A stretch of DNA of 64,000 nt, taken from Escherichia coli. GTDB lineage: Bacteria > Pseudomonadota > Gammaproteobacteria > Enterobacterales > Enterobacteriaceae. Both the position numbers and the translations under genes were made by a program. Below the pieces are notes generated by a model. It was not told the origin of the DNA and made no database searches. It saw only the letters and a list, made by a program, of their open reading frames with translations. Where the stretch lies: assembly GCF_044324875.1 (NCBI RefSeq), contig NZ_CP172185.1. One strand, given 5' to 3'. Within the stretch, counting starts at the first letter, position 1. Each line of letters opens with the position of its first letter. Below, piece after piece: positions 1-64,000 of the stretch.

Positions 1-370
1 CAGATTTACCCATTTCCTGCTGTTCGTAAGTCGAACGCGGAAGTTCTAAGCCAAATTGCTCACGGAATGTACGCTGTACGAAACCAGAACAATCGATACC
101 TTTTTTAGTGCTGCCGCCCAAACGATAGCGTACGCCTTTCCAGTCAGCATACTGATCCATAATTCGCGATTTTACGTCGACATTACGAACCAGGTTTTCA
201 AATTCATCCTGAGAAGCTTGCAGTGATGATGTTTCACTACCCACTGCACGTGTCTCAGGATGCATATTCTTTGCGGTGTTATTTGCACTACATGCAGAAA
301 GCAGAACCGCTACTGCAATCGCGGGAATCCCGCGCAAGATATATCTCAAAATCGGTTGAGATTTGACCAT
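1..370 (-). CDS. mepS: Peptidoglycan endopeptidase lipoprotein MepS/Spr, 5' part only (3' end lies beyond window start)
   Basis: Minus-strand ATG at 368-370; translation [27 protein letters not shown]... with lipobox, continues to NlpC/P60-type sequence; runs off the window edge. Confidence 0.88.
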
Positions 371-781
371 GTTGTTTGTTTTCCCTTGAAGTCCTTAACG
401 ACAAATATCGTTATAAAAAAATGCCAAGCGACACGAGACTAATTACCTGGGCATGTTGAAACAATTCCTTAAGGCCAAATCTGTGGACTAACGCACAAAA
501 TTATATGCTGTGAGGATAATCTACCGCCGAGGCAAAACGAGTTCGAGATTACCCGATTGGTGCGGTCTTGGCGAGCGGTTTTACATGATTTTTTATAAGA
601 AAAAGTGATACAGAAAGTTAATAAACGGGATTGGTCAATTAAAGTACGATTGAGTGAAACGCATGCAATCCATTCATTTACTTAGAGAATGATTTTTGCG
701 CGCGATGGATGAAAGCACGGTGCGCATCATCAGGATTATCCTCACTATAAAAATAACCCTGATGATGTTAATTACTGTGAG

Positions 782-1495
782 TTATTTGTTTTGGAAATGT
801 TTGTTTTTTCCCGGTAGTGATTTGTCAAAAAAGGTGATTAATCGATCACTTAATGGCGTCAGCAACACCCAGGGCAAACCGATCAATATCACGGTCATCG
901 AACCGACAATGATGTCAGTAAACCAGTGTGCGCCAATCATTACTCTGGGAAACGCAAAAACCACAAAAATAATAAGGGCGATAAGGCCTGCAACTTTGCC
1001 GAAATAACGCCACATGAATGCCGAAAAAATAAGCAGCATCATACCGTGATCGCCGGGAAAGCTATCTCGTGAGGCATCTTTAGTGGGAACAGAGAGCAGT
1101 TCGCTGACGCGGTTAATATCGGTAAAAGTCAATGTTGGGCTGGCCCGTTTTACAGGAATTAATGCCTGACCCAGCTGGTTTAATACCACTGCAGTTAATA
1201 GCATGACCAGACCAATAATCACGATACGTCGTCTGCCTGGGGCGTTTTCTTTCAGCCAGAAACTCAGCATCAACATTCCCATCGCCAGCAGTGAAAAACC
1301 GTCGAAAGCGCGATTGTTGGTCAATGCAACCAGCCACAAAAAGGCCTTACTTTCGACCAGTTTCTGATTAAAGAAATAAAAAATATCCGCATCAATCGGC
1401 AACCAGAATCCATGATTAACGGGTATATACCAGGAAAGAAACAGCGCGAGGCCGACAATATTCAACAACACTATTTGCGGCAAATTTTTAATCAT
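782..1495 (-). CDS. lpxT: Lipid A 1-diphosphate synthase / undecaprenyl-PP phosphotransferase (PAP2 family)
   Basis: Track ORF 782-1531; start set at internal ATG (1493-1495) giving 237 aa MIKNLPQIVLL..., multi-TM PAP2-like. Confidence 0.85.
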   Translation of the reverse strand: MIKNLPQIVLLNIVGLALFLSWYIPVNHGFWLPIDADIFYFFNQKLVESKAFLWLVALTNNRAFDGFSLLAMGMLMLSFWLKENAPGRRRIVIIGLVMLLTAVVLNQLGQALIPVKRASPTLTFTDINRVSELLSVPTKDASRDSFPGDHGMMLLIFSAFMWRYFGKVAGLIALIIFVVFAFPRVMIGAHWFTDIIVGSMTVILIGLPWVLLTPLSDRLITFFDKSLPGKNKHFQNK

Positions 1496-1533
1496 ATTTT
1501 CTCTAATTATCTTACTGAAAAACGCAGGCAACC

Positions 1534-2520
1534 TTACGCGGTAGTCGCTAAACGAAGCTTCAACAGCGCGCTCTGCAAGGCATTCCAGTCAGCTTCGCTG
1601 CTGGAAATCAGCTCAATACGACTGTCCGGTGGCGCAACGTTTTGCGTTTCAATGTGCAGGTCATCGCCCTGACGGTTGATTCGCACCAGCCCTTCGGGAA
1701 TACGCATCACGCCTTTGACGCGTTCCACCGGTGCAAGTCGCGCCCATTCCAGAATGCCAATGGTGTCGAATACCGTATCAGCGTCGAATATCCAGCCACA
1801 GGCCTGATGCCCTTGTCCGCTGTTCAGACTGCGACGCCAGCGTTGATGCTCTGGCAGGCTTAACGCTGCTAACCCTTTTTTCACGACATGCTGATGAGAA
1901 TGCGCGGCGCTGGCGGGCAACTCGGCTAAATTGCGACGCGGCAAATCCAGAAGATGACCGTCAACTTTCCCATGCTCACTGTGAATTAATTGCCGATCGC
2001 CACCATTTTGCTGCCACCAGCGCTGTAGCGCTTGCTCACTTTCGGGCGTCGCACGGTCGGATTTATTGGCGACAATAATGTCTGCGGCAGCCAGCTGGTC
2101 ACGGAAGTTTTCATTGCTGGCGCTTTTTTCGTCCAGCAGCAGGCGTGGATCGAGAATGCACAACGTGGCGCGTAGATCTATCCACGGTTCATAGACTGGT
2201 GCGGTTAAGAGATCTAGGATCTGTTTCGGATGCCCCAGTCCGGTCGGCTCTATCAACAAGCGGTCTGGTTTTCCCTGACGCAGTAAGGTATTCAATCCTA
2301 CCTGCATGGGTAAACCATTAACGCAGCACATGCAGCCGCCGGGGATCTCTTTCAACAATGCGCCGCTATCGGCGAGCAAAGCACCATCAATTCCGACTTC
2401 CCCAAATTCATTAACCAGTACCGCCCATTTTTCGTTGGGATCTTTATGGGCTAACAGATGAAGAATCGACGTGGTTTTCCCGCTGCCGAGAAAACCGGTG
2501 ATGAGGTTGGTCCTGGTCAC
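1534..2520 (-). CDS. yeiR: COG0523-family zinc-binding GTPase
   Basis: 328 aa, GTG start, P-loop GFLGSGKTT near N-terminus, CxCC motif. Confidence 0.88.
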   Translation of the reverse strand: MTRTNLITGFLGSGKTTSILHLLAHKDPNEKWAVLVNEFGEVGIDGALLADSGALLKEIPGGCMCCVNGLPMQVGLNTLLRQGKPDRLLIEPTGLGHPKQILDLLTAPVYEPWIDLRATLCILDPRLLLDEKSASNENFRDQLAAADIIVANKSDRATPESEQALQRWWQQNGGDRQLIHSEHGKVDGHLLDLPRRNLAELPASAAHSHQHVVKKGLAALSLPEHQRWRRSLNSGQGHQACGWIFDADTVFDTIGILEWARLAPVERVKGVMRIPEGLVRINRQGDDLHIETQNVAPPDSRIELISSSEADWNALQSALLKLRLATTA

Positions 2521-2637
2521 AACGGCTCCGCAATACTCTTAAAAGTTAACTGAGCGTTAATCCTGGCTAAAAACGGCAGAAAAGAGAAGGGGAGAGCGGA
2601 CGAAGGCGAGCTTCATCCGCTTTAACCGCAGAAATCG

Positions 2638-4104
2638 TTAAATTTTGAGGGTGTTTAATAGCGCCTGATGCGCGCCGAATTGTGCGATTTGTTGCCAGGC
2701 TTGTTCGATGGTCTGCACAAAATGCGGGTTATCTGGCAGATCATCACCGAAAACTTCACGCAGGGAAAGCAGGGCGGTGACGCGTTGTTCACTGCTGCTG
2801 CCCGCAACAAGTTCGCGAATTTTATCGCTAAGCGGATCGCGAACATCAATGGCATTTCCGGCATCATCAACGCCGCTGACGTAACGCATCCAGCCTGCAA
2901 CGCCTAATGCCAGCATCGACCAGTCCGTTTCGCGCCCCAGATGTATGCGAATACCTGCCAGCATGCGTTGCGGTAATTTCTGGCTACCATCCATTGCGAT
3001 TTGCCAGGTCTTATGTTTCAGCGCCGGATTAGCAAAACGTGCAATTAACTTATCCGCATATTGTGTTAAATCGACATCTTTAATTCGCAGTGTTGGCGCT
3101 TGCTCATCCAGCATTAATGTTCTGGCGGCATGGCGAAATGCGCGATCCTGCATGCAATCACTGATATGGGCGAATCCTGAGAGGTAACCCAGATAAGCGA
3201 GAAAAGAGTGGCTGCCATTAAGCATACGCAGTTTCATCTCTTCCCATGGCAGGACATCATTCACCATTTGTACACCTGCGACTTCCCAGGCAGGACGCCC
3301 AGCGACGAAGTTATCTTCCACCACCCACTGGATAAACGGTTCGCAGCTAATCGCGCAGGGATCATTCACCCCCAGATGCTGGCTGATTTCCGCTAGTGAT
3401 TCGTCGGTTGCAGCCGGAACAATGCGGTCGACCATAGTTCCCGGAAAACTGACGTGTTCTTTTATCCACCCGGCGAGTTCTGGCGAACGTTTTTCTGCCA
3501 TTCCCAGCACCGCGTTTTTCACCACATGGCCATTGTCGGGAATATTGTCGCAGGAGAGCACGGTAAACGGTGTAAGGCCGCGCTCACGGCGGCGTTTCAG
3601 TGCTTCGACGAGAATTCCCGGTGCGGAGTGAGGTTCTTCAGGATTTTGAAGATCGTGAATAATCCGCGGATTGCTGGTGTCGAGTGCACCGGTGGCTGGG
3701 TCAATACAATAGCCTTTTTCGGTAATCGTCAGGGAAACAATTGCCACCTGTGGCTCGCAAAATTTCTCAATAATTGCCGCTAAGGAATCCAGTTTTGCAT
3801 TCAGGCATTCGTGAACGGCACCGACAATTATCGCCTGATTGCCGTCCGCACCTTTCTCCAGCACGGTATATAAATGGTTCTGTGCGCGGAGCTGGCTCAT
3901 CAGTTGATCGCCGCTGAACAAGCTGATCTCACAGATTCCCCAGTCGCCGCCCTGGGCATTCAGCACACGATCGGTCAGTAACGCCTGATGTGCGCGGTGA
4001 AAGGCTCCGAAGCCAAAATGAACGATACGTGATTGCAACTGCTGGCGATCGTAGCGTGGAGCGTGTACATGATGCGGGAGCGTAGCGGAGGCGATTGTAT
4101 TCAT
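2638..4104 (-). CDS. yeiQ: Mannitol dehydrogenase-family oxidoreductase
   Basis: Track ORF 491 aa; start moved to MNTIASA (488 aa); long-chain mannitol DH-like sequence. Confidence 0.8.
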   Translation of the reverse strand: MNTIASATLPHHVHAPRYDRQQLQSRIVHFGFGAFHRAHQALLTDRVLNAQGGDWGICEISLFSGDQLMSQLRAQNHLYTVLEKGADGNQAIIVGAVHECLNAKLDSLAAIIEKFCEPQVAIVSLTITEKGYCIDPATGALDTSNPRIIHDLQNPEEPHSAPGILVEALKRRRERGLTPFTVLSCDNIPDNGHVVKNAVLGMAEKRSPELAGWIKEHVSFPGTMVDRIVPAATDESLAEISQHLGVNDPCAISCEPFIQWVVEDNFVAGRPAWEVAGVQMVNDVLPWEEMKLRMLNGSHSFLAYLGYLSGFAHISDCMQDRAFRHAARTLMLDEQAPTLRIKDVDLTQYADKLIARFANPALKHKTWQIAMDGSQKLPQRMLAGIRIHLGRETDWSMLALGVAGWMRYVSGVDDAGNAIDVRDPLSDKIRELVAGSSSEQRVTALLSLREVFGDDLPDNPHFVQTIEQAWQQIAQFGAHQALLNTLKI

Positions 4105-4284
4105 AGGAGTCACGTCTTAGTAACGATTAATTAACAATGACAGTGTAAAGTTATATGACAGCAATTGAAATTGGTCTGGATTGTTAATGCGATGAAGTGT
4201 GAGGGCGATCAATCAACGAGTGAAAATTGAGGACGTAAGGTGTTCAGGAAGCGCAAAATAGAAGATTGGTATAATAAATTAAAA

Positions 4285-4307
4285 AAGGGACAGCCTGAGC
4301 TATCCCT
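4285..4307 (-). terminator. Hairpin with flanking A/T runs just downstream of yeiP
   Basis: Imperfect stem agggatagc/gctgtccct (minus strand) followed by T-run. Confidence 0.45.
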
Positions 4308-4326
4308 TTTCTGCATGCGGCTGAAA

Positions 4327-4899
4327 TTAGTCAGCACGACCCATATAACGGCGTTCTTCGATATGGATACGAATTTTTTCGCCCGGGCTTAAGTATTCTG
4401 GTACCTGAATCACCAGACCAGTGCTCAATGTCGCCGGTTTGTTACGGGCGCTGGCAGATGCCCCTTTGATGCCTGGTGCGGTTTCAACGATTTCCAGATC
4501 AACGGTCTGCGGCAGCTCAAGCGCCAGCAGTTGACCGTCCCAGGTCAGCACCTGCATGTCCGGCATGCCGCCCTCTGGCATAAACAGCAACTCTTCTTCA
4601 ATCTGATCTTTGGTGAAGGTATACGGGGTATAGTCTTCTTTATCCATAAAGACATATTCGTTACCATCGACATAGGAGAAGTCAACGTAACGGCGGGTCA
4701 GCGTCACGGTGTCAACGATATCATCTCCTTTGAAACGCTCTTCTACTTTCAGCCCGGTACGGACATCAGAAAAACGCATTTTGTACAGCGTAGCGGCACC
4801 GCGGGCAGTGGGCGACTGAATATCAATGTCCTTAACCAGCAGCAGTTTGCCGTTGTAATTCAGTACCATACCTTTTTTAATTTCGTTCGCTCTTGGCAT
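4327..4899 (-). CDS. yeiP: Elongation factor P-like protein
   Basis: Track ORF 275 aa; start at internal M ([22 protein letters not shown]...) gives 190 aa EF-P paralog. Confidence 0.88.
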
Positions 4900-5053
4900 C
4901 GAAAAATTCCTGTAGTCGAAAATGTCAAAAATATCGCGACAAAGTACTCGCGACGGGCCTTTCGGGCAAGTGGTATTCGCACTTTTGCTGGTGCAAAAAA
5001 GGTGGTACTGTGCGCGCTCATCAATCCGGTGGTTAACCTTAAGAGAACAACGT

Positions 5054-5308
5054 ATGGAATGCCGTCCGGGTTGCGGGGCGTGTTGCACTGCCCCTTCAAT
5101 TTCCAGCCCTATTCCCGGTATGCCAGATGGCAAGCCCGCCAATACGCCCTGCATTCAGCTTGATGAACAGCAACGCTGTAAAATTTTCACCTCGCCACTG
5201 CGACCGAAAGTTTGTGCGGGCTTACAAGCCAGCGCTGAAATGTGCGGTAACTCGCGTCAGCAGGCAATGACCTGGCTTATCGATCTGGAAATGCTGACCG
5301 CGCCTTAA
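5054..5308 (+). CDS. yeiW: Small cysteine-cluster protein (UPF0153 family)
   Basis: 84 aa [33 protein letters not shown]...; stop overlaps 3' end of setB convergently. Confidence 0.75.
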
Positions 5309-6486
5309 ACATCTTTAATCCGCAGTAAGCAAAACAGAGTGGCGATAATCATCACCATCGCAAACCAGAACACAGCGTGATAATTCCAGATCTCGGCGAC
5401 GATGCCCGCCACTGATCCTGCGATGATCCAGCCCACGCGCGACGTGTTGGTATAGAGCGTGGTGGCTGAACCTGCCTGACCGGGCATCAAATCCTGAAAA
5501 TAGAGCATCCCGATGCCACCCAGAATGCCAATAAAAATAGCATTTAGCAGCTGCAAGCCCAACAGAATGGCAGGTGAATGCGCCATCAGCATTCCTGCGT
5601 AAAAACAGACGCCACCCACGGCAGCAACGCGCATTAAGAAGCGCTTACCCAGACGTTTGGCGAAATATCCGGCAATCAACATGGTCGGGATTTCCAGCCC
5701 GGCGGCGGTCCCCATCATCACACCGGCCAGTTTCTCGGGAAGATGCAGTTCGTTGATAATAAATAGCGGCATGTTGATGATGTACAGGCTGTTCGAGCCC
5801 CACATCAATGTACAAATGACAAACAGCAGCAGCGTATCGCGACGGTTACGGCGCGGCGCTTCAACCGTGCCGGTCGCCAGCGGAAGTTCTTTTTGCATTG
5901 ACGGTAAAAACAGCCACACCATCACGCCGCAAACAATAAACGCTACCGCTGCGCTCAGATACATTACCGTAAAGCTGAAACCCATCGCTAAGGCATAAGC
6001 CAGCGGCGGGCCAATGACCCATGCCAGTGAAACCTGAGCACGTAAAAAAGAGCTGAACATCACCGCTTCACGTCCGGTTTTGTCAGCATGTTCACGGGCA
6101 AGGGCAAACATTTGCGGGTTAGCGGTCGAGCCAAAGCTGCTAAGAAAGACGCCAACGAATAGCAAAACAAAGTAGTTGCGATTCCAGGCAAAAAGGGTGC
6201 AGGCCAGCACGCCTAACAGGCAGCAAAAGACAATCAGCGATTTGCGATCGCCGCGCTTATCAGAGCGCCCGGCGAGAAACTGACTGACCAGAATCCCAAT
6301 GACAGCGCTGCCGGTAAAGAAGAATCCCACCATCGCTGGACGGGCATGTACTTCATCGGTAAGAAAAATGCTGAGTGTCGGGGTTTGCAGAGCGCCCGCA
6401 ATACCGGTGAGAAAGGCAACGATTAAAAACGCCGTCGAGGTCAGATCAAACGATTTCGCGCTGGAGACTGCGGGGGAGTTATGCAT
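5305..6486 (-). CDS. setB: MFS sugar efflux transporter
   Basis: 393 aa, 12-TM MFS-like, [28 protein letters not shown]... Confidence 0.88.
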
Positions 6487-6752
6487 GCTGGTCGATCACT
6501 GGAAGAGGAAGACGCGGAGTTTACGCTGCTTGTCAGAAAATAAACAGACAGCGAAATCAAAAGCGCCACGAATAATCAAAATGCCATTTCACTGTTGCTG
6601 ATTGGCTGCTGACGCTGCTGAAATGAAATTGCTGATAACGGATTTTCCCATCAGCAATTAGGAAAAATGACAAAAAATTGTGCAGCACATCAAACTTTTG
6701 CTCATAACTTTACGGCTTTCCTTGCGTGCTGAAATAGAAGTATTATGCTTTC

Positions 6753-6767
6753 TTGAAACGTTTCAGC
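6753..6767. promoter_or_regulatory. Cra (FruR) operator O1 of fruBKA promoter
   Basis: Palindrome TTGAAACGTTTCAGC upstream of fruB. Confidence 0.7.
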
Positions 6768-6818
6768 GCGATCTTGTCTTTAACCCTAAGCCAGGTTGGC
6801 GCTTTTTTTCTCATAGAA

Positions 6819-6839
6819 GCTGAATCGTTTCAATTCAGC
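6819..6839. promoter_or_regulatory. Cra (FruR) operator O2 of fruBKA leader
   Basis: GCTGAATCGTTTCAATTCAGC palindrome 15 bp before fruB ATG. Confidence 0.7.
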
Positions 6840-6853
6840 AAGAGAGGAGAACT

Positions 6854-7984
6854 ATGTTCCAGTTATCCGTACAGGACATCCATCCGGGCGAAAAGGCCGG
6901 AGACAAAGAAGAGGCGATTCGCCAGGTCGCTGCGGCGCTGGTGCAGGCCGGTAATGTAGCTGAAGGCTACGTCAATGGCATGCTGGCGCGCGAACAGCAA
7001 ACCTCTACGTTCCTCGGCAATGGTATTGCTATTCCACACGGCACTACCGACACCCGCGATCAGGTGCTGAAAACCGGCGTTCAGGTATTTCAGTTCCCGG
7101 AAGGCGTCACCTGGGGTGACGGCCAGGTAGCGTACGTGGCGATCGGTATTGCTGCCAGCTCGGATGAACATTTGGGCCTGCTACGCCAGCTGACCCACGT
7201 ACTGAGCGATGATTCCGTTGCTGAACAACTGAAGTCAGCAACAACAGCAGAAGAACTTCGCGCATTGCTGATGGGCGAAAAGCAGAGTGAGCAGCTGAAG
7301 CTCGACAACGAAATGCTGACGCTGGATATCGTCGCCAGCGATCTGCTGACTCTTCAGGCGCTGAACGCTGCACGTCTGAAAGAAGCGGGGGCAGTTGACG
7401 CCACTTTCGTCACCAAAGCCATCAATGAACAACCGCTGAACCTCGGACAGGGCATCTGGCTGAGCGATAGCGCCGAAGGCAATCTGCGTAGCGCGATTGC
7501 GGTAAGCCGTGCGGCAAATGCTTTTGATGTGGACGGCGAAACGGCAGCCATGCTGGTGAGTGTGGCGATGAATGACGATCAGCCCATTGCGGTTCTTAAG
7601 CGTCTCGCTGATTTGTTACTCGACAATAAAGCTGACCGCTTGCTGAAAGCGGATGCGGCAACGTTGCTGGCGCTGCTGACCAGCGATGATGCGCTGACCG
7701 ACGACGTGTTAAGCGCGGAGTTTGTGGTGCGCAATGAACACGGCCTGCATGCTCGTCCAGGTACCATGCTGGTCAATACCATTAAACAATTTAACAGTGA
7801 TATTACCGTGACAAACCTTGATGGCACCGGCAAACCGGCAAACGGACGTAGTCTGATGAAAGTTGTGGCACTTGGCGTTAAGAAAGGTCATCGCCTACGC
7901 TTTACCGCCCAGGGTGCAGATGCTGAACAGGCGCTGAAAGCCATTGGCGACGCTATCGCTGCTGGTCTTGGGGAGGGCGCATAA
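6854..7984 (+). CDS. fruB: PTS fructose-specific IIA/FPr multiphosphoryl transfer protein
   Basis: 376 aa, [24 protein letters not shown]..., C-terminal HPr-like domain. Confidence 0.93.
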
Positions 7985-8922
7985 TGAGCAGACGTGTTGC
8001 TACTATCACCCTTAATCCGGCTTATGACCTTGTTGGTTTCTGCCCGGAAATTGAACGCGGCGAAGTGAACCTGGTGAAAACCACCGGTCTGCATGCGGCG
8101 GGTAAAGGCATCAACGTGGCCAAAGTATTAAAAGACCTGGGAATTGATGTCACCGTTGGCGGCTTCCTCGGTAAAGACAATCAGGATGGTTTTCAGCAAC
8201 TGTTCAGCGAGCTGGGCATTGCCAACCGTTTCCAGGTTGTACAGGGGCGCACCCGAATTAACGTTAAGCTGACGGAAAAAGACGGCGAAGTGACCGACTT
8301 CAACTTCTCGGGTTTTGAAGTCACTCCCGCCGACTGGGAACGCTTTGTGACTGATTCTCTGAGCTGGCTCGGTCAGTTCGATATGGTCTGTGTCAGCGGA
8401 AGCTTACCGTCAGGCGTCAGCCCGGAAGCGTTCACCGACTGGATGACTCGCCTGCGTAGTCAGTGTCCTTGCATTATCTTTGATAGTAGCCGTGAAGCGT
8501 TAGTAGCAGGTTTGAAAGCGGCACCGTGGCTGGTGAAACCTAACCGCCGCGAGCTGGAAATCTGGGCAGGCCGTAAACTGCCTGAAATGAAAGATGTGAT
8601 TGAAGCTGCGCATGCGCTGCGTGAACAAGGTATCGCGCATGTCGTTATTTCACTGGGTGCCGAAGGCGCGCTTTGGGTTAATGCCTCCGGCGAATGGATC
8701 GCCAAACCACCGTCAGTCGATGTCGTAAGCACCGTTGGCGCAGGGGATTCTATGGTTGGTGGCCTGATTTATGGCTTGCTGATGCGTGAATCCAGTGAAC
8801 ACACACTGCGTCTGGCGACAGCTGTTGCAGCCCTGGCGGTAAGTCAAAGCAATGTGGGTATTACCGATCGTCCGCAGTTGGCCGCAATGATGGCGCGCGT
8901 CGACTTACAACCTTTTAACTGA
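7984..8922 (+). CDS. fruK: 1-phosphofructokinase
   Basis: 312 aa pfkB-family kinase; start overlaps fruB stop (ATAATG). Confidence 0.93.
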   Translation: MSRRVATITLNPAYDLVGFCPEIERGEVNLVKTTGLHAAGKGINVAKVLKDLGIDVTVGGFLGKDNQDGFQQLFSELGIANRFQVVQGRTRINVKLTEKDGEVTDFNFSGFEVTPADWERFVTDSLSWLGQFDMVCVSGSLPSGVSPEAFTDWMTRLRSQCPCIIFDSSREALVAGLKAAPWLVKPNRRELEIWAGRKLPEMKDVIEAAHALREQGIAHVVISLGAEGALWVNASGEWIAKPPSVDVVSTVGAGDSMVGGLIYGLLMRESSEHTLRLATAVAALAVSQSNVGITDRPQLAAMMARVDLQPFN

Positions 8923-8938
8923 CAGCAGGAGAGGCATA

Positions 8939-10630
8939 ATGAAAACGCTGCTGATTATTGACGCTAATCTCGGTCAGGCACGCGCCTATATGGCGAAGAC
9001 CCTGCTGGGCGCGGCGGCGCGAAAAGCAAAACTGGAAATCATCGACAATCCGAACGACGCTGAAATGGCGATTGTTCTCGGTGATTCCATCCCGAACGAC
9101 AGCGCGCTGAACGGTAAAAATGTCTGGCTGGGCGATATTTCCCGGGCAGTTGCGCACCCTGAGCTGTTCCTGAGTGAAGCCAAAGGCCATGCGAAACCTT
9201 ACACTGCGCCGGTCGCTGCGACAGCACCGGTTGCCGCCAGCGGTCCGAAACGCGTAGTTGCGGTGACTGCTTGCCCGACTGGCGTAGCACACACCTTTAT
9301 GGCGGCTGAAGCCATTGAAACCGAAGCGAAAAAACGTGGCTGGTGGGTGAAAGTTGAAACCCGTGGTTCTGTTGGCGCGGGTAATGCAATCACTCCCGAA
9401 GAAGTCGCAGCAGCGGATCTGGTGATTGTGGCGGCAGATATCGAAGTGGATCTGGCGAAATTTGCTGGTAAACCGATGTATCGCACCTCTACCGGTCTGG
9501 CGCTGAAGAAAACCGCGCAGGAACTGGATAAAGCGGTTGCTGAAGCAACGCCGTATGAACCGGCGGGCAAAACTCAAACAGCGACCACTGAAGGTAAGAA
9601 AGAGAGTGCAGGCGCTTATCGTCACTTGCTGACGGGCGTCTCTTACATGCTGCCGATGGTCGTTGCAGGTGGTCTGTGTATCGCGCTTTCTTTTGCTTTT
9701 GGTATCGAAGCGTTTAAAGAGCCGGGTACGTTGGCAGCGGCGCTGATGCAGATTGGTGGTGGTTCAGCCTTTGCGCTGATGGTGCCGGTACTGGCAGGTT
9801 ATATTGCCTTCTCCATTGCCGATCGTCCGGGCCTCACGCCGGGTCTGATTGGCGGTATGCTGGCGGTCAGCACTGGTTCTGGCTTCATTGGCGGTATTAT
9901 TGCGGGCTTCCTGGCTGGTTACATTGCGAAGTTAATCAGTACGCAATTGAAACTGCCACAGAGTATGGAGGCGCTGAAACCGATTCTGATCATTCCGCTA
10001 ATTTCCAGTCTGGTGGTCGGTCTGGCGATGATCTACCTGATCGGTAAACCGGTTGCTGGCATTCTCGAAGGGTTGACTCACTGGCTGCAGACCATGGGGA
10101 CTGCGAATGCGGTTCTGCTGGGGGCGATCCTCGGTGGCATGATGTGTGCTGACATGGGCGGTCCGGTAAACAAAGCAGCGTACGCATTCGGTGTGGGTCT
10201 GCTGAGTACTCAAACCTATGGCCCGATGGCGGCGATTATGGCGGCAGGTATGGTGCCACCGCTGGCAATGGGCCTGGCAACAATGGTGGCGCGTCGCAAA
10301 TTCGACAAAGCGCAGCAGGAAGGGGGCAAAGCCGCTCTGGTACTGGGACTGTGCTTTATTTCGGAAGGTGCAATTCCGTTTGCTGCTCGTGATCCGATGC
10401 GTGTGCTGCCGTGCTGTATCGTGGGTGGGGCGCTGACTGGCGCAATCTCAATGGCGATTGGTGCGAAACTGATGGCACCGCACGGTGGTCTGTTTGTTCT
10501 GCTGATCCCTGGCGCGATTACGCCGGTATTGGGTTACCTGGTAGCCATTATTGCCGGTACGCTGGTGGCGGGTCTGGCCTATGCCTTCCTGAAACGTCCG
10601 GAAGTGGACGCAGTAGCGAAAGCAGCGTAA
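8939..10630 (+). CDS. fruA: PTS fructose-specific IIB'BC component
   Basis: 563 aa, N-terminal IIB domains then multi-TM IIC. Confidence 0.93.
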   Translation: MKTLLIIDANLGQARAYMAKTLLGAAARKAKLEIIDNPNDAEMAIVLGDSIPNDSALNGKNVWLGDISRAVAHPELFLSEAKGHAKPYTAPVAATAPVAASGPKRVVAVTACPTGVAHTFMAAEAIETEAKKRGWWVKVETRGSVGAGNAITPEEVAAADLVIVAADIEVDLAKFAGKPMYRTSTGLALKKTAQELDKAVAEATPYEPAGKTQTATTEGKKESAGAYRHLLTGVSYMLPMVVAGGLCIALSFAFGIEAFKEPGTLAAALMQIGGGSAFALMVPVLAGYIAFSIADRPGLTPGLIGGMLAVSTGSGFIGGIIAGFLAGYIAKLISTQLKLPQSMEALKPILIIPLISSLVVGLAMIYLIGKPVAGILEGLTHWLQTMGTANAVLLGAILGGMMCADMGGPVNKAAYAFGVGLLSTQTYGPMAAIMAAGMVPPLAMGLATMVARRKFDKAQQEGGKAALVLGLCFISEGAIPFAARDPMRVLPCCIVGGALTGAISMAIGAKLMAPHGGLFVLLIPGAITPVLGYLVAIIAGTLVAGLAYAFLKRPEVDAVAKAA

Positions 10631-10640
10631 TAAAAGGTGT

Positions 10641-10671
10641 GTTACAGGGCAGAAATTTCCTGCCCTGTAAC
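10641..10671 (+). terminator. Perfect 12-bp-stem hairpin immediately after fruA stop
   Basis: gttacagggcag-aaatttc-ctgccctgtaac. Confidence 0.5.
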
Positions 10672-10787
10672 ATTTGATGCGCGCAAAGAGAATGACCGGT
10701 TTGTGAATGTAATTTTATGAATTTAAATGGTTTTATCTTTTAGTAGAAACCTGAAACCTTCATCAAACACTAAGGTTATTTCCTCAA

Positions 10788-10814
10788 GGGCAGATTAATT
10801 TCTGCCCTTTTTTA
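10788..10814 (+). terminator. Rho-independent terminator-like hairpin plus T-tract
   Basis: gggcagattaatttctgccc followed by ttttttatt. Confidence 0.6.
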
Positions 10815-11053
10815 TTGTTCCTGTTCTGTGCATCCCGTCACAAATTCCCCGTTTTTATAATTCAGGCATTTAATCGCGTTTTGTGAGCCTGCTCAAATCT
10901 GCCCATTTTGCCTCTCTGGCGGTAATTTACTTTACGTAAAACATGCATACTATGAGCACATGTTTAAATATGAACACATGTTTAAACCGTCTTTGCAGTA
11001 TCTATATTCTTGTGGATTGACAGGGTGGGTAATTTTTTACCAGAGGACGTGCT

Positions 11054-11995
11054 ATGCGCGAAAAGGATTATGTCGTAATTATAGGTTCGGCGAATATTGA
11101 TATCGCCGGATATTCACATGAATCATTAAATTATGCGGATTCAAATCCAGGTAAAATAAAATTTACGCCTGGTGGAGTCGGGCGAAATATTGCACAAAAC
11201 CTGGCGTTGCTGGGTAACAAAGCCTGGCTACTGAGCGCAGTAGGCAGTGATTTTTATGGTCAATCGCTGCTAACGCAAACCAATCAATCTGGCGTTTATG
11301 TCGATAAATGCCTGATTGTGCCGGGAGAAAATACGTCGAGCTATTTATCATTACTCGATAATACCGGTGAAATGCTGGTTGCTATAAATGACATGAATAT
11401 TAGCAACGCTATTACAGCTGAATATCTCGCACAGCACCGTGAATTTATTCAAAGGGCAAAGGTCATTGTCGCGGACTGTAATATCAGTGAAGAGACACTG
11501 GCATGGATTCTGGATAATGCCGCCAATGTACCTGTATTTGTCGATCCGGTTTCGGCATGGAAATGTGTCAAAGTGCGTGACCGTCTAAATCAGATCCACA
11601 CCCTGAAGCCAAACCGCCTTGAAGCGGAAACCTTGAGTGGGATTGCTTTGTCAGGGCGTGAAGATGTGGCAAAAGTTGCTGCCTGGTTCCATCAACATGG
11701 CCTGAACCGACTGGTAATGAGCATGGGCGGCGACGGCGTTTATTACAGTGATATCAGCGGTGAAAGTGGTTGGTCTGCGCCGATCAAAACCAATGTCATT
11801 AATGTTACCGGAGCGGGCGATGCCATGATGGCGGGACTTGCTTCGTGTTGGGTAGACGGAATGCCGTTTGCCGAATCTGTTCGTTTCGCACAGGGATGTT
11901 CGTCAATGGCGCTCTCCTGTGAATACACCAATAACCCCGATTTATCGATTGCCAACGTTATATCGTTAGTGGAGAACGCAGAATGTCTGAATTAA
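11054..11995 (+). CDS. psuK: Pseudouridine kinase (pfkB family)
   Basis: 313 aa MREKDYVVIIGSANIDIAG... Confidence 0.88.
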   Translation: MREKDYVVIIGSANIDIAGYSHESLNYADSNPGKIKFTPGGVGRNIAQNLALLGNKAWLLSAVGSDFYGQSLLTQTNQSGVYVDKCLIVPGENTSSYLSLLDNTGEMLVAINDMNISNAITAEYLAQHREFIQRAKVIVADCNISEETLAWILDNAANVPVFVDPVSAWKCVKVRDRLNQIHTLKPNRLEAETLSGIALSGREDVAKVAAWFHQHGLNRLVMSMGGDGVYYSDISGESGWSAPIKTNVINVTGAGDAMMAGLASCWVDGMPFAESVRFAQGCSSMALSCEYTNNPDLSIANVISLVENAECLN

Positions 11996-12921
11996 AAATT
12001 TCCCCTGAATTATTACAAATTTCCCCGGAAGTGCAGGACGCTTTAAAAAACAAAAAACCGGTTGTGGCGCTGGAATCGACCATTATTTCTCACGGGATGC
12101 CGTTCCCACAAAATGCCCAGACCGCAATTGAAGTTGAAGAAACTATTCGTAAACAGGGCGCTGTACCTGCCACTATCGCCATTATTGGCGGCGTGATGAA
12201 AGTGGGTTTAAGCAAAGAAGAAATTGAATTGCTGGGTCGTGAAGGGCATAACGTGACCAAAGTTAGTCGTCGCGATTTACCTTTTGTTGTTGCCGCCGGA
12301 AAAAATGGCGCAACTACCGTTGCTTCAACGATGATTATTGCGGCGCTTGCCGGAATTAAAGTATTTGCCACTGGGGGAATTGGTGGTGTGCATCGCGGGG
12401 CGGAACATACCTTCGATATTTCTGCCGATTTGCAAGAACTGGCGCACACCAATGTCACCGTCGTTTGTGCCGGGGCGAAATCTATTCTCGATTTAGGCTT
12501 AACTACCGAATATTTAGAAACTTTCGGTGTACCGCTAATTGGCTATCAGACCAAAGCGCTGCCTGCGTTTTTCTGCCGCACCAGCCCGTTTGAAGTCAGT
12601 ATTCGCCTTGATAGTGCCACGGAAATCGCTCGTGCAATGGCGGTGAAATGGCAAAGCGGTCTGAACGGTGGCCTGGTGGTGGCGAATCCGATCCCGGAAC
12701 AGTTTGCGATGCCGGAGGAATCTATCAATGCAGCCATAGATCAAGCCGTCGCCGAAGCCGAAGAGCAGGGCGTTATTGGTAAAGAAAGTACGCCATTCCT
12801 GCTGGCGCGCGTTGCTGAGCTGACCGGCGGTGACAGCCTGAAATCCAACATCCAGCTGGTGTTCAACAACGCCATTCTGGCGAGCGAAATTGCCAAAGAA
12901 TATCAGCGTCTCGCGGGTTAA
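11983..12921 (+). CDS. psuG: Pseudouridine-5'-phosphate glycosidase
   Basis: 312 aa MSELKISPELLQISPEVQDALKNKKPVVALESTIISHGMP...; overlaps psuK by 13 nt. Confidence 0.88.
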   Translation: MSELKISPELLQISPEVQDALKNKKPVVALESTIISHGMPFPQNAQTAIEVEETIRKQGAVPATIAIIGGVMKVGLSKEEIELLGREGHNVTKVSRRDLPFVVAAGKNGATTVASTMIIAALAGIKVFATGGIGGVHRGAEHTFDISADLQELAHTNVTVVCAGAKSILDLGLTTEYLETFGVPLIGYQTKALPAFFCRTSPFEVSIRLDSATEIARAMAVKWQSGLNGGLVVANPIPEQFAMPEESINAAIDQAVAEAEEQGVIGKESTPFLLARVAELTGGDSLKSNIQLVFNNAILASEIAKEYQRLAG

Positions 12922-13014
12922 TTTCTGACGGGCAGAAAGCCGTCGCCCGTACTCATCAAGCATACCAAAACCTGGCGCTGACGCCGGGTTTACTGGCATG
13001 AAGGGAAAATCATT

Positions 13015-14265
13015 ATGGATATAATGAGAAGTGTTGTGGGGATGGTGGTGTTACTGGCAATAGCATTTCTGTTGTCAGTGAATAAAAAGGGCATCAGTTT
13101 GCGCACGGTTGGAGCCGCACTGCTGCTGCAAATCGCTATTGGTGGCATCATGCTCTACTTCCCACCGGGAAAATGGGCAGTAGAACAGGCGGCATTAGGC
13201 GTTCATAAAGTGATGTCTTACAGTGATGCCGGTAGCGCCTTTATTTTTGGTTCATTGGTCGGGCCGAAAATGGATGTCCTGTTTGATGGCGCGGGCTTTA
13301 TCTTCGCCTTTCGCGTACTCCCGGCGATTATCTTCGTCACTGCGCTCATCAGCCTGCTGTACTACATTGGCGTGATGGGACTGCTGATTCGCATTCTTGG
13401 CAGCATTTTCCAGAAAGCTCTCAACATCAGCAAAATCGAATCTTTTGTTGCGGTTACCACTATTTTCCTCGGGCAAAATGAGATCCCGGCGATCGTTAAA
13501 CCGTTTATCGATCGCATGAATCGCAACGAGTTGTTTACCGCAATTTGTAGCGGGATGGCGTCCATTGCTGGTTCGATGATGATTGGTTATGCCGGAATGG
13601 GCGTACCAATTGACTACCTGTTAGCGGCATCGCTGATGGCGATCCCTGGCGGGATTTTGTTTGCACGTATTCTTAGCCCGGCAACCGAGCCTTCGCAGGT
13701 CACATTTGAAAATCTGTCGTTCAGCGAAACACCGCCAAAAAGCTTTATCGAAGCAGCGGCGAGCGGTGCGATGACCGGGTTGAAAATCGCCGCTGGTGTG
13801 GCGACGGTGGTAATGGCGTTTGTCGCAATTATTGCGCTGATTAATGGCATTATCGGCGGAATTGGCGGCTGGTTTGGTTTTACCAATGCTTCTCTGGAAA
13901 GTATTTTTGGCTATGTGCTGGCACCGCTGGCGTGGATCATGGGTGTGGACTGGAGTGATGCCAATCTTGCGGGTAGCCTGATTGGGCAGAAACTGGCGAT
14001 TAACGAATTCGTCGCTTACCTGAGTTTCTCCCCATACCTGCAAACGGGCGGCACGCTGGAAGTGAAAACCATTGCGATTATCTCCTTTGCGCTTTGTGGT
14101 TTTGCTAACTTTGGTTCTATCGGTGTTGTCGTTGGCGCATTTTCGGCTATTTCGCCTAAACGCGCACCGGAAATCGCCCTGCTTGGTTTACGGGCGCTGG
14201 CAGCAGCAACGCTTTCCAACCTGATGAGCGCGACCATTGCCGGGTTCTTTATTGGTTTAGCTTGA
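13015..14265 (+). CDS. psuT: NupC-family nucleoside transporter
   Basis: 416 aa multi-TM; close paralog of nupX in this window. Confidence 0.88.
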   Translation: MDIMRSVVGMVVLLAIAFLLSVNKKGISLRTVGAALLLQIAIGGIMLYFPPGKWAVEQAALGVHKVMSYSDAGSAFIFGSLVGPKMDVLFDGAGFIFAFRVLPAIIFVTALISLLYYIGVMGLLIRILGSIFQKALNISKIESFVAVTTIFLGQNEIPAIVKPFIDRMNRNELFTAICSGMASIAGSMMIGYAGMGVPIDYLLAASLMAIPGGILFARILSPATEPSQVTFENLSFSETPPKSFIEAAASGAMTGLKIAAGVATVVMAFVAIIALINGIIGGIGGWFGFTNASLESIFGYVLAPLAWIMGVDWSDANLAGSLIGQKLAINEFVAYLSFSPYLQTGGTLEVKTIAIISFALCGFANFGSIGVVVGAFSAISPKRAPEIALLGLRALAAATLSNLMSATIAGFFIGLA

Positions 14266-14272
14266 GTTTCAT

Positions 14273-14311
14273 TGCCGGATGTACGCGCTTATTTAGCGTC
14301 ACATCCGGCAA
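14273..14311. repeat. REP-like palindromic element between convergent psuT and yeiL
   Basis: gccggatgt...acatccggca palindrome. Confidence 0.5.
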
Positions 14312-14332
14312 TCGCTCTATTGCAAATAATTT

Positions 14333-14992
14333 TTACTGCATCATCCCTGAGAATTTATTTTCCGGGTCCATCTCCAGTGCCAGTCCTGACAACTGCTTTC
14401 TGTTTTTAATTAGATACCCTTTCTTGCTTTTAATTAATAAACCGTCGTGAATGAATTGCGCTAGAACATATAAAAGATGTCGATAAGAAACGCCTAAATA
14501 CTCTGCCGCTTGCGTATGCTTTTCGTGATAAAGATCACCTTCCTGCGAGAGTAATATAAAAGCTGCCAGGCGATTCACTAACGGAAATGATTGATTCTGA
14601 GTTAAAGAAACAATATTGCGATAATTTTTATGGCTTAAAGTAACGCAGAGTTTTCGTAAAAATAGCGTGTCGTTTAATAACAGCGGACGGTAATGTTTCA
14701 TAGGGAGCGCAAGGCACCAACACTCTTCAATAGCCTGTACCGCACGCGGTTCATGGTCTTTGTCGATTAACTCAATCTCGCCAATAAAACAGGGAGCGGC
14801 AAAGAAATCGATCAGCGACACGCGACCATTAGCTAGCGTGGCGTAAAGCCTGGCGCGGCCTCGCGTCAGGTAAAACAGCCAGGACGGCTGTTGCCCTTCC
14901 TGCACAATGTAGTCACGCGCTAAAAAATGAAACAGCCGCGTATCGGCTGAAACATCCGTTGAAAAGCAATCCTTAAACGCGGATTCACTCAT
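14333..14992 (-). CDS. yeiL: Crp/Fnr-family transcriptional regulator
   Basis: Track ORF 232 aa; start at MSESAFKD gives 219 aa with cNMP-binding-like domain and C-terminal HTH. Confidence 0.8.
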
Positions 14993-15160
14993 CAATTGCT
15001 GCTTAAGGTCATTATTGTGGATTTCTTTCACGATGTTTATCCGCTATGAGATTTCTCATATTTAGCATACTTACGCTGTTGTTAAGATTCAATCATCGGC
15101 CCGGTCGAATTTTCTTTGCTGTAGAAAAAATAACGCAACTGGAAACAGAGGAAATAAACA

Positions 15161-16102
15161 ATGGAAAAGAGAAAAATTATTCTGGATTGTGATCCGGGTC
15201 ATGATGATGCTATTGCCATAATGATGGCAGCGAAACATCCGGCAATAGATTTATTAGGCATCACCATTGTGGCGGGTAATCAGACGCTTGATAAAACATT
15301 AATTAATGGCCTGAATGTTTGCCAGAAACTGGAGATTAATGTTCCGGTTTATGCGGGGATGCCACAGCCCATTATGCGTCAACAAATCGTTGCCGACAAT
15401 ATTCATGGTGAAACAGGACTGGATGGCCCGGTATTCGAGCCGCTGACCCGCCAGGCAGAAAGTACCCATGCGGTGAAATACATCATTGATACCCTGATGG
15501 CAAGCGATGGCGATATCACTCTGGTGCCGGTTGGCCCACTTTCAAACATCGCGGTGGCAATGCGTATGCAACCCGCGATCCTGCCGAAAATCCGTGAAAT
15601 TGTGCTGATGGGCGGCGCTTACGGTACTGGCAACTTTACGCCATCCGCCGAGTTCAACATCTTTGCTGACCCGGAAGCCGCACGCGTGGTGTTCACCTCC
15701 GGCGTTCCGTTGGTGATGATGGGCCTCGATCTCACCAACCAGACCGTTTGCACCCCGGACGTGATTGCCCGGATGGAAAGGGCAGGCGGCCCTGCCGGAG
15801 AGCTGTTCAGCGACATCATGAACTTCACTCTCAAAACCCAGTTCGAAAACTATGGCCTGGCTGGCGGCCCGGTGCACGACGCCACCTGCATCGGTTATCT
15901 GATCAACCCTGATGGCATTAAAACCCAGGATATGTACGTCGAAGTGGATGTTAACAGTGGCCCTTGCTATGGGCGTACCGTCTGCGACGAGCTGGGCGTT
16001 CTTGGCAAGCCAGCCAATACCAAAGTCGGCATCACTATTGATACCGACTGGTTCTGGGGCTTAGTCGAAGAGTGCGTGCGCGGCTACATCAAAACCCATT
16101 AA
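15161..16102 (+). CDS. rihB: Pyrimidine-specific ribonucleoside hydrolase
   Basis: 313 aa, N-terminal DCDPGHDDA nucleoside hydrolase motif. Confidence 0.9.
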
Positions 16103-16201
16103 GTGTTGATAACAAGCCGGGCCGGTATCGCAAGATGCAGGCCCGGCTATTTCTGATGGGCAGAAAGCCGTCGCCCAAAATGACATGAAGAGATAATAAC
16201 T

Positions 16202-17452
16202 ATGGATGTCATGAGAAGTGTTCTGGGAATGGTTGTATTGCTGGCAATTGCGTTTTTGCTGTCAGTAAACAAGAAGAAGATCAGCCTGCGTACCGTTGGC
16301 GCGGCGTTAGTGTTACAGGTCGTGATTGGCGGCATTATGCTTTGGTTACCACCAGGGCGTTGGGTCGCTGAAAAAGTCGCTTTTGGAGTCCATAAAGTGA
16401 TGGCCTACAGCGACGCGGGTAGCGCATTTATCTTTGGTTCTCTGGTCGGACCGAAAATGGATACCTTATTTGATGGCGCAGGATTTATCTTTGGTTTCAG
16501 GGTATTACCGGCAATTATCTTCGTTACAGCACTGGTGAGTATTCTCTACTACATCGGTGTGATGGGGATCTTAATTCGCATTCTCGGCGGTATATTCCAG
16601 AAAGCATTGAATATCAGCAAGATTGAGTCATTCGTCGCGGTCACTACCATTTTCCTCGGGCAAAACGAAATTCCGGCAATCGTCAAACCCTTTATCGATC
16701 GTCTGAATCGCAATGAATTATTTACGGCTATTTGTAGTGGCATGGCCTCGATTGCTGGTTCGACAATGATTGGTTACGCCGCACTGGGCGTGCCTGTGGA
16801 ATATCTGCTAGCGGCATCGTTAATGGCGATCCCCGGCGGGATCTTGTTTGCCCGCCTGTTAAGCCCGGCTACCGAATCTTCGCAGGTTTCCTTTAATAAC
16901 CTCTCTTTCACCGAAACACCGCCAAAAAGCATTATTGAAGCCGCCGCTACAGGGGCTATGACCGGACTGAAAATCGCCGCAGGTGTGGCGACAGTGGTGA
17001 TGGCATTTGTTGCAATAATTGCGTTGATTAACGGTATTATCGGCGGCGTTGGCGGCTGGTTTGGTTTTGAACATGCCTCGCTGGAGTCCATTTTAGGTTA
17101 CCTGCTGGCCCCGCTGGCGTGGGTGATGGGGGTTGACTGGAGTGATGCGAATCTTGCCGGGAGTTTGATTGGACAGAAACTGGCGATTAATGAATTTGTC
17201 GCTTACCTCAATTTCTCACCTTATCTGCAAACAGCTGGCACTCTGGATGCTAAAACCGTGGCGATTATTTCCTTCGCGTTGTGCGGTTTCGCTAACTTTG
17301 GTTCTATCGGGGTGGTGGTGGGGGCGTTTTCTGCGGTTGCGCCACACCGTGCACCGGAAATCGCCCAGCTTGGTTTACGCGCGCTGGCGGCGGCGACACT
17401 TTCTAACCTGATGAGTGCCACCATTGCAGGATTCTTTATTGGCTTAGCGTAG
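16202..17452 (+). CDS. nupX: NupC-family nucleoside permease
   Basis: 416 aa, highly similar to psuT (13015-14265). Confidence 0.88.
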   Translation: MDVMRSVLGMVVLLAIAFLLSVNKKKISLRTVGAALVLQVVIGGIMLWLPPGRWVAEKVAFGVHKVMAYSDAGSAFIFGSLVGPKMDTLFDGAGFIFGFRVLPAIIFVTALVSILYYIGVMGILIRILGGIFQKALNISKIESFVAVTTIFLGQNEIPAIVKPFIDRLNRNELFTAICSGMASIAGSTMIGYAALGVPVEYLLAASLMAIPGGILFARLLSPATESSQVSFNNLSFTETPPKSIIEAAATGAMTGLKIAAGVATVVMAFVAIIALINGIIGGVGGWFGFEHASLESILGYLLAPLAWVMGVDWSDANLAGSLIGQKLAINEFVAYLNFSPYLQTAGTLDAKTVAIISFALCGFANFGSIGVVVGAFSAVAPHRAPEIAQLGLRALAAATLSNLMSATIAGFFIGLA

Positions 17453-17507
17453 TGCGCGAGTTATGAGCCGGATAAGACGCGGTCAAGCGTCGAATCCGGC
17501 AACATTG

Positions 17508-18596
17508 TTACACCATCGGCACTAATGAAAGCGCGTTATCGGCAGACAGGGTAGGGTTGTTTAAGCTGCCGCTGGCGCGTGAAATTGCCGCGCAGGCCAT
17601 CGCAAAACGGGCGCTGTCACGGAAATTGTTTCCCTCCAGAAAGCTATATACCAGGCCCGCCATAAAACCATCGTCAGCACCAAAACTGTCTACTGTCGTA
17701 TGCGCTGGCGCTGTCAGCAAAAATTGCTCTCCATCCTTTTCGCTGCAATAAACTGACTCATCGGGCAAATAAACAAACAGTTGCTGAACGCCTTGCTGAT
17801 GCAACGCATTCACTGCGGCATTACGGTCAGCATCGCTGGTGATCGCCTGTCCCCATAAAATTTCCAGCTCCGGTAAAGTGGGTTTCAGGGTGTGAATATG
17901 CGCCAGCCAGTGTTTGATTTTGCCCGCTTTGAATTCTGAAACGGTATCGACAAACACCGGGATTTCATCAGCGAGGGTAAAGACCCACTCCAGCGCCTCG
18001 GCTGTCAGGTTGCAATCAGCCAGTACCACGCCCGCATGACGAAGTAAATCGCGCGACCCGTTCAGTAGTTGCGGTGTCAACTGATCCAGCAGATGGGTAT
18101 CGTTAATCGCCAGCACGATTTGATCGTCTCGATCGGCAATTGCCAGATACGTCGATGTGCTTTGGCCATGTAAACGAACGCAGCCGGAGACATTCACGCC
18201 GGCGCGGCGCGTTTCTTCCAGGAGCATTTCGCCATAAAAGTCATCGCCAATCACTGAAAGCAAATGGACGTCGCGGCCTAACAGCGCCAGATTGTGGGCG
18301 ATATTGCGTCCAACGCCGCCTGCCGAGCAATGAATGGTACCGGGATGAGAAGCCGCTTGCGGGTAACGGATATCCGCCATCCCGCGAATATCCATATTGA
18401 TTGTCCCCACCACTACGCAGTATTCCTGCTCGGTGAGAATGTAACCTTTGCCTTTAATCCGACCTTTGCGCATTAAATCCATAATATGCGCCGCAACGCG
18501 CGAACGGCTGATTTGCAGCATATCAGCAATTTCGTTCTGCTGAATCAGCGGGTTACGCCGTAAAATTGCAAGGATCTCCTTCTCCCGGTTGTTCAT
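17508..18596 (-). CDS. yeiI: Putative sugar/nucleoside kinase with N-terminal HTH (pfkB family)
   Basis: 362 aa; kinase domain paralogous to psuK. Confidence 0.82.
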   Translation of the reverse strand: MNNREKEILAILRRNPLIQQNEIADMLQISRSRVAAHIMDLMRKGRIKGKGYILTEQEYCVVVGTINMDIRGMADIRYPQAASHPGTIHCSAGGVGRNIAHNLALLGRDVHLLSVIGDDFYGEMLLEETRRAGVNVSGCVRLHGQSTSTYLAIADRDDQIVLAINDTHLLDQLTPQLLNGSRDLLRHAGVVLADCNLTAEALEWVFTLADEIPVFVDTVSEFKAGKIKHWLAHIHTLKPTLPELEILWGQAITSDADRNAAVNALHQQGVQQLFVYLPDESVYCSEKDGEQFLLTAPAHTTVDSFGADDGFMAGLVYSFLEGNNFRDSARFAMACAAISRASGSLNNPTLSADNALSLVPMV

Positions 18597-18598
18597 CT

Positions 18599-19456
18599 TC
18601 AGGCTACCGCTTTTTCAGTTTGTTGCGCTTTCAGCCAGGCGATCTCTTCTGCCCAGATATCCGGGTTGATGGTTTCAAGGATCAGCGGAATGCCGTCGAA
18701 ACGGTCGTCCTGCATGATCCAGCGGAACGCATCATGACCGATATTGCCTTCACCGAGGCTATGATGGCGGTCAACGCGGCTGCCAAAGGTGCTTTTCGCA
18801 TCGTTAAGGTGCATCCCGCGCAGATACTTAAAGCCGACAATACGGGCAAAATCCGCGAACGTTTTCTCGCATTCGGCTGGAGTACGCAAATCATACCCGG
18901 CAGCAAAAGCATGGCAGGTATCAATGCAGACGCCGACGCGGGATTTATCTTCAACGCCGTCGATAATCGCCGCGAGATGTTCGAATTTAAACCCTAAGTT
19001 ACTGCCCTGACCGGCGGTGTTTTCAATCACCGCTGTCACACCATGAGTTTTATCCAGCGCAATGTTGATGGATTCGGCAATACGCGCAAGGCAATCCTCT
19101 TCTGAAATCTGCATCAGATGGCTGCCAGGGTGGAAGTTGAGCAAAGAAAGCCCCAGCTGTTCGCAACGCTGCATTTCATCTATAAACGCATCGCGCGATT
19201 TTTCCAGAGCTTCAGCGACCGGATGTCCGAGGTTAATCAGATAACTGTCGTGGGGAAGAATTTGCGCCGATGTGTAGTGATATTTTTCACAGGCGGCTTT
19301 GAATTCATCGATGGTTTGCGTCGTGAGCGGTGCGGCACGCCACTGACGTTGGTTTTTGGTGAACAAGGCAAACGCGGTTGCGTCGATTTCGGCGGCGCGA
19401 ATTGCGGCATTTGCCAGACCGCCAGCAGCACTAACGTGCGCTCCAATGTATTTCAT
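18599..19456 (-). CDS. nfo: Endonuclease IV (AP endonuclease)
   Basis: 285 aa [39 protein letters not shown]... Confidence 0.93.
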
Positions 19457-19529
19457 GCGAGGACTCCTGTTAAACCCGCTGGAGGAAAACGGTAATGATA
19501 GCGGGTTAACAGGAGCAAGATGTAGTGGT

Positions 19530-20579
19530 TTATGCGATGACGCTTTGAATCACATAGTTAATCGCACCACCACCAACAATCAGCCAGGCAAACAGTACCA
19601 GTGCCATCAGCAGAGGTTTCGCCCCGGCTTTTTTCAGTGCGCTGACGTGAGTGGTCAGACCCAGCGCCGCCATCGCCATTGCCAGCAGGAAGGTATCCAG
19701 CGTTACCAGCATGTTCACCACGCTCTGCGGTAACAGGTGGAACGAGTTAAAGATGGCAACTACGATGAACAAGATGGCAAACCACGGAATAGTGATTTTG
19801 CTTTTCTCGCCGCTGTTCGCCCCAGACAGCTGTTTAACACGCGCCGCCAGCAGGATGAGGAACGGAGCCAGCATCATCACGCGCAGCATTTTGGAAATAA
19901 CTGCTGCGTTTTCCGCATCCGGGCTGATGGCATGACCTGCCGCCACCACCTGCGCCACTTCGTGCACAGTAGAACCAATGTAGATACCGAAAGTTTCCGG
20001 ACTAAACCATTGAGACATCAGCGGATATATCGCCGGGTAGAGGAAAATCGCGACGGTCCCGAAGATAACAACGGTTGCAACAGCCACGGTTACTTTACTG
20101 GCTTCCGCTTTCACTACCGGCTCAGTCGCCAGTACCGCGGCAGCACCACAAATACTGCTACCGGCACCGATCAACCAGCTGGTGTGCTTATCCAGACCAA
20201 ACACTTTCTGCCCCAGGAAGCAAGCCAGCAGGAAGGTACTGGACAGCGTCAACACGTCAATGATGATCCCACTGATACCGACATCGGCAATTTGCGAGAA
20301 CGTCAGACGGAAGCCATAAAGAATGATACCCAGACGTAATAAATATTGCTTGGCAAACAGCACACCACCGTCACAGCTTTTCCAGATGTGCGGATAGATG
20401 GTGTTGCCTAAAACCATCCCCAACAAGATTGCGAGGGTGAGGGCACTAAACCCGGCACCCGCAACCGCGGGAATGGAACCACCCCACAGGGCGACCCCGG
20501 TGATAACTGCACTCAGGGCTAACCCCGGAATAAAATGCCACAGTGTACGATGTTGTTTCTGTAAGGTGATATTCGTCAT
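19530..20579 (-). CDS. yeiH: UPF0324-family inner membrane protein
   Basis: 349 aa multi-TM. Confidence 0.85.
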
Positions 20580-20677
20580 AACCCTCTCCTTTAACCGGGC
20601 ATAAGGTTACGACTAACTGGTTTAAAAATAAAATTGATTATATATTTATAATTAATCTTTATAAGTGGTAAGCGACT

Positions 20678-21559
20678 ATGCACATCACCCTCCGGCAGTT
20701 GGAAGTTTTTGCAGAAGTATTGAAAAGTGGATCAACCACCCAGGCGTCGGTGATGCTGGCGTTGTCGCAATCAGCAGTGAGCGCAGCCTTGACCGACCTG
20801 GAAGGGCAGCTTGGCGTGCAACTGTTTGATCGCGTGGGGAAAAGACTGGTAGTTAATGAACACGGGCGACTGCTCTATCCGCGTGCGTTGGCACTGCTTG
20901 AACAGGCGATCGAAATCGAACAACTGTTTCGCGAAGACAACGGTGCGATTCGTATCTATGCCAGTAGTACCATCGGTAACTACATTCTGCCTGCAGTCAT
21001 TGCCCGTTATCGCCATGATTATCCGCAGTTGCCGATTGAACTTAGCGTTGGGAACAGCCAGGACGTGATGCAAGCGGTGCTGGATTTCCGCGTTGATATT
21101 GGCTTTATTGAAGGACCGTGCCACAGCACTGAAATCATTTCTGAACCGTGGCTGGAAGACGAGCTGGTGGTTTTCGCCGCGCCGACTTCGCCATTGGCTC
21201 GTGGTCCGGTCACCTTAGAACAGCTGGCCGCTGCGCCGTGGATCCTGCGTGAACGCGGCTCCGGCACGCGGGAGATTGTCGATTATCTGTTGCTGTCACA
21301 TTTACCGAAGTTTGAGATGGCGATGGAATTAGGTAACTCCGAGGCAATCAAACATGCGGTGCGTCATGGGTTGGGAATTAGTTGCCTGTCGCGGCGGGTG
21401 ATTGAAGATCAATTGCAGGCAGGCACATTAAGTGAAGTTGCGGTCCCTCTGCCGCGCCTGATGCGTACGTTGTGGCGTATACATCATCGGCAAAAACACC
21501 TTTCCAACGCGCTACGGCGCTTTCTGGACTATTGCGATCCCGCGAATGTACCGCGTTAA
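20678..21559 (+). CDS. yeiE: LysR-type transcriptional regulator
   Basis: 293 aa, N-terminal HTH; divergent from yeiH. Confidence 0.88.
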
Positions 21560-21763
21560 GTTGCTGTACAAGAACATGCTGGTGCTGTGTCGATTTCGTG
21601 ACGCAGCGCCCTCAGCATGCATTCGCCAGAAAAGAGATTGGCTGCTTTACTTATAATCCCTGGGCGATCATGAAGGTGTCTTATAACCGTGTATTTCTGC
21701 CGGAAGGATTGCCAATCGTCTGCTACAATCGCGCCTCATTTTTAAGATGGATAGCATTTTTGT

Positions 21764-23233
21764 ATGGGTTCCGAAACTAAAACTACAGAAGCGCCGGGCT
21801 TACGCCGTGAATTAAAGGCGCGTCACCTGACGATGATTGCCATTGGCGGTTCCATCGGTACAGGTCTTTTTGTTGCCTCTGGCGCAACGATTTCTCAGGC
21901 AGGTCCGGGCGGGGCATTGCTCTCGTATATGTTGATTGGCCTGATGGTTTACTTCCTGATGACCAGTCTCGGTGAACTGGCTGCATATATGCCGGTTTCC
22001 GGTTCGTTTGCCACTTATGGTCAGAACTATGTTGAAGAAGGCTTTGGCTTCGCGCTGGGCTGGAACTACTGGTACAACTGGGCGGTGACTATCGCCGTTG
22101 ACCTGGTTGCAGCTCAGCTGGTCATGAGCTGGTGGTTCCCGGATACACCGGGCTGGATCTGGAGTGCGCTGTTCCTCGGCGTTATCTTCCTGCTGAACTA
22201 CATCTCAGTTCGTGGCTTTGGTGAAGCGGAATACTGGTTCTCACTGATCAAAGTCACGACAGTTATTGTCTTTATCATCGTTGGCGTGCTGATGATTATC
22301 GGTATCTTCAAAGGCGCGCAGCCTGCGGGCTGGAGCAACTGGACAATCGGCGAAGCGCCGTTTGCTGGTGGTTTTGCGGCGATGATCGGCGTAGCTATGA
22401 TTGTCGGCTTCTCTTTCCAGGGAACCGAGCTGATCGGTATTGCTGCAGGCGAGTCCGAAGATCCGGCGAAAAACATTCCACGCGCGGTACGTCAGGTGTT
22501 CTGGCGAATCCTGTTGTTCTATGTGTTCGCGATCCTGATTATCAGCCTGATTATTCCGTACACCGATCCGAGCCTGCTGCGTAACGATGTTAAAGACATC
22601 AGCGTTAGTCCGTTCACCCTGGTGTTCCAGCACGCGGGTCTGCTCTCTGCGGCGGCGGTGATGAACGCAGTTATTCTGACGGCGGTGCTGTCAGCGGGTA
22701 ACTCCGGTATGTATGCGTCTACTCGTATGCTGTACACCCTGGCGTGTGACGGTAAAGCGCCGCGCATTTTCGCTAAACTGTCGCGTGGTGGCGTGCCGCG
22801 TAATGCGCTGTATGCGACGACGGTGATTGCCGGTCTGTGCTTCCTGACCTCCATGTTTGGCAACCAGACGGTATACCTGTGGCTGCTGAACACCTCCGGG
22901 ATGACCGGTTTTATCGCCTGGCTGGGGATTGCCATTAGCCACTATCGCTTCCGTCGCGGTTACGTATTGCAGGGACACGACATTAACGATCTGCCGTACC
23001 GTTCAGGTTTCTTCCCACTGGGGCCGATCTTCGCATTCATTCTGTGTCTGATTATCACTTTGGGCCAGAACTACGAAGCGTTCCTGAAAGATACCATTGA
23101 CTGGGGCGGCGTAGCGGCAACGTATATTGGTATCCCGCTGTTCCTGATTATTTGGTTCGGCTACAAGCTGATTAAAGGAACTCACTTCGTACGCTACAGC
23201 GAAATGAAGTTCCCGCAGAACGATAAGAAATAA
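21764..23233 (+). CDS. lysP: Lysine-specific permease (APC family)
   Basis: 489 aa multi-TM amino acid permease. Confidence 0.93.
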   Translation: MGSETKTTEAPGLRRELKARHLTMIAIGGSIGTGLFVASGATISQAGPGGALLSYMLIGLMVYFLMTSLGELAAYMPVSGSFATYGQNYVEEGFGFALGWNYWYNWAVTIAVDLVAAQLVMSWWFPDTPGWIWSALFLGVIFLLNYISVRGFGEAEYWFSLIKVTTVIVFIIVGVLMIIGIFKGAQPAGWSNWTIGEAPFAGGFAAMIGVAMIVGFSFQGTELIGIAAGESEDPAKNIPRAVRQVFWRILLFYVFAILIISLIIPYTDPSLLRNDVKDISVSPFTLVFQHAGLLSAAAVMNAVILTAVLSAGNSGMYASTRMLYTLACDGKAPRIFAKLSRGGVPRNALYATTVIAGLCFLTSMFGNQTVYLWLLNTSGMTGFIAWLGIAISHYRFRRGYVLQGHDINDLPYRSGFFPLGPIFAFILCLIITLGQNYEAFLKDTIDWGGVAATYIGIPLFLIIWFGYKLIKGTHFVRYSEMKFPQNDKK

Positions 23234-23254
23234 GTTTCCTCCCTTCCTTGCTAA

Positions 23255-23279
23255 GCCCTCTCAACCGAGAGGGCTTTTT
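23255..23279 (+). terminator. Rho-independent terminator of lysP
   Basis: gccctctc-aacc-gagagggc followed by ttttt. Confidence 0.7.
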
Positions 23280-23330
23280 CAATTCCATTTCCCTGACAAA
23301 TCATGCGGATATAAAATTTAACATTTGGAT

Positions 23331-23360
23331 TGATAATTGTTATCGTTTGCATTATCGTTA
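23331..23360. promoter_or_regulatory. Fur box(es) in cirA promoter
   Basis: tgataattgttatcgtttgcattatcgtta resembles GATAATGATAATCATTATC. Confidence 0.6.
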
Positions 23361-23524
23361 CGCCGCAATCAAAAAAGGCTGACAAATCAGAGGCTGTTCC
23401 GGCTTTCTGGGATGATCACCTGCATACAAATAAGTCCACCGCGATGCTGCCGTACGCAAGGGGACGTAAAGAAGATGTGAGCGATACCCATTTTATTTTC
23501 GTAGTTACCTCATGGAGATATGGA

Positions 23525-25504
23525 ATGTTTAGGTTGAACCCTTTCGTACGGGTCGGGCTGTGTTTGTCCGCTATTTCTTGTGCATGGCCTGTGTTAGCGG
23601 TCGATGATGATAGCGAAACGATGGTTGTCACTGCATCTTCCGTTGAACAAAACCTTAAAGATGCACCTGCCAGTATCAGCGTCATTACCCAGGAAGACCT
23701 GCAGCGAAAACCGGTACAGAATCTGAAGGATGTCCTCAAAGAAGTGCCTGGCGTACAACTGACGAACGAAGGGGATAACCGTAAGGGCGTTAGTATTCGT
23801 GGTCTGGACAGCAGCTACACCCTGATTCTCGTCGACGGTAAACGCGTTAACTCCCGCAATGCCGTCTTCCGCCACAATGATTTCGATCTGAACTGGATCC
23901 CGGTCGATTCCATCGAACGTATTGAAGTGGTTCGTGGCCCGATGTCGTCGCTGTACGGCTCCGATGCGCTCGGCGGTGTAGTGAATATCATCACCAAAAA
24001 AATCGGTCAGAAATGGTCGGGTACCGTTACCGTCGATACCACCATTCAGGAACATCGCGATCGCGGTGATACCTATAACGGTCAGTTCTTTACCAGTGGA
24101 CCATTAATTGATGGTGTGCTGGGAATGAAAGCTTACGGCAGCCTGGCAAAACGTGAAAAGGATGACCCGCAAAACTCAACGACCACCGATACCGGAGAAA
24201 CGCCGCGTATTGAAGGATTCTCCAGCCGCGACGGCAATGTCGAATTTGCCTGGACACCGAATCAAAATCACGATTTTACTGCCGGATACGGTTTCGACCG
24301 TCAGGATCGTGATTCCGACTCGCTGGACAAAAACCGTCTGGAACGCCAGAACTACTCCGTCAGCCATAATGGGCGTTGGGATTACGGCACCAGCGAACTG
24401 AAATACTACGGTGAGAAAGTCGAGAACAAAAACCCTGGCAACAGCAGCCCGATAACTTCCGAAAGCAATACGGTCGACGGTAAATACACGTTGCCGCTGA
24501 CGGCGATTAATCAGTTTCTCACGGTTGGCGGTGAATGGCGTCACGACAAACTTAGTGATGCGGTGAACCTGACCGGGGGAACCAGCTCCAAAACGTCTGC
24601 CAGCCAGTACGCGCTATTTGTGGAAGATGAATGGCGGATCTTCGAGCCGCTGGCGCTGACGACCGGCGTACGTATGGACGATCATGAAACCTACGGTGAA
24701 CACTGGAGTCCGCGTGCCTACCTGGTTTATAACGCCACCGACACCGTAACGGTAAAAGGGGGCTGGGCGACGGCATTTAAAGCACCTTCTCTGTTGCAAC
24801 TTAGCCCTGACTGGACGAGCAATTCTTGCCGTGGCGCATGTAAGATTGTGGGTAGCCCGGATCTGAAACCAGAAACCAGCGAAAGTTGGGAACTGGGGCT
24901 TTACTACATGGGCGAAGACGGCTGGCTGGAAGGGGTGGAGTCCAGCGTTACCGTTTTTCGTAACGATGTGAAAGATCGTATCAGCATCAGCCGTACGTCT
25001 GACGTCAACGCTGCACCGGGCTACCAAAACTTTGTTGGTTTTACAGCGAACGGTGTGCCGGTATTCAGCTACTACAACGTTAACAAAGCACGTATTCAGG
25101 GCGTGGAAACCGAGCTGAAAATTCCGTTCAACGATGAATGGAAACTGTCACTCAACTACACCTACAACGATGGTCGTGATGTCAGCAACGGCGAAAATAA
25201 ACCTTTATCCGATCTGCCGTTCCATACCGCTAACGGTACGCTGGACTGGAAACCGCTGGCGCTGGAAGACTGGTCATTCTATGTTTCTGGTCACTATACC
25301 GGGCAGAAACGCGCCGACAGCGCGACGGCTAAAACACCGGGCGGTTATACCATCTGGAATACCGGTGCGGCCTGGCAGGTGACTAAAGACGTCAAACTGC
25401 GCGCAGGCGTGCTGAACCTTGGCGACAAGGATCTCAGTCGTGACGATTACAGCTATAACGAAGACGGACGTCGTTACTTTATGGCAGTGGATTATCGCTT
25501 CTGA
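23525..25504 (+). CDS. cirA: TonB-dependent colicin I / catecholate siderophore receptor
   Basis: Start at [25 protein letters not shown] (signal peptide), TonB box ETMVVTAS, C-terminal ...YRF; 659 aa as deduced here. Confidence 0.88.
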
Positions 25505-25534
25505 TGAGAAGATGCCCGGCGAACCGGGCAGACT

Positions 25535-26404
<870 letters not shown>

Positions 26405-26628
26405 TCATCATACCGTTTATTCAATGTGCTGTGAGTAACTTTCACTTCCGTATTTGCATAACGATGTTTTAACATCTGCTGATGAAAGGCAGCGGCAATT
26501 ACAATAATTATCGCTGTGAATACTGGATTATGTGCGCCGCCTCACGCACAATAATCAGGCTGTAAATCAGCTTAATAACTTTGCCCCCACGCAGGGCGGA
26601 GGCGTCACACCTGCAGGAGAAATCATAA

Positions 26629-27297
26629 ATGCCATCACTCAGTAAAGAAGCGGCCCTGGTTCATGAAGCGTTAGTTGCGCGAGGACTGGAAACACCGCTG
26701 CGCCCGCCCGTGCATGAAATGGATAACGAAACGCGCAAAAGCCTTATTGCTGGTCATATGACCGAAATCATGCAGCTGCTGAATCTCGACCTGGCTGATG
26801 ACAGTTTGATGGAAACGCCGCATCGCATCGCTAAAATGTATGTCGATGAAATTTTCTCCGGTCTGGATTACGCCAATTTCCCGAAAATCACCCTCATTGA
26901 AAACAAAATGAAGGTCGATGAAATGGTCACCGTGCGCGATATCACCCTGACCAGCACCTGTGAACACCATTTTGTTACCATTGATGGCAAAGCGACGGTG
27001 GCTTATATCCCGAAAGATTCGGTGATCGGTCTGTCAAAAATTAACCGCATCGTGCAGTTCTTTGCCCAGCGTCCGCAGGTGCAGGAACGTCTGACCCAGC
27101 AAATTCTCATTGCGCTACAAACGCTGCTGGGCACCAATAACGTGGCTGTCTCTATCGACGCGGTGCATTACTGCGTGAAAGCGCGTGGCATCCGCGACGC
27201 AACCAGTGCCACAACAACGACCTCTCTTGGTGGATTGTTCAAATCCAGTCAGAATACGCGCCACGAATTTCTGCGCGCTGTGCGTCATCACAACTGA
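26629..27297 (+). CDS. folE: GTP cyclohydrolase I
   Basis: 222 aa [24 protein letters not shown]... Confidence 0.93.
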
Positions 27298-27313
27298 TTA
27301 AAAGGCAGGAACC

Positions 27314-28471
27314 ATGGAGCGCAACGTCACGCTCGATTTTGTTCGCGGCGTCGCCATTCTGGGGATCCTGCTATTAAACATCAGCGCCTTTGGGCTACCA
27401 AAGGCGGCTTATCTCAATCCCGCCTGGTACGGCGCTATTACGCCGCAGGATGCATGGACCTGGGCATTTCTCGATCTCATCGGCCAGGTGAAATTCCTCA
27501 CGCTTTTTGCGCTGCTGTTTGGTGCTGGCCTGCAAATGTTGCTGCCCCGTGGCAGACGCTGGATCCAGTCGCGGTTAACGCTGTTAGTCTTGCTGGGCTT
27601 TATTCACGGTTTATTGTTCTGGGACGGCGATATTCTGCTGGCTTACGGGCTGGTGGGCTTAATCTGCTGGCGGCTGGTGCGCGATGCGCCATCGGTAAAA
27701 AGCCTGTTTAATACAGGCGTCATGCTTTATCTGGTGGGGCTTGGCGTTTTGCTGTTATTGGGGCTGATTTCCGACAGCCAGACCAGCCGCGCCTGGACGC
27801 CGGATGCATCGGCTATTTTGTATGAAAAATACTGGAAGCTTCACGGCGGCGTTGAAGCGATCGGTAATCGTGCCGATGGTGTTGGAAACAGTTTACTGGC
27901 ACTGGGCGCACAGTATGGCTGGCAACTGGCAGGGATGATGCTCATTGGTGCGGCGCTGATGCGCAGCGGCTGGCTGAAAGGGCAGTTCAGCTTACGTCAC
28001 TATCGTCGTACTGGTTTTGTGCTGGTGGCGATTGGGGTGATCATTAACCTTCCTGCCATCGCCCTGCAATGGCAGCTGGACTGGGCGTATCGCTGGTGTG
28101 CCTTCTTACTTCAAATGCCGCGGGAACTGAGTGCGCCGTTTCAGGCGATTGGCTATGCGTCGCTGTTTTATGGCTTCTGGCCGCAATTAAGCCGCTTTAA
28201 GCTGGTGCTTGCGATCGCCTGCGTCGGACGGATGGCGCTGACCAACTATCTATTGCAAACGCTGATTTGTACCACGCTTTTTTACCACCTCGGTTTGTTT
28301 ATGCATTTTGACCGCCTGGAGCTGCTGGCGTTTGTTATTCCGGTATGGCTGGCGAATATCCTCTTCTCTGTTATCTGGCTGCGTTACTTCCGCCAGGGGC
28401 CGGTGGAATGGCTCTGGCGTCAGTTAACTTTGCGTGCTGCCGGACCGGCAATATCTAAAACATCAAGATAA
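27314..28471 (+). CDS. yeiB: DUF418-family inner membrane protein
   Basis: 385 aa multi-TM. Confidence 0.82.
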   Translation: MERNVTLDFVRGVAILGILLLNISAFGLPKAAYLNPAWYGAITPQDAWTWAFLDLIGQVKFLTLFALLFGAGLQMLLPRGRRWIQSRLTLLVLLGFIHGLLFWDGDILLAYGLVGLICWRLVRDAPSVKSLFNTGVMLYLVGLGVLLLLGLISDSQTSRAWTPDASAILYEKYWKLHGGVEAIGNRADGVGNSLLALGAQYGWQLAGMMLIGAALMRSGWLKGQFSLRHYRRTGFVLVAIGVIINLPAIALQWQLDWAYRWCAFLLQMPRELSAPFQAIGYASLFYGFWPQLSRFKLVLAIACVGRMALTNYLLQTLICTTLFYHLGLFMHFDRLELLAFVIPVWLANILFSVIWLRYFRQGPVEWLWRQLTLRAAGPAISKTSR

Positions 28472-28501
28472 CGATCTGGATCACATTCGTTAACAAAACG
28501 G

Positions 28502-28539
28502 CTGTAACCGTTTCCATTGCTGTGACTCGATTCACGAAG
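28502..28539. promoter_or_regulatory. Candidate GalR/GalS operator pair upstream of galS
   Basis: ctgtaaccgtttccat and tgtgactcgattcacg resemble GTGnAAnCGnTTnCAC. Confidence 0.4.
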
Positions 28540-28612
28540 TCCTGTATTCAGTGCTGACAAAATAGCCGCCAGCAAGCAGTCATTTACTGCAATCTCATAA
28601 CAGGTAGTGAAT

Positions 28613-29653
28613 ATGATCACCATTCGTGATGTAGCGCGTCAGGCTGGCGTCTCTGTGGCAACGGTTTCCCGGGTGCTCAATAACAGCACGCTGGTCAGTG
28701 CCGACACGCGTGAAGCAGTAATGAAAGCCGTGAGTGAGCTGGATTATCGGCCAAACGCCAATGCCCAGGCGCTGGCAACTCAGGTTAGCGATACCATTGG
28801 CGTGGTGGTGATGGACGTTTCTGATGCGTTTTTCGGCGCGCTGGTAAAAGCGGTGGATCTGGTCGCCCAGCAGCATCAGAAATACGTGCTAATCGGCAAT
28901 AGCTATCATGAAGCGGAAAAAGAGCGTCACGCCATTGAGGTGTTAATTCGCCAGCGTTGTAATGCATTGATTGTTCACTCAAAAGCATTGAGTGACGATG
29001 AGCTGGCACAATTTATGGATAACATTCCCGGTATGGTATTAATCAACCGCGTTGTGCCGGGGTACGCCCATCGTTGCGTTTGCCTGGATAATCTCAGCGG
29101 TGCCCGAATGGCGACGCGCATGTTGCTGAATAACGGTCATCAACGTATTGGTTATCTTTCTTCCAGTCACGGCATTGAAGATGACGCCATGCGTAAAGCA
29201 GGCTGGATGAGTGCGTTGACAGAGCAGGATATTATTCCGCCGGAAAGCTGGATTGGCACTGGCACGCCGGACATGCCGGGTGGTGAGGCGGCGATGGTTG
29301 AACTGCTGGGGCGCAATCTACAACTTACCGCTGTATTTGCTTATAACGACAATATGGCCGCTGGCGCACTGACAGCATTAAAAGATAATGGCATTGCGAT
29401 TCCGTTACATCTCTCAATCATCGGTTTCGATGATATTCCCATCGCCCGTTACACCGACCCGCAATTAACGACTGTGCGTTATCCCATTGCTTCAATGGCG
29501 AAATTAGCCACCGAACTGGCCTTGCAGGGGGCAGCAGGCAATATTGATCCGCGTGCCAGCCACTGTTTTATGCCGACGTTAGTGCGTCGCCATTCTGTCG
29601 CAACGCGCCAGAATGCGGCGGCGATCACTAACTCAACAAATCAGGCGATGTAA
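28613..29653 (+). CDS. galS: LacI/GalR-family repressor of the mgl operon
   Basis: Start at [23 protein letters not shown] (346 aa). Confidence 0.88.
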
Positions 29654-29684
29654 CCGCTTTCAATCTGTGAGTGATTTCACAGTA
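29648..29684. promoter_or_regulatory. mgl promoter: Gal operator followed by CRP site
   Basis: atgtaaccgctttcaat then perfect CRP-type palindrome ctgtgagtgatttcacag (TGTGA-N6-TCACA). Confidence 0.6.
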
Positions 29685-29932
29685 TCTTAACAATGTGATA
29701 GCTATGATTGCACCGTTTTAACGTTGTAACCCGTATGTAACAGTGAATAATCACTTTCACCGAGGTAATAGCGTCATAACAACAATTAAAGCCGTTTTCT
29801 GGAGCGTTACCGGGCATGGAAGAACGAATTTTAAAAAGTGAGCTTCGGCGTTCAGTAACACTTCATTAACTCTACTGCCCCGCCGAGCATTTATCTCAAG
29901 CACTACCCTGCATAAGAAAAACCGGAGATACC

Positions 29933-30931
29933 ATGAATAAGAAGGTGTTAACCCTGTCTGCTGTGATGGCCAGCATGTTATTCGGTGCCGCTGCACACGC
30001 TGCTGATACTCGCATTGGTGTAACAATCTATAAGTACGACGATAACTTTATGTCTGTAGTGCGCAAGGCTATTGAGCAAGATGCGAAAGCCGCGCCAGAT
30101 GTTCAGCTGCTGATGAATGATTCTCAGAATGACCAGTCCAAGCAGAACGATCAGATCGACGTATTGCTGGCGAAAGGGGTGAAGGCACTGGCAATCAACC
30201 TGGTTGACCCGGCAGCTGCGGGTACGGTGATTGAGAAAGCGCGTGGGCAAAATGTGCCGGTGGTTTTCTTCAACAAAGAACCGTCTCGTAAGGCGCTGGA
30301 TAGCTACGACAAAGCCTACTACGTTGGCACTGACTCCAAAGAGTCCGGCATTATTCAGGGCGATTTGATTGCTAAACACTGGGCGGCGAATCAGGGTTGG
30401 GATCTGAACAAAGACGGTCAGATTCAGTTCGTACTGCTGAAAGGTGAGCCGGGCCATCCGGATGCAGAAGCACGTACCACTTACGTGATTAAAGAATTAA
30501 ACGACAAAGGCATCAAAACTGAACAGTTACAGTTAGATACCGCTATGTGGGATACCGCTCAGGCGAAAGATAAGATGGACGCCTGGCTGTCTGGCCCGAA
30601 CGCCAACAAAATCGAAGTGGTTATCGCCAACAACGATGCGATGGCAATGGGCGCGGTAGAAGCACTGAAAGCACACAACAAGTCCAGCATTCCGGTGTTT
30701 GGCGTCGATGCGCTGCCAGAAGCGCTGGCGCTGGTGAAATCCGGTGCACTGGCGGGCACCGTACTGAACGATGCTAACAACCAGGCGAAAGCGACCTTTG
30801 ATTTGGCGAAAAACCTGGCCGATGGCAAAGGTGCGGCTGATGGCACCAACTGGAAAATCGACAACAAAGTGGTCCGCGTACCTTATGTTGGCGTAGATAA
30901 AGACAACCTGGCTGAATTCAGCAAGAAATAA
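29933..30931 (+). CDS. mglB: Periplasmic galactose/glucose-binding protein
   Basis: 332 aa with signal peptide. Confidence 0.93.
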
Positions 30932-30991
30932 GACTGATTGGGCGCAGTCGTTTACTGCGCCCTTATTGTATGGCCAACAAGGTAAAATTAT

Positions 30992-32512
30992 ATGGTCAGC
31001 TCAACGACTCCGTCTTCCGGGGAATACTTGTTGGAAATGAGCGGTATCAACAAGTCTTTTCCTGGTGTTAAGGCACTTGATAACGTTAATTTAAAAGTCC
31101 GGCCACATTCTATCCATGCATTAATGGGGGAAAACGGCGCAGGAAAATCAACATTATTAAAATGCCTGTTTGGTATTTATCAAAAAGACTCCGGCACCAT
31201 TTTATTCCAGGGTAAAGAGATCGATTTCCATTCTGCAAAAGAAGCGCTGGAAAATGGTATTTCGATGGTACACCAGGAGTTAAACCTGGTATTACAACGT
31301 TCGGTGATGGATAACATGTGGCTGGGGCGATATCCCACCAAAGGCATGTTTGTCGATCAGGACAAAATGTACCGCGAAACCAAAGCGATTTTTGATGAAC
31401 TGGATATTGATATCGATCCGCGTGCGCGCGTCGGCACATTATCCGTTTCGCAAATGCAGATGATCGAAATCGCCAAAGCGTTTTCCTATAACGCGAAAAT
31501 TGTGATTATGGATGAACCGACTTCTTCGTTAACCGAAAAAGAGGTCAATCATCTGTTCACTATTATTCGTAAATTAAAAGAGCGCGGCTGCGGTATTGTT
31601 TATATCTCACATAAAATGGAAGAAATCTTCCAGTTATGTGATGAAGTTACCATATTGCGCGACGGTCAGTGGATCGCCACTGAACCGCTGGCAGGACTGA
31701 CGATGGACAAGATCATCGCCATGATGGTTGGGCGTTCTCTTAACCAGCGTTTCCCTGACAAAGAAAACAAGCCGGGCGAAGTGATTCTTGAAGTGCGTAA
31801 CCTGACGTCGCTGCGCCAGCCATCGATTCGCGATGTGTCGTTTGACCTGCATAAAGGGGAGATCCTCGGTATTGCCGGTCTGGTGGGGGCGAAACGTACC
31901 GATATTGTTGAGACGTTATTTGGTATTCGCGAGAAATCGGCTGGCACCATTACGTTGCACGGCAAAAAGATCAATAACCATAATGCCAACGAAGCCATAA
32001 ACCACGGATTTGCACTGGTAACTGAAGAGCGCCGCTCAACGGGAATTTATGCCTATCTGGATATCGGTTTTAACTCGTTAATTTCCAATATTCGCAACTA
32101 CAAAAATAAAGTTGGTTTACTGGATAACTCGCGGATGAAAAGCGATACCCAGTGGGTGATTGATTCGATGCGGGTAAAAACACCGGGGCATCGGACGCAA
32201 ATTGGTTCGCTCTCCGGCGGTAATCAGCAAAAGGTGATTATTGGTCGCTGGCTACTAACGCAACCAGAAATATTAATGCTCGATGAACCGACGCGCGGTA
32301 TTGATGTCGGAGCGAAGTTTGAAATTTATCAGTTAATTGCCGAGCTGGCGAAGAAAGGCAAGGGGATTATTATTATCTCCTCCGAAATGCCAGAGCTGTT
32401 AGGGATAACAGACCGTATTCTGGTCATGAGCAATGGTCTCGTTTCTGGAATTGTCGATACAAAAACAACAACGCAAAACGAAATTCTGCGTCTTGCGTCT
32501 TTGCACCTTTAA
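30992..32512 (+). CDS. mglA: Galactose/methyl-galactoside ABC transporter ATPase (duplicated ABC domains)
   Basis: 506 aa, two Walker A motifs. Confidence 0.93.
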
Positions 32513-32527
32513 GATTAGGGGCTTCCC

Positions 32528-33538
32528 ATGAGTGCGTTAAATAAGAAAAGTTTTCTTACTTACCTGAAAGAGGGCGGTATTTACGTCGTTCTTTTAGTTT
32601 TGCTGGCGATTATTATTTTCCAGGACCCAACATTTTTAAGTCTGTTGAACTTAAGTAATATTCTCACCCAGTCATCGGTGCGTATTATTATCGCGCTCGG
32701 TGTGGCAGGGTTAATTGTCACCCAGGGGACCGACCTTTCTGCGGGGCGTCAGGTAGGGCTGGCGGCAGTGGTGGCAGCGACATTATTGCAGTCCATGGAT
32801 AACGCCAACAAAGTGTTCCCGGAAATGGCGACGATGCCGATTGCGCTGGTTATTCTGATTGTCTGTGCCATTGGTGCGGTGATCGGTTTGATTAACGGCC
32901 TGATTATCGCTTATCTCAACGTGACGCCATTCATTACCACGCTCGGTACGATGATCATCGTCTATGGCATCAACTCGCTCTATTACGACTTTGTCGGGGC
33001 GTCGCCGATTTCTGGTTTCGACAGTGGCTTCTCTACCTTTGCTCAGGGCTTTGTCGCGCTGGGGAGTTTCCGTCTCTCTTACATCACCTTCTACGCGTTG
33101 ATTGCGGTGGCGTTCGTCTGGGTGTTGTGGAACAAAACCCGCTTCGGTAAGAACATTTTTGCCATTGGCGGTAACCCGGAAGCGGCAAAAGTATCTGGTG
33201 TCAACGTCGGCCTGAACCTGCTGATGATCTACGCGTTGTCTGGCGTGTTCTATGCCTTTGGCGGGATGTTAGAAGCCGGACGTATCGGCTCTGCCACCAA
33301 CAACCTCGGCTTTATGTATGAGCTGGATGCTATCGCGGCGTGCGTGGTAGGCGGCGTATCGTTCAGCGGCGGTGTAGGGACGGTGATTGGCGTGGTGACC
33401 GGGGTGATTATTTTTACCGTCATCAACTATGGCCTGACGTACATCGGCGTAAACCCATACTGGCAGTACATCATCAAAGGGGCGATTATTATCTTCGCTG
33501 TAGCGCTGGATTCACTGAAATACGCACGTAAGAAGTGA
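32528..33538 (+). CDS. mglC: Galactose ABC transporter permease
   Basis: 336 aa multi-TM. Confidence 0.93.
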   Translation: MSALNKKSFLTYLKEGGIYVVLLVLLAIIIFQDPTFLSLLNLSNILTQSSVRIIIALGVAGLIVTQGTDLSAGRQVGLAAVVAATLLQSMDNANKVFPEMATMPIALVILIVCAIGAVIGLINGLIIAYLNVTPFITTLGTMIIVYGINSLYYDFVGASPISGFDSGFSTFAQGFVALGSFRLSYITFYALIAVAFVWVLWNKTRFGKNIFAIGGNPEAAKVSGVNVGLNLLMIYALSGVFYAFGGMLEAGRIGSATNNLGFMYELDAIAACVVGGVSFSGGVGTVIGVVTGVIIFTVINYGLTYIGVNPYWQYIIKGAIIIFAVALDSLKYARKK

Positions 33539-33547
33539 TGTGATTGT

Positions 33548-33796
33548 GGGTATTGCCGGATGCGCTGCATCCGGCAATCGGTGCCAAATGCCGGATGCAA
33601 CGCTGGCGCGTTTTATCCGGCCTACAATGAGCGCAACATACTGATCTATATGGTTTTATATGCCGGATGCAACGCTGGCGCGTTTTATCCGGCCTACAAT
33701 GAGAACAACATATTGATTTATATGGTTTTGTAGGCCGGATAAGGCGTTCACGCCGCATCCGGCGACAGGAGCCAAATGCCGGATGCAACGCTGGTT
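33548..33796. repeat. REP/BIME cluster with tandemly repeated units
   Basis: Palindrome ttgccggatgcgctgcatccggcaa, then repeated gccaaatgccggatgcaacgctggcgcgttttatccggcctacaatgag units and taggccggataaggcgttcacgccgcatccggc. Confidence 0.75.
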
Positions 33797-35032
33797 TTAC
33801 AACGTTACCGGGTGTTCTTTCTCTCCCTTCTTAAACTTCACTTCTCCGAGATCAATACAACCCACCGGGCAGACGTGACCACAAAGCAGGCAACCAACAC
33901 ATTTCTCGGTATTACAATGCGGTGTACGGGTTTTCTCGCTCCATTCCATCGCCTGGTGACCGCCGTCGTAACAGGAAATATAACAGCGTCCACAGCCAAC
34001 ACATTTATCGAGGTTGATGTTGGGATAGACAATATAACTGCGGTCTAAATCTTCCGCCGGAACAATATTGTGATTCGCCAGACCTACCATATCCTGCAAC
34101 GAATCAAATCCCTGATCGGCGAGATAATGCGACAACCCGCTCGCCATATCTTCTACGATGCGATAGCCGTACTGCATAATGCCGGTGGTCACCTGCAACG
34201 TCGCTGCACCGAGCAATAAAAACTCTGCCGCATCTTCCCAGGTTTCGATACCGCCGATACCGCTGATCGGGAAATCGCGCAGCTCTGGATGGGTGCGCAT
34301 TTGCTGAATAAAGCGCAGGGCGATCGGTTTTACCGCTTTACCGGAATATCCGGAAATACTCGATTTACCGTTAACGATCGGCATACCGATTTTCTGATTA
34401 AGATCGATATTGGTGATGGATTTAACGGTGTTAATCGCCGCAATGCCATCTGCGCCGCCGCGCTTCGCCGCCAGCGCCACTTCGCACATATCACCGATAT
34501 TCGGCGTCATCTTCGCCAGCATCGGCAGCGTAGAACCGCGTTTCACTGCCCGACAATATTTTTCGACCAGCTCCGGGCTTTGCCCGACATCGCTACCCAT
34601 CGCATGAGAAGTCATTTGCGGACAGGAGAAGTTACACTCGATCATATCCGCGCCAGCTTCTTGCACCAGGCGCGCCAGCTCCTCCCATTGCTGCTCATTT
34701 TCCCCCATGATCGAAGCGATCAATACTTTGTCCGGGTAATCTTCCTTCAGCCGACGCAGGGCGGCCAGATTCTCTTCCAACGGATGTTCAGCAATCTGCT
34801 CCATATTTTTGAAGCCGATAAAACCGGTATCTTCTTTCACCAGATGATCAAAACGCGGCGAGACTTCGTTGGCGATAAAAAAGCCGATCGTTTTAAACAC
34901 CACGCCGCCCCAACCTGTGTCGTAGGCTTTGGCACACATCTCATAGCAGTTGCCTACAGGCGAAGAAGAGAGGCAGAACGGATTGGGAAACTTCACGCCG
35001 CAAAAAGTAATCGAAAGATCTTTCGTTAACAT
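33797..35032 (-). CDS. preA: NAD-dependent dihydropyrimidine dehydrogenase subunit (DHOD-like, C-terminal 4Fe-4S)
   Basis: Start at [12 protein letters not shown] (411 aa). Confidence 0.88.
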
Positions 35033-36264
35033 GAGCAAGCTCCCTCTAAATAGTGATGAATCGCCTCGGCGGCTTCTTTCCCGGTTTTCACGGCATAGAC
35101 CACGGTTTTGTCACCCTCAACAATATCGCCAGCAGCAAAGACTTGCGGATCGCGGGTCTGGTAATTTTGTGTATTGATGGTGTTACGCTGCGGCTCTAAC
35201 TCCGCAAAGGCATCCAGTCTGGCATGCTGACCGACGGCGAGAATAATTTTATCTGCCGTCATCGTCAGTTCGCCCGGTAACCGTACATGCTTAAACGTGA
35301 CTTTATTGCCTTCCACGGCTACTGGCGTAAATCCATCGATGATCGAAACGCCCAGCTCCCGGGCGCTGGCAAACTCTTTTTCGCTTGCCGGAAACTCATC
35401 TAACTCTTCACGCGCTACGCAAGTTACCGCCTGACAACCGAGAACTTTCAGCGTGCTGGCTACGTCCATCGCGACATCACCGCCGCCGATAATTAATGCG
35501 CTTTGTGGAATGCTGATATCGCCTTGCGCCTGTCGTGCACGTTGCAAGAAGTCGACGGCAATCTCAACGTCGCTATGCTCAAACAGTGGTAGCCCGGAAC
35601 CGCTAGATAACCCCACGGTGACCAGTACCGCGCGGTTTTCCGCTTTCAGCTGCTCCAGGGTGAGTGTTTTACCGATTTCGTTATTGCACTTAATGGTCAC
35701 GCCCATTTTTTCAATACGGGCGATTTCTGCATCCAGTACTGATTGCGGTAACCGGAATTGCGGAATGCCGTTACGCAACCAGCCACCGGGTTGTGCTTCT
35801 TTCTCATAGATCGTGACGTCATAACCCTGGTTTGTCAGCGTCACACTGGCCTGCAATCCGGCAGGACCTGCGCCAATAATGGCGACTTTGCCGAGCGTTT
35901 TAGTACCGGGCTGATAAATTTCCATCCCAGTTTGTTGTTCAAAATCAGTAACAAAACGCTGTAAGCGGCCGATATCAATGGGAGTATCAACACCGGCACG
36001 GGTACAACCGCTTTGGCATAATTTCTCCGTCGGGCACACTCTGGCACAAACGGCACCGAGGGCATTATTTTCACGAATTGTCTCGGCAGCGCCTTTAAAA
36101 TTACGAAAGTAGATTGAGCGAATAAATTTCCCCGGATCGGTCTGTGCCGGGCAAGCCTGACTACAGGGAGCGTCGTGACATAATAAGCAGCGAGAGGCTT
36201 CTTTAATCGCCAGTAACGGTGTAAAAGCCGGAGTGAGTTCATCCAGATAATTTTGTTGCGGCAT
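35026..36264 (-). CDS. preT: Dihydropyrimidine dehydrogenase subunit (FAD/NAD oxidoreductase)
   Basis: 412 aa, GAGPAG dinucleotide-binding motif. Confidence 0.88.
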
Positions 36265-36308
36265 GTGATCTTCCTTAATGCTATGAGTAATTAAGGCGAA
36301 CGCTAAAT

Positions 36309-36511
36309 ATACTCGTCATACTTCAAGTTGCATGTGCTGCGTCTGCGGGTTATTCGGCCCATCCATGGGCCTCACCCCTTATGGGGCCGCTGCAGGCAGC
36401 GTTCAAATCCGCTCCATGCGGATTTGTCGCTCACCCCAGTCACTTACTTATGTAAGCTCCTGGGGACTCACTCACTTGTCGCCTTCCTGCAACTTGAATT
36501 ATTTAGAGTAT
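36309..36511. repeat. ERIC/IRU element, long variant with terminal inverted repeats
   Basis: Ends atactcgtcatacttcaagttgca and tgcaacttgaattatttagagtat are inverted repeats; internal gctcaccccagtcacttacttatgtaagctcctgggga matches the ERIC core. Confidence 0.7.
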
Positions 36512-36660
36512 AAATATTGCGTGCTGATATTAAGGCTATGCGCGTGGGGAAATTTAAACTGTGAAAGGATTCACAAATAGCTGCGGTTCAGAATGTTATA
36601 TCCGCAGCTTATTGAGTGAAGTAATAATTATTCTCAATAATTAACAGAAAAGAGAAAATA

Positions 36661-38656
<1,996 letters not shown>

Positions 38657-38785
38657 GGCGTTGCCTCATAATCATGTAATGGGATAACAGTTTACGAACC
38701 CGTTATGGCTTTATATGTGATCTGAATCTCATTAATTATGCAACGCGTGAAACTTACATCAAAAATGCGCGACGCATCGCAAATT

Positions 38786-39912
<1,127 letters not shown>

Positions 39913-40018
39913 TTAATTCGTAAAACGTGCTACCGATCACATTAAGAAATCAGCGCTTATTTTTTCGCTCCCGGGCATTAAGCAATGAGCAGCGAACTCA
40001 GGCATACATCAAGCATAG

Positions 40019-40102
40019 AGAGGGATTGCAGTTTGCAGCAATCCCTCTTTGCAGACCTTTAATCCGCTGACCATAGGCGCTAACATAGCGCCTCATTTTT
40101 TT
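40019..40102 (+). promoter_or_regulatory. Two stem-loops in the dusC leader, the second terminator-like
   Basis: agagggattgc-agtttgca-gcaatccctct (11-bp stem) and aggcgct-aacat-agcgcct followed by cattttttt, ending 12 nt before the dusC ATG. Confidence 0.4.
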
Positions 40103-40114
40103 GCGGGTGATGAT

Positions 40115-41062
40115 ATGCGTGTGTTACTGGCACCGATGGAGGGTGTACTCGACTCTCTGGTGCGTGAATTGCTGACCGAAGTTAACGACTACGATCTGTG
40201 CATCACCGAGTTTGTCCGCGTGGTGGATCAACTGCTGCCAATAAAAGTCTTTCATCGCATTTGCCCTGAGCTACAAAATGCCAGCCGGACACCTTCCGGT
40301 ACGCTGGTGCGCGTGCAGTTGTTAGGTCAGTTCCCACAATGGCTGGCAGAGAATGCCGCCCGTGCGGTCGAGTTAGGTTCCTGGGGCGTGGATCTCAATT
40401 GCGGCTGCCCGTCGAAAACGGTTAACGGTAGCGGCGGTGGGGCGACGTTACTCAAAGATCCCGAACTCATCTACCAGGGTGCAAAAGCGATGCGTGAAGC
40501 TGTACCGGCGCATTTGCCCGTCAGCGTGAAAGTGCGTCTGGGATGGGACAGCGGTGAGAAGAAATTTGAAATCGCCGATGCGGTTCAACAGGCTGGTGCT
40601 ACAGAGCTGGTGGTGCATGGGCGGACGAAAGAGCAGGGTTACCGCGCGGAGCATATTGACTGGCAGGCGATTGGCGAGATTCGCCAGCGGCTGAATATTC
40701 CGGTGATTGCCAACGGTGAAATCTGGGACTGGCAGAGTGCGCAACAATGCATGACGATCAGCGGATGCGACGCAGTGATGATTGGTCGCGGGGCGCTCAA
40801 TATTCCCAACCTGAGCCGGGTGGTAAAATATAACGAACCGCGAATGCCGTGGCCGGAGGTAGTTGCTTTGCTGCAAAAATATACCCGTCTGGAAAAGCAG
40901 GGCGATACCGGGTTATATCACGTTGCGCGGATTAAACAGTGGTTGAGTTATTTGCGTAAAGAATACGATGAAGCAACGGAATTATTTCAGCATGTTCGGG
41001 TGTTGAATAATTCCCCTGATATTACAAGGGCTATTCAGGCAATTGATATCGAGAAACTCTAA
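40115..41062 (+). CDS. dusC: tRNA-dihydrouridine synthase C
   Basis: Start at [13 protein letters not shown] (315 aa). Confidence 0.88.
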
Positions 41063-41103
41063 AAAACCATAGTGATGTTTTTTGACAATGTGTTAGCTCT
41101 TTA

Positions 41104-41364
41104 TCAATAGGCCGCACGGTTGTTTGGTGGCGTCAAAATCGCCGAGGCGTTCCCCGAAGGCCGGGGCAGCCCACATGGATGTGGGCTGAGGGCGCGTTTT
41201 ACAGGGATGTTACCTCGCGCCCGACCCGGTAGCCGTAAGGGATAAGCCGAGGGCACCGCGCAGCGGCGATTTTGTTCGCCAGAGCCCGGGGGTGCAGGGG
41301 GCGGCGGCGATTGGTCGCCCCCTGCGCGCTCCTTGCGCCAGTGATTATATGAAGCAATGCACAT
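41104..41364. repeat. GC-rich intergenic element with nested inverted repeats (unclassified)
   Basis: Hairpins cagcccaca-tgga-tgtgggctg and cagggggcg-N12-cgccccctg, flanked by long-range inverted repeat gcgtcaaaatcgccg / cggcgattttgttcgc. Confidence 0.4.
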
Positions 41365-41434
41365 GACAGGAGCGCAACAGGATGAGAGACTGAAATATTC
41401 TCGTTATTTTCGGATCTGATGACATTAATTAATT

Positions 41435-41518
41435 TTAAAATATCATCTTAAATACACCAGTCACCACCAGTAGCCCAATCAGGAAAATAATCAATACGGC
41501 CCAGAGTATAATTTTCAT
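41435..41518 (-). CDS. yohP: Small membrane protein YohP (27 aa)
   Basis: Minus-strand ORF MKIILWAVLIIFLIGLLVVTGVFKMIF; below the ORF-track length cutoff. Confidence 0.75.
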   Translation of the reverse strand: MKIILWAVLIIFLIGLLVVTGVFKMIF

Positions 41519-41741
41519 TGGCGTTCCTTTATTTGTGAGTGCTGAATAAGTATAGGAAAAAACGAAGCCCTTTGCCGTTATCCATAAACTATTAAGATAA
41601 ATCAGAAGATATCATTCACTTAGTGTATATTTTTCTGGATATGTCGTTTTATTGCCACTGATGTATTGCCACGCGAAACTAAAAAATATATCGCAACACA
41701 CGGTAATCTCCGCGCACCTTTTCTTACCTGATTATTCCCCC

Positions 41742-43178
41742 ATGAATCGTGATTCTTTTTATCCAGCCATCGCCTGTTTTCCGCTGTTACTGATGCTGGC
41801 CGGGTGTGCGCCTATGCATGAAACCCGCCAGGCGTTAAGCCAGCAAACGCCCGCTTCACAAGTTGACACCGCATTACCCACGGCGCTGAAAAATGGTTGG
41901 CCAGACAGCCAATGGTGGCTGGAGTATCACGATAATCAACTCACTTCATTAATTAACAATGCACTACAGAACGCACCGGATATGCAGGTGGCTGAACAGC
42001 GCATTCAGCTGGCTGAAGCCCAGGCGAAGGCAGTTGCCACTCAGGATGGTCCGCAGATCGACTTTTCTGCGGATATGGAGCGGCAAAAAATGTCGGCAGA
42101 AGGGTTAATGGGGCCGTTTGCTCTGAACGATCCGGCCGCAGGTACGACCGGTCCGTGGTACACCAACGGTACTTTTGGCTTAACGGCGGGCTGGCATCTC
42201 GATATCTGGGGAAAGAATCGGGCGGAGGTAACTGCTCGCCTGGGTACGGTTAAAGCACGAGCGGCGGAACGCGAGCAAACCCGCCAATTGCTGGCTTGCA
42301 GCGTAGCCCGCCTGTACTGGGAGTGGCAAACCCAGGCGGCGTTAAACACTGTCTTACAGCAAATCGAAAAAGAGCAGAACACCATTATCGCCACCGATCG
42401 CCAGCTATATCAGAACGGGATTACTTCTTCAGTTGAAGGTGTGGAAACCGATATTAATGCCAGCAAAACCCGGCAGCAGCTCAACGATGTCGCGGGGAAA
42501 ATGAAAATTATTGAGGCACGGTTAAATGCACTCACAAATCACCAGACAAAGTCATTGAAGCTTAAATCGGTCGCATTGCCGAAAGTGGCAAGCCAGCTTC
42601 CTGATGAACTGGGGTACTCCTTACTGGCGCGGCGGGCAGATTTGCAGGCGGCGCACTGGTACGTTGAGTCATCGCTAAGCACCATTGATGCGGCAAAAGC
42701 GGCATTTTATCCTGACATCAACCTGATGGCCTTCCTGCAACAGGATGCGTTGCACTTAAGCGATCTGTTCCGTCATTCCGCGCAGCAAATGGGCGTTACG
42801 GCAGGCCTGACGCTACCCATTTTCGATAGTGGTCGTCTTAACGCCAACCTCGATATCGCAAAAGCCGAAAGCAACTTGTCTATCGCCAGCTACAACAAAG
42901 CGGTGGTTGAAGCGGTGAATGACGTGGCGCGGGCAGCCAGTCAGGTTCAGACACTGGCGGAGAAAAACCAGCATCAGGCGCAAATTGAGCGCGATGCCTT
43001 GCGTGTAGTAGGTCTTGCGCAGGCGCGCTTTAACGCGGGCATCATTGCCGGTTCCCGCGTCAGCGAAGCCAGAATCCCGGCGCTTCGCGAGCGGGCCAAT
43101 GGCCTGTTATTGCAAGGGCAGTGGCTGGATGCCTCCATTCAACTCACCGGTGCGCTGGGCGGGGGTTACAAACGCTGA
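41742..43178 (+). CDS. mdtQ: Outer membrane efflux lipoprotein (NodT/OMF family), intact reading frame
   Basis: Start at MNRDSFYPAIACFPLLLMLAGC (lipobox); 478 aa uninterrupted. Confidence 0.8.
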   Translation: MNRDSFYPAIACFPLLLMLAGCAPMHETRQALSQQTPASQVDTALPTALKNGWPDSQWWLEYHDNQLTSLINNALQNAPDMQVAEQRIQLAEAQAKAVATQDGPQIDFSADMERQKMSAEGLMGPFALNDPAAGTTGPWYTNGTFGLTAGWHLDIWGKNRAEVTARLGTVKARAAEREQTRQLLACSVARLYWEWQTQAALNTVLQQIEKEQNTIIATDRQLYQNGITSSVEGVETDINASKTRQQLNDVAGKMKIIEARLNALTNHQTKSLKLKSVALPKVASQLPDELGYSLLARRADLQAAHWYVESSLSTIDAAKAAFYPDINLMAFLQQDALHLSDLFRHSAQQMGVTAGLTLPIFDSGRLNANLDIAKAESNLSIASYNKAVVEAVNDVARAASQVQTLAEKNQHQAQIERDALRVVGLAQARFNAGIIAGSRVSEARIPALRERANGLLLQGQWLDASIQLTGALGGGYKR

Positions 43179-43230
43179 TGATATACGCGTCCTATACTTA
43201 ACGTTTATTCAGCGTTAAGTGGAGAACTCG

Positions 43231-43992
43231 ATGGCACAGGTCGCGATTATTACCGCCTCCGATTCGGGGATCGGCAAAGAGTGCGCGTTATTACTGGCGC
43301 AGCAGGGGTTTGATATTGGTATTACCTGGCACTCTGATGAAGAAGGGGCAAAAGATACCGCGCGTGAGGTGGTTAGCCACGGCGTAAGTGCGGAGATCGT
43401 GCAGCTGGATCTCGGCAATCTACCAGAAGGGGCACTGGCGCTGGAGAAACTCATTCAACGGCTGGGGCGTATTGATGTGCTGGTGAATAATGCGGGCGCA
43501 ATGACCAAAGCGCCGTTTCTTGATATGGCTTTCGATGAGTGGCGCAAGATTTTTACCGTTGATGTCGATGGTGCATTTTTATGCTCGCAAATTGCTGCCC
43601 GCCAGATGGTGAAACAAGGGCAGGGCGGTCGCATCATCAACATTACGTCGGTGCATGAACATACGCCGCTGCCGGATGCCAGCGCCTACACAGCCGCTAA
43701 ACATGCGCTCGGTGGGTTAACCAAAACGATGGCGCTGGAGCTGGTCAGGCATAAGATTTTGGTGAACGCAGTCGCACCTGGGGCGATCGCCACGCCAATG
43801 AATGGCATGGATGACGGGGATGTGAAGCCCGATGCGGAGCCTTCGATTCCCTTGCGGCGTTTTGGCGCAACGCATGAGATTGCCAGCCTGGTGGTGTGGC
43901 TTTGTTCGGAGGGCGCAAATTACACCACTGGGCAGTCGTTGATAGTGGATGGCGGCTTTATGCTGGCGAATCCGCAGTTCAACCCAGAATAG
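43231..43992 (+). CDS. yohF: Short-chain dehydrogenase/reductase
   Basis: Start at MAQVAIITASDSGIGK (253 aa), SDR Rossmann motif. Confidence 0.85.
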   Translation: MAQVAIITASDSGIGKECALLLAQQGFDIGITWHSDEEGAKDTAREVVSHGVSAEIVQLDLGNLPEGALALEKLIQRLGRIDVLVNNAGAMTKAPFLDMAFDEWRKIFTVDVDGAFLCSQIAARQMVKQGQGGRIINITSVHEHTPLPDASAYTAAKHALGGLTKTMALELVRHKILVNAVAPGAIATPMNGMDDGDVKPDAEPSIPLRRFGATHEIASLVVWLCSEGANYTTGQSLIVDGGFMLANPQFNPE

Positions 43993-44108
43993 CGCAGTGA
44001 GGTGCGTGGATATTTCAATGGGTTAGGCCAGATAAGACACCAGCGTCGCATCAGGCATGGAACACCCGGTGCCGGATGTGGCGTGAATGCTTATCTGTGG
44101 CAACTGCT

Positions 44109-44687
44109 TTACGCCTGATTATCCGGCTTTTTCTTCCCGCGTCGTTTCAGCCACCAGCGCACGCCTACCACCAGAACCACGACCAGAATCAACCAGACCC
44201 AGTGTTTCAAATGCTGGTCGAGATTGTGCAACCACGGCGCAATCACCTGACCACCAGCGTAACCGATAGTTGTAAAAATCAACGCCCAGGCAAATGCGCC
44301 AAGGATATTCAGTGGCAGAAAGATTTTCGGCGGCAGCTGGCTGGCACCAATCAGCGTCGGGCCAATCACCCGAAAGCCATACATAAAACGCGTACCAATG
44401 ACAAACAGATACGGATGGCGTTGGATAAGTTTCTGCGCCCGCTCAATTTTATCCTGATGTTTCGAGAAACGGCGTAATAGCTTGCCGCCAAAGCGCCGCC
44501 CGCACAGATAAAGCACCTGGTCGCCAATCATGCCGCCAAGCGCCACAGAAAGTACCACCAGCGGGAACTTTAATAGCCCCTGATGTGCCGCAACGCCTCC
44601 CAGCAAAGTCACGGTTTCACCTTCCGCCAGGCTACCGATCACCAGCGCGGCATAACCATATTGTGAGATGAGTGTATTGAGATCCAT
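44109..44687 (-). CDS. yohD: DedA-family inner membrane protein
   Basis: 192 aa multi-TM. Confidence 0.88.
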   Translation of the reverse strand: MDLNTLISQYGYAALVIGSLAEGETVTLLGGVAAHQGLLKFPLVVLSVALGGMIGDQVLYLCGRRFGGKLLRRFSKHQDKIERAQKLIQRHPYLFVIGTRFMYGFRVIGPTLIGASQLPPKIFLPLNILGAFAWALIFTTIGYAGGQVIAPWLHNLDQHLKHWVWLILVVVLVVGVRWWLKRRGKKKPDNQA

Positions 44688-44856
44688 AGGCCAGTCTGTC
44701 TCCCTTTAGTTGCCTGTAAGCATACACCCTGTGAATAGTTCACGCTGAAAAAGGACGTACATCAGACGGTGCAAATTACATGAGCGAACAAAAAATAATC
44801 ACAAGCTGACTTATACTTGAACTGTCAGGTTCATGAACTCACAACAAGGGGGCGGT

Positions 44857-45444
44857 ATGAGCCATGTCTGGGGACTGTTTTCCCATCCCGATCGTGAAAT
44901 GCAGGTGATTAATCGCGAAAACGAAACGATTTCTCACCATTACACCCACCACGTTTTGCTGATGGCGGCGATTCCGGTGATTTGCGCCTTCATTGGCACC
45001 ACACAAATTGGCTGGAATTTTGGCGATGGCACTATCCTGAAGTTATCCTGGTTTACCGGACTGGCGCTGGCTGTCTTGTTTTATGGCGTTATGCTGGCTG
45101 GGGTCGCGGTGATGGGGCGGGTCATCTGGTGGATGGCGCGCAATTATCCGCAGCGTCCGTCACTTGCGCACTGCATGGTCTTCGCGGGCTACGTTGCAAC
45201 TCCGCTGTTTTTAAGCGGTCTGGTGGCGCTTTATCCGCTGGTCTGGTTGTGTGCGCTGGTCGGCACGGTGGCACTGTTTTACACCGGTTACCTGCTTTAT
45301 CTCGGTATTCCGAGCTTCCTGAATATCAACAAAGAGGAAGGCCTTAGCTTCTCCAGTTCGACGCTGGCGATAGGCGTGCTGGTGCTGGAAGTGCTGCTCG
45401 CCCTTACCGTTATACTATGGGGTTACGGTTATCGTTTGTTCTAG
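44857..45444 (+). CDS. yohC: Yip1-family inner membrane protein
   Basis: Start at MSHVWGLFSHPDRE (195 aa). Confidence 0.8.
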   Translation: MSHVWGLFSHPDREMQVINRENETISHHYTHHVLLMAAIPVICAFIGTTQIGWNFGDGTILKLSWFTGLALAVLFYGVMLAGVAVMGRVIWWMARNYPQRPSLAHCMVFAGYVATPLFLSGLVALYPLVWLCALVGTVALFYTGYLLYLGIPSFLNINKEEGLSFSSSTLAIGVLVLEVLLALTVILWGYGYRLF

Positions 45445-45617
45445 AAAGTTCTTTTGTGTTGCATTGCTGGCGTAAATGTCAGCAATGCAGCATTTCCTCA
45501 CGATTCTCCTTTGACGATCGCACTTTTTGCTCGTTATGATGGCGTCGCTAGCCTCAGTAAATCCTTACTCCGGCGGTGCGCAACCCGTGCGCGTGAACCA
45601 CTATCTGAATGCTCATC

Positions 45618-46550
45618 ATGCCGAAATTTCGAGTTTCTTTATTTAGCCTGGCCCTGATGCTGGCTGTGCCTTTTGCACCGCAGGCCGTTGCGAAAACGGC
45701 AGCCGCTACCACCGCGTCACAGCCGGAAATTGCCTCCGGTAGCGCGATGATTGTTGATCTGAATACCAACAAAGTGATCTATTCGAACCACCCGGATCTG
45801 GTGCGTCCGATTGCGTCTATCAGCAAATTAATGACCGCGATGGTTGTGCTGGATGCACGACTGCCGCTGGATGAAAAACTAAAAGTGGATATCAGCCAGA
45901 CGCCGGAGATGAAAGGGGTCTATTCGCGCGTACGACTGAACAGCGAAATCAGCCGTAAAGATATGCTGTTGCTGGCGCTGATGTCTTCAGAAAACCGTGC
46001 GGCGGCAAGCCTTGCGCACCATTATCCCGGTGGTTACAAAGCCTTTATTAAGGCGATGAATGCGAAAGCGAAATCGCTCGGAATGAACAACACGCGCTTT
46101 GTTGAACCAACAGGATTGTCGGTGCATAACGTTTCAACTGCCCGTGACTTAACCAAACTGCTCATTGCCAGCAAACAATATCCGTTGATCGGTCAGTTAA
46201 GTACTACCAGGGAAGATATGGCAACCTTCTCTAACCCGACGTATACGCTGCCGTTCCGCAATACTAACCATCTGGTGTATCGCGATAACTGGAATATTCA
46301 GTTAACCAAAACCGGTTTTACCAATGCGGCGGGCCATTGTCTGGTGATGCGTACGGTTATCAATAATAAACCGGTGGCGCTGGTAGTGATGGACGCGTTT
46401 GGCAAATATACCCATTTTGCTGATGCCAGCCGCCTGCGTACCTGGATTGAGACCGGTAAAGTGATGCCTGTTCCGGCAGCAGCGTTAAGCTATAAAAAAC
46501 AAAAAGCCGCCCAAATGGCGGCGGCGGGGCAGACGGCACAGAACGATTAA
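45618..46550 (+). CDS. pbpG: D-alanyl-D-alanine endopeptidase (PBP7)
   Basis: Start at [25 protein letters not shown] (310 aa); SxxK motif SISK. Confidence 0.88.
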
Positions 46551-46557
46551 TTGAATG

Positions 46558-46590
46558 ACGGATGGCGATACTCTGCCATCCGTAATTTTT
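46558..46590. terminator. Bidirectional terminator hairpin between convergent pbpG and dld
   Basis: acggatggc-gatactct-gccatccgt followed by aattttta. Confidence 0.6.
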
Positions 46591-48304
46591 ACTCCACTTC
46601 CTGCCAGTTTTTCCGCTTACTGGTTTTACCGATCCCCGGATTCATACTGTTGGTCGGATCGTTCTCGCGATAAAACTTCTGCAACGTCTCCGGTGCTTTA
46701 TACAAATGACCGACGTTATGTTCGGCAGGGTATTGCGCGCCGCGCTGCTGTAGCAGCTCCAGCATCTGTTCTTTCAACGCATGCACATCCACGCCTTTTT
46801 TAACGATGTAATCCTGATGGAAGACATAGCACATAAAATGGCCGTAATAGAGCTTGTGCACCAGCTGGCTGTCGATCTCCGGCGGTAAATGCTCATACCA
46901 CTCGGTGTCGTTACGCCGCAGAGCGATATCCAGCGCCAGAATGTCTTCGACTTCATCGGAATGCACCGCCTGATAACGAATTGCTGCGCCCGCAGCGGCG
47001 AAACGGTGTAAAAACGCTTTGCTACCTTCCTCCGGCGTACAGACAAAGAAATCGCCTTCGGCCTGTTTGAAATAATCCACCAGCCACGATTTGGCTTCAC
47101 CGACGCCATCGCCCGCCATTTTTAACAGCAGATGATGTTCATATTTATCGCGCCAGTTTTTCATGCGCGGCGGTAAATGGCTGGGGAACAGGTGACCGAA
47201 TTTTTGCATCGCACGGTCGGTAAAATGCGGACGGAAGAATTTCACTTTCTCCAGCATCGCATCGGTGCGCCCCTTGAGATTAAAGAAGAACGGCATCTTG
47301 TCGGTGCCTAACTTATCAATCATCAGGAAGGTGTCTTTGCCGTATTTTTCCGCAATATCGTAGATATCCCGGTGCATATATTCCCCGGCAACCGGTAGAT
47401 TTTCGAAATTAGCCAGAATATGACGGCGGATTTCGGTCAGTACTTCCGGCTGGTTGGTGCCGATATAAAACACCTGCTGATTTTTTTCCGCTTCGAAGGT
47501 ATCAAGACGTACCGCAAAGACGGCCAGCTTCCCGGCGCAACCAGAAGATTCAAATAACCGATCCGGATCGGCGTTATAACGTGCGGGCGTGTCGGCTTCA
47601 ATATCACGAACGCGGTGGACATAGTCATAATCGTGGGCGTGACGACCATCGTGGCGCACATCGTCATCTTTGATGCGATCGTCATCCAGCTTGCTAAGGA
47701 TCTGTTCCGGCGTTTCGCCCAGATCAATCCCCAGATGGTTAACCAGCGTCAGCTTGCCATCTTCATTTATACGCGCGAATAACGACATTTCGGTATACGC
47801 CGGGCCACGTTGCACCAGCGAGCCGCCGGAGTTGTTACAAATACCGCCGATGACCGATGCGCCTATACACGATGATCCAATCACCGAGTGCGGTTCGCGT
47901 CCCAGCGGTTTGAGGGCTTTTTCCAGCGAATAAAGCGTGGTGCCCGGATAGGCCAGCACCTGTTCGCCCTTGCCAAGAACGTGCAGCTTGTCGAGACGCA
48001 GGGTGCTGATGATCACTATATCGCGATCATAGTCGTTACCGTTTGGCGTCGAGCCTTCGGTCAGACCTGTATTGGCAGCCTGCATCAGAATAATTTTGTC
48101 GGCGGTGACGCAGGCTTTCAGCACCCGCCACAATTCCAGTAGTGAGCCAGGGAAAACGACAGCCAGTGCGTCGCCCTGACCAGAACGGAAGCCCTTGCGA
48201 TAGCGGGCCGTTTTTGCGGGATCGGTGAGCAGGTGTGAAGAACCCACCAGTCGGGCAAGTTCATTCAAAAAGGCTTTATTATCAGTTGTTGTCATGGAAG
48301 ACAT
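46589..48304 (-). CDS. dld: FAD-dependent D-lactate dehydrogenase
   Basis: Start at MSSMTTTDNKAFLNELARLVG (571 aa). Confidence 0.93.
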   Translation of the reverse strand: MSSMTTTDNKAFLNELARLVGSSHLLTDPAKTARYRKGFRSGQGDALAVVFPGSLLELWRVLKACVTADKIILMQAANTGLTEGSTPNGNDYDRDIVIISTLRLDKLHVLGKGEQVLAYPGTTLYSLEKALKPLGREPHSVIGSSCIGASVIGGICNNSGGSLVQRGPAYTEMSLFARINEDGKLTLVNHLGIDLGETPEQILSKLDDDRIKDDDVRHDGRHAHDYDYVHRVRDIEADTPARYNADPDRLFESSGCAGKLAVFAVRLDTFEAEKNQQVFYIGTNQPEVLTEIRRHILANFENLPVAGEYMHRDIYDIAEKYGKDTFLMIDKLGTDKMPFFFNLKGRTDAMLEKVKFFRPHFTDRAMQKFGHLFPSHLPPRMKNWRDKYEHHLLLKMAGDGVGEAKSWLVDYFKQAEGDFFVCTPEEGSKAFLHRFAAAGAAIRYQAVHSDEVEDILALDIALRRNDTEWYEHLPPEIDSQLVHKLYYGHFMCYVFHQDYIVKKGVDVHALKEQMLELLQQRGAQYPAEHNVGHLYKAPETLQKFYRENDPTNSMNPGIGKTSKRKNWQEVE

Positions 48305-48499
48305 TTTCCACTCCTTGTGGTGGCGAAAAAATATCACAAACTAGAATAGCGCCTTGTATGACAATTCAGCGAGTGAATATTTTGAAAATTCAGACAATAA
48401 ACTGAGCATTCTTTTTCTCTCTCTATCATGCTTATGGCAAACTACGGTTTTTGCACCATTTTCGCTGCCTCGTCGGGCAACAGAGGAAGAAAAATCCAT

Positions 48500-50797
48500 A
48501 TGAAATGGCTATGTTCAGTAGGAATCGCGGTGAGTCTGGCCCTGCAGCCAGCACTGGCGGATGATTTATTCGGCAACCATCCATTAACGCCCGAAGCGCG
48601 GGATGCGTTCGTCACCGAACTGCTTAAGAAAATGACAGTTGATGAGAAAATTGGTCAGCTGCGCTTAATCAGCGTCGGCCCGGATAATCCGAAAGAGGCG
48701 ATCCGCGAGATGATCAAAGACGGGCAGGTTGGGGCGATTTTCAACACCGTAACCCGTCAGGATATCCGCGCCATGCAGGATCAGGTGATGGAATTAAGCC
48801 GCCTGAAAATTCCTCTTTTCTTTGCTTACGACGTGCTGCACGGTCAGCGCACGGTGTTCCCGATTAGCCTCGGTCTGGCCTCGTCTTTTAACCTCGATGC
48901 GGTGAAAACGGTCGGACGTGTCTCTGCTTATGAAGCGGCAGATGATGGCCTGAATATGACCTGGGCACCAATGGTCGATGTTTCGCGCGATCCGCGCTGG
49001 GGACGTGCTTCCGAAGGTTTTGGCGAAGATACGTATCTCACCTCAATAATGGGTAAAACCATGGTGGAAGCGATGCAGGGTAAAAGTCCGGCAGATCGCT
49101 ACTCGGTGATGACCAGCGTCAAACACTTTGCCGCTTACGGCGCGGTAGAAGGCGGTAAAGAGTACAACACCGTCGATATGAGTCCGCAGCGCCTGTTTAA
49201 TGATTATATGCCGCCGTACAAAGCGGGGCTGGACGCAGGCAGCGGCGCGGTGATGGTGGCGCTGAACTCGCTGAACGGCACGCCAGCCACCTCCGATTCA
49301 TGGCTGCTGAAAGATGTTCTGCGCGACCAGTGGGGCTTTAAAGGCATCACCGTTTCCGATCACGGCGCAATCAAAGAGCTGATTAAACATGGCACGGCGG
49401 CAGACCCGGAAGATGCGGTGCGCGTGGCGCTGAAATCCGGCATCAACATGAGTATGAGCGACGAGTACTACTCGAAGTATCTGCCTGGGTTGATCAAATC
49501 CGGCAAAGTGACCATGGAAGAGCTGGACGATGCAGCCCGCCACGTATTGAACGTTAAATATGATATGGGGTTGTTTAACGACCCATACAGCCATTTGGGG
49601 CCGAAAGAGTCTGACCCGGTTGACACCAATGCCGAAAGCCGCTTGCACCGCAAAGAAGCGCGTGAAGTGGCGCGCGAAAGCCTGGTGTTGCTGAAAAACC
49701 GTCTCGAAACGTTACCGCTGAAAAAATCCGCAACCATTGCGGTGGTTGGCCCGCTGGCAGACAGCAAGCGTGACGTGATGGGAAGCTGGTCGGCGGCAGG
49801 TGTTGCCGATCAATCCGTGACCGTGCTGACCGGGATTAAAAATGCCGTCGGTGAAAACGGTAAAGTGCTGTATGCCAAAGGGGCGAACGTTACCAGTGAC
49901 AAAGGCATTATCGACTTCCTGAATCAGTATGAAGAAGCGGTAAAAGTCGATCCGCGCTCGCCGCAAGAGATGATTGATGAAGCGGTGCAAACCGCGAAAC
50001 AATCTGATGTGGTGGTGGCTGTGGTCGGTGAAGCACAGGGGATGGCGCACGAGGCTTCCAGCCGTACCGATATCACTATTCCGCAAAGCCAACGTGACTT
50101 GATTGCGGCGCTGAAAGCCACCGGTAAACCGCTGGTGCTGGTGCTGATGAATGGGCGTCCGCTGGCGCTGGTGAAAGAAGATCAGCAGGCTGATGCGATT
50201 CTGGAAACCTGGTTTGCGGGGACTGAAGGCGGTAATGCAATTGCCGATGTATTGTTTGGCGATTACAACCCGTCCGGCAAGCTGCCGATGTCCTTCCCGC
50301 GTTCTGTCGGGCAGATCCCGGTGTACTACAGCCATCTGAACACCGGGCGTCCGTATAACGCCGATAAGCCGAACAAATACACGTCGCGTTATTTTGATGA
50401 AGCTAACGGGGCGCTTTATCCGTTCGGCTATGGTCTGAGCTACACCACTTTCACCGTCTCTGATGTGAAACTTTCCGCGCCGACCATGAAGCGTGACGGC
50501 AAAGTAACTGCCAGCGTGCAGGTGACGAACACCGGTAAGCGCGAAGGGGCGACGGTAGTGCAGATGTACTTGCAGGATGTGACGGCTTCCATGAGTCGTC
50601 CGGTGAAGCAGCTGAAAGGCTTTGAGAAAATCACCCTGAAACCGGGCGAAACCCAGACCGTCAGCTTCCCGATTGATATCGAGGCGCTGAAGTTCTGGAA
50701 TCAACAGATGAAATATGACGCCGAGCCTGGCAAGTTCAATGTCTTTATCGGCACTGATTCCGCACGCGTTAAGAAAGGCGAGTTTGAGTTGCTGTAA
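48500..50797 (+). CDS. bglX: Periplasmic beta-glucosidase (GH3)
   Basis: Start at MKWLCSVGIAVSLALQPALA signal peptide (765 aa). Confidence 0.93.
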   Translation: MKWLCSVGIAVSLALQPALADDLFGNHPLTPEARDAFVTELLKKMTVDEKIGQLRLISVGPDNPKEAIREMIKDGQVGAIFNTVTRQDIRAMQDQVMELSRLKIPLFFAYDVLHGQRTVFPISLGLASSFNLDAVKTVGRVSAYEAADDGLNMTWAPMVDVSRDPRWGRASEGFGEDTYLTSIMGKTMVEAMQGKSPADRYSVMTSVKHFAAYGAVEGGKEYNTVDMSPQRLFNDYMPPYKAGLDAGSGAVMVALNSLNGTPATSDSWLLKDVLRDQWGFKGITVSDHGAIKELIKHGTAADPEDAVRVALKSGINMSMSDEYYSKYLPGLIKSGKVTMEELDDAARHVLNVKYDMGLFNDPYSHLGPKESDPVDTNAESRLHRKEAREVARESLVLLKNRLETLPLKKSATIAVVGPLADSKRDVMGSWSAAGVADQSVTVLTGIKNAVGENGKVLYAKGANVTSDKGIIDFLNQYEEAVKVDPRSPQEMIDEAVQTAKQSDVVVAVVGEAQGMAHEASSRTDITIPQSQRDLIAALKATGKPLVLVLMNGRPLALVKEDQQADAILETWFAGTEGGNAIADVLFGDYNPSGKLPMSFPRSVGQIPVYYSHLNTGRPYNADKPNKYTSRYFDEANGALYPFGYGLSYTTFTVSDVKLSAPTMKRDGKVTASVQVTNTGKREGATVVQMYLQDVTASMSRPVKQLKGFEKITLKPGETQTVSFPIDIEALKFWNQQMKYDAEPGKFNVFIGTDSARVKKGEFELL

Positions 50798-50807
50798 TGC
50801 TTTAGCA

Positions 50808-50833
50808 AGGGCGCGACGTTTGCGCCCTTTGCC
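50808..50833 (+). terminator. bglX terminator hairpin
   Basis: agggcgc-gacgtt-tgcgccct followed by ttgcc. Confidence 0.55.
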
Positions 50834-50871
50834 TGATGTTCATATCTTAACTTGCTGAATTTTCGCCCTTT

Positions 50872-50906
50872 GTAGGCCGGATAAGGCGCTCGCGCCGCAT
50901 CCGGCA
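50872..50906. repeat. REP element
   Basis: gtaggccggataaggcgctcgcgccgcatccggca. Confidence 0.55.
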
Positions 50907-51048
50907 GGAAACGCCGGACCGAATATGCCTCTTAAGTATTTATCTGATTCTGCAACTGAATCCGTCCGCTCAGGCTAACTCTGTCATTATCAACTATGCT
51001 TTTCTCTTAATTCGCTGAAAACAACAGTAAAAGAATGAGGAAAGCATC

Positions 51049-51966
51049 ATGCCACTCTTAAAACTCTGGGCAGGTTCACTGGTTATGTTGGCAGCCGTGA
51101 GCCTGCCGCTACAGGCGGCTTCCCCCGTTAAGGTCGGTTCAAAAATTGATACCGAAGGCGCGTTGCTCGGCAACATCATCTTGCAGGTACTCGAAAGCCA
51201 CAGCGTACCGACGGTGAATAAAGTGCAACTCGGAACGACTCCTGTGGTGCGCGGGGCGATTACTTCCGGTGAACTGGATATCTATCCGGAATATACCGGC
51301 AATGGCGCGTTTTTCTTTAAAGATGAAAACGATGCGGCATGGAAAAATGCCGGGCAAGGCTACGAGAAAGTCAAAAAACTCGATGCAGAGCAAAACAAGT
51401 TAATCTGGCTGACGCCCGCGCCTGCAAATAACACCTGGACTATCGCCGTGCGTCAGGATGTGGCAGAGAAAAACAAACTCACTTCGCTTGCCGACCTGAG
51501 TCGTTATCTGAAAGAGGGCGGCGCCTTCAAACTGGCGGCCTCGGCAGAATTTATTGAACGCGCCGATGCGTTACCCGCGTTTGAAAAAGCCTATGGCTTT
51601 AAGCTCGGTCAGGATCAGTTGCTGTCACTGGCTGGTGGCGACACGGCGGTGACGATCAAAGCCGCTGCCCAGCAAACCTCTGGCGTTAATGCGGCGATGG
51701 CTTACGGCACTGACGGCCCGGTCGCGGCGCTGGGGCTGCAAACCTTAAGCGATCCGCAAGGCGTGCAACCTATCTACGCGCCTGCACCAGTGGTGCGTGA
51801 GTCGGTGTTGAAAGAGTATCCACAAATGGCACAGTGGCTACAGCCAGTCTTCGCCAGCCTCGATGAAAAAACATTGCAGCAACTGAATGCCAGCATTGCT
51901 GTGGAAGGACTGGATGCCAAAAAAGTGGCTGCCGACTACCTGAAACAAAAAGGGTGGACGAAGTAA
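51049..51966 (+). CDS. osmF: Glycine betaine-binding periplasmic protein
   Basis: 305 aa with signal peptide; first gene of a four-gene ABC operon. Confidence 0.88.
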   Translation: MPLLKLWAGSLVMLAAVSLPLQAASPVKVGSKIDTEGALLGNIILQVLESHSVPTVNKVQLGTTPVVRGAITSGELDIYPEYTGNGAFFFKDENDAAWKNAGQGYEKVKKLDAEQNKLIWLTPAPANNTWTIAVRQDVAEKNKLTSLADLSRYLKEGGAFKLAASAEFIERADALPAFEKAYGFKLGQDQLLSLAGGDTAVTIKAAAQQTSGVNAAMAYGTDGPVAALGLQTLSDPQGVQPIYAPAPVVRESVLKEYPQMAQWLQPVFASLDEKTLQQLNASIAVEGLDAKKVAADYLKQKGWTK

Positions 51967-51972
51967 TTTCCC

Positions 51973-53130
51973 GTGACTTATTTCCGTATTAATCCTGTTC
52001 TGGCGCTGCTGCTGTTGCTGACGGCAATCGCAGCGGCGCTGCCGTTTATCAGTTACGCGCCTAATCGTTTAGTTTCGGGTGAGGGGCGTCATCTCTGGCA
52101 GCTGTGGCCGCAAACGATCTGGATGCTGGTGGGCGTTGGTTGCGCCTGGATGACAGCCTGTTTTATTCCCGCTAAAAAAGGCAGCATTTTTGCACTCATT
52201 CTGGCGCAATTCGTCTTCGTATTGCTGGTGTGGGGAGCAGGAAAGGCGGCGACACAACTGGCACAAAATGGCAGTGCGCTGGCGCGTACCAGCCTCGGCA
52301 GTGGTTTCTGGCTGGCTGCGGCGCTGGCATTGCTGGCCTGTAGCGATGCCATCCGCCGAATCTCCACGCATCTGCTGTGGCGCTGGTTGTTGCATATGCA
52401 GATTGCCATTATTCCGCTGTGGTTGCTGTACTCCGGCACGCTTAACGATCTCTCGCTAATGAAAGAATACGCCAACCGTCAGGATGTGTTTGACGACGCG
52501 CTGGCACAACATCTGACGTTGCTGTTTGGTGCGGTGCTGCCTGCGTTAGTGATTGGTGTGCCGTTGGGCGTCTGGTGCTACTTTTCCACTGCGCGGCAGG
52601 GGGCGATTTTTTCGCTACTCAATGTCATTCAGACCGTGCCTTCGGTGGCGCTCTTTGGCCTGTTGATTGCGCCGCTTGCCGCGCTGGTTACGGCCTTTCC
52701 GTGGCTGGGTAAGCTCGGCATAGCAGGAACCGGAATGACACCCGCACTGATTGCGCTGGTGCTCTATGCCTTGCTGCCGCTGGTGCGCGGCGTGGTAGTC
52801 GGCTTGAACCAGATCCCGCGCGATGTGCTGGAGAGCGCCAGAGCGATGGGCATGAGCGGGGCGCAGCGATTCCTGCATGTTCAGTTACCGCTGGCGTTAC
52901 CGGTATTTCTGCGTAGCCTGCGGGTGGTGATGGTGCAAACCGTCGGCATGGCGGTGATTGCGGCGTTAATCGGCGCAGGCGGTTTTGGTGCGCTGGTTTT
53001 CCAGGGGCTGCTAAGCAGTGCCATTGATTTAGTGTTGCTGGGGGTGATCCCGGTAATTGTTCTGGCGGTGCTGATCGATGCGCTGTTCGATTTGCTTATC
53101 GCACTGCTGAAGGTGAAACGTAATGATTGA
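51973..53130 (+). CDS. yehY: ABC transporter permease
   Basis: 385 aa multi-TM. Confidence 0.88.
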
Positions 53131-54049
53131 ATTTAGCCATGTCAGCAAACTGTTCGGCGCACAAAAAGCCGTTAACGATCTCAATCTCAATTTTCAGGAA
53201 GGGAGTTTTTCGGTGCTGATTGGTACATCAGGCTCCGGCAAATCCACCACCCTGAAAATGATCAACCGCCTGGTGGAGCATGACAGCGGCGTGATCCGCT
53301 TTGCCGGAGAAGAAATTCGCTCGCTGCCAGTACTGGAGTTGCGCCGCCGGATGGGCTACGCCATTCAATCTATTGGCCTGTTCCCCCACTGGAGCGTGGC
53401 GCAAAACATCGCTACCGTGCCGCAATTACAAAAATGGTCGCGGGCGCGGATTGACGATCGTATCGACGAATTAATGGCGCTACTGGGGCTGGAGCCAAAT
53501 TTGCGTGAGCGTTATCCGCATCAGCTTTCTGGCGGTCAGCAGCAACGTGTGGGAGTGGCGCGCGCACTGGCTGCCGATCCGCAAGTCTTACTGATGGATG
53601 AACCTTTTGGCGCACTGGACCCGGTAACGCGCGGCGCGTTGCAACAAGAGATGACGCGCATTCACCGTTTGCTGGGGCGCACTATTGTGCTGGTCACTCA
53701 TGATATTGATGAGGCGCTACGGCTGGCAGAACATCTGGTATTGATGGATCACGGTGAAGTGGTGCAGCAGGGCAATCCGCTGACGATGCTGACTCGTCCG
53801 GCGAATGATTTTGTCCGCCAGTTTTTTGGGCATAGTGAACTGGGTGTCCGCCTGCTTTCGTTACGTAGCGTGGCGGATTACGTGCGTCGCGAAGAACGGG
53901 CAGAAGGTGAGGCGCTGGCAGAAGAGATGACGCTACGCGATGCGCTCTCCCTGTTTGTCGCGCGGAGATGTGAAGTGCTGCCGGTGGTGAACACGCAGGG
54001 CGAGCCTTGCGGCACGCTGCATTTTCAGGATCTGCTGGTGGAGGCGTAA
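53123..54049 (+). CDS. yehX: ABC transporter ATP-binding protein
   Basis: 308 aa, Walker [10 protein letters not shown], signature LSGGQQQR; overlaps yehY by 8 nt. Confidence 0.9.
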
Positions 54050-54053
54050 GCGT

Positions 54054-54785
54054 ATGAAGATGTTGCGCGATCCGCTGTTCTGGCTCATTGCTCTGTTTGT
54101 GGCGCTGATTTTCTGGCTGCCTTACAGCCAGCCGCTGTTTGCCGCCTTGTTCCCACAACTGCCACGACCCGTTTATCAGCAAGAAAGTTTTGCAGTTCTG
54201 GCACTGGCTCATTTCTGGCTGGTGGGAATTTCGAGTTTGTTTGCGGTGATCATTGGTACTGGTGCCGGAATTGCTGTCACTCGCCCTTGGGGCGCGGAAT
54301 TTCGCCCACTGGTGGAAACTATTGCCGCCGTTGGACAGACTTTTCCGCCCGTCGCGGTGCTGGCGATTGCCGTTCCGGTGATCGGCTTTGGTCTGCAACC
54401 CGCGATTATCGCCTTGATCCTTTACGGCGTGCTGCCCGTCCTGCAGGCAACACTTGCCGGGCTGGGAGCGATTGATGCCAGCGTGACAGAAGTTGCGAAA
54501 GGTATGGGAATGAGCCGTGGTCAGCGACTGCGTAAGGTCGAGCTACCGCTGGCGGCTCCGGTGATTCTGGCGGGCGTGCGAACTTCGGTGATTATCAACA
54601 TTGGTACGGCGACGATCGCCTCAACGGTAGGGGCCAGCACGCTGGGTACGCCGATCATCATCGGGCTTAGCGGATTTAATACCGCGTATGTGATCCAGGG
54701 GGCGTTACTGGTGGCACTGGCGGCGATCATTGCAGACCGCCTGTTTGAAAGGCTGGTGCAGGCGCTTAGCCAGCACGCAAAATAA
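54054..54785 (+). CDS. yehW: ABC transporter permease
   Basis: 243 aa multi-TM. Confidence 0.88.
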
Positions 54786-54873
54786 AGGTATAACCTGCGA
54801 GCATGACGCCACCAATTCCGCCTAACGCCATAAACAGGAACAGGGCGATGACCCCAATTTTAGCTATGCGCAT
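54766..54873 (-). CDS. yohO: Small membrane protein YohO (35 aa)
   Basis: Minus-strand [38 protein letters not shown]; 3' end overlaps yehW 3' end antisense; below ORF-track cutoff. Confidence 0.65.
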
Positions 54874-54932
54874 AATGCACTCCTTATGTTAACGAAAGGA
54901 TTGTACAGTAAAGCGCATTTGTTAACGAATCA

Positions 54933-55616
54933 TTAAATGCCGAGTGGGAAAATATCATGGCCTTGTTCCTGCCAACTGGTAAGTTGCTGCTGTTGGGCGG
55001 AGGTTCGATTTTCACCGCACCACACCAGCAATGTACGGCCTTCGAACAGTTCAGGGCGTAGTTGATTGAGCGAGTGGGCGAGGACATCAATGCGCCATCC
55101 TTGTTGACTGGCAATCCAGCCCTCCAGCCATAGACGGGTGGTATCGTGAATATTCCAGCCAACCACCAGCGCATCTTTACCCTGTTTTTTACGTGCCGAA
55201 GCCAGGCAAATGGCGATGTAGTTGATCAGTACGCCGTCAAGGATCGCCAGCAGCGCCTGGAGGGTCGGTTGTTGGCACTGAAGTCGTCGGCGCAGAGGAA
55301 TAAACAGATGCGTGGTGAGTGTCTGGGCAGGGTAATCCTGACCGCGCTCTTTGATCCACGTTCGCAGGCTATGCAGATTGCCGCTTTGCAGGTAAGTCAG
55401 TAATGTTTCTTGCTGATCGCGCCAGCCGTTCTGCACATCAACATTTTCATTACTGAGCAGCATTTTAACTTTGCTGACCTGCACGCCGTTGTCGATCCAG
55501 CGTTTGATCTCGCGGATCCGGTCAATATCGGCATCGTTGAACAGCCGATGGCCGCCGTCTGTCCGTTGCGGTTTCAGCAATCCGTAACGCCTCTGCCACG
55601 CGCGTAACGTGACAGG
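54933..55616 (-). pseudogene. mlrA: MerR-family regulator MlrA (YehV) lacking its 5' end, interrupted by prophage insertion
   Basis: Reading frame matches MlrA from ...PVTLRAWQRRYGLLKPQRTDGGHRLF to C-terminus FPLGI; upstream in frame the expected N-terminus (MALYTIGEVALLCDIN) is absent and a stop lies at 55650-55652; no ATG start. Confidence 0.8.
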
Positions 55617-55654
55617 GATTAAGGGTAAACTAACTGATTTTACAAGTTTTTATT

Positions 55655-56941
55655 TTACCCCACTTTCTTATGGGGCATACATGGGACACTTTCAGATAGT
55701 CTTTTGTTAAGGAGTTCTATCTGTTCGTGATTGTTGTCTTTCATCCATGCTCCGTAAACATTGAATACCATTTGTGCGTTTGTGTGGCCCATCTGGCTTG
55801 CGATAAAACTAGGATTAGCTCCAGCGGCAAGTGACCAGCATGCATAAGTATGCCTGGATTGGTACGATTTTCTGTGTCTCAGACCTGCGCGTTTTAAGAT
55901 ACTTGTCCATGACTCCCTGATGGAGTCAACCTTATAGTGCGGTCCGGAAAACTGCCGCTGTTTTATTACCTGAGGACTAAAAACAAAAGTGCATTTATGC
56001 ACAGTACTTCTCCCATATTCCCTCTGCTTTACCTCTACAGAATGTTGCTTTCCAAGCATGGTCATTTCCGCCTGACTTTTAAGAGCATCAATAGCTGGTT
56101 GAACCAGATGAATTGTCCTTCCGGTGCCAGCATCGGTTTTTGGTGGAGTGAATTCGCCAAGTTTTGTATAATTCCTACGGATGGTTATAGTCCTTGCTTT
56201 AAGGTCTATATCTTCCCATGCCAGCGATACCAACTCCCCGTGACGAATACCCGTGTATACAGCGAGAATCCACAGGTTTTTTGTTTGTTGATGACGGCAA
56301 GCCTCAATAAAACGAATAAATTCGTCACGGGTGAGAGGATCTGGTTTTACCTTGGACTTTTTTAAGGGAGCCAGACCGTTAAATGGGTTTCCTGAGGTAT
56401 AACCATTATCTGTTGCAAATTGAAACATTCCAGCTATGGTTGTCATATAGTAGTTTACCGTGACCACTGAGCGCCCTTTTATGGAAGAAGTCTTTCCATT
56501 AGAAAGCTTTTGGTAACCGGTCAACAAATCTCTCCTTACGAAAAGTAAATCCTCTTTTGTTATGGATGAAACCAGTTTTTTTTCACCTAACATTGGTAAC
56601 ATGTTTTTAATTACTGACTGGTAACGGTTAAGTGCATTCGCACAAATCTCAATTTTCTTAAGGTCCAACCATTTTTCCGAAAGTGCCTTAACGGTTATCT
56701 CTCTTTTTCCCAGACCAAAGTGTTTCAGGTTAGGGGAATTAGGGAACTGCGCGGCGTAGTCGAAACTCCCCATTCTGATTGCAAAACAAACGGAAGTGCG
56801 AAGTTCACCTGCGATCTTCCGGTTTTTGGCGGTGTCAGGAACACCGAGGTTTTCTCTGACACGTTTGCCATTATAGTGAAACCATATACGGAGTGATCCT
56901 CCATGGTTTTCAACGCCTGTCGGGTATGATACGTTACTCAT
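55655..56941 (-). CDS. int: Phage tyrosine integrase
   Basis: 428 aa; conserved boxes TGIRHGELVSL and HRKSYQSRHTYACW ... VYGAW; SD gggagg; 3' end faces the att junction. Confidence 0.88.
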   Translation of the reverse strand: MSNVSYPTGVENHGGSLRIWFHYNGKRVRENLGVPDTAKNRKIAGELRTSVCFAIRMGSFDYAAQFPNSPNLKHFGLGKREITVKALSEKWLDLKKIEICANALNRYQSVIKNMLPMLGEKKLVSSITKEDLLFVRRDLLTGYQKLSNGKTSSIKGRSVVTVNYYMTTIAGMFQFATDNGYTSGNPFNGLAPLKKSKVKPDPLTRDEFIRFIEACRHQQTKNLWILAVYTGIRHGELVSLAWEDIDLKARTITIRRNYTKLGEFTPPKTDAGTGRTIHLVQPAIDALKSQAEMTMLGKQHSVEVKQREYGRSTVHKCTFVFSPQVIKQRQFSGPHYKVDSIRESWTSILKRAGLRHRKSYQSRHTYACWSLAAGANPSFIASQMGHTNAQMVFNVYGAWMKDNNHEQIELLNKRLSESVPCMPHKKVG

Positions 56942-56974
56942 TAAACCTCCCAGACGTCCAGGAGCATTAACAGG

Positions 56975-57229
56975 TTAACCGGAACTTGCATTTTTGGCAC
57001 CTGGTTGTTTCTGGTTTTCGATCCATCGCATAATTTCTTCGATGTTGTACAGGCATTCACTGTAGTGCCCCGGATCACCTTCTACAGCGTAATGGCGGTA
57101 TTCTTTTCCCTGCATCCATGACTTTCTTCTTGCCCGCTCAATGGTGCCAGGCTTTAGCCCTGTTGATGCAATGAGGACTCTCTCCGTACACCATTTGCTG
57201 GGGGTTATCTGATAGATGATTGTCTGCAT
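56975..57229 (-). CDS. Putative excisionase / small DNA-binding protein
   Basis: 84 aa immediately upstream of int in the same operon, basic, SD gagg; function inferred from position only. Confidence 0.45.
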   Translation of the reverse strand: MQTIIYQITPSKWCTERVLIASTGLKPGTIERARRKSWMQGKEYRHYAVEGDPGHYSECLYNIEEIMRWIENQKQPGAKNASSG

Positions 57230-57247
57230 GCCAACCTCATAAAATTT

Positions 57248-57382
57248 TCATCCACGGCAGTGGCACCACACATCAAACATTCGCTTCACAACTTCACGAC
57301 AGTAGAAGCCGTCAACATCTCGCGTCAGGTCATAGCGATTGCCATAACGCTGGCGCACCCATAGTTCAAATGCTTTATTCAT
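57248..57382 (-). CDS. Candidate small Cys/His-containing protein (45 aa)
   Basis: MNKAFELWVRQRYGNRYDLTRDVDGFYCREVVKRMFDVWCHCRG; starts 3 nt after the stop of the upstream gene; not in ORF track. Confidence 0.3.
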   Translation of the reverse strand: MNKAFELWVRQRYGNRYDLTRDVDGFYCREVVKRMFDVWCHCRG

Positions 57383-57385
57383 TCT

Positions 57386-57628
57386 TTACTTCCTTTTCAT
57401 GGCCCGTAATTTTTTCAGATGAGCTTCCTGCTCTGTTTCTGCCAGAATTTGTCGGTATTCCTGGTGATCGAGCCGTTCAAACAGTTCATTAAAATCGTTT
57501 ATTTTTACCGACTGTGTTCTCCCATCCATTCTTCTGTACAACACAGTGTTGTTTATGCAGCGAATAATTTTTACCGGGTAGCCAGCACTATCGGTGTATA
57601 TCTGACCACGTTGAATCAGAGCGAACAT
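57386..57628 (-). CDS. Hypothetical phage protein (80 aa)
   Basis: Track ORF, same orientation as the operon. Confidence 0.5.
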   Translation of the reverse strand: MFALIQRGQIYTDSAGYPVKIIRCINNTVLYRRMDGRTQSVKINDFNELFERLDHQEYRQILAETEQEAHLKKLRAMKRK

Positions 57629-57715
57629 TCCTTTATCCCCAGCGGAAAAGCGAATACAGAATAAATGCCACCGCTATTGCAACTCCTACTGCGGTGAATG
57701 CTTCAGGCCAATTCA

Positions 57716-58345
57716 TCATTTCACCTCCACGCCGATCCCGGCAATAACACAATCCCGTTTGATAGCTTCTTTCACCCAGCGTTTATAGGTTTCCGGATGG
57801 AATTTTGCGTTTTTTCCGGTACCGCTCCAGAATGCCTTTGATGTGATATCGGGCAGGGTGATGGTCAGGCCTTTCTTCTTGCTGCCTTCAGAACTTTTGC
57901 AAAAAGTTAATGCGTCGCGTAGTTCTTTAACACACGCATAGTTTTCTGCTTTCTCTGGGTCGCCGGTACGGTGTTCAGCTTCTTGTCTGCACCATTTGAT
58001 GACTTTCTCTGCGGCTGCGTGGAGACGCTGACGTTGCCAGTCGTATGTGTCGACCAGCCCATATGCGTGATTCTTTGCTTTGCTTAATTCAGCGACGAGG
58101 CATTCGGAATCAATCAAATTATTTTCCGCAGCGGACAGCGCTTGTTTAAGTCGCTCGATTTCTTGAGCCATGTAGTAGCCGGTTTTACTCCAGGTATCGA
58201 CATCATCGTCACTCATATCCAGTTCCATCGACGCCATCAGAACGGCGTCGTGATAGTTCTGGCTACCGCAGGTGATTGCAACGACGTAGGAGTCACTATT
58301 TTCTCGTTTATGGATAAGTACAACTGGGTTTTTGATCTTGCTCAT
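57716..58345 (-). CDS. Hypothetical phage protein (209 aa)
   Basis: Track ORF; no recognisable motif. Confidence 0.55.
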   Translation of the reverse strand: MSKIKNPVVLIHKRENSDSYVVAITCGSQNYHDAVLMASMELDMSDDDVDTWSKTGYYMAQEIERLKQALSAAENNLIDSECLVAELSKAKNHAYGLVDTYDWQRQRLHAAAEKVIKWCRQEAEHRTGDPEKAENYACVKELRDALTFCKSSEGSKKKGLTITLPDITSKAFWSGTGKNAKFHPETYKRWVKEAIKRDCVIAGIGVEVK

Positions 58346-58353
58346 TCCGCACC

Positions 58354-58449
58354 TCAGTAATTCATTAAAAATTTATATTCAATCAGCGCACCGAAAACGA
58401 CGGACGCCAGCAGCAGACCAAACAGCATGGACAGGAGGAATGACTTCAT
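58354..58449 (-). CDS. Candidate small hydrophobic protein (31 aa)
   Basis: MKSFLLSMLFGLLLASVVFGALIEYKFLMNY; ATGA start/stop overlap with the upstream 74-aa gene; not in ORF track. Confidence 0.3.
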   Translation of the reverse strand: MKSFLLSMLFGLLLASVVFGALIEYKFLMNY

Positions 58450-58670
58450 CGCTTTGCCTCCCGCTGTACGATTTTGTAGGCGCGCAGGATGTCGCGTGTT
58501 TTTCCTGACAACGATGACTTAACCCAGAAAAAGCCGCTGCGGTTTTCATAGATCCCCTGTACATTAAACAGCACCGCATCAACAACGCGGTTATGCTTTT
58601 GCAATGTCAGGCAGGAACTGGTGATCACGATGTTCGCTACGGCGCCATAGTCCTTGTATTGGATTTTCAT
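58446..58670 (-). CDS. Hypothetical phage protein (74 aa)
   Basis: Track ORF; start abuts the stop of the 112-aa gene. Confidence 0.5.
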   Translation of the reverse strand: MKIQYKDYGAVANIVITSSCLTLQKHNRVVDAVLFNVQGIYENRSGFFWVKSSLSGKTRDILRAYKIVQREAKR

Positions 58671-59009
58671 TTACATGTTCCCCATAACGGTATCGCTCAT
58701 GTCGTTAACCATGCTCTGCCAGATTTCTTTGCCGCTTTGCGTCAGCTCGTTTCCACGAACGCATTTGCTTAACAGCTGAATACCAACGGCTTCCCATTGG
58801 GGGTAATTTTCTTTGATAGCCTTCAGAGCATAACCATCGATTAAATCCCTGATACCTTTAACCCCACCGATGATGTTTACTCGTATGGATTGCCCATTGA
58901 CATTAATCATGAAATGATCTCCGTTGGTGGCGGATATGTGGTTGTGCAGTGCAGCCGCATACTGATTTGCCAGCGCATTGAGGCGGAAATTTTGTGTAAT
59001 GAGTGGCAT
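58671..59009 (-). CDS. Hypothetical phage protein (112 aa)
   Basis: Track ORF; TAATG overlap with the upstream ORF6N gene. Confidence 0.5.
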   Translation of the reverse strand: MPLITQNFRLNALANQYAAALHNHISATNGDHFMINVNGQSIRVNIIGGVKGIRDLIDGYALKAIKENYPQWEAVGIQLLSKCVRGNELTQSGKEIWQSMVNDMSDTVMGNM

Positions 59010-59755
59010 TATTTACCCTCCCAACCAATCACCTGAAACAGCCCCATTTTCGGGTGATACCAGCGGGTACCGCGTGGCTCTGCCTCTGACATCATCTGAT
59101 GAAATGCTTTCATGAACGGCTCAAGCTCCACGATAGCCCGGCGAGAAAGAAGACCATCTGGCGTCATAAATTCGTGCGTATCGGTTGGGATGCTGTAGGC
59201 ATTGACCAGATTGCGGCACTTGGCATCAGTCATTCCGCTTTTGGCGACCACCTGGCGATAACCGACATATCCGGCGCGCATATTTCCGCGTTTGATGTTC
59301 TCCACAGCTTTGGTGACCGTTTCGATCTTCTCTTCAACATGACTCAGGCGCTTCTGCTGGCGAACGGCATCGGCGGCCATTGCAGCGATCATCTCCATTT
59401 CCGTCAGCGGCGCGTGAGTTCGGAAATAGCTGTTAACCAGTTCGCGCTGAACCTGCCATGCAAGAGTATCGTTAAAAGGCTTCGTCAACATCAGGTAACC
59501 AGACTCGAAAAGAATGATCCCTTTGGCAGTTCGCGCGGCAAAGGCATCAGAAAGTGACTCCGTACGTATTACGTCCGCAGTCATTTCAAGAAAATCCACC
59601 CCTTCGATAAAGTGAGAACGGTTGCGGTTAAACGCAGCACGGGCGGTACCTTCCGGGCGCTGGTGGACGTCATCAATCATTGCAAATGTCACAACACGCT
59701 GACCGCGATATTCGATTACCGGAAACTGTTTGTTGTTGATGGTTACAGTATTCAT
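59009..59755 (-). CDS. ORF6N/KilA-N domain protein (antirepressor-like)
   Basis: Start at MNTVTINNKQFPVIEYRGQRVVTF..IDDVHQRPEGTA (SD ggag 7 nt upstream); N-terminal pattern typical of ORF6N/KilA-N DNA-binding domain. Confidence 0.6.
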   Translation of the reverse strand: MNTVTINNKQFPVIEYRGQRVVTFAMIDDVHQRPEGTARAAFNRNRSHFIEGVDFLEMTADVIRTESLSDAFAARTAKGIILFESGYLMLTKPFNDTLAWQVQRELVNSYFRTHAPLTEMEMIAAMAADAVRQQKRLSHVEEKIETVTKAVENIKRGNMRAGYVGYRQVVAKSGMTDAKCRNLVNAYSIPTDTHEFMTPDGLLSRRAIVELEPFMKAFHQMMSEAEPRGTRWYHPKMGLFQVIGWEGK

Positions 59756-59798
59756 TTTTATCTCCAGACAGCCCGGCGTGTAATACCGGGCATATGTA

Positions 59799-60626
59799 TT
59801 ACTTAACCTGAATAAATGGTGTGTTGGCACCGCTGGTCATGTATTGCGGCAGTGTACCGTTCCACTTGTTGATGGCTTCCAGCTCCATAACGTTTGGGTT
59901 CTGGCGCAGAGCTTCACCGCGTAAACGAATAGCATCGGCTTCGGCCTGGGCTTTTGTGCGAATCGCATCTGCCTGTCCGGCAGCTTCCGCGCGCAACATG
60001 TTGGCTTCCGCTTCGCGCTGTTTTACTTCCTGCTCGCGTTGCAGGGTTTTCTGGTTGGCCGTGACTTTGGCATTAATGCTGTCGATAACAGTAGGCGGGT
60101 ACTCCGGCTTACCCACATATGAGAGGCTCATTACCTGAATACCGATGGGCGTCATTTCTTCCTGAATGTCTTTAAGAGCTGCATCCAGCAGCTCAGACTT
60201 GCCGCCGTCGATAAATTTGTCGGTGGTCATTTTGCTGGCCAGTCGGTTGAGTGCGTCGGCTATCTTCTGGCGCAGGTCGGTGTCGGTAATGTCGTCCACG
60301 CCTTTGCGGTAGGTCTGAAAGACTGTGGTAACTTTGGATGGATCAACTTTGTAGGCCACGCCGATGTGATAGCCGATGGTTGTACCGTCACTCATCTGGA
60401 AACTGAATGGATCATCGTAGGTCTTCATCTGCTTAAAGGTCGGGAAGATGTAAACCTCAGTGTTCCATCCCGTCCAGTAGCGCCCAACACCGACCACTTC
60501 ACCGACGCCTTTATCGTCGCCCAGTTTGTTTACTTTGATGCCCACATTACCAGGCTCAACGCGATCGCAACCGACAAGGCCAATGGTCGGCAGAACAATG
60601 GCTAAAGCAAAAAGTAATTTTTTCAT
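59799..60626 (-). CDS. SPFH/band-7 (prohibitin/HflKC-like) lipoprotein
   Basis: 275 aa; signal peptide with lipobox LVGC; SPFH-type core and C-terminal coiled-coil QREQEVKQREAEANMLRAEAAGQADAIRTKAQAEADAIR. Confidence 0.7.
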   Translation of the reverse strand: MKKLLFALAIVLPTIGLVGCDRVEPGNVGIKVNKLGDDKGVGEVVGVGRYWTGWNTEVYIFPTFKQMKTYDDPFSFQMSDGTTIGYHIGVAYKVDPSKVTTVFQTYRKGVDDITDTDLRQKIADALNRLASKMTTDKFIDGGKSELLDAALKDIQEEMTPIGIQVMSLSYVGKPEYPPTVIDSINAKVTANQKTLQREQEVKQREAEANMLRAEAAGQADAIRTKAQAEADAIRLRGEALRQNPNVMELEAINKWNGTLPQYMTSGANTPFIQVK

Positions 60627-60811
60627 CTTTTATCCTTAGAAAAAGAAAGACCCTTATAAATGGCATAAATGCAGGGCGGGGTCAGACACGCCAGAGCAAA
60701 GCCAGAAATCACTGCTATCGTATCCTTCATGGATATAAGGAACGGAACGAGTAATCCGTAAATGCATGCGATAATTGCCAGTAAAATTACTATTGTGAAA
60801 TACAGTCTCAT
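60623..60811 (-). CDS. Small two-TM membrane protein coupled to the SPFH gene
   Basis: 62 aa MRLYFTIVILLAIIACIYGLLVPFLISMKDTIAVISGFALACL...; 4-nt start/stop overlap with the SPFH gene. Confidence 0.55.
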   Translation of the reverse strand: MRLYFTIVILLAIIACIYGLLVPFLISMKDTIAVISGFALACLTPPCIYAIYKGLSFSKDKR

Positions 60812-60987
60812 TGGTCTGTGGTATCCCGATATTTTTAACCGACTGACAGCGCAATAAAGAGAATAATGATTTCTGTTAGTGTCAGCACTGTGGCAAGGAT
60901 TAAAATCAGTTTTACTCTGTTTAATTCACGGTTGCTTTTCATATAAACGGTTAGTAAAAAACGGAAGAATTATTTTCTTCTTAATAT

Positions 60988-61569
60988 TTAATGTGTCACT
61001 GGCGCTTCTGGCATACCATGAGTATTCAGGTCGTGAATCATTTCATCCAGAAGGAGTTCAAGCCCTTCGCGCCCCATAGCAGAGAGAATGAAACCATTAT
61101 CAGGATCTGCGATGAGCATTTTTTGATAGAGAAACAGAACTCGCCCCATGCCTTCAGTTTCGCCATATTTTTCAATAAATCCCCATTCGACATGGTTTTG
61201 CAGGGCAATGCGAAGTGGTCCTGGGTATATACTTATGCAACCATGTTTCCCCTTGTAAATAACTGCGCGATCTGTCGTCCCGTTATCGTTAGGGATATCA
61301 ATAGTGCCGTTCTTGTCTTCCTCTTCACTGATAAACTTCATCACATACAGCCAGCGCCACTGAGCAACCTTCAGATCGACTGAAAATCTTCCCAGCAATC
61401 CGGCATCATCAGCTTCGGCAAGACATTGCATGATTCTTAAACCGTGCCAGTATGGATTATCGAATTCGCCATCATTAAGCCGCTGTACGGCCTGAATATA
61501 ATTAATGGTTGTATTACCAATTTTTATGCCATGTGGCGTTACTTCTGGTCGGAACTCTGAATGATTCAT
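60988..61569 (-). CDS. Hypothetical phage protein (193 aa from MNHSEF; track ORF extends to 61626)
   Basis: ATGA overlap with the upstream 67-aa gene if it starts at 61569. Confidence 0.5.
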   Translation of the reverse strand: MNHSEFRPEVTPHGIKIGNTTINYIQAVQRLNDGEFDNPYWHGLRIMQCLAEADDAGLLGRFSVDLKVAQWRWLYVMKFISEEEDKNGTIDIPNDNGTTDRAVIYKGKHGCISIYPGPLRIALQNHVEWGFIEKYGETEGMGRVLFLYQKMLIADPDNGFILSAMGREGLELLLDEMIHDLNTHGMPEAPVTH

Positions 61570-61769
61570 AATATTTGCTCCTTTGCTGGTGGAATAATCG
61601 TGTAGCCAGCTCTTTTTGCCATCCACAGAAATGTATCCATGCAGCCAACGAATTCATTATCCAGCAGATGTTTTGAGTAAATTACTTCACCATTTTCAAT
61701 GGTTAGCAACACTCTTACTTTTTTATGTGTTATGTTTTGTTGTTTTTCTTCCATTGACTTATCTCCCAT
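61566..61769 (-). CDS. Hypothetical phage protein (67 aa)
   Basis: Track ORF; alternative start MEEKQQ at 61754. Confidence 0.45.
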   Translation of the reverse strand: MGDKSMEEKQQNITHKKVRVLLTIENGEVIYSKHLLDNEFVGCMDTFLWMAKRAGYTIIPPAKEQIL

Positions 61770-61950
61770 ATGCTTTGCGCAAATACAGGTTGGCTATATG
61801 AAGATAAGAATCTCCATGTTGTGCAATGAGGCAGGCAGTTTTATACGATGCCTTATGTTTCAGGAAAGTCATAACATAATCTCCTGCGAATAAAGGTTGC
61901 AACAATCCCCGGCGATAAAACCGTAATAAACATTCAGGGAATATTTATTG

Positions 61951-62316
61951 TTATTGCGCTAATTCTTTTTCGGCAGCAGATTTTGCATATTCACATGCAA
62001 AATTCAGAATTTCGCTGCCAAGTGTTTTTGTTTCGTGATTACTGGACATATGTAATACCTGTGTTGCATGCAATAAATGATAAACATTTACCGCAAATGA
62101 GTCCGGCTCCAGACAAATGCCTTCATAATCATCTTGTTGTGAGGTTGTTTCTGTCATTGCTCCTGAAGTGCATGCGAGCCTGTTTTTGACAATTCTCTTT
62201 CCTCTAATCACTATATCGGCAACATCTATTGCCTTTACAACCTCCGGGAGAAGTTCCGGGTTTGTATAATCAAAGTCATCAACATGGAGAACAGTTATGT
62301 TTTCGAACTTTTTCAT
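61951..62316 (-). CDS. Hypothetical phage protein (121 aa)
   Basis: Track ORF with SD gaggaag upstream. Confidence 0.5.
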   Translation of the reverse strand: MKKFENITVLHVDDFDYTNPELLPEVVKAIDVADIVIRGKRIVKNRLACTSGAMTETTSQQDDYEGICLEPDSFAVNVYHLLHATQVLHMSSNHETKTLGSEILNFACEYAKSAAEKELAQ

Positions 62317-62444
62317 GGCTTCCTCAGCTGACTTATATGTTCTGCTATATAGCGAGTCTCAGAAGTGTTTTCATATTGAGACTGTTTCCGCAATGATTGA
62401 TAAAAATGTTCGCATGTACCTTGAGGGGCGAAGCGGCGATTATG

Positions 62445-62903
62445 TCACCATTGGTATTGGTTCTTCCGTAGAAGAGCTTCGCGAGATAAGGAGCAAACTT
62501 GTTGAGATGCGTCATGGTGTTGCTGCTCCTCACTTTTTGGTTGCTCCGGAGGAGTAACCTCGCCAGTTAACAGCCACATCGGATCACAGCCAAGAACATT
62601 AGCCAGAGGGATAATCTGGCTTGCCAGAGGCTCCCTCTTGCCACTTTCCCACTGGATGATAATTTCTTCATCGAGATTGAGCAGCCTGGCGAGTTCGGCG
62701 GTTGTTAAGCCGCAGGCTTCGCGTTGGGTGTCAATAGAGCGATATTTTTTGTTTCCAGAAGGTAACAGAACACGTTTTATCTGTTGGATTTTTTCTATTG
62801 CAACTTCAATGAGTATGTTGCGGTTTCTTTCTGATGCAGACTCCATGCTTTCATGAAGTAGTGATTCTGCTTGTTCGATAAGAATCAGTTGTAAAGAAGA
62901 CAT
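62445..62903 (-). CDS. HTH (XRE/Cro-type) domain protein immediately downstream of cI
   Basis: 152 aa; central segment LTTAELARLLNLDEEIIIQWESGKREPLASQIIPLANVLGCDPMWLLTG is a typical XRE helix-turn-helix; SD gagg. Confidence 0.6.
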   Translation of the reverse strand: MSSLQLILIEQAESLLHESMESASERNRNILIEVAIEKIQQIKRVLLPSGNKKYRSIDTQREACGLTTAELARLLNLDEEIIIQWESGKREPLASQIIPLANVLGCDPMWLLTGEVTPPEQPKSEEQQHHDASQQVCSLSREALLRKNQYQW

Positions 62904-62911
62904 AAGAAAAC

Positions 62912-62946
62912 CTCGTAACCAACATTTCGAAATCTAGGTTACGAGT
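62912..62946. promoter_or_regulatory. Palindrome between cI and the downstream HTH gene; candidate operator or terminator
   Basis: ctcgtaacc-N17-ggttacgag (9-bp arms); spacer contains gaaatctaggtt, which recurs in the cI-cro intergenic region. Confidence 0.4.
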
Positions 62947-62988
62947 GAGTAATGTAGGTGTCAAGTGTAATTGATAATTTTTTGTTGA

Positions 62989-63648
62989 TTAAATTTGCAT
63001 ACGCATCTCAACGACAACACCAAGAATTTCACAATCGCCATTGATAGGGATCAGTGGATAGCGTGGGTTTAGTGGTTTTAAGAAACATTGTCCTGCGTCT
63101 TCAATGTACTGTTTGAGGGTTGCTTCACCGGAATTTTTGAGTCTAGCGACAACATATTTTCCTGAAAAAACTTCTTTGTCAGGGTTTACAAGAATGTTCA
63201 TGCCTTCAAAGATTGAGAACTCCCCATTCTGTGACGTCATTGAGTCACCTTTTACCTCCAGCCAGAATCCGTTATCTCCTGCATATATATCGCTACCGAT
63301 CCAATCTTCTGGATAAGGTATGTAATCTTCGCAGTTCCAAGGGCCGGCGCTCACCCATGTTAATTTTGGGTATCTGTAACGCGTTGGAGAAGCTGGTTTG
63401 GGGTTTCGAACGTTTTGAATACTATCTGTAGGTGAAGGTTCGCTACCATCAAGGAGCCATTTAGGTGAGCATTTTAATGCATCTGCGATCCTGAATAGGT
63501 TTGACGATCTTGTGTCTTGTGAGTCTCCTAACTCTATTTTGCTGATTGTTACACGTGAGACACCCGTCAATTTTGCCAGGTCATCTTGTGACATGCCTAG
63601 CTGAACTCTACGCATTAACAATCTCTGTCCAAAACTATCGTGTTCCAT
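62989..63648 (-). CDS. cI: CI-type phage repressor (HTH plus LexA-like S24 peptidase domain)
   Basis: 219 aa; N-terminal HTH MSQDDLAKLTGVSRVTISKIELG; C-terminal domain with GDSM serine motif and downstream lysine. Confidence 0.8.
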   Translation of the reverse strand: MEHDSFGQRLLMRRVQLGMSQDDLAKLTGVSRVTISKIELGDSQDTRSSNLFRIADALKCSPKWLLDGSEPSPTDSIQNVRNPKPASPTRYRYPKLTWVSAGPWNCEDYIPYPEDWIGSDIYAGDNGFWLEVKGDSMTSQNGEFSIFEGMNILVNPDKEVFSGKYVVARLKNSGEATLKQYIEDAGQCFLKPLNPRYPLIPINGDCEILGVVVEMRMQI

Positions 63649-63661
63649 CTTTTCTCTCCGT

Positions 63662-63746
63662 TGTCGAAATGATTTTTTCGAAACAAATATATCAAAAAAT
63701 ATTGAAATCTAGGTTTCGCAAAACTAAGATTGTTCGAAACAAACGT
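63662..63746. promoter_or_regulatory. Divergent cI/cro promoter-operator region with repeated TTCGAAAC-type sites
   Basis: tgtcgaaat, ttttcgaaacaaa, gaaatctaggtttcgcaaaac, tgttcgaaacaaacg between the divergent starts. Confidence 0.5.
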
Positions 63747-63758
63747 GTCGAGGTCGAT

Positions 63759-63968
63759 ATGGATTTGTATGAAATTCTAAAAAACATATTTGGTTCGAAT
63801 GTTGAGATCGGTCGCCATTTTCCCCGAAAGGGAAGGGCTAGAACTGGACAGGCTGTAGGAAAGTGGAAAAAACAAGGGGTACCGGAGGATGTAGCGATTC
63901 TTTGCCATCTGGATCCCGCAATTCCTTATCAGCATCCGCCTCTCACGAACGGTAGTAATGGCGTATGA
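63759..63968 (+). CDS. cro: Cro-like small DNA-binding regulator
   Basis: 69 aa MDLYEILKNIFGSNVEIGRHFPRKGRARTGQAVGKWKK...; divergent from cI, SD gagg; start chosen at internal ATG of a longer track ORF. Confidence 0.55.
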   Translation: MDLYEILKNIFGSNVEIGRHFPRKGRARTGQAVGKWKKQGVPEDVAILCHLDPAIPYQHPPLTNGSNGV

Positions 63969-64000
63969 AATCTCTCCGGAGGGCTGTATGTCCCAGAGTT

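Follow-up and report, generated by a model that had tools for sequence, protein, structure and literature searches.

Small conserved genes beside the immunity region of a phiP27-like Escherichia coli prophage and their place in a putative early-left operon

Introduction

Between the immunity region of an Escherichia coli prophage and a module encoding an SPFH protein lie three small open reading frames (ORFs) of 193, 67 and 121 amino acids. The question that they raise is whether they are ordinary phage genes or cargo, as an initial annotation had suggested when it combined them with the SPFH pair into a block of approximately 2.5 kb. The window analysed here is a stretch of 64,000 nucleotides of contig NZ_CP172185.1. 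The part from 55.6 kb onward belongs to a lambdoid prophage like phiP27, adjoining mlrA (yehV), and constitutes its left arm; the window looks like a recombinant of two prophage types that are both present in strain LH50-c. The three ORFs are real and conserved, and appear to be ordinary phage early genes and not SPFH-linked cargo. They are also already known as genes L06, L07 and L08 of phiP27 (P27p06-08), with catalogued PHROG families, and their sequence context indicates that they belong with an immunity-proximal early-left operon.

The locus and its genes

The features of the region are, in order of position:

59799–60811, minus strand: a separate module made up of an SPFH lipoprotein (59799–60626) and the membrane protein m62 (60623–60811)
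60835–60942, minus strand: mic35, a hydrophobic micro-ORF of 35 aa with one predicted membrane helix
60956–60980, minus strand: a weak AT-rich hairpin (GAAGAA/UUCUUC) with a U6 run behind it, immediately downstream of the L06 stop (−4.3 kcal/mol, z −1.3)
60988–61569, minus strand: L06, 193 aa, phrog_1515, an acidic, soluble alpha/beta protein whose conserved C-terminal tail ends in P-V-x-H
61566–61769, minus strand: L07, 67 aa as read, phrog_340 (3.8e-24), a small alpha/beta domain
61759–61872, minus strand: o37, a conserved ORF of 37 aa (MTFLKHKASYKTACLIAQHGDSYLHIANLYLRKAYGR) with an AGGAG site 7 nt upstream
61951–62316, minus strand: L08, 121 aa, phrog_5451
62297–62557, plus strand: L09, 80–86 aa, phrog_6104, antisense to the operon and between L10 and L08
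62445–62903, minus strand: L10, an XRE/HTH-type regulator of 152 aa that matches HTH families (DicA-like match at 1e-10), first gene of the putative early-left operon
62912–62945: an operator-like palindrome with 17-nt arms (CTCGTAACCAACATTTC and GAAATCTAGGTTACGAG), in the 85-nt spacer from the cI stop to the L10 start

Coding status and conservation

All three ORFs were found at the coordinates given by the initial annotation, as were the ATGA overlap that joins the 67-aa and 193-aa ORFs and the hydrophobic micro-ORF, whose sequence is exactly as it had been quoted. That the ORFs are real is supported by PHROG matches with E values of 1e-24 to 1e-90, by 97–100% identity to phiP27 L06, L07 and L08, and by their substitution pattern. 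L06 aligns over residues 1–193 with positions 12–203 of the 203-position phrog_1515 profile (1.5e-90), and L08 over residues 1–121 with positions 1–121 of the 121 in phrog_5451 (3.5e-83). Compared with the relative L016, the DNA of L06, L07 and L08 is 72–84% identical, with dN/dS values of 0.34, 0.30 and 0.36, respectively (in L08, 0.50 for the N-terminal and 0.29 for the C-terminal half), and purifying selection is seen on all four of the genes L06, L07, L08 and o37.

The mechanical ORF of L06 extends to a GTG at 61626, and the phiP27 record starts the gene at this upstream GTG, but a Shine-Dalgarno site (AAGGAG) precedes the ATG at 61569. L07 probably starts at its sixth codon, the ATG at 61754, which would give a protein of 62 aa: this start has a GGGAG site and is the one called by PGAP, and N-termini vary among the homologues. 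The L07 stop overlaps the L06 start (ATGA). L08 has a GAGGA site ahead of M1, and PGAP calls only the C-terminal 68 aa in LH50-c; M1 and M54 are both candidate starts. The gap of 180 bp (by our count 181 bp) upstream of L07 is mostly filled by the conserved 37-codon ORF o37, leaving a spacer of 78 nt. Across six loci o37 has 70–100% amino acid identity, and in PhiR49_2, Stx1_14040 and L016 it has been annotated or called as a gene; the phiP27 record annotates neither o37 nor mic35. The ribosome site of L07 falls within the last codons of o37, and 4 nt separate the o37 stop from the L07 ATG at 61754.

In the case of mic35, gene status is plausible but unproven, because a Shine-Dalgarno site is lacking. 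In phiP27, LH50-c, Stx2_112808 and L016 the ORF is likewise uninterrupted and of equal length. It occurs only where L06 directly abuts m62, and is absent from L003, L005, L014, L015, L017 and L018. In the comparison with L016 (80% DNA identity) there are 22 differences, distributed 4/7/11 over the codon positions, with a dN/dS of 0.36. The ORF overlaps a conserved hairpin/promoter-like stretch, and in close relatives its DNA is more conserved than the flanks. The sequence of the hairpin after L06 is conserved as well, and L016 also has a hairpin and T-run, with a different loop. It could be a leaky terminator that ends a promoter-proximal unit. In relatives the same stretch carries a GTGACA...TATAAT promoter-like pair, and the promoter scan gives a match at 60999–60972.

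These properties of mic35, together with the fact that PGAP calls neither mic35 nor o37 nor the N-terminal half of L08 in LH50-c and that the L07 ribosome site coincides with the 3' end of o37, might suggest that the small ORFs are not translated, and that what is conserved is regulatory DNA or RNA. This is very unlikely. For o37, the dN/dS is 0.13 against L016, the changed codons against L005 are 13 synonymous and 7 non-synonymous, the AGGAG site is strong, and P0104 has an in-frame fusion of the ORF to L07. In L08, the N-terminal half is present at full length in 17 homologues, and it is kept in P0088, where the C-terminal domain differs; its GAGGA site points the same way. Even mic35 keeps its frame, length and hydrophobic core at 80% DNA identity, and an Rfam scan of 55–64 kb gave no match.

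The statement that the ORFs have no recognisable motifs holds for some databases and fails for others. Pfam gave no match to L06, L07 or L08 even at E <= 10, nor to 55 diverse members of the L06 family, and NCBIfam gave none. PADLOC-DB 2.0 had no match for L06, L07, L08, mic35, m62 or SPFH, and only the HTH of L10 matched generic HTH models. A PDB sequence search with family profiles gave nothing significant. The ORFs do, however, belong to catalogued phage families (PHROGs 1515, 340 and 5451). Neither a signal peptide nor membrane character was found in L06–L08, and the pI is ~5 for L06 and L08. Homology and structure comparison thus yields the PHROG and phiP27 identities, but no early function is assigned by homology, as no homologue of L06–L08 with tested function was found; nor did literature searches on phiP27 early genes, their locus tags and DUF5406 yield a functional study. 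Their description as proteins of unknown function, two of them translationally coupled, with a small hydrophobic ORF alongside, is correct. As a separate matter, o112 was considered as a DUF5406 protein, since a DUF5406 gene fills the same slot in relatives; this was ruled out by the lack of a Pfam match.

A putative early-left operon

As a whole, the locus is best explained, tentatively, by L10, L08, o37, L07 and L06 forming the promoter-proximal end of a cI-controlled early-left operon. They are assigned to it because of synteny, composition and the operator-like palindrome upstream of the HTH gene. All of the genes are co-oriented with cI on the minus strand and lie downstream of an operator-like sequence that is common to the cI-cro region: the palindrome region contains an inverted repeat (I2), and its direct repeats (D1/D2) have 20–23 nt (75–83%) in common with the cI-cro intergenic region at 63696–63720. 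Just upstream of the palindrome, read on the minus strand, is a TTGACA -35 hexamer. Palindrome and hexamer are presumed to be the oL/pL that drives the operon; the -10 hexamer of this pL is poor, and the promoter scan did not call it. The promoter, operator and terminator assignments made here are read from sequence and are putative. With the operon starting at the operator-bearing spacer just downstream of cI, L10–L06 would be silent in the lysogen, and we infer that they are among the first to be expressed upon induction or infection.

The junctions within the operon are tight (the ATGA overlap and the 4-nt spacer between o37 and L07). On the minus, coding strand, the scan detected neither promoter-like nor GC-rich terminator-like sites in the spacers between the genes from L10 to L06, and the RNA of these spacers folds no better than shuffled sequences, the sole candidate being the weak hairpin and U6 after L06. 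The internal promoter that had been suggested for the gap upstream of L07 is accordingly not borne out. The order cI, L10, L08 (or a hairpin protein), o37, L07, L06, all on one strand, is kept in phiP27, LH50-c, PhiR49_2, Stx1 and Stx2 phages and L016, and the overall layout is the same in L011, where the identity of L06 is only ~34%. In composition, the GC3 of L06, L07, o37 and L08 (0.31–0.41) resembles that of cI and L10 (0.37–0.42), and not that of SPFH (0.59).

The SPFH module and the question of cargo

The SPFH unit is a separable, GC-richer module of moron-like appearance and not part of the L06–L08 unit. L06–L08 are found without SPFH in PhiR49_2 and Stx1 phages. Conversely, m62 and SPFH are found without L06, o37 and L08 in L014, L015 and L018, where the replacing cassette carries an L07-like gene of its own. 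In L017 and the Klebsiella phage P18-100 the SPFH unit lies on the other side of L06. The reading of L06–L08 as cargo is unsupported because the two units occur without each other.

In its full form, this reading takes the three ORFs and the SPFH pair as a moron block for lysogenic conversion, expressed in the lysogen and beneficial to the host. The region is indeed variable between related prophages, the function of L06–L08 is unassigned, and the adjacent SPFH unit does look like a moron, with its higher GC3, a promoter-like site upstream and a strong hairpin following it (−14.4 kcal/mol, z −2.6). However, L06–L08 do not travel with SPFH as one unit, and the relative order of the two differs; their composition ties them to cI and L10; no promoter-like site was detected ahead of L08 or o37; they are co-oriented and coupled with the repressor-proximal operon; and homologues sit in early operons of satellites. 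It is thus highly improbable that L06–L08 are conversion cargo, and the block of approximately 2.5 kb dissolves into two units.

Domain relationships

The AlphaFold model of L06 is confident, and searches with this predicted structure in PDB, AFDB50 and BFVD gave no match outside its own family in Enterobacterales prophages and satellites. This family comprises ~130 clusters at 50% identity and is common to both kinds of element. Its neighbours vary. The gene adjoins ORF6N in L011, L017 and probably Klebsiella P18-100, and in integrase-AlpA islands (P4-like/PICI-like) homologues lie upstream of primase. L06 and L07-like genes occur together in ~32 of 36 phage records, which are not independent counts because the phages are related to one another; in L017 and the Klebsiella phages (P18-100) the two are split by other genes.

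L07 matches the C-terminal part of the anti-repressor family phrog_4792, with E values of 0.004 and 7e-6; the match is short (~41–49 residues), and weak for the window's own L07 (0.004). The N-terminal part of the same family matches the window's own ORF6N protein (59009–59755). In L011, L07 is fused to a phrog_1886 protein.

L08 consists of a beta/alpha N-terminal domain (residues ~9–45), a disordered linker (50–64) and a C-terminal helical hairpin (74–120). Its AF2 model has a predicted pLDDT of 74.5 overall and ~90 in the hairpin. The N-terminal domain (beta, alpha, beta-hairpin, ~45 residues) may resemble an AbrB/MazE-type half-barrel, a likeness that no profile supports. By sequence comparison, the hairpin corresponds to the N-terminal domain of L10-type regulators in free-standing form. 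Residues ~64–120 match the N-terminal domain of the LH50-c regulator (BLASTP, 45% identity over 47 residues, E 4e-10) and are also homologous to those of the L003 and L004 regulators; with hhalign, the hairpin matches the L011 regulator at 8e-6 and free hairpin proteins at 8e-8 and 6e-6. The free-standing relatives are proteins of 63–88 aa. A second hairpin type is likewise found both free-standing and fused to L10. Among the L10 proteins of the different phages the HTH core is 62–89% identical, and at least four types of N-terminal domain can be distinguished. The N-terminal helical domain of the window's L10 is of a type unique to the window, and neither direct BLASTP nor hhalign found similarity between it and L08. 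Because the two domains are of different types, direct pairing of the L08 hairpin with the resident L10 is not implied. The free type-1 hairpin is present regardless of the type of the L10 N-terminal domain. In satellites, small proteins are encoded upstream of the L06 homologues; these proteins were also considered as possible counterparts of the L08 hairpin and rejected, as hhalign detected no homology.

Possible functions

Our best guess, made with low confidence, is that the early regulatory circuit is modulated by these small proteins through protein binding. L06, L07, L08 and o37 would be cytoplasmic, mostly acidic proteins that act by binding other proteins of the circuit. This proposal draws on domain paralogy and gene neighbourhood. 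The L08 hairpin could pair with an L10-type regulator or compete for the hairpin's partner, and in this way tune the activity of the regulator. Translation of o37, L07 and L06 would be coupled. L07 would be a small domain, present in other elements as a fusion with anti-repressor-type proteins of the ORF6N/KilA-N kind. The gene for L06 usually has such an anti-repressor gene as its neighbour in prophages, and in P4-like/PICI-like islands it directly precedes primase. This position of L06 suggests a role in derepression or in the cross-talk of co-resident elements, and not in lysogenic conversion. The pattern of hairpins, apparently found both on the N-termini of the first early-operon regulators and as free small proteins just downstream, suggests, for phages without a gene of the lambda N type, trans-acting modulation of the early regulator.

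The early-left operons of lambda and P22 encode effectors such as Ral, Gam, Abc2, Kil and cIII, and L06 and L07, perhaps also L08, could likewise inhibit a host protein, or a defence of the host or of a prophage, and not regulate their own circuit. L06–L08 lie in the part of the early-left operon that is expressed first and are small, acidic and soluble. Homologues of L06 occur in both lambdoid prophages and P4-like/PICI-like islands, elements of different lifestyles, as is typical of counter-defence genes. In addition, alternative cassettes take each other's place at this site, a mosaic hotspot, and the structure searches matched L06 to its own family only, so that a regulator-like DNA-binding fold is not indicated. 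On the other hand, no similarity to known anti-defence or takeover proteins was detected in the general profile and structure libraries searched, and no target can be named. L08 is a paralogue of a regulator domain and L07 of an anti-repressor domain, which points to regulation. Takeover or anti-defence is somewhat unlikely. A defence, abortive infection or toxin-antitoxin function, with L07 as a small antitoxin-like protein and L06 as a larger effector that shields the lysogen from other phages, has little probability. The two genes do overlap, the small one preceding the larger; an alternative cassette at the same site has a protein that PGAP names 'ParE family toxin-like'; and the early-left regions of lambda and P22 hold exclusion genes such as sieB and rex. 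However, none of the proteins has a PADLOC match and no promoter of their own was detected. L06 shows no nuclease, kinase, protease or membrane features, no type II toxin-antitoxin domain or toxin-like fold was found in the pair, and their separation in L017 and the Klebsiella phages is unusual for toxin-antitoxin genes.

It is conceivable, if decidedly doubtful, that lambdoid prophages and P4-like/PICI-like satellites of Enterobacterales have in common a class of early proteins not recognised so far, built on L06, with its conserved P-V-x-H tail for docking and structural matches to its own family only, and including L07 and the free hairpins. Such a class might form a trans-acting 'decoy domain' system for XRE/ORF6N regulators, or else a new counter-defence factor. 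If true, decoy domains would control derepression and cross-talk between co-resident elements.

Relation to known systems

The closest known system is phiP27, whose L06, L07 and L08 share 97.8% DNA identity with the window over 1.8 kb and are identically ordered and oriented in the interval flanked by L05, the lipoprotein/SPFH gene, and L10, the HTH gene. The prophages differ in their insertion site (mlrA for the window, yecE for phiP27) and integrase arm. The window prophage has the additional genes ORF6N, o112 and o74, and its L10 N-terminal domain and cI are different.

It is well established that lambdoid phages carry small, non-essential accessory genes in the early-left pL operon (cIII, kil, ral, ea and the exo-xis ORFs of lambda; abc, arf and ea of P22). 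The genes described here occupy the same niche of small, mosaic, co-oriented genes from the immunity region to xis/int, and such genes are likewise repressor-controlled and exchangeable between phages. No sequence or fold similarity was detected between L06–L08 and the lambda and P22 accessory genes, and the window phage differs in having the HTH gene L10 where lambda has N, and in the absence of Red recombination genes from the arm.

Free copies of the non-DNA-binding domain of a regulator can act as dominant-negative or partner proteins, as with the eukaryotic Id proteins against bHLH factors and with small phage anti-repressors. By analogy, the C-terminal domain of L08 may be compared with these decoys, as a stand-alone paralogue of the L10-type N-terminal hairpin that is encoded one to two genes downstream of the regulator. 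It differs in that the resident L10 N-terminal domain is of another type, and that L08 adds an N-terminal beta/alpha domain. The ORF6N/KilA-N anti-repressors (PHROGs 1726 and 4792; PF10543) are linked to L07 by the match to the C-terminal part of phrog_4792, and to L06 by its frequent position immediately upstream of ORF6N. L07 and L06 themselves have no ORF6N domain, and the anti-repressor label of PHROGs 1726 and 4792 is mostly annotation.

For a common type of E. coli prophage, which includes Stx-converting phages, the results re-annotate the early region. L06, as a confidently folded family that is absent from Pfam and found in both prophages and satellites, may be of interest to phage biologists, as may the hairpin domains that occur both free and fused to the first regulator.

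It is worth mentioning that the operon also has an antisense gene. L09 shares 113 nt with the 3' end of L10 and also covers the start codon of L08. A GGAG site precedes its ATG at 62297. Outside the overlap with L10 its dN/dS is 0.076; within the overlap it is 0.25 in the L09 frame and 0.70 in the L10 frame. Like o37, L09 had been missed in the initial annotation.

Conserved genes beside the immunity region

Most probably, L06, L07 and L08 are genuine repressor-proximal genes of the early-left operon of a phiP27-like prophage, and are independent of the neighbouring SPFH module. As sequence they are already known: the phiP27 genome record lists them as hypothetical proteins, and PHROGs includes their families. 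What this analysis adds is small, namely the gene o37 (missed in the initial annotation), the antisense gene L09, the free or fused state of a hairpin domain, the modular independence from SPFH, and the finding that L06 has no structural match outside its own family in the PDB, AFDB50 or BFVD. The genes of the region are:

60988-61569, minus strand: L06, 193-aa ORF
61566-61769, minus strand: L07, 67-aa ORF with an ATGA overlap with L06
61759-61872, minus strand: o37, 37-codon gene with AGGAG 7 nt upstream
61951-62316, minus strand: L08, 121-aa ORF
60835-60942, minus strand: mic35, 35-aa hydrophobic ORF
62297-62557, plus strand: L09 (phrog_6104, 80-86 aa), antisense to the early operon, between L10 and L08

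The ORFs of 193, 67 and 121 aa, the 35-aa hydrophobic ORF and the ATGA overlap of the initial annotation were all reproduced in the ORF list and the sequence. PHROG profiles assign L06 to PHROG 1515 (E 1.5e-90), L07 to PHROG 340 (E 3.8e-24) and L08 to PHROG 5451 (E 3.5e-83), all families of unknown function. Against L016, a diverged relative with 72-84% DNA identity, dN/dS is 0.34 for L06, 0.30 for L07 and 0.36 for L08 (0.50 in its N-terminal and 0.29 in its C-terminal half). Ribosome sites precede the starts of L06 (AAGGAG) and L08 (GAGGA, before M1). For L07 such a site (GGGAG) is found before the sixth codon (61754), which is also the PGAP start, and not before the annotated first ATG; the N-termini of L07 homologues differ. 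The PGAP call for L08 covers just the C-terminal 68 residues. The 121-aa protein is taken as real because its N-terminal 50 residues are retained in 17 full-length homologues and also in the homologous protein P0088, whose C-terminal half differs. An extra internal start in L08 is possible.

The 181-bp gap between L07 and L08 had been suggested to hold an internal promoter, but most of it is occupied by o37, and the remaining 78-nt spacer has neither a promoter-like site on the coding strand nor unusual RNA structure. This small gene is kept in all six L06-bearing loci examined (70-100% amino acid identity). Compared with the related locus L005 it has 26 nucleotide differences, distributed 7/3/16 over the codon positions, with 13 synonymous and 7 non-synonymous codon changes; dN/dS against L016 is 0.13. 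Its last codons double as the L07 ribosome site, 4 nt separate its stop from the likely L07 start, and in the homologous protein P0104 the two genes are fused in frame. The PhiR49_2 and Stx1_14040 annotations include it, and it was called in L016; it is absent from the PGAP calls in LH50-c and from the phiP27 annotation. The C-terminal LRKAYGR motif of o37 recurs in a 40-aa ORF of the related locus L017, there ahead of a different gene.

In phiP27, LH50-c, Stx2_112808 and L016 the micro-ORF mic35 is unchanged in frame and length and retains its hydrophobic core (22 differences from L016, 4/7/11 by codon position; dN/dS 0.36). No ribosome site was found for it, and it is present only where L06 directly abuts the unit of m62 (a membrane protein gene) and SPFH. 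That it is a translated gene is plausible but unproven.

Organisation of the probable early-left operon

The order cI, L10 (an HTH regulator gene), L08 or a hairpin protein of 63-88 aa, o37, L07, L06 is found in phiP27, LH50-c and PhiR49_2, as well as in Stx1 and Stx2 phages and L016. The related locus L011 has the same overall layout from cI to L06, though its L06 is only ~34% identical. Two further features flank this group:

62912-62945: operator-like palindrome with 17-nt arms, in the 85-nt cI-L10 spacer (62904-62988)
60956-60980: weak hairpin then U6, directly after the L06 stop

The palindrome and the cI-cro intergenic region (63649-63760) have a common 20-23-nt motif (GAAATCTAGGTT), and a TTGACA hexamer lies just upstream of the palindrome on the minus strand. 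Together they are presumed to be oL/pL, a reading which would make L10 to L06 the promoter-proximal part of the early-left operon. On this reading the HTH gene L10 occupies the position of N in lambda. The hairpin after L06 is conserved in relatives (in L016 as a hairpin and T-run with a different loop) and possibly acts as a leaky terminator. The corresponding bases in phiP27 and Stx2_112808 are GTGACA...TATAAT, a potential promoter for the SPFH unit.

L09 is probably a real, oppositely transcribed gene. Outside its overlap with L10 its dN/dS is 0.076, and within the 113-nt overlap the L09 frame is more constrained than the L10 tail (0.25 vs 0.70). PGAP makes no call for it in LH50-c. It is possibly expressed in the lysogen.

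Relation to the SPFH unit

The initial annotation had joined L06-L08 and the SPFH pair into a single block of possible cargo. This is not supported, as the two occur separately and in varying order, and differ in GC3. PhiR49_2 and Stx1 phages have L06-L08 and lack SPFH; in L017 and Klebsiella phage P18-100 SPFH lies upstream of L06; and in the sister prophages L014, L015 and L018 another cassette precedes m62 and SPFH:

L014 3813-4966, L015 3811-4964, L018 7773-8927: alternative four-gene cassette in the L06 slot

It encodes phrog_1737 (119 aa), an L07-like protein (71 aa), phrog_1525 (72 aa; PGAP name 'ParE family toxin-like') and phrog_1886 (130 aa). The interval from the L10/hairpin genes to SPFH is a swap hotspot. 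The suggested codon-usage check gives GC3 values of 0.41 (L06), 0.32 (L07), 0.37 (o37) and 0.31 (L08), matching cI (0.37) and L10 (0.42) and not SPFH (0.59; ORF6N 0.56). L06-L08 belong to the immunity-proximal early genes. The unit of m62 and the SPFH lipoprotein has the marks of a mobile, moron-like module: it is separable from L06-L08, has higher GC3 and ends in a strong 3' hairpin (~59770-59791; -14.4 kcal/mol, z -2.6). Its insertion point relative to L06 varies from prophage to prophage in a comparison of the window with L014, L015, L017 and L018. A promoter-like GTGACA...(T/A)ATAAT for the unit (59799-60987, minus strand) overlaps the L06 stop.

The host flank consists of yehW, yehX, yehY, osmF and mlrA, which places this lambdoid E. 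coli prophage beside mlrA/yehV. Over L06-L08 the window is 97.8% identical to phiP27, where the ORFs are annotated under these names, and 99.5% identical to the yecE prophage of E. coli LH50-c (NZ_CP100500.1, 2343911-2345761). From int through SPFH, the window matches the mlrA prophage of that strain (L018, 2001750-2008940) at 98.9% identity. Both presumptive parents of the arrangement are present in a single strain, and the left arm looks like a recombinant with its junction just upstream of m62.

The L06 family

L06 has no match in Pfam, NCBIfam, PADLOC or PDB sequences, and a Pfam search of 55 diverse relatives gave none either. A profile search of 1.84 billion cluster representatives found 132 relatives, almost all of them 190-220 aa long and of a single domain; every one that has an organism name in the AFDB list comes from Enterobacterales. 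The AlphaFold model is a confident alpha/beta fold (pLDDT 88.9, pTM 0.83) of an acidic protein (pI ~5) without membrane character. D37, R72, W73, R120, E128, Y148, G166 and a last-residue His are nearly invariant, and every family member has at its C-terminus a low-confidence tail, G-x-P-x-x-P-V-x-H (window 60988-61011; alignments A2 and A6), that looks like a short docking motif. The V-T codons of this tail are the GTGACA hexamer of the promoter-like site.

L06 is carried by 36 phage records, ~32 of which also have an L07-like gene. An ORF6N gene follows it immediately in L011 and L017, and probably in Klebsiella P18-100 too; in the window the inserted mic35-m62-SPFH unit splits the two. The ORF6N/KilA-N 'anti-repressor' ORF spans 59009-59830 on the minus strand (273 aa from GTG). 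A 248-aa protein from ATG 59755 is more likely, because this start has a GGAG site and the PHROG and homologue alignments begin there; this would leave no overlap with the SPFH gene. P4-like or PICI-like islands of the integrase-AlpA-primase kind have their L06 homologues immediately before the primase-helicase gene, within series of genes for small helical proteins. A further gene pair is associated with the family:

58446-59009, minus strand: 112-aa (phrog_37628) and 74-aa (phrog_1001) genes, parted from L06 by the SPFH and ORF6N genes

Both also neighbour the L06 homologue in the satellite-like island L006 (6652-7220), and in the Serratia protein P0128 homologues of L06 and of the 112-aa ORF (58671-59009) are joined by read-through.

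Domain homologies and possible functions

No function could be assigned to L06, L07 or L08 by homology. In the L08 model (pLDDT 74.5) a disordered linker joins a small beta/alpha N-domain to a confidently modelled helical hairpin (residues 74-120); L07 and L08 lack membrane character, and L08 is acidic (pI ~5). Homologues of this hairpin form the N-terminal domain of L10-type regulators in LH50-c, PhiR49_2, Stx2_112808 and L011 (BLASTP 45% identity, E 4e-10; hhalign E 8e-6), and others stand alone as hairpin proteins, just downstream of L10 in L011 and L014. Another hairpin type, unrelated to the first, behaves alike: L014 and L017 have it as a free protein, L015 fused to the HTH. Across these phages the HTH core of L10 is 62-89% identical and its N-domain comes in at least four interchangeable types; that of the window shows no similarity to L08. 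L07 also aligns with the C-terminal part of phrog_4792, an anti-repressor family (E 0.004 for the window, 7e-6 for the L014 variant), the N-terminal part of which matches the window's ORF6N protein, and in L011 L07 is fused to a phrog_1886 protein.

Domain homology and gene neighbourhood tentatively suggest a role for L06-L08 as small modulators of early regulation that bind other proteins. L08 would do so through its copy of the hairpin domain of the regulator, serving as decoy or partner, and the coupled o37-L07-L06 unit might cooperate with anti-repressors of the ORF6N type or take part in cross-talk between co-resident elements. Almost equally tenable is that L06 and L07 are host-takeover or counter-defence effectors. 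The weaker alternatives are that L06-L08 are cargo, which their GC3 and separation from SPFH speak against, or defence genes.

In the same early operon of the related prophage L017 (2746-3333) there is a 195-aa protein with tandem GNAWVFG/GDAWVSG repeats, reminiscent of bactofilin or hexapeptide repeats.

Follow-up and report, generated by a model that had tools for sequence, protein, structure and literature searches.

A family of predicted 18-bp operators at the leftward and rightward early promoters of a lambdoid prophage in Escherichia

Results

Genes and features of the prophage left arm

The stretch of DNA analysed in this study (the window) is 64 kb of an Escherichia chromosome. Its last ~8.4 kb (~55.6–64 kb) belong to a lambdoid prophage, of which they form the left arm, and the adjacent yehX/osmF/bglX region shares 97.8% identity with E. 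coli. The genes of this arm and the regulatory features described below are listed in Table 1; the leftward (PL) and cI promoter candidates were read from the sequence.

The CI repressor matched phrog_4 (E = 1.6e-55), and partial matches to LexA, UmuD, and DicA were also obtained. Its C-terminal domain was aligned with lambda repressor 3bdn (E = 7e-27), and the results showed that the Ala-Gly cleavage site and the Ser and Lys residues were in register (VSAGPW/VQAGMF, GDSM/GNSM, and TLKQY/TFKKL). The N-terminal domain matched P22 c2 (E = 8e-8) and 434 repressor or Cro (E = 1e-5 to 3e-7). Homologues of the small gene at the cro position were present at the same position in all relatives. Its product gave no Pfam or PDB match, and its AlphaFold model (pLDDT 64, low confidence) gave no Foldseek match.

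Table 1 Genes and predicted regulatory features of the prophage left arm
Feature	Position	Strand	Description
Integrase	55655–56941	−	
Several phiP27-like genes	between integrase and 152-aa gene	−	
152-aa protein gene	62445–62903	−	first gene of the leftward operon; N-terminal module ~1–50, XRE-type HTH ~57–115
34-bp palindrome	62912–62945		OL-b plus OL-a; arms CTCGTAACCAACATTTC and GAAATCTAGGTTACGAG, 15/17 complementary (88%)
OL-b	62913–62930		predicted 18-bp operator TCGTAACCAACATTTCGA; abuts OL-a; over likely transcript start and leader of leftward operon
OL-a	62927–62944		predicted 18-bp operator TCGAAATCTAGGTTACGA; contains 12-mer copy 1 (62929–62940); covers PL −10
PL candidate	62936–62964	−	−35 TTGACA (62964–62959), 17-nt spacer, −10 TAACCT (62941–62936)
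cI repressor gene	62989–63648	−	219 aa; P22 c2/434-like HTH and lambda-CI-like S24 autocleavage/oligomerisation domain
OR-a	63664–63681		candidate site TCGAAATGATTTTTTCGA; just downstream of candidate cI promoter; 0 mismatches to TCGAAA-N6-TTTCGA
OR-a'	63678–63695		doubtful site TCGAAACAAATATATCAA; 14 bp from OR-a; matrix score 15.7; right half coincides with the extended −10 of the cI promoter candidate
cI promoter candidate (PRM-like)	63686–63694	−	extended −10 TGATATATT
OR-b	63702–63719		predicted operator TTGAAATCTAGGTTTCGC; contains 12-mer copy 2 (63704–63715); overlaps PR −35 and spacer
PR candidate	63702–63730	+	TTGAAA-17-TAAGAT; the only promoter-like site called by the scanner in 62300–64000
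OR-c	63734–63751		predicted operator TCGAAACAAACGTGTCGA; over PR start region; matrix score 16.6
cro-position gene	63759–63968	+	69 aa; first rightward gene, divergent from cI; phrog_4749, a family without assigned function

The repeated 12-mer is part of a family of 18-bp sites

The 12-mer GAAATCTAGGTT occurred exactly twice in the window, both times on the + strand. Copy 1 was found, as in the preliminary description, within the palindrome upstream of the 152-aa HTH gene; it lies in the right arm of this palindrome, which is 9 nt upstream of the ATG of that gene. Copy 2 does lie inside the cI–cro intergenic region (63649–63758), but the position originally assigned to it, 63700–63711, is 4 nt too low, and a span that ends at 63711 truncates the copy. 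Each copy had also been thought to adjoin a TTCGAAA-type half-site. This is the case for copy 1, where TTTC and GAAA meet across the palindrome centre, but not for copy 2, whose nearest exact TTCGAAA sequences are 21 nt upstream (63677) and 18 nt downstream (63733) and whose flanks are degenerate half-sites, TTGAAA..TTTCGC.

The full consensus obtained from relatives is a perfect 18-bp palindrome, TCGAAACCTAGGTTTCGA, in which C2, G3, A5, A6, and their mirror positions are the most informative. Instead of a 12-mer accompanied by a separate half-site, the unit is an 18-bp site with a 14-bp core, and each of the two regions contains several such sites rather than one. When TCGAAA-N6-TTTCGA was searched with up to 2 mismatches, 7 matches were found in 64 kb compared with 3.7 expected, and 6 of the 7 fell in the two regions, starting at 62913, 62927, 63664, 63678, 63702, and 63734. 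With TCGAAACCTAGGTTTCGA and up to 4 mismatches, all four matches in 64 kb belonged to OL or OR (0.43 expected), and the best of them were the two sites that contain the 12-mer, with 2 and 3 mismatches, respectively.

A scoring matrix was then constructed from 32 sites of relatives only (CI 66–79% identical), with the window sites left out. The six top positions in the 64-kb window were, in order of rank, 62927, 62913, 63702, 63734, 63678, and 63664. In comparison with 50 random 64-kb sequences, the two best window scores were above the maximum and the third was equal to it; because the relatives' sites were chosen by homology to the window sites and the regions have common ancestry, this matrix test is only partly independent. 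The search was also carried through 50 kb, most of one prophage, of the E. coli 04-00955 Stx2b prophage, where the six best matches were again the OL and OR positions and the next score, 11.4, was at noise level.

Both sites that contain the 12-mer are near consensus and are therefore identical over 12 nt. They deviate from the consensus only where they double as a promoter hexamer (TTGAAA, the PR −35, and TAACCT, the PL −10), so that the stretch between is identical. These results suggest that each 12-mer is likely to be the core of an 18-bp operator, that the two operators concerned are the strongest of the set at PL and PR, and we predict that this set is bound by CI.

The leftward operator cluster and promoter

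OL-a (2 mismatches to the consensus palindrome) had a matrix score of 25.2, the best in the window and higher than every random 64-kb maximum, and its half-site columns were 0.95 conserved in 10 relatives. The abutting OL-b had the second score in the window (21.25), with half-sites 0.94 and a centre 0.68 conserved. The centres of these two sites are 14 bp apart, and the central TCGA (4 bp) is common to both. The dyad of the palindrome that they form together was kept in relatives at 84% of cells.

The PL candidate was missed by the consensus promoter scanner because its −10 matches only 3 of 6 positions. Nevertheless, TTGAC and TAAyCT at exactly 17 nt were present in 10/10 relatives, and the column identity was 0.93 in the −35 compared with 0.67 in the spacer. 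A third site, CCGAAACTTTTATTACAA, immediately precedes the leftward −35 in most relatives but has been lost in the window lineage. In the Proteus loci, 1.4–2.2 kb separate cI from the OL cluster and leftward promoter downstream of it; this interval holds two inserted genes and a separate hairpin that, read by eye, resembles a terminator and has a T-run. OL-b is degenerate in these loci. Since the Proteus OL cluster stays with the promoter, it is the promoter to which the sites belong, not the 3' end of cI.

The OR region with the rightward and cI promoters

The cI–cro intergenic region contains three or four sites (63664–63751). OR-b (3 mismatches to the 18-bp palindrome) had the third matrix score in the window, 19.0, and its half-sites and centre were 0.87 and 0.82 conserved, respectively. 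Both hexamers of the PR candidate that it overlaps were conserved in relatives. In OR-c, the half-sites were 0.83 and the centre 0.53 conserved.

On the cI side, the pattern TGnTAnAnT was kept in 11/11 aligned relatives with a column identity of 0.95, and one of them has the perfect TGATATAAT. The extended −10 TGATATATT is likely to be the cI promoter. In OR-a, the half near this promoter (63676–63681) was 0.89 conserved and the half near cI (63664–63669) was variable; OR-a is likely a weak, autoregulatory site. The 14-bp offset of OL-a and OL-b recurs at OR-a and OR-a'. The conservation of OR-a' is explained by the overlapping promoter, which makes its status uncertain, and we regard its function as an operator as doubtful.

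Conservation of half-sites and promoter elements among relatives

The relatives were found through viral contigs and a protein collection. They comprise E. coli prophages at 89% nucleotide identity (L001), viral contigs with CI 96%, 77%, 76%, and 55% identical, Salmonella, Cedecea, and metagenome contigs with CI 66–79% identical, and Proteus with CI 54% identical. A scan of representative genomes with CI returned one locus only (Proteus, 54% identity), and a search of viral contigs for the exact OL double-site pattern gave no contigs beyond the relatives already found.

Half-sites and promoter hexamers were kept in the 10 relatives (Escherichia, Salmonella, Cedecea, and Proteus), and the bases between them drifted. 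In alignments of 10–11 relatives, the identity was 0.83–0.95 in half-site columns, 0.53–0.82 in site centres, and 0.55–0.68 in promoter spacers and inter-site DNA. The exact 12-mer was kept only in the window lineage, and what the relatives keep is the half-sites. The two best sites retain a CCTAG(G/A) centre; in more distant relatives the centre differs, as in L006 with TCGTAATCTTTATTTCGA and CCGAAACCTATATTACAA. At centre position 12, OL-a and OR-b were compared by eye for co-variation within each phage; the pairs were (A,A), (G,G), and mixed, and the independent lineages were too few for the pattern to be meaningful.

The motif follows the recognition helix of CI

The HTH segment GVSRVTISKIELG of CI was identical in 10/10 relatives that bear the motif. 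In phiP27, PhiR49_2, and L010, which have another cI or another helix, the motif was absent and other words, their own, were shared between OL and OR. These results support the view that the motif tracks the recognition helix of CI and not the HTH of the 152-aa gene. In every relative, however, the motif is accompanied by the N-terminal module of this gene as well, and CI is therefore not singled out by co-occurrence alone.

Three other explanations of the shared 12-mer were weighed. A repeated 12-mer by itself proves nothing, because ~5.8 exact pairs at most 1 kb apart are expected per random 64 kb of the same composition; the window contains 76 such pairs, mostly REP-type repeats, so that the match could be a coincidence between two AT-rich intergenic regions with no common function. 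However, 0 of 300 shuffles of the two intergenic regions gave a shared 12-mer (the longest shared word averaged 7.2), and CTAG, the centre of both copies, is ~15-fold under-represented in the window (16 occurrences compared with ~250 expected from base composition). Both copies are, in addition, the top members of a site family that is limited to the two regions and conserved across genera. These three points place the match above chance, and L022 (CI 69% identical) has a different 12-mer, AACCTAGGTTTC, common to the same two positions; a coincidence is hardly credible. The protein that reads the palindrome could instead be the 152-aa protein, which has an XRE-type HTH and whose own promoter and leader are overlapped by the palindrome; the palindrome would then be its autoregulatory operator and the cI–cro copy a site of cross-regulation, and the presence of its N-terminal module alongside the motif in all relatives fits this idea. 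Nevertheless, the HTH part is ~92% nucleotide-identical, with a near-identical helix-turn-helix, in L10 of both phiP27 and PhiR49_2, whose upstream and cI–cro regions lack the motif (best matrix scores 7–10), whereas the operator-bearing L006, L018, and L022 have unrelated HTH domains on this gene, and L021 and L023 keep the operators with a gene for a 60–64 aa protein without an HTH. With nearly the same HTH found without the motif, and the operators kept with an unrelated HTH or none, the 152-aa HTH was rejected as the operator binder, and regulation of this kind is improbable.

The palindrome might also act as RNA: transcripts that read through from cI would contain a hairpin that stops transcription or covers the ribosome-binding site of the 152-aa gene, in which case the 12-mer match would be incidental. 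For the − strand RNA, the folding energy is −14.7 kcal/mol (z = −2.9), and GGUUUUCUU follows in the window; a GAGG Shine-Dalgarno sequence lies within the 3' arm, and the arms co-vary in relatives, with 5 pairs changed on both sides and some changes of the G-U type. However, symmetric sites for a protein should show such covariation of the dyad just as much, and the columns in which it is weak are exactly those of the non-contacted centre. L006, L007, L018, L019, L021, and L023 lack the U-run, and the terminator scanner gave no call at the palindrome. Transcripts from the leftward promoter would begin near the palindrome centre and carry one arm only; the Proteus loci, as described above, have a degenerate OL-b and a cluster remote from cI behind a separate hairpin; and the other four sites are left unexplained. 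An RNA hairpin as the main role of the palindrome is thus very improbable. A Rho-independent terminator was rejected, given a U-run in the window lineage only, no scanner call, and the Proteus placement. The palindrome may still have a minor function as RNA when transcription reads through, for instance by covering the GAGG ribosome-binding site.

The preferred explanation is one family of operators, predicted for CI, at both promoters. The preliminary description had proposed that one repressor coordinates a leftward and a rightward operator, analogous to OL/OR, and this proposal is supported by sequence and comparison: one site family at both promoters, conserved hexamers, and co-occurrence with the CI helix. 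The arrangement appears to be the ordinary OL/OR design in a lambda-like prophage. By analogy, the cro-position protein probably also binds the operators, and the sites may be read by CI, by the Cro-position protein, or by both.

The N-terminal module of the 152-aa protein

The first leftward gene encodes, at its N-terminal end, an acidic module of ~50 aa, with the consensus ..IEQ.E.L..E.LES.S......LLEIAIEK..., and it had no match in PDB, Pfam, or PHROG. Inheritance of the module is coupled to that of the CI helix and the operators in every relative examined (Escherichia, Salmonella, Cedecea, and Proteus). In some relatives, the module is fused to an unrelated HTH, and in others, it is a free-standing protein of 60–64 aa; phages with another cI have different sequence in its place. 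The module could be a third immunity component, such as an anti-repressor or co-regulator of CI or Cro, perhaps at the abutting operator pair, although we consider this rather unlikely. If it were true, the switch would be a three-protein device, not a plain lambda-type one.

Discussion

In this study, the sites, their restriction to two regions, their conservation, the promoter elements, and the association with the CI helix were observed directly, and from the sequences we infer binding, repression, and induction. In a lysogen, CI dimers would fill two clusters, OR and OL. Occupancy of OR-b over the PR −35 and of OR-c over the PR start would turn the rightward early operon off, and occupancy of OL-a over the PL −10 and of OL-b over the start and leader would turn off the leftward early operon, from the 152-aa gene to xis and int. 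OR-a, downstream of the cI promoter, could serve for negative autoregulation or for shut-off by Cro. With 14 bp between centres and 4 bp in common, two dimers may not fit on the OL pair, so that the lambda occupancy model may not transfer. As the CI C-terminal domain is of the lambda type and its Ala-Gly site and Ser/Lys dyad align with those of lambda repressor, SOS-induced self-cleavage of CI should free both promoters, which would be released together.

This immunity type was present in 7 of 5,426 complete E. coli genomes. Among deposited phages in the collection searched, none had this CI at more than 51% identity, and the best was phiP27 at 50.5%. In the open literature searched, none of the exact sequence words appeared in connection with phage operators and the hits to them were unrelated, a search for phiP27 operators gave nothing relevant, and no published description of this immunity type was found. 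The Stx2b prophage of E. coli 04-00955 has the same immunity region at ~89% nucleotide identity and the same operators; the sites are therefore predicted control points for the induction of a toxin phage. The operator sites also predict which prophages are homoimmune. For this lambdoid type, our results define the operators by sequence and the arrangement of the promoters, as well as a likely immunity specificity. This is a new immunity specificity of a well-known switch, and its value lies in the annotation and the comparative footprint, not in a new mechanism.

Comparison with known systems

The OL/OR regions of lambda with CI and Cro are an established textbook system. The window resembles lambda in its divergent cI and cro-position genes with a multi-operator region over PR and the cI promoter, in a second operator cluster on the leftward early promoter with partly palindromic sites of one family in both clusters, and in a homologous CI C-terminal domain with the cleavage site and catalytic residues aligned (E = 7e-27, as above). 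There are also clear differences. The window sites are 18 bp long and of another sequence, whereas lambda sites are 17 bp. OL follows cI directly, ~775 bp from OR and without rex, whereas the gap in lambda is ~2.3 kb. The OL pair abuts at a 14-bp centre spacing as a 34-bp palindrome, compared with ~20–24 bp between lambda sites. The candidate cI promoter has an extended −10, and the centre of OR-b lies near −31 of it rather than −42, which is not the activation geometry of lambda OR2. The first leftward gene encodes an HTH protein, whereas in lambda it is N, and the N-terminal DNA-binding domain of CI is of the P22 c2/434 type, not the lambda type.

For P22 c2 and 434, complexes of the N-terminal domain have been solved (for example, 2r1j, 3jxb, and 1per). 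In the 434 and P22 systems, indirect reading of the central bases leads one to expect conserved outer half-sites and a more variable centre, and the P22 operator is 18 bp long. The window agrees with these systems in its matching N-terminal domain, in an operator length of 18 bp as in P22, and in outer half-sites that are more conserved than the centre, but it differs in the recognition helix (SRVTISKIE) and the operator sequence.

phiP27 (Stx2e, NC_003356) has the same gene order, with the HTH gene L10, cI L11, and the divergent small gene L12, and the left arm of the window is 95% identical to it up to a junction inside the L10-like gene, near 62730. It also has its own 11-mer, CCAAAGTATCA, common to its two regulatory regions. 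In contrast, its CI is only 50.5% identical, its recognition helix is another one, its operator sequence differs, and the motif is absent. The window prophage and phiP27 are predicted to be heteroimmune.

N-terminal module and mosaic junction

The 152-aa protein, encoded by the first leftward gene, carries an N-terminal module of ~50 aa (MSSLQLILIEQAESLLHESMESASERNRNILIEVAIEKIQQIK) ahead of its XRE-type helix-turn-helix (HTH). This module was kept in all relatives that share the CI helix and the operators. In some relatives it was fused to one or two unrelated HTH domains, and in two relatives it was a free-standing protein of 60–64 aa. Other sequence was found in its place in phiP27 (an Stx2e phage) and PhiR49_2, phages that have another cI and do not contain the operator motif. 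Searches of Pfam, PHROG, and PDB with the N-terminal module returned no match. The module may be immunity specific.

A mosaic junction was observed at window position ~62730, within the 152-aa gene. Left of this position, the window was 92–95% identical to phiP27 and PhiR49_2; right of it, the 5′ part of the 152-aa gene, OL, cI, OR, and cro showed no similarity to either phage. Since the similarity ends at ~62730, the boundary of the immunity cassette is intragenic and lies between two protein modules.

Leftward operators, relatives, and repeats

A third predicted leftward operator, CCGAAACTTTTATTACAA, was found in relatives directly upstream of the −35 element of the leftward promoter. The window has lost this predicted site, as have its close relatives in E. 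coli.

The immunity region was present in only 7 of the 5,426 complete E. coli genomes, and its nearest annotated relative was an Stx2b-converting prophage (L026), with ~89% nucleotide identity and the same operators. The exact CI protein was not found in a collection of 5.8 billion proteins, in which the nearest cluster was 95% identical. For the host flank, the best match among the 5,426 E. coli genomes reached only 97.8% identity. Most of the close-range 12-mer repeats of the window came from one cluster of direct repeats, which resemble REP-type repeats in intergenic DNA of the host chromosome.

Coordinates of the features (L-numbers, loci of relatives)
Feature	Location	Strand	Remark
N-terminal module	window 62754-62903	-	residues ~1-50 of 152-aa protein
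N-terminal module in relatives	L021 1116-1298; L023 1109-1303; L012 5613-6071
Third leftward operator sites	L018 3659-3676; L019 3659; L020 3656; L021 1033; L023 1026; L022 1409; L012 5527
Equivalent position in window	~62966-62988
CI protein	window 62989-63648	-
86-aa ORF	window 62297-62557	+	opposite strand to 152-aa gene
Direct-repeat cluster GCCGGATGCAACGCTG...	window 33583-33790
L026	NZ_CP035498.1 1781000-1830999		E. coli 04-00955
stx2b	L026 18654-19889
Inserted gene pair	L012 4458-5458; equivalent region of L009		Proteus loci

Comparison with phiP27 and lambda

An 86-aa ORF runs across the 128 nt that separate the 121-aa gene from the 152-aa gene and extends into the 3′ end of the latter; in phiP27, a small plus-strand gene, L09, is annotated at a similar place. 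In the Proteus loci, cI is separated from the leftward promoter and operators by two inserted genes (176 and 154 aa), a pair that occupies the position of rexAB in lambda.

Follow-up and report, generated by a model that had tools for sequence, protein, structure and literature searches.

A probable lambda-style CI/Cro immunity switch with predicted 18-bp operator dyads in a phiP27-like Escherichia coli prophage beside mlrA (yehV)

The right end of the window, by which we mean the whole 64,000-nt stretch of Escherichia coli DNA that was analysed, most likely carries the immunity region of a lambdoid, phiP27-like prophage beside mlrA (yehV), in which a CI repressor, a divergent protein in the Cro position and repeated operator dyads form a lambda-style switch. 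We put the probability of this reading at roughly 0.8. The switch is intact-looking and fits a working state as far as its sequence can tell. The three central elements are:

62989-63648, minus strand, cI repressor gene, a 219-aa ORF with an N-terminal HTH and a C-terminal S24 autopeptidase
63649-63758, OR control region, 110 bp, divergent, with predicted PRM and PR and four operator dyads
63759-63968, plus strand, cro-like gene, 69 aa, PHROG_4749 ('unknown function'), with a GAGG Shine-Dalgarno sequence at 63750-63753

Results

The repressor is nearest to lambda CI

In Pfam, residues 13-65 of CI match HTH_3 (E 2.3e-14) and residues 106-213 match Peptidase_S24 (PF00717, E 6.9e-23), with a GDSM motif at residues 134-137; the description given in an earlier note on this DNA, HTH plus S24 with GDSM, therefore holds. 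The PHROGs family is PHROG_4, 'transcriptional repressor' (E 1.6e-55). The label 'LexA-like' used in the same note does not survive, since by sequence the protein is far nearer to lambda CI: intact lambda CI (3bdn) is the nearest solved structure (E 7e-27) and structures of the lambda CI C-terminal domain match at E 1e-22 to 1e-26, whereas LexA C-terminal domains reach only about 1e-6. The N-terminal matches in the PDB sequence comparison are the N-terminal domains of P22 C2, 434 Cro and 434 repressor.

The residues needed for self-cleavage can be placed by alignment. VSAGPW of CI aligns with lambda VQAGMF, which holds the scissile bond Ala111-Gly112, and this corresponds to Ala101-Gly102 (counted from Met1), located in the linker between the HTH and S24 domains. 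FWLEVKGDSMT aligns with lambda FWLEVEGNSMT, so that lambda Ser149 corresponds to Ser136, and Lys179 (in EATLKQY) falls opposite lambda Lys192, which is mutated in the K192A crystal forms. Ala101-Gly102, Ser136 and Lys179 are invariant in an alignment of 19 CI family members from Escherichia, Salmonella, Cedecea, Morganella, Proteus, Providencia and Photorhabdus, with identity down to 43%. The Ser/Lys dyad, whose absence on alignment with known repressors had been named beforehand as grounds for rejection, is thus present. In other words, CI has the N-terminal HTH, Peptidase_S24 domain, Ser/Lys dyad and Ala-Gly linker site of an autocleavable repressor and, judged by alignment, is a lambda-CI-type repressor with its cleavage site, nucleophile Ser136 and base Lys179 in place. 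From what is known of lambda CI, LexA and UmuD, its self-cleavage would be stimulated by RecA.

Operators are probably better described as 18-bp dyads

Relatives whose overall identity ranges from 96% to 53% have exactly the same CI recognition region, TGVSRVTISKIELG-SQDTRS, and the same operators are therefore expected in them. We aligned nine diverged OR regions, which are homologous and not independent of one another. Six blocks are conserved without any indel:

63679-63683, CGAAA
AATATAnCA, on the minus strand TGnTATAwT, an extended -10
63702-63707, TTGwAA
63710-63717, TAGnTTTC
63725-63730, TAnnAT
63735-63739, CGAAA

When the reverse-complement partner of CGAAA was sought at spacings of 0-14, spacing 6 gave 4.5 of 6 matches and the other spacings 0.7-2.2 (averages over 21 sites in four diverged genomes). 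Since spacing 6 stands out, the operator unit appears to be an 18-bp dyad, TCGAAA-N6-TTTCGA. Six such dyads are predicted in the immunity region:

63664-63681, dyad A1, TCGAAATGATTTTTTCGA, 0 mismatches, in the PRM leader
63678-63695, dyad A2, TCGAAACAAATATATCAA, 2 mismatches, over the predicted PRM -10 and start
63702-63719, dyad B, TTGAAATCTAGGTTTCGC, 2 mismatches, over the PR -35 and spacer
63734-63751, dyad C, TCGAAACAAACGTGTCGA, 1 mismatch, over the predicted PR start
62913-62930, dyad L1, TCGTAACCAACATTTCGA, 1 mismatch, in OL
62927-62944, dyad L2, TCGAAATCTAGGTTACGA, 1 mismatch, in OL

At no more than 2 mismatches the dyad occurs seven times in the 64-kb window, six times within 62913-63751, clustered solely in the two control regions on either side of cI, and once as an isolated chromosomal site at 31248. 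By chance the 195 nt of intergenic DNA should hold about 0.11 dyads, and three were not reached in any of 3000 simulations; this statistic is post hoc because the consensus was derived from the same sequence.

The predicted promoters are:

63702-63730, plus strand, predicted PR, with -35 TTGAAA (63702-63707), a 17-nt spacer and -10 TAAGAT (63725-63730); start near 63737
63686-63694, minus strand, predicted PRM, with the extended -10 TGATATATT; start near 63679
62936-62964, minus strand, predicted PL, with -35 TTGACA (62964-62959), a 17-nt spacer and -10 TAACCT (62941-62936); start near 62929

PR was the only sigma-70-like match of a promoter scan over 62200-64000, and its pattern TTGwAA-17-TAnnAT is kept in all relatives. 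PRM and PL are inferred as promoters from sequence: TGnTATAwT of PRM is kept in all nine relatives, and TTGACw-17-TAAyCT of PL is kept in L094, L006, L007 and L097, its conservation extending over Salmonella, Cedecea-type and Morganella relatives. The predicted PRM leader is 30 nt long and includes the cI Shine-Dalgarno sequence GGAGAG (reverse complement of 63654-63659). As in lambdoid switches, repeated dyads at no more than 2 mismatches lie over the predicted divergent PR and PRM (four in 110 bp), and a second set lies at the leftward promoter, over the conserved TTGACA-17-TAACCT of OL/PL.

Dyads A2, B and C are found at identical offsets in the nine relatives that share the CI recognition helix, and A1 is strong only in the window prophage and its E. 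coli relative. Conservation of A2 and B is confounded, however, because promoter hexamers occupy the right half of A2 (PRM -10) and the left half of B. In the phiP27 class, three dyads lie at the same -24/0/+32 offsets from the PR -35, with half-site TTGATA(C). The distances between neighbouring OR dyads are 14 bp (A1-A2), 24 bp (A2-B) and 32 bp (B-C). A1 and A2 overlap by a shared TCGA (4 bp), and so do L1 and L2 (62913-62944), left of cI, whose central TCGA lies inside a 34-bp palindrome (62912-62945) kept with symmetric changes in L094, L006, L007 and L095. Because of this 4-bp overlap, A1/A2 and L1/L2 could not both be filled by ordinary dimers. Such overlapping double dyads sharing TCGA are seen at OL in five lineages and as A1/A2 in the window. 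Dyads B and L2 have the 12-mer GAAATCTAGGTT in common, and at both positions relatives favour the palindromic spacer CCTAGG, for which reason B and L2 are probably the strongest, highest-affinity sites.

The OL palindrome was also considered as a terminator of cI. As RNA its hairpin would be of modest stability (-14.5 kcal/mol, z -1.75) and a scan for terminators did not call it, so that we rejected it in this role; a terminator function would be possible at most as a secondary one. As with the fixed offsets of A2, B and C and the phiP27-class dyads, support for the dyad that is less circular comes from an extra N6 dyad, which lies just downstream of the cI stop codon, at a non-homologous position, in L094, L006, L007, L095, L096 and L097 (for example TTGTAA-AAAAAG-TTTCGG); the homologous stretch of the window, about 62966-62985, is degenerate.

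The divergent 69-aa protein has a predicted Cro fold

The cro-like ORF starts with ATG at 63759 and diverges from cI, with 110 bp between the start codons. The position is constant: in 80 of 80 IMG/VR loci found with the 69-aa protein, it lies divergently beside an HTH-S24 repressor. A confident AlphaFold2 model built with 14 homologues (pLDDT 84) has helices at residues 3-11, 14-20, 30-39 and 43-51. In Foldseek the model matches two Cro proteins best, XPH1 and Xfaso1, with weak E-values, and a structural comparison with 48,164 PDB chains places three Cro proteins at the top. By sequence the picture is different. There is no significant similarity to the all-alpha Cro proteins of P22 (1rzs), N15 (2hin) and Xfaso1 (3bd1); Pfam gives no match at E below 0.08 and none to Cro, NCBIfam gives no match, and a PDB sequence search gives none with either the protein or its 14-member profile, so that sequence does not place the protein in a described Cro family. 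Alignment by hhalign with P22 Cro (sequence checked against 1rzs) is not significant (E 0.035, probability 1.5%); the HTH helices are in register, with an insertion in the turn. Where all-alpha Cro proteins have the turn between HTH helices 2 and 3, the 69-aa protein has a 9-residue basic loop, PRKGRARTG (residues 22-30). Homologues are annotated as 'hypothetical protein' in every deposited phage that carries one, including phiP27 and nine Stx1a/Stx2a phages.

What makes the protein Cro-like is thus its being a small divergent gene across the operators, together with a Cro-type predicted fold. On the strength of synteny and that model, and despite the lack of a sequence-family match, we regard it as a protein that occupies the Cro position and has, by prediction, the fold of an all-alpha Cro. 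The divergent Cro proposed earlier accordingly stands as a 69-aa ORF, with its identity drawn from position and predicted fold rather than from a sequence family.

Residues 30-39, the putative recognition helix (QxVGKWxxxG), are nearly invariant across two CI helix classes (homologues L013-L092), and residue 10 is the sole position of the family that separates these classes. Either the two operator classes, both TyGAwA-N6, may be similar enough to be read by one helix, or Cro may not discriminate between them. In L028, Cro ends with the C-terminus found in the class-I Cro of E. coli, pointing to recombination within the cro gene.

Both coding and control sequences are constrained

Compared with its E. 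coli relative (DNA identity about 86%), cI shows dN/dS of 0.04 at dS 0.60 and is under strong purifying selection; for cro, dN/dS is 0.20. OR is 93% identical to that of the relative although flanking synonymous sites are at dS 0.5-0.6, and OR and OL DNA are 92-93% identical against about 59% identity at neighbouring synonymous sites. Since coding and control sequences are both constrained, the pattern fits a working switch.

The prophage and its neighbourhood

The chromosome in the window is about 97.5% identical to E. coli. The prophage genes include:

55655-56941, minus strand, prophage integrase, at the start of the prophage and abutting an mlrA (yehV)-like ORF (both within 54933-56941)
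59009-59830, minus strand, ORF6N/antirepressor-like gene, PHROG_1726, leftward operon
59799-60626, minus strand, SPFH-domain lipoprotein, PHROG_200, leftward operon
60623-60811, minus strand, 62-aa membrane protein, PHROG_1130, leftward operon
62445-62903, minus strand, 152-aa HTH protein, first gene left of OL/PL, PHROG_4739 (E 7e-50) and PHROG_4836 ('CII-like regulator')

The insertion site, mlrA/yehV, is the classic site of Stx1 phages. In E. coli LH50-c the prophage is inserted at this site too (L093, 15934-17942) and its left arm is the same, but the cI/cro module is another one; such a different immunity module on the same left arm is the usual lambdoid mosaicism. The SPFH lipoprotein and the 62-aa membrane protein look like moron-type cargo. 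The 152-aa HTH protein shows weak similarity to the DicA family, below the curated cut-off. Its gene stands at the position of lambda N, and its Shine-Dalgarno sequence GAGG is within the left arm of the OL palindrome.

An 86-aa ORF (62297-62557, plus strand) runs antisense to the leftward operon and overlaps two genes there, the 152-aa HTH gene over its final 113 nt and the following gene over its initial 20 nt. Its match to PHROG_6104 spans the full length (E 1e-49), and Pfam gives no match. The frame is open in phages PhiR49_2 (98% aa identity) and ASU11 (80%), neither of which has this ORF annotated on that strand. The ORF may be a genuine convergent gene or else a shadow ORF.

Of the prophage, the window covers no more than the leftmost 7 kb, its last position, 64000, being 32 bp past the end of cro. 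Beyond this point the related E. coli prophage has two small ORFs and genes for a DEAD-box helicase, a toprim primase and a Q antiterminator.

Discussion

Proposed working of the switch

If the reading above is right, CI dimers would bind the 18-bp dyads. Occupation of C and B, over the PR start and -35, would turn off cro and the rightward genes, and at high CI levels A2 and A1, over the PRM -10, start and leader, would bring about negative autoregulation. The OL dyads, which together lie over the PL -10 and start, with L2 on the -10 and L1 on the early transcribed region, would keep the leftward operon off. Whether CI also activates PRM cannot be assumed from lambda, because the B-C distance of 32 bp and the position of B at about -31 from the predicted PRM start both differ from lambda. 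Upon DNA damage, activated RecA would stimulate self-cleavage of CI at Ala-Gly, parting the DNA-binding from the dimerisation domain and thereby derepressing PR and PL. Cro would then bind the same dyads and hold PRM off, while PL would drive the leftward early operon, starting with the 152-aa HTH protein. A search for LexA boxes in the prophage part of the window found none, which fits direct cleavage of CI rather than a LexA-controlled antirepressor.

Comparison with lambda and phiP27-type phages

Much of this design is shared with lambda. In both, CI combines HTH and S24 domains with aligning Ala-Gly, Ser and Lys residues (C-terminal domain E about 1e-26), PRM and PR diverge with operators over both, and a second operator set, predicted here, is present at PL left of cI. 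The details differ. Lambda operators are 17 bp long and spaced by 23-24 bp, whereas here 18-bp TCGAAA-N6-TTTCGA dyads are predicted at spacings of 14, 24 and 32 bp. The PRM transcript of lambda is leaderless, whereas the predicted PRM has an extended -10 and a leader with a Shine-Dalgarno sequence. Some 770 bp separate OL from OR, with no rexAB or anything else between cI and PL, and unlike in lambda there is no N gene, the first PL gene encoding an HTH protein instead.

The closest deposited phages are phiP27 and Stx1a/Stx2a prophage modules, identity being 50% for CI and 65% for Cro. Common to them and the window prophage are the Cro family, the OR geometry (-24/0/+32 dyads), related left-arm genes and, in the case of Stx1 phages, insertion at mlrA/yehV. 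On the other hand, the CI recognition helix is TRVAISKAEQG in the phiP27 type and SRVTISKIELG here, and the half-site is TTGATA[C] there and TCGAAA here; because both differ, the prophage is probably heteroimmune to the phiP27 type. Megablast against phages gave no match over cI/cro, and no deposited phage has the immunity type of the window, the best CI identity being 50%. A contig search with CI returned one Proteus locus; the other relatives came from IMG/VR, E. coli genomes and exact-protein matches. A literature search on phiP27 operators or Cro returned nothing specific.

Alternative explanations

The earlier note had described the operators as 'TTCGAAAC-type palindromes' and quoted three strings from the divergent region:

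63676-63684, tttcgaaac, read directly
63713-63724, gtttcgcaaaac, read directly
63732-63740, gttcgaaac, read directly

In that case CI dimers would be centred on the TCGA or CG core of the short near-palindromes TTTCGAAAC, GTTTCGCAAAAC and GTTCGAAAC, which we consider improbable. The strings do exist and are non-random: the 110 bp contain three copies of their core CGAAAC/GTTTCG, where the rate over the whole window predicts 0.08 (Poisson P about 8e-5). In addition, TTTCGAAA is a perfect 8-bp palindrome in the window. They do not behave as palindromic units, however. Across the nine diverged relatives, whose CI recognition helix is the same, each site retains its CGAAA half but not the opposite one, and in the seven that are more remote than the near-identical E. 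coli copy just 0-3 of the 6 symmetric pairs of the middle site persist. Moreover, TTTCGAAAC with up to one mismatch allowed shows no enrichment over the window as a whole (24 found, 20.9 expected), a palindrome of 8-12 bp is short for an HTH dimer, and nearly every CGAAA has a partner half-site at N6. The short strings thus caught the half-site, but their palindromic register is probably wrong, and the 18-bp dyad TCGAAA-N6-TTTCGA, with four copies at OR and two at OL, beyond the coordinates that the note gave, is likely the better operator model. A further string, GTTTCGAAC inside cI (63403-63411; an exact inverted copy of the 9-mer at 63732-63740), was rejected as a distal operator, as it gives no 18-bp dyad even at 3 mismatches; it is probably due to chance.

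The 69-aa protein could instead be a conserved early protein of heteroimmune phages that is not an operator-specific Cro and either recognises something that all these control regions have in common or acts elsewhere than on the operators. Its near-invariant residues 30-39 across two CI HTH classes with different operators, the absence of a sequence match to known Cro families and the basic loop in place of the HTH turn would all agree with this. Yet the position opposite cI never varies, three Cro proteins are the top structural matches, and the operators of both classes, being TyGAwA-N6 dyads with equal offsets, are related, which makes a shared Cro reading helix plausible; on balance we find this alternative unlikely. 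Induction through an antirepressor, as in Gifsy-type prophages, rather than through RecA-stimulated CI cleavage might be suggested by the ORF6N/antirepressor-like gene at 59009-59830 (PHROG_1726, E 1.6e-69), but this gene belongs to the leftward operon, a target of repression by CI on the present reading; no LexA box was found in the prophage part of the window, and the cleavage site and catalytic dyad, neither of which a non-cleavable repressor needs, are intact and strongly conserved. We therefore regard it as very improbable. The region could also be left over from a defective prophage, with intact switch genes and no inducible phage remaining, given that just the left 7 kb lies within the window. 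The strong purifying selection on cI, cro and operators and the continuation of related E. coli prophages into helicase, primase and Q genes speak against it, and we give it little chance; nor would it really contradict the lambda-style switch, since a defective prophage could keep a working one.

Implications

It is possible to go one step further and to speculate that PHROG_4749 is an unrecognised Cro lineage, with a loop in place of the turn and a near-constant reading helix, and that the overlapping TCGA-sharing dyads are composite operators with two mutually exclusive registers. We hold this combined proposal to be rather doubtful. If its first part were true, immunity specificity in this phage group would come from CI alone and Cro would be cross-reactive.

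The lambda-style switch described here adds an uncharacterised immunity specificity to the lambdoid family within an ordinary lambda design, and our understanding of lambdoid switches is unchanged by it. What it does offer is a testable operator consensus, TCGAAA-N6-TTTCGA, together with a promoter map for the switch. In addition, proteins listed as 'hypothetical' or of 'unknown function' in GenBank, RefSeq and PHROGs receive the functional label 'Cro-like', and their family, PHROG_4749, has members in Shiga-toxin phages, where the switch controls toxin release.
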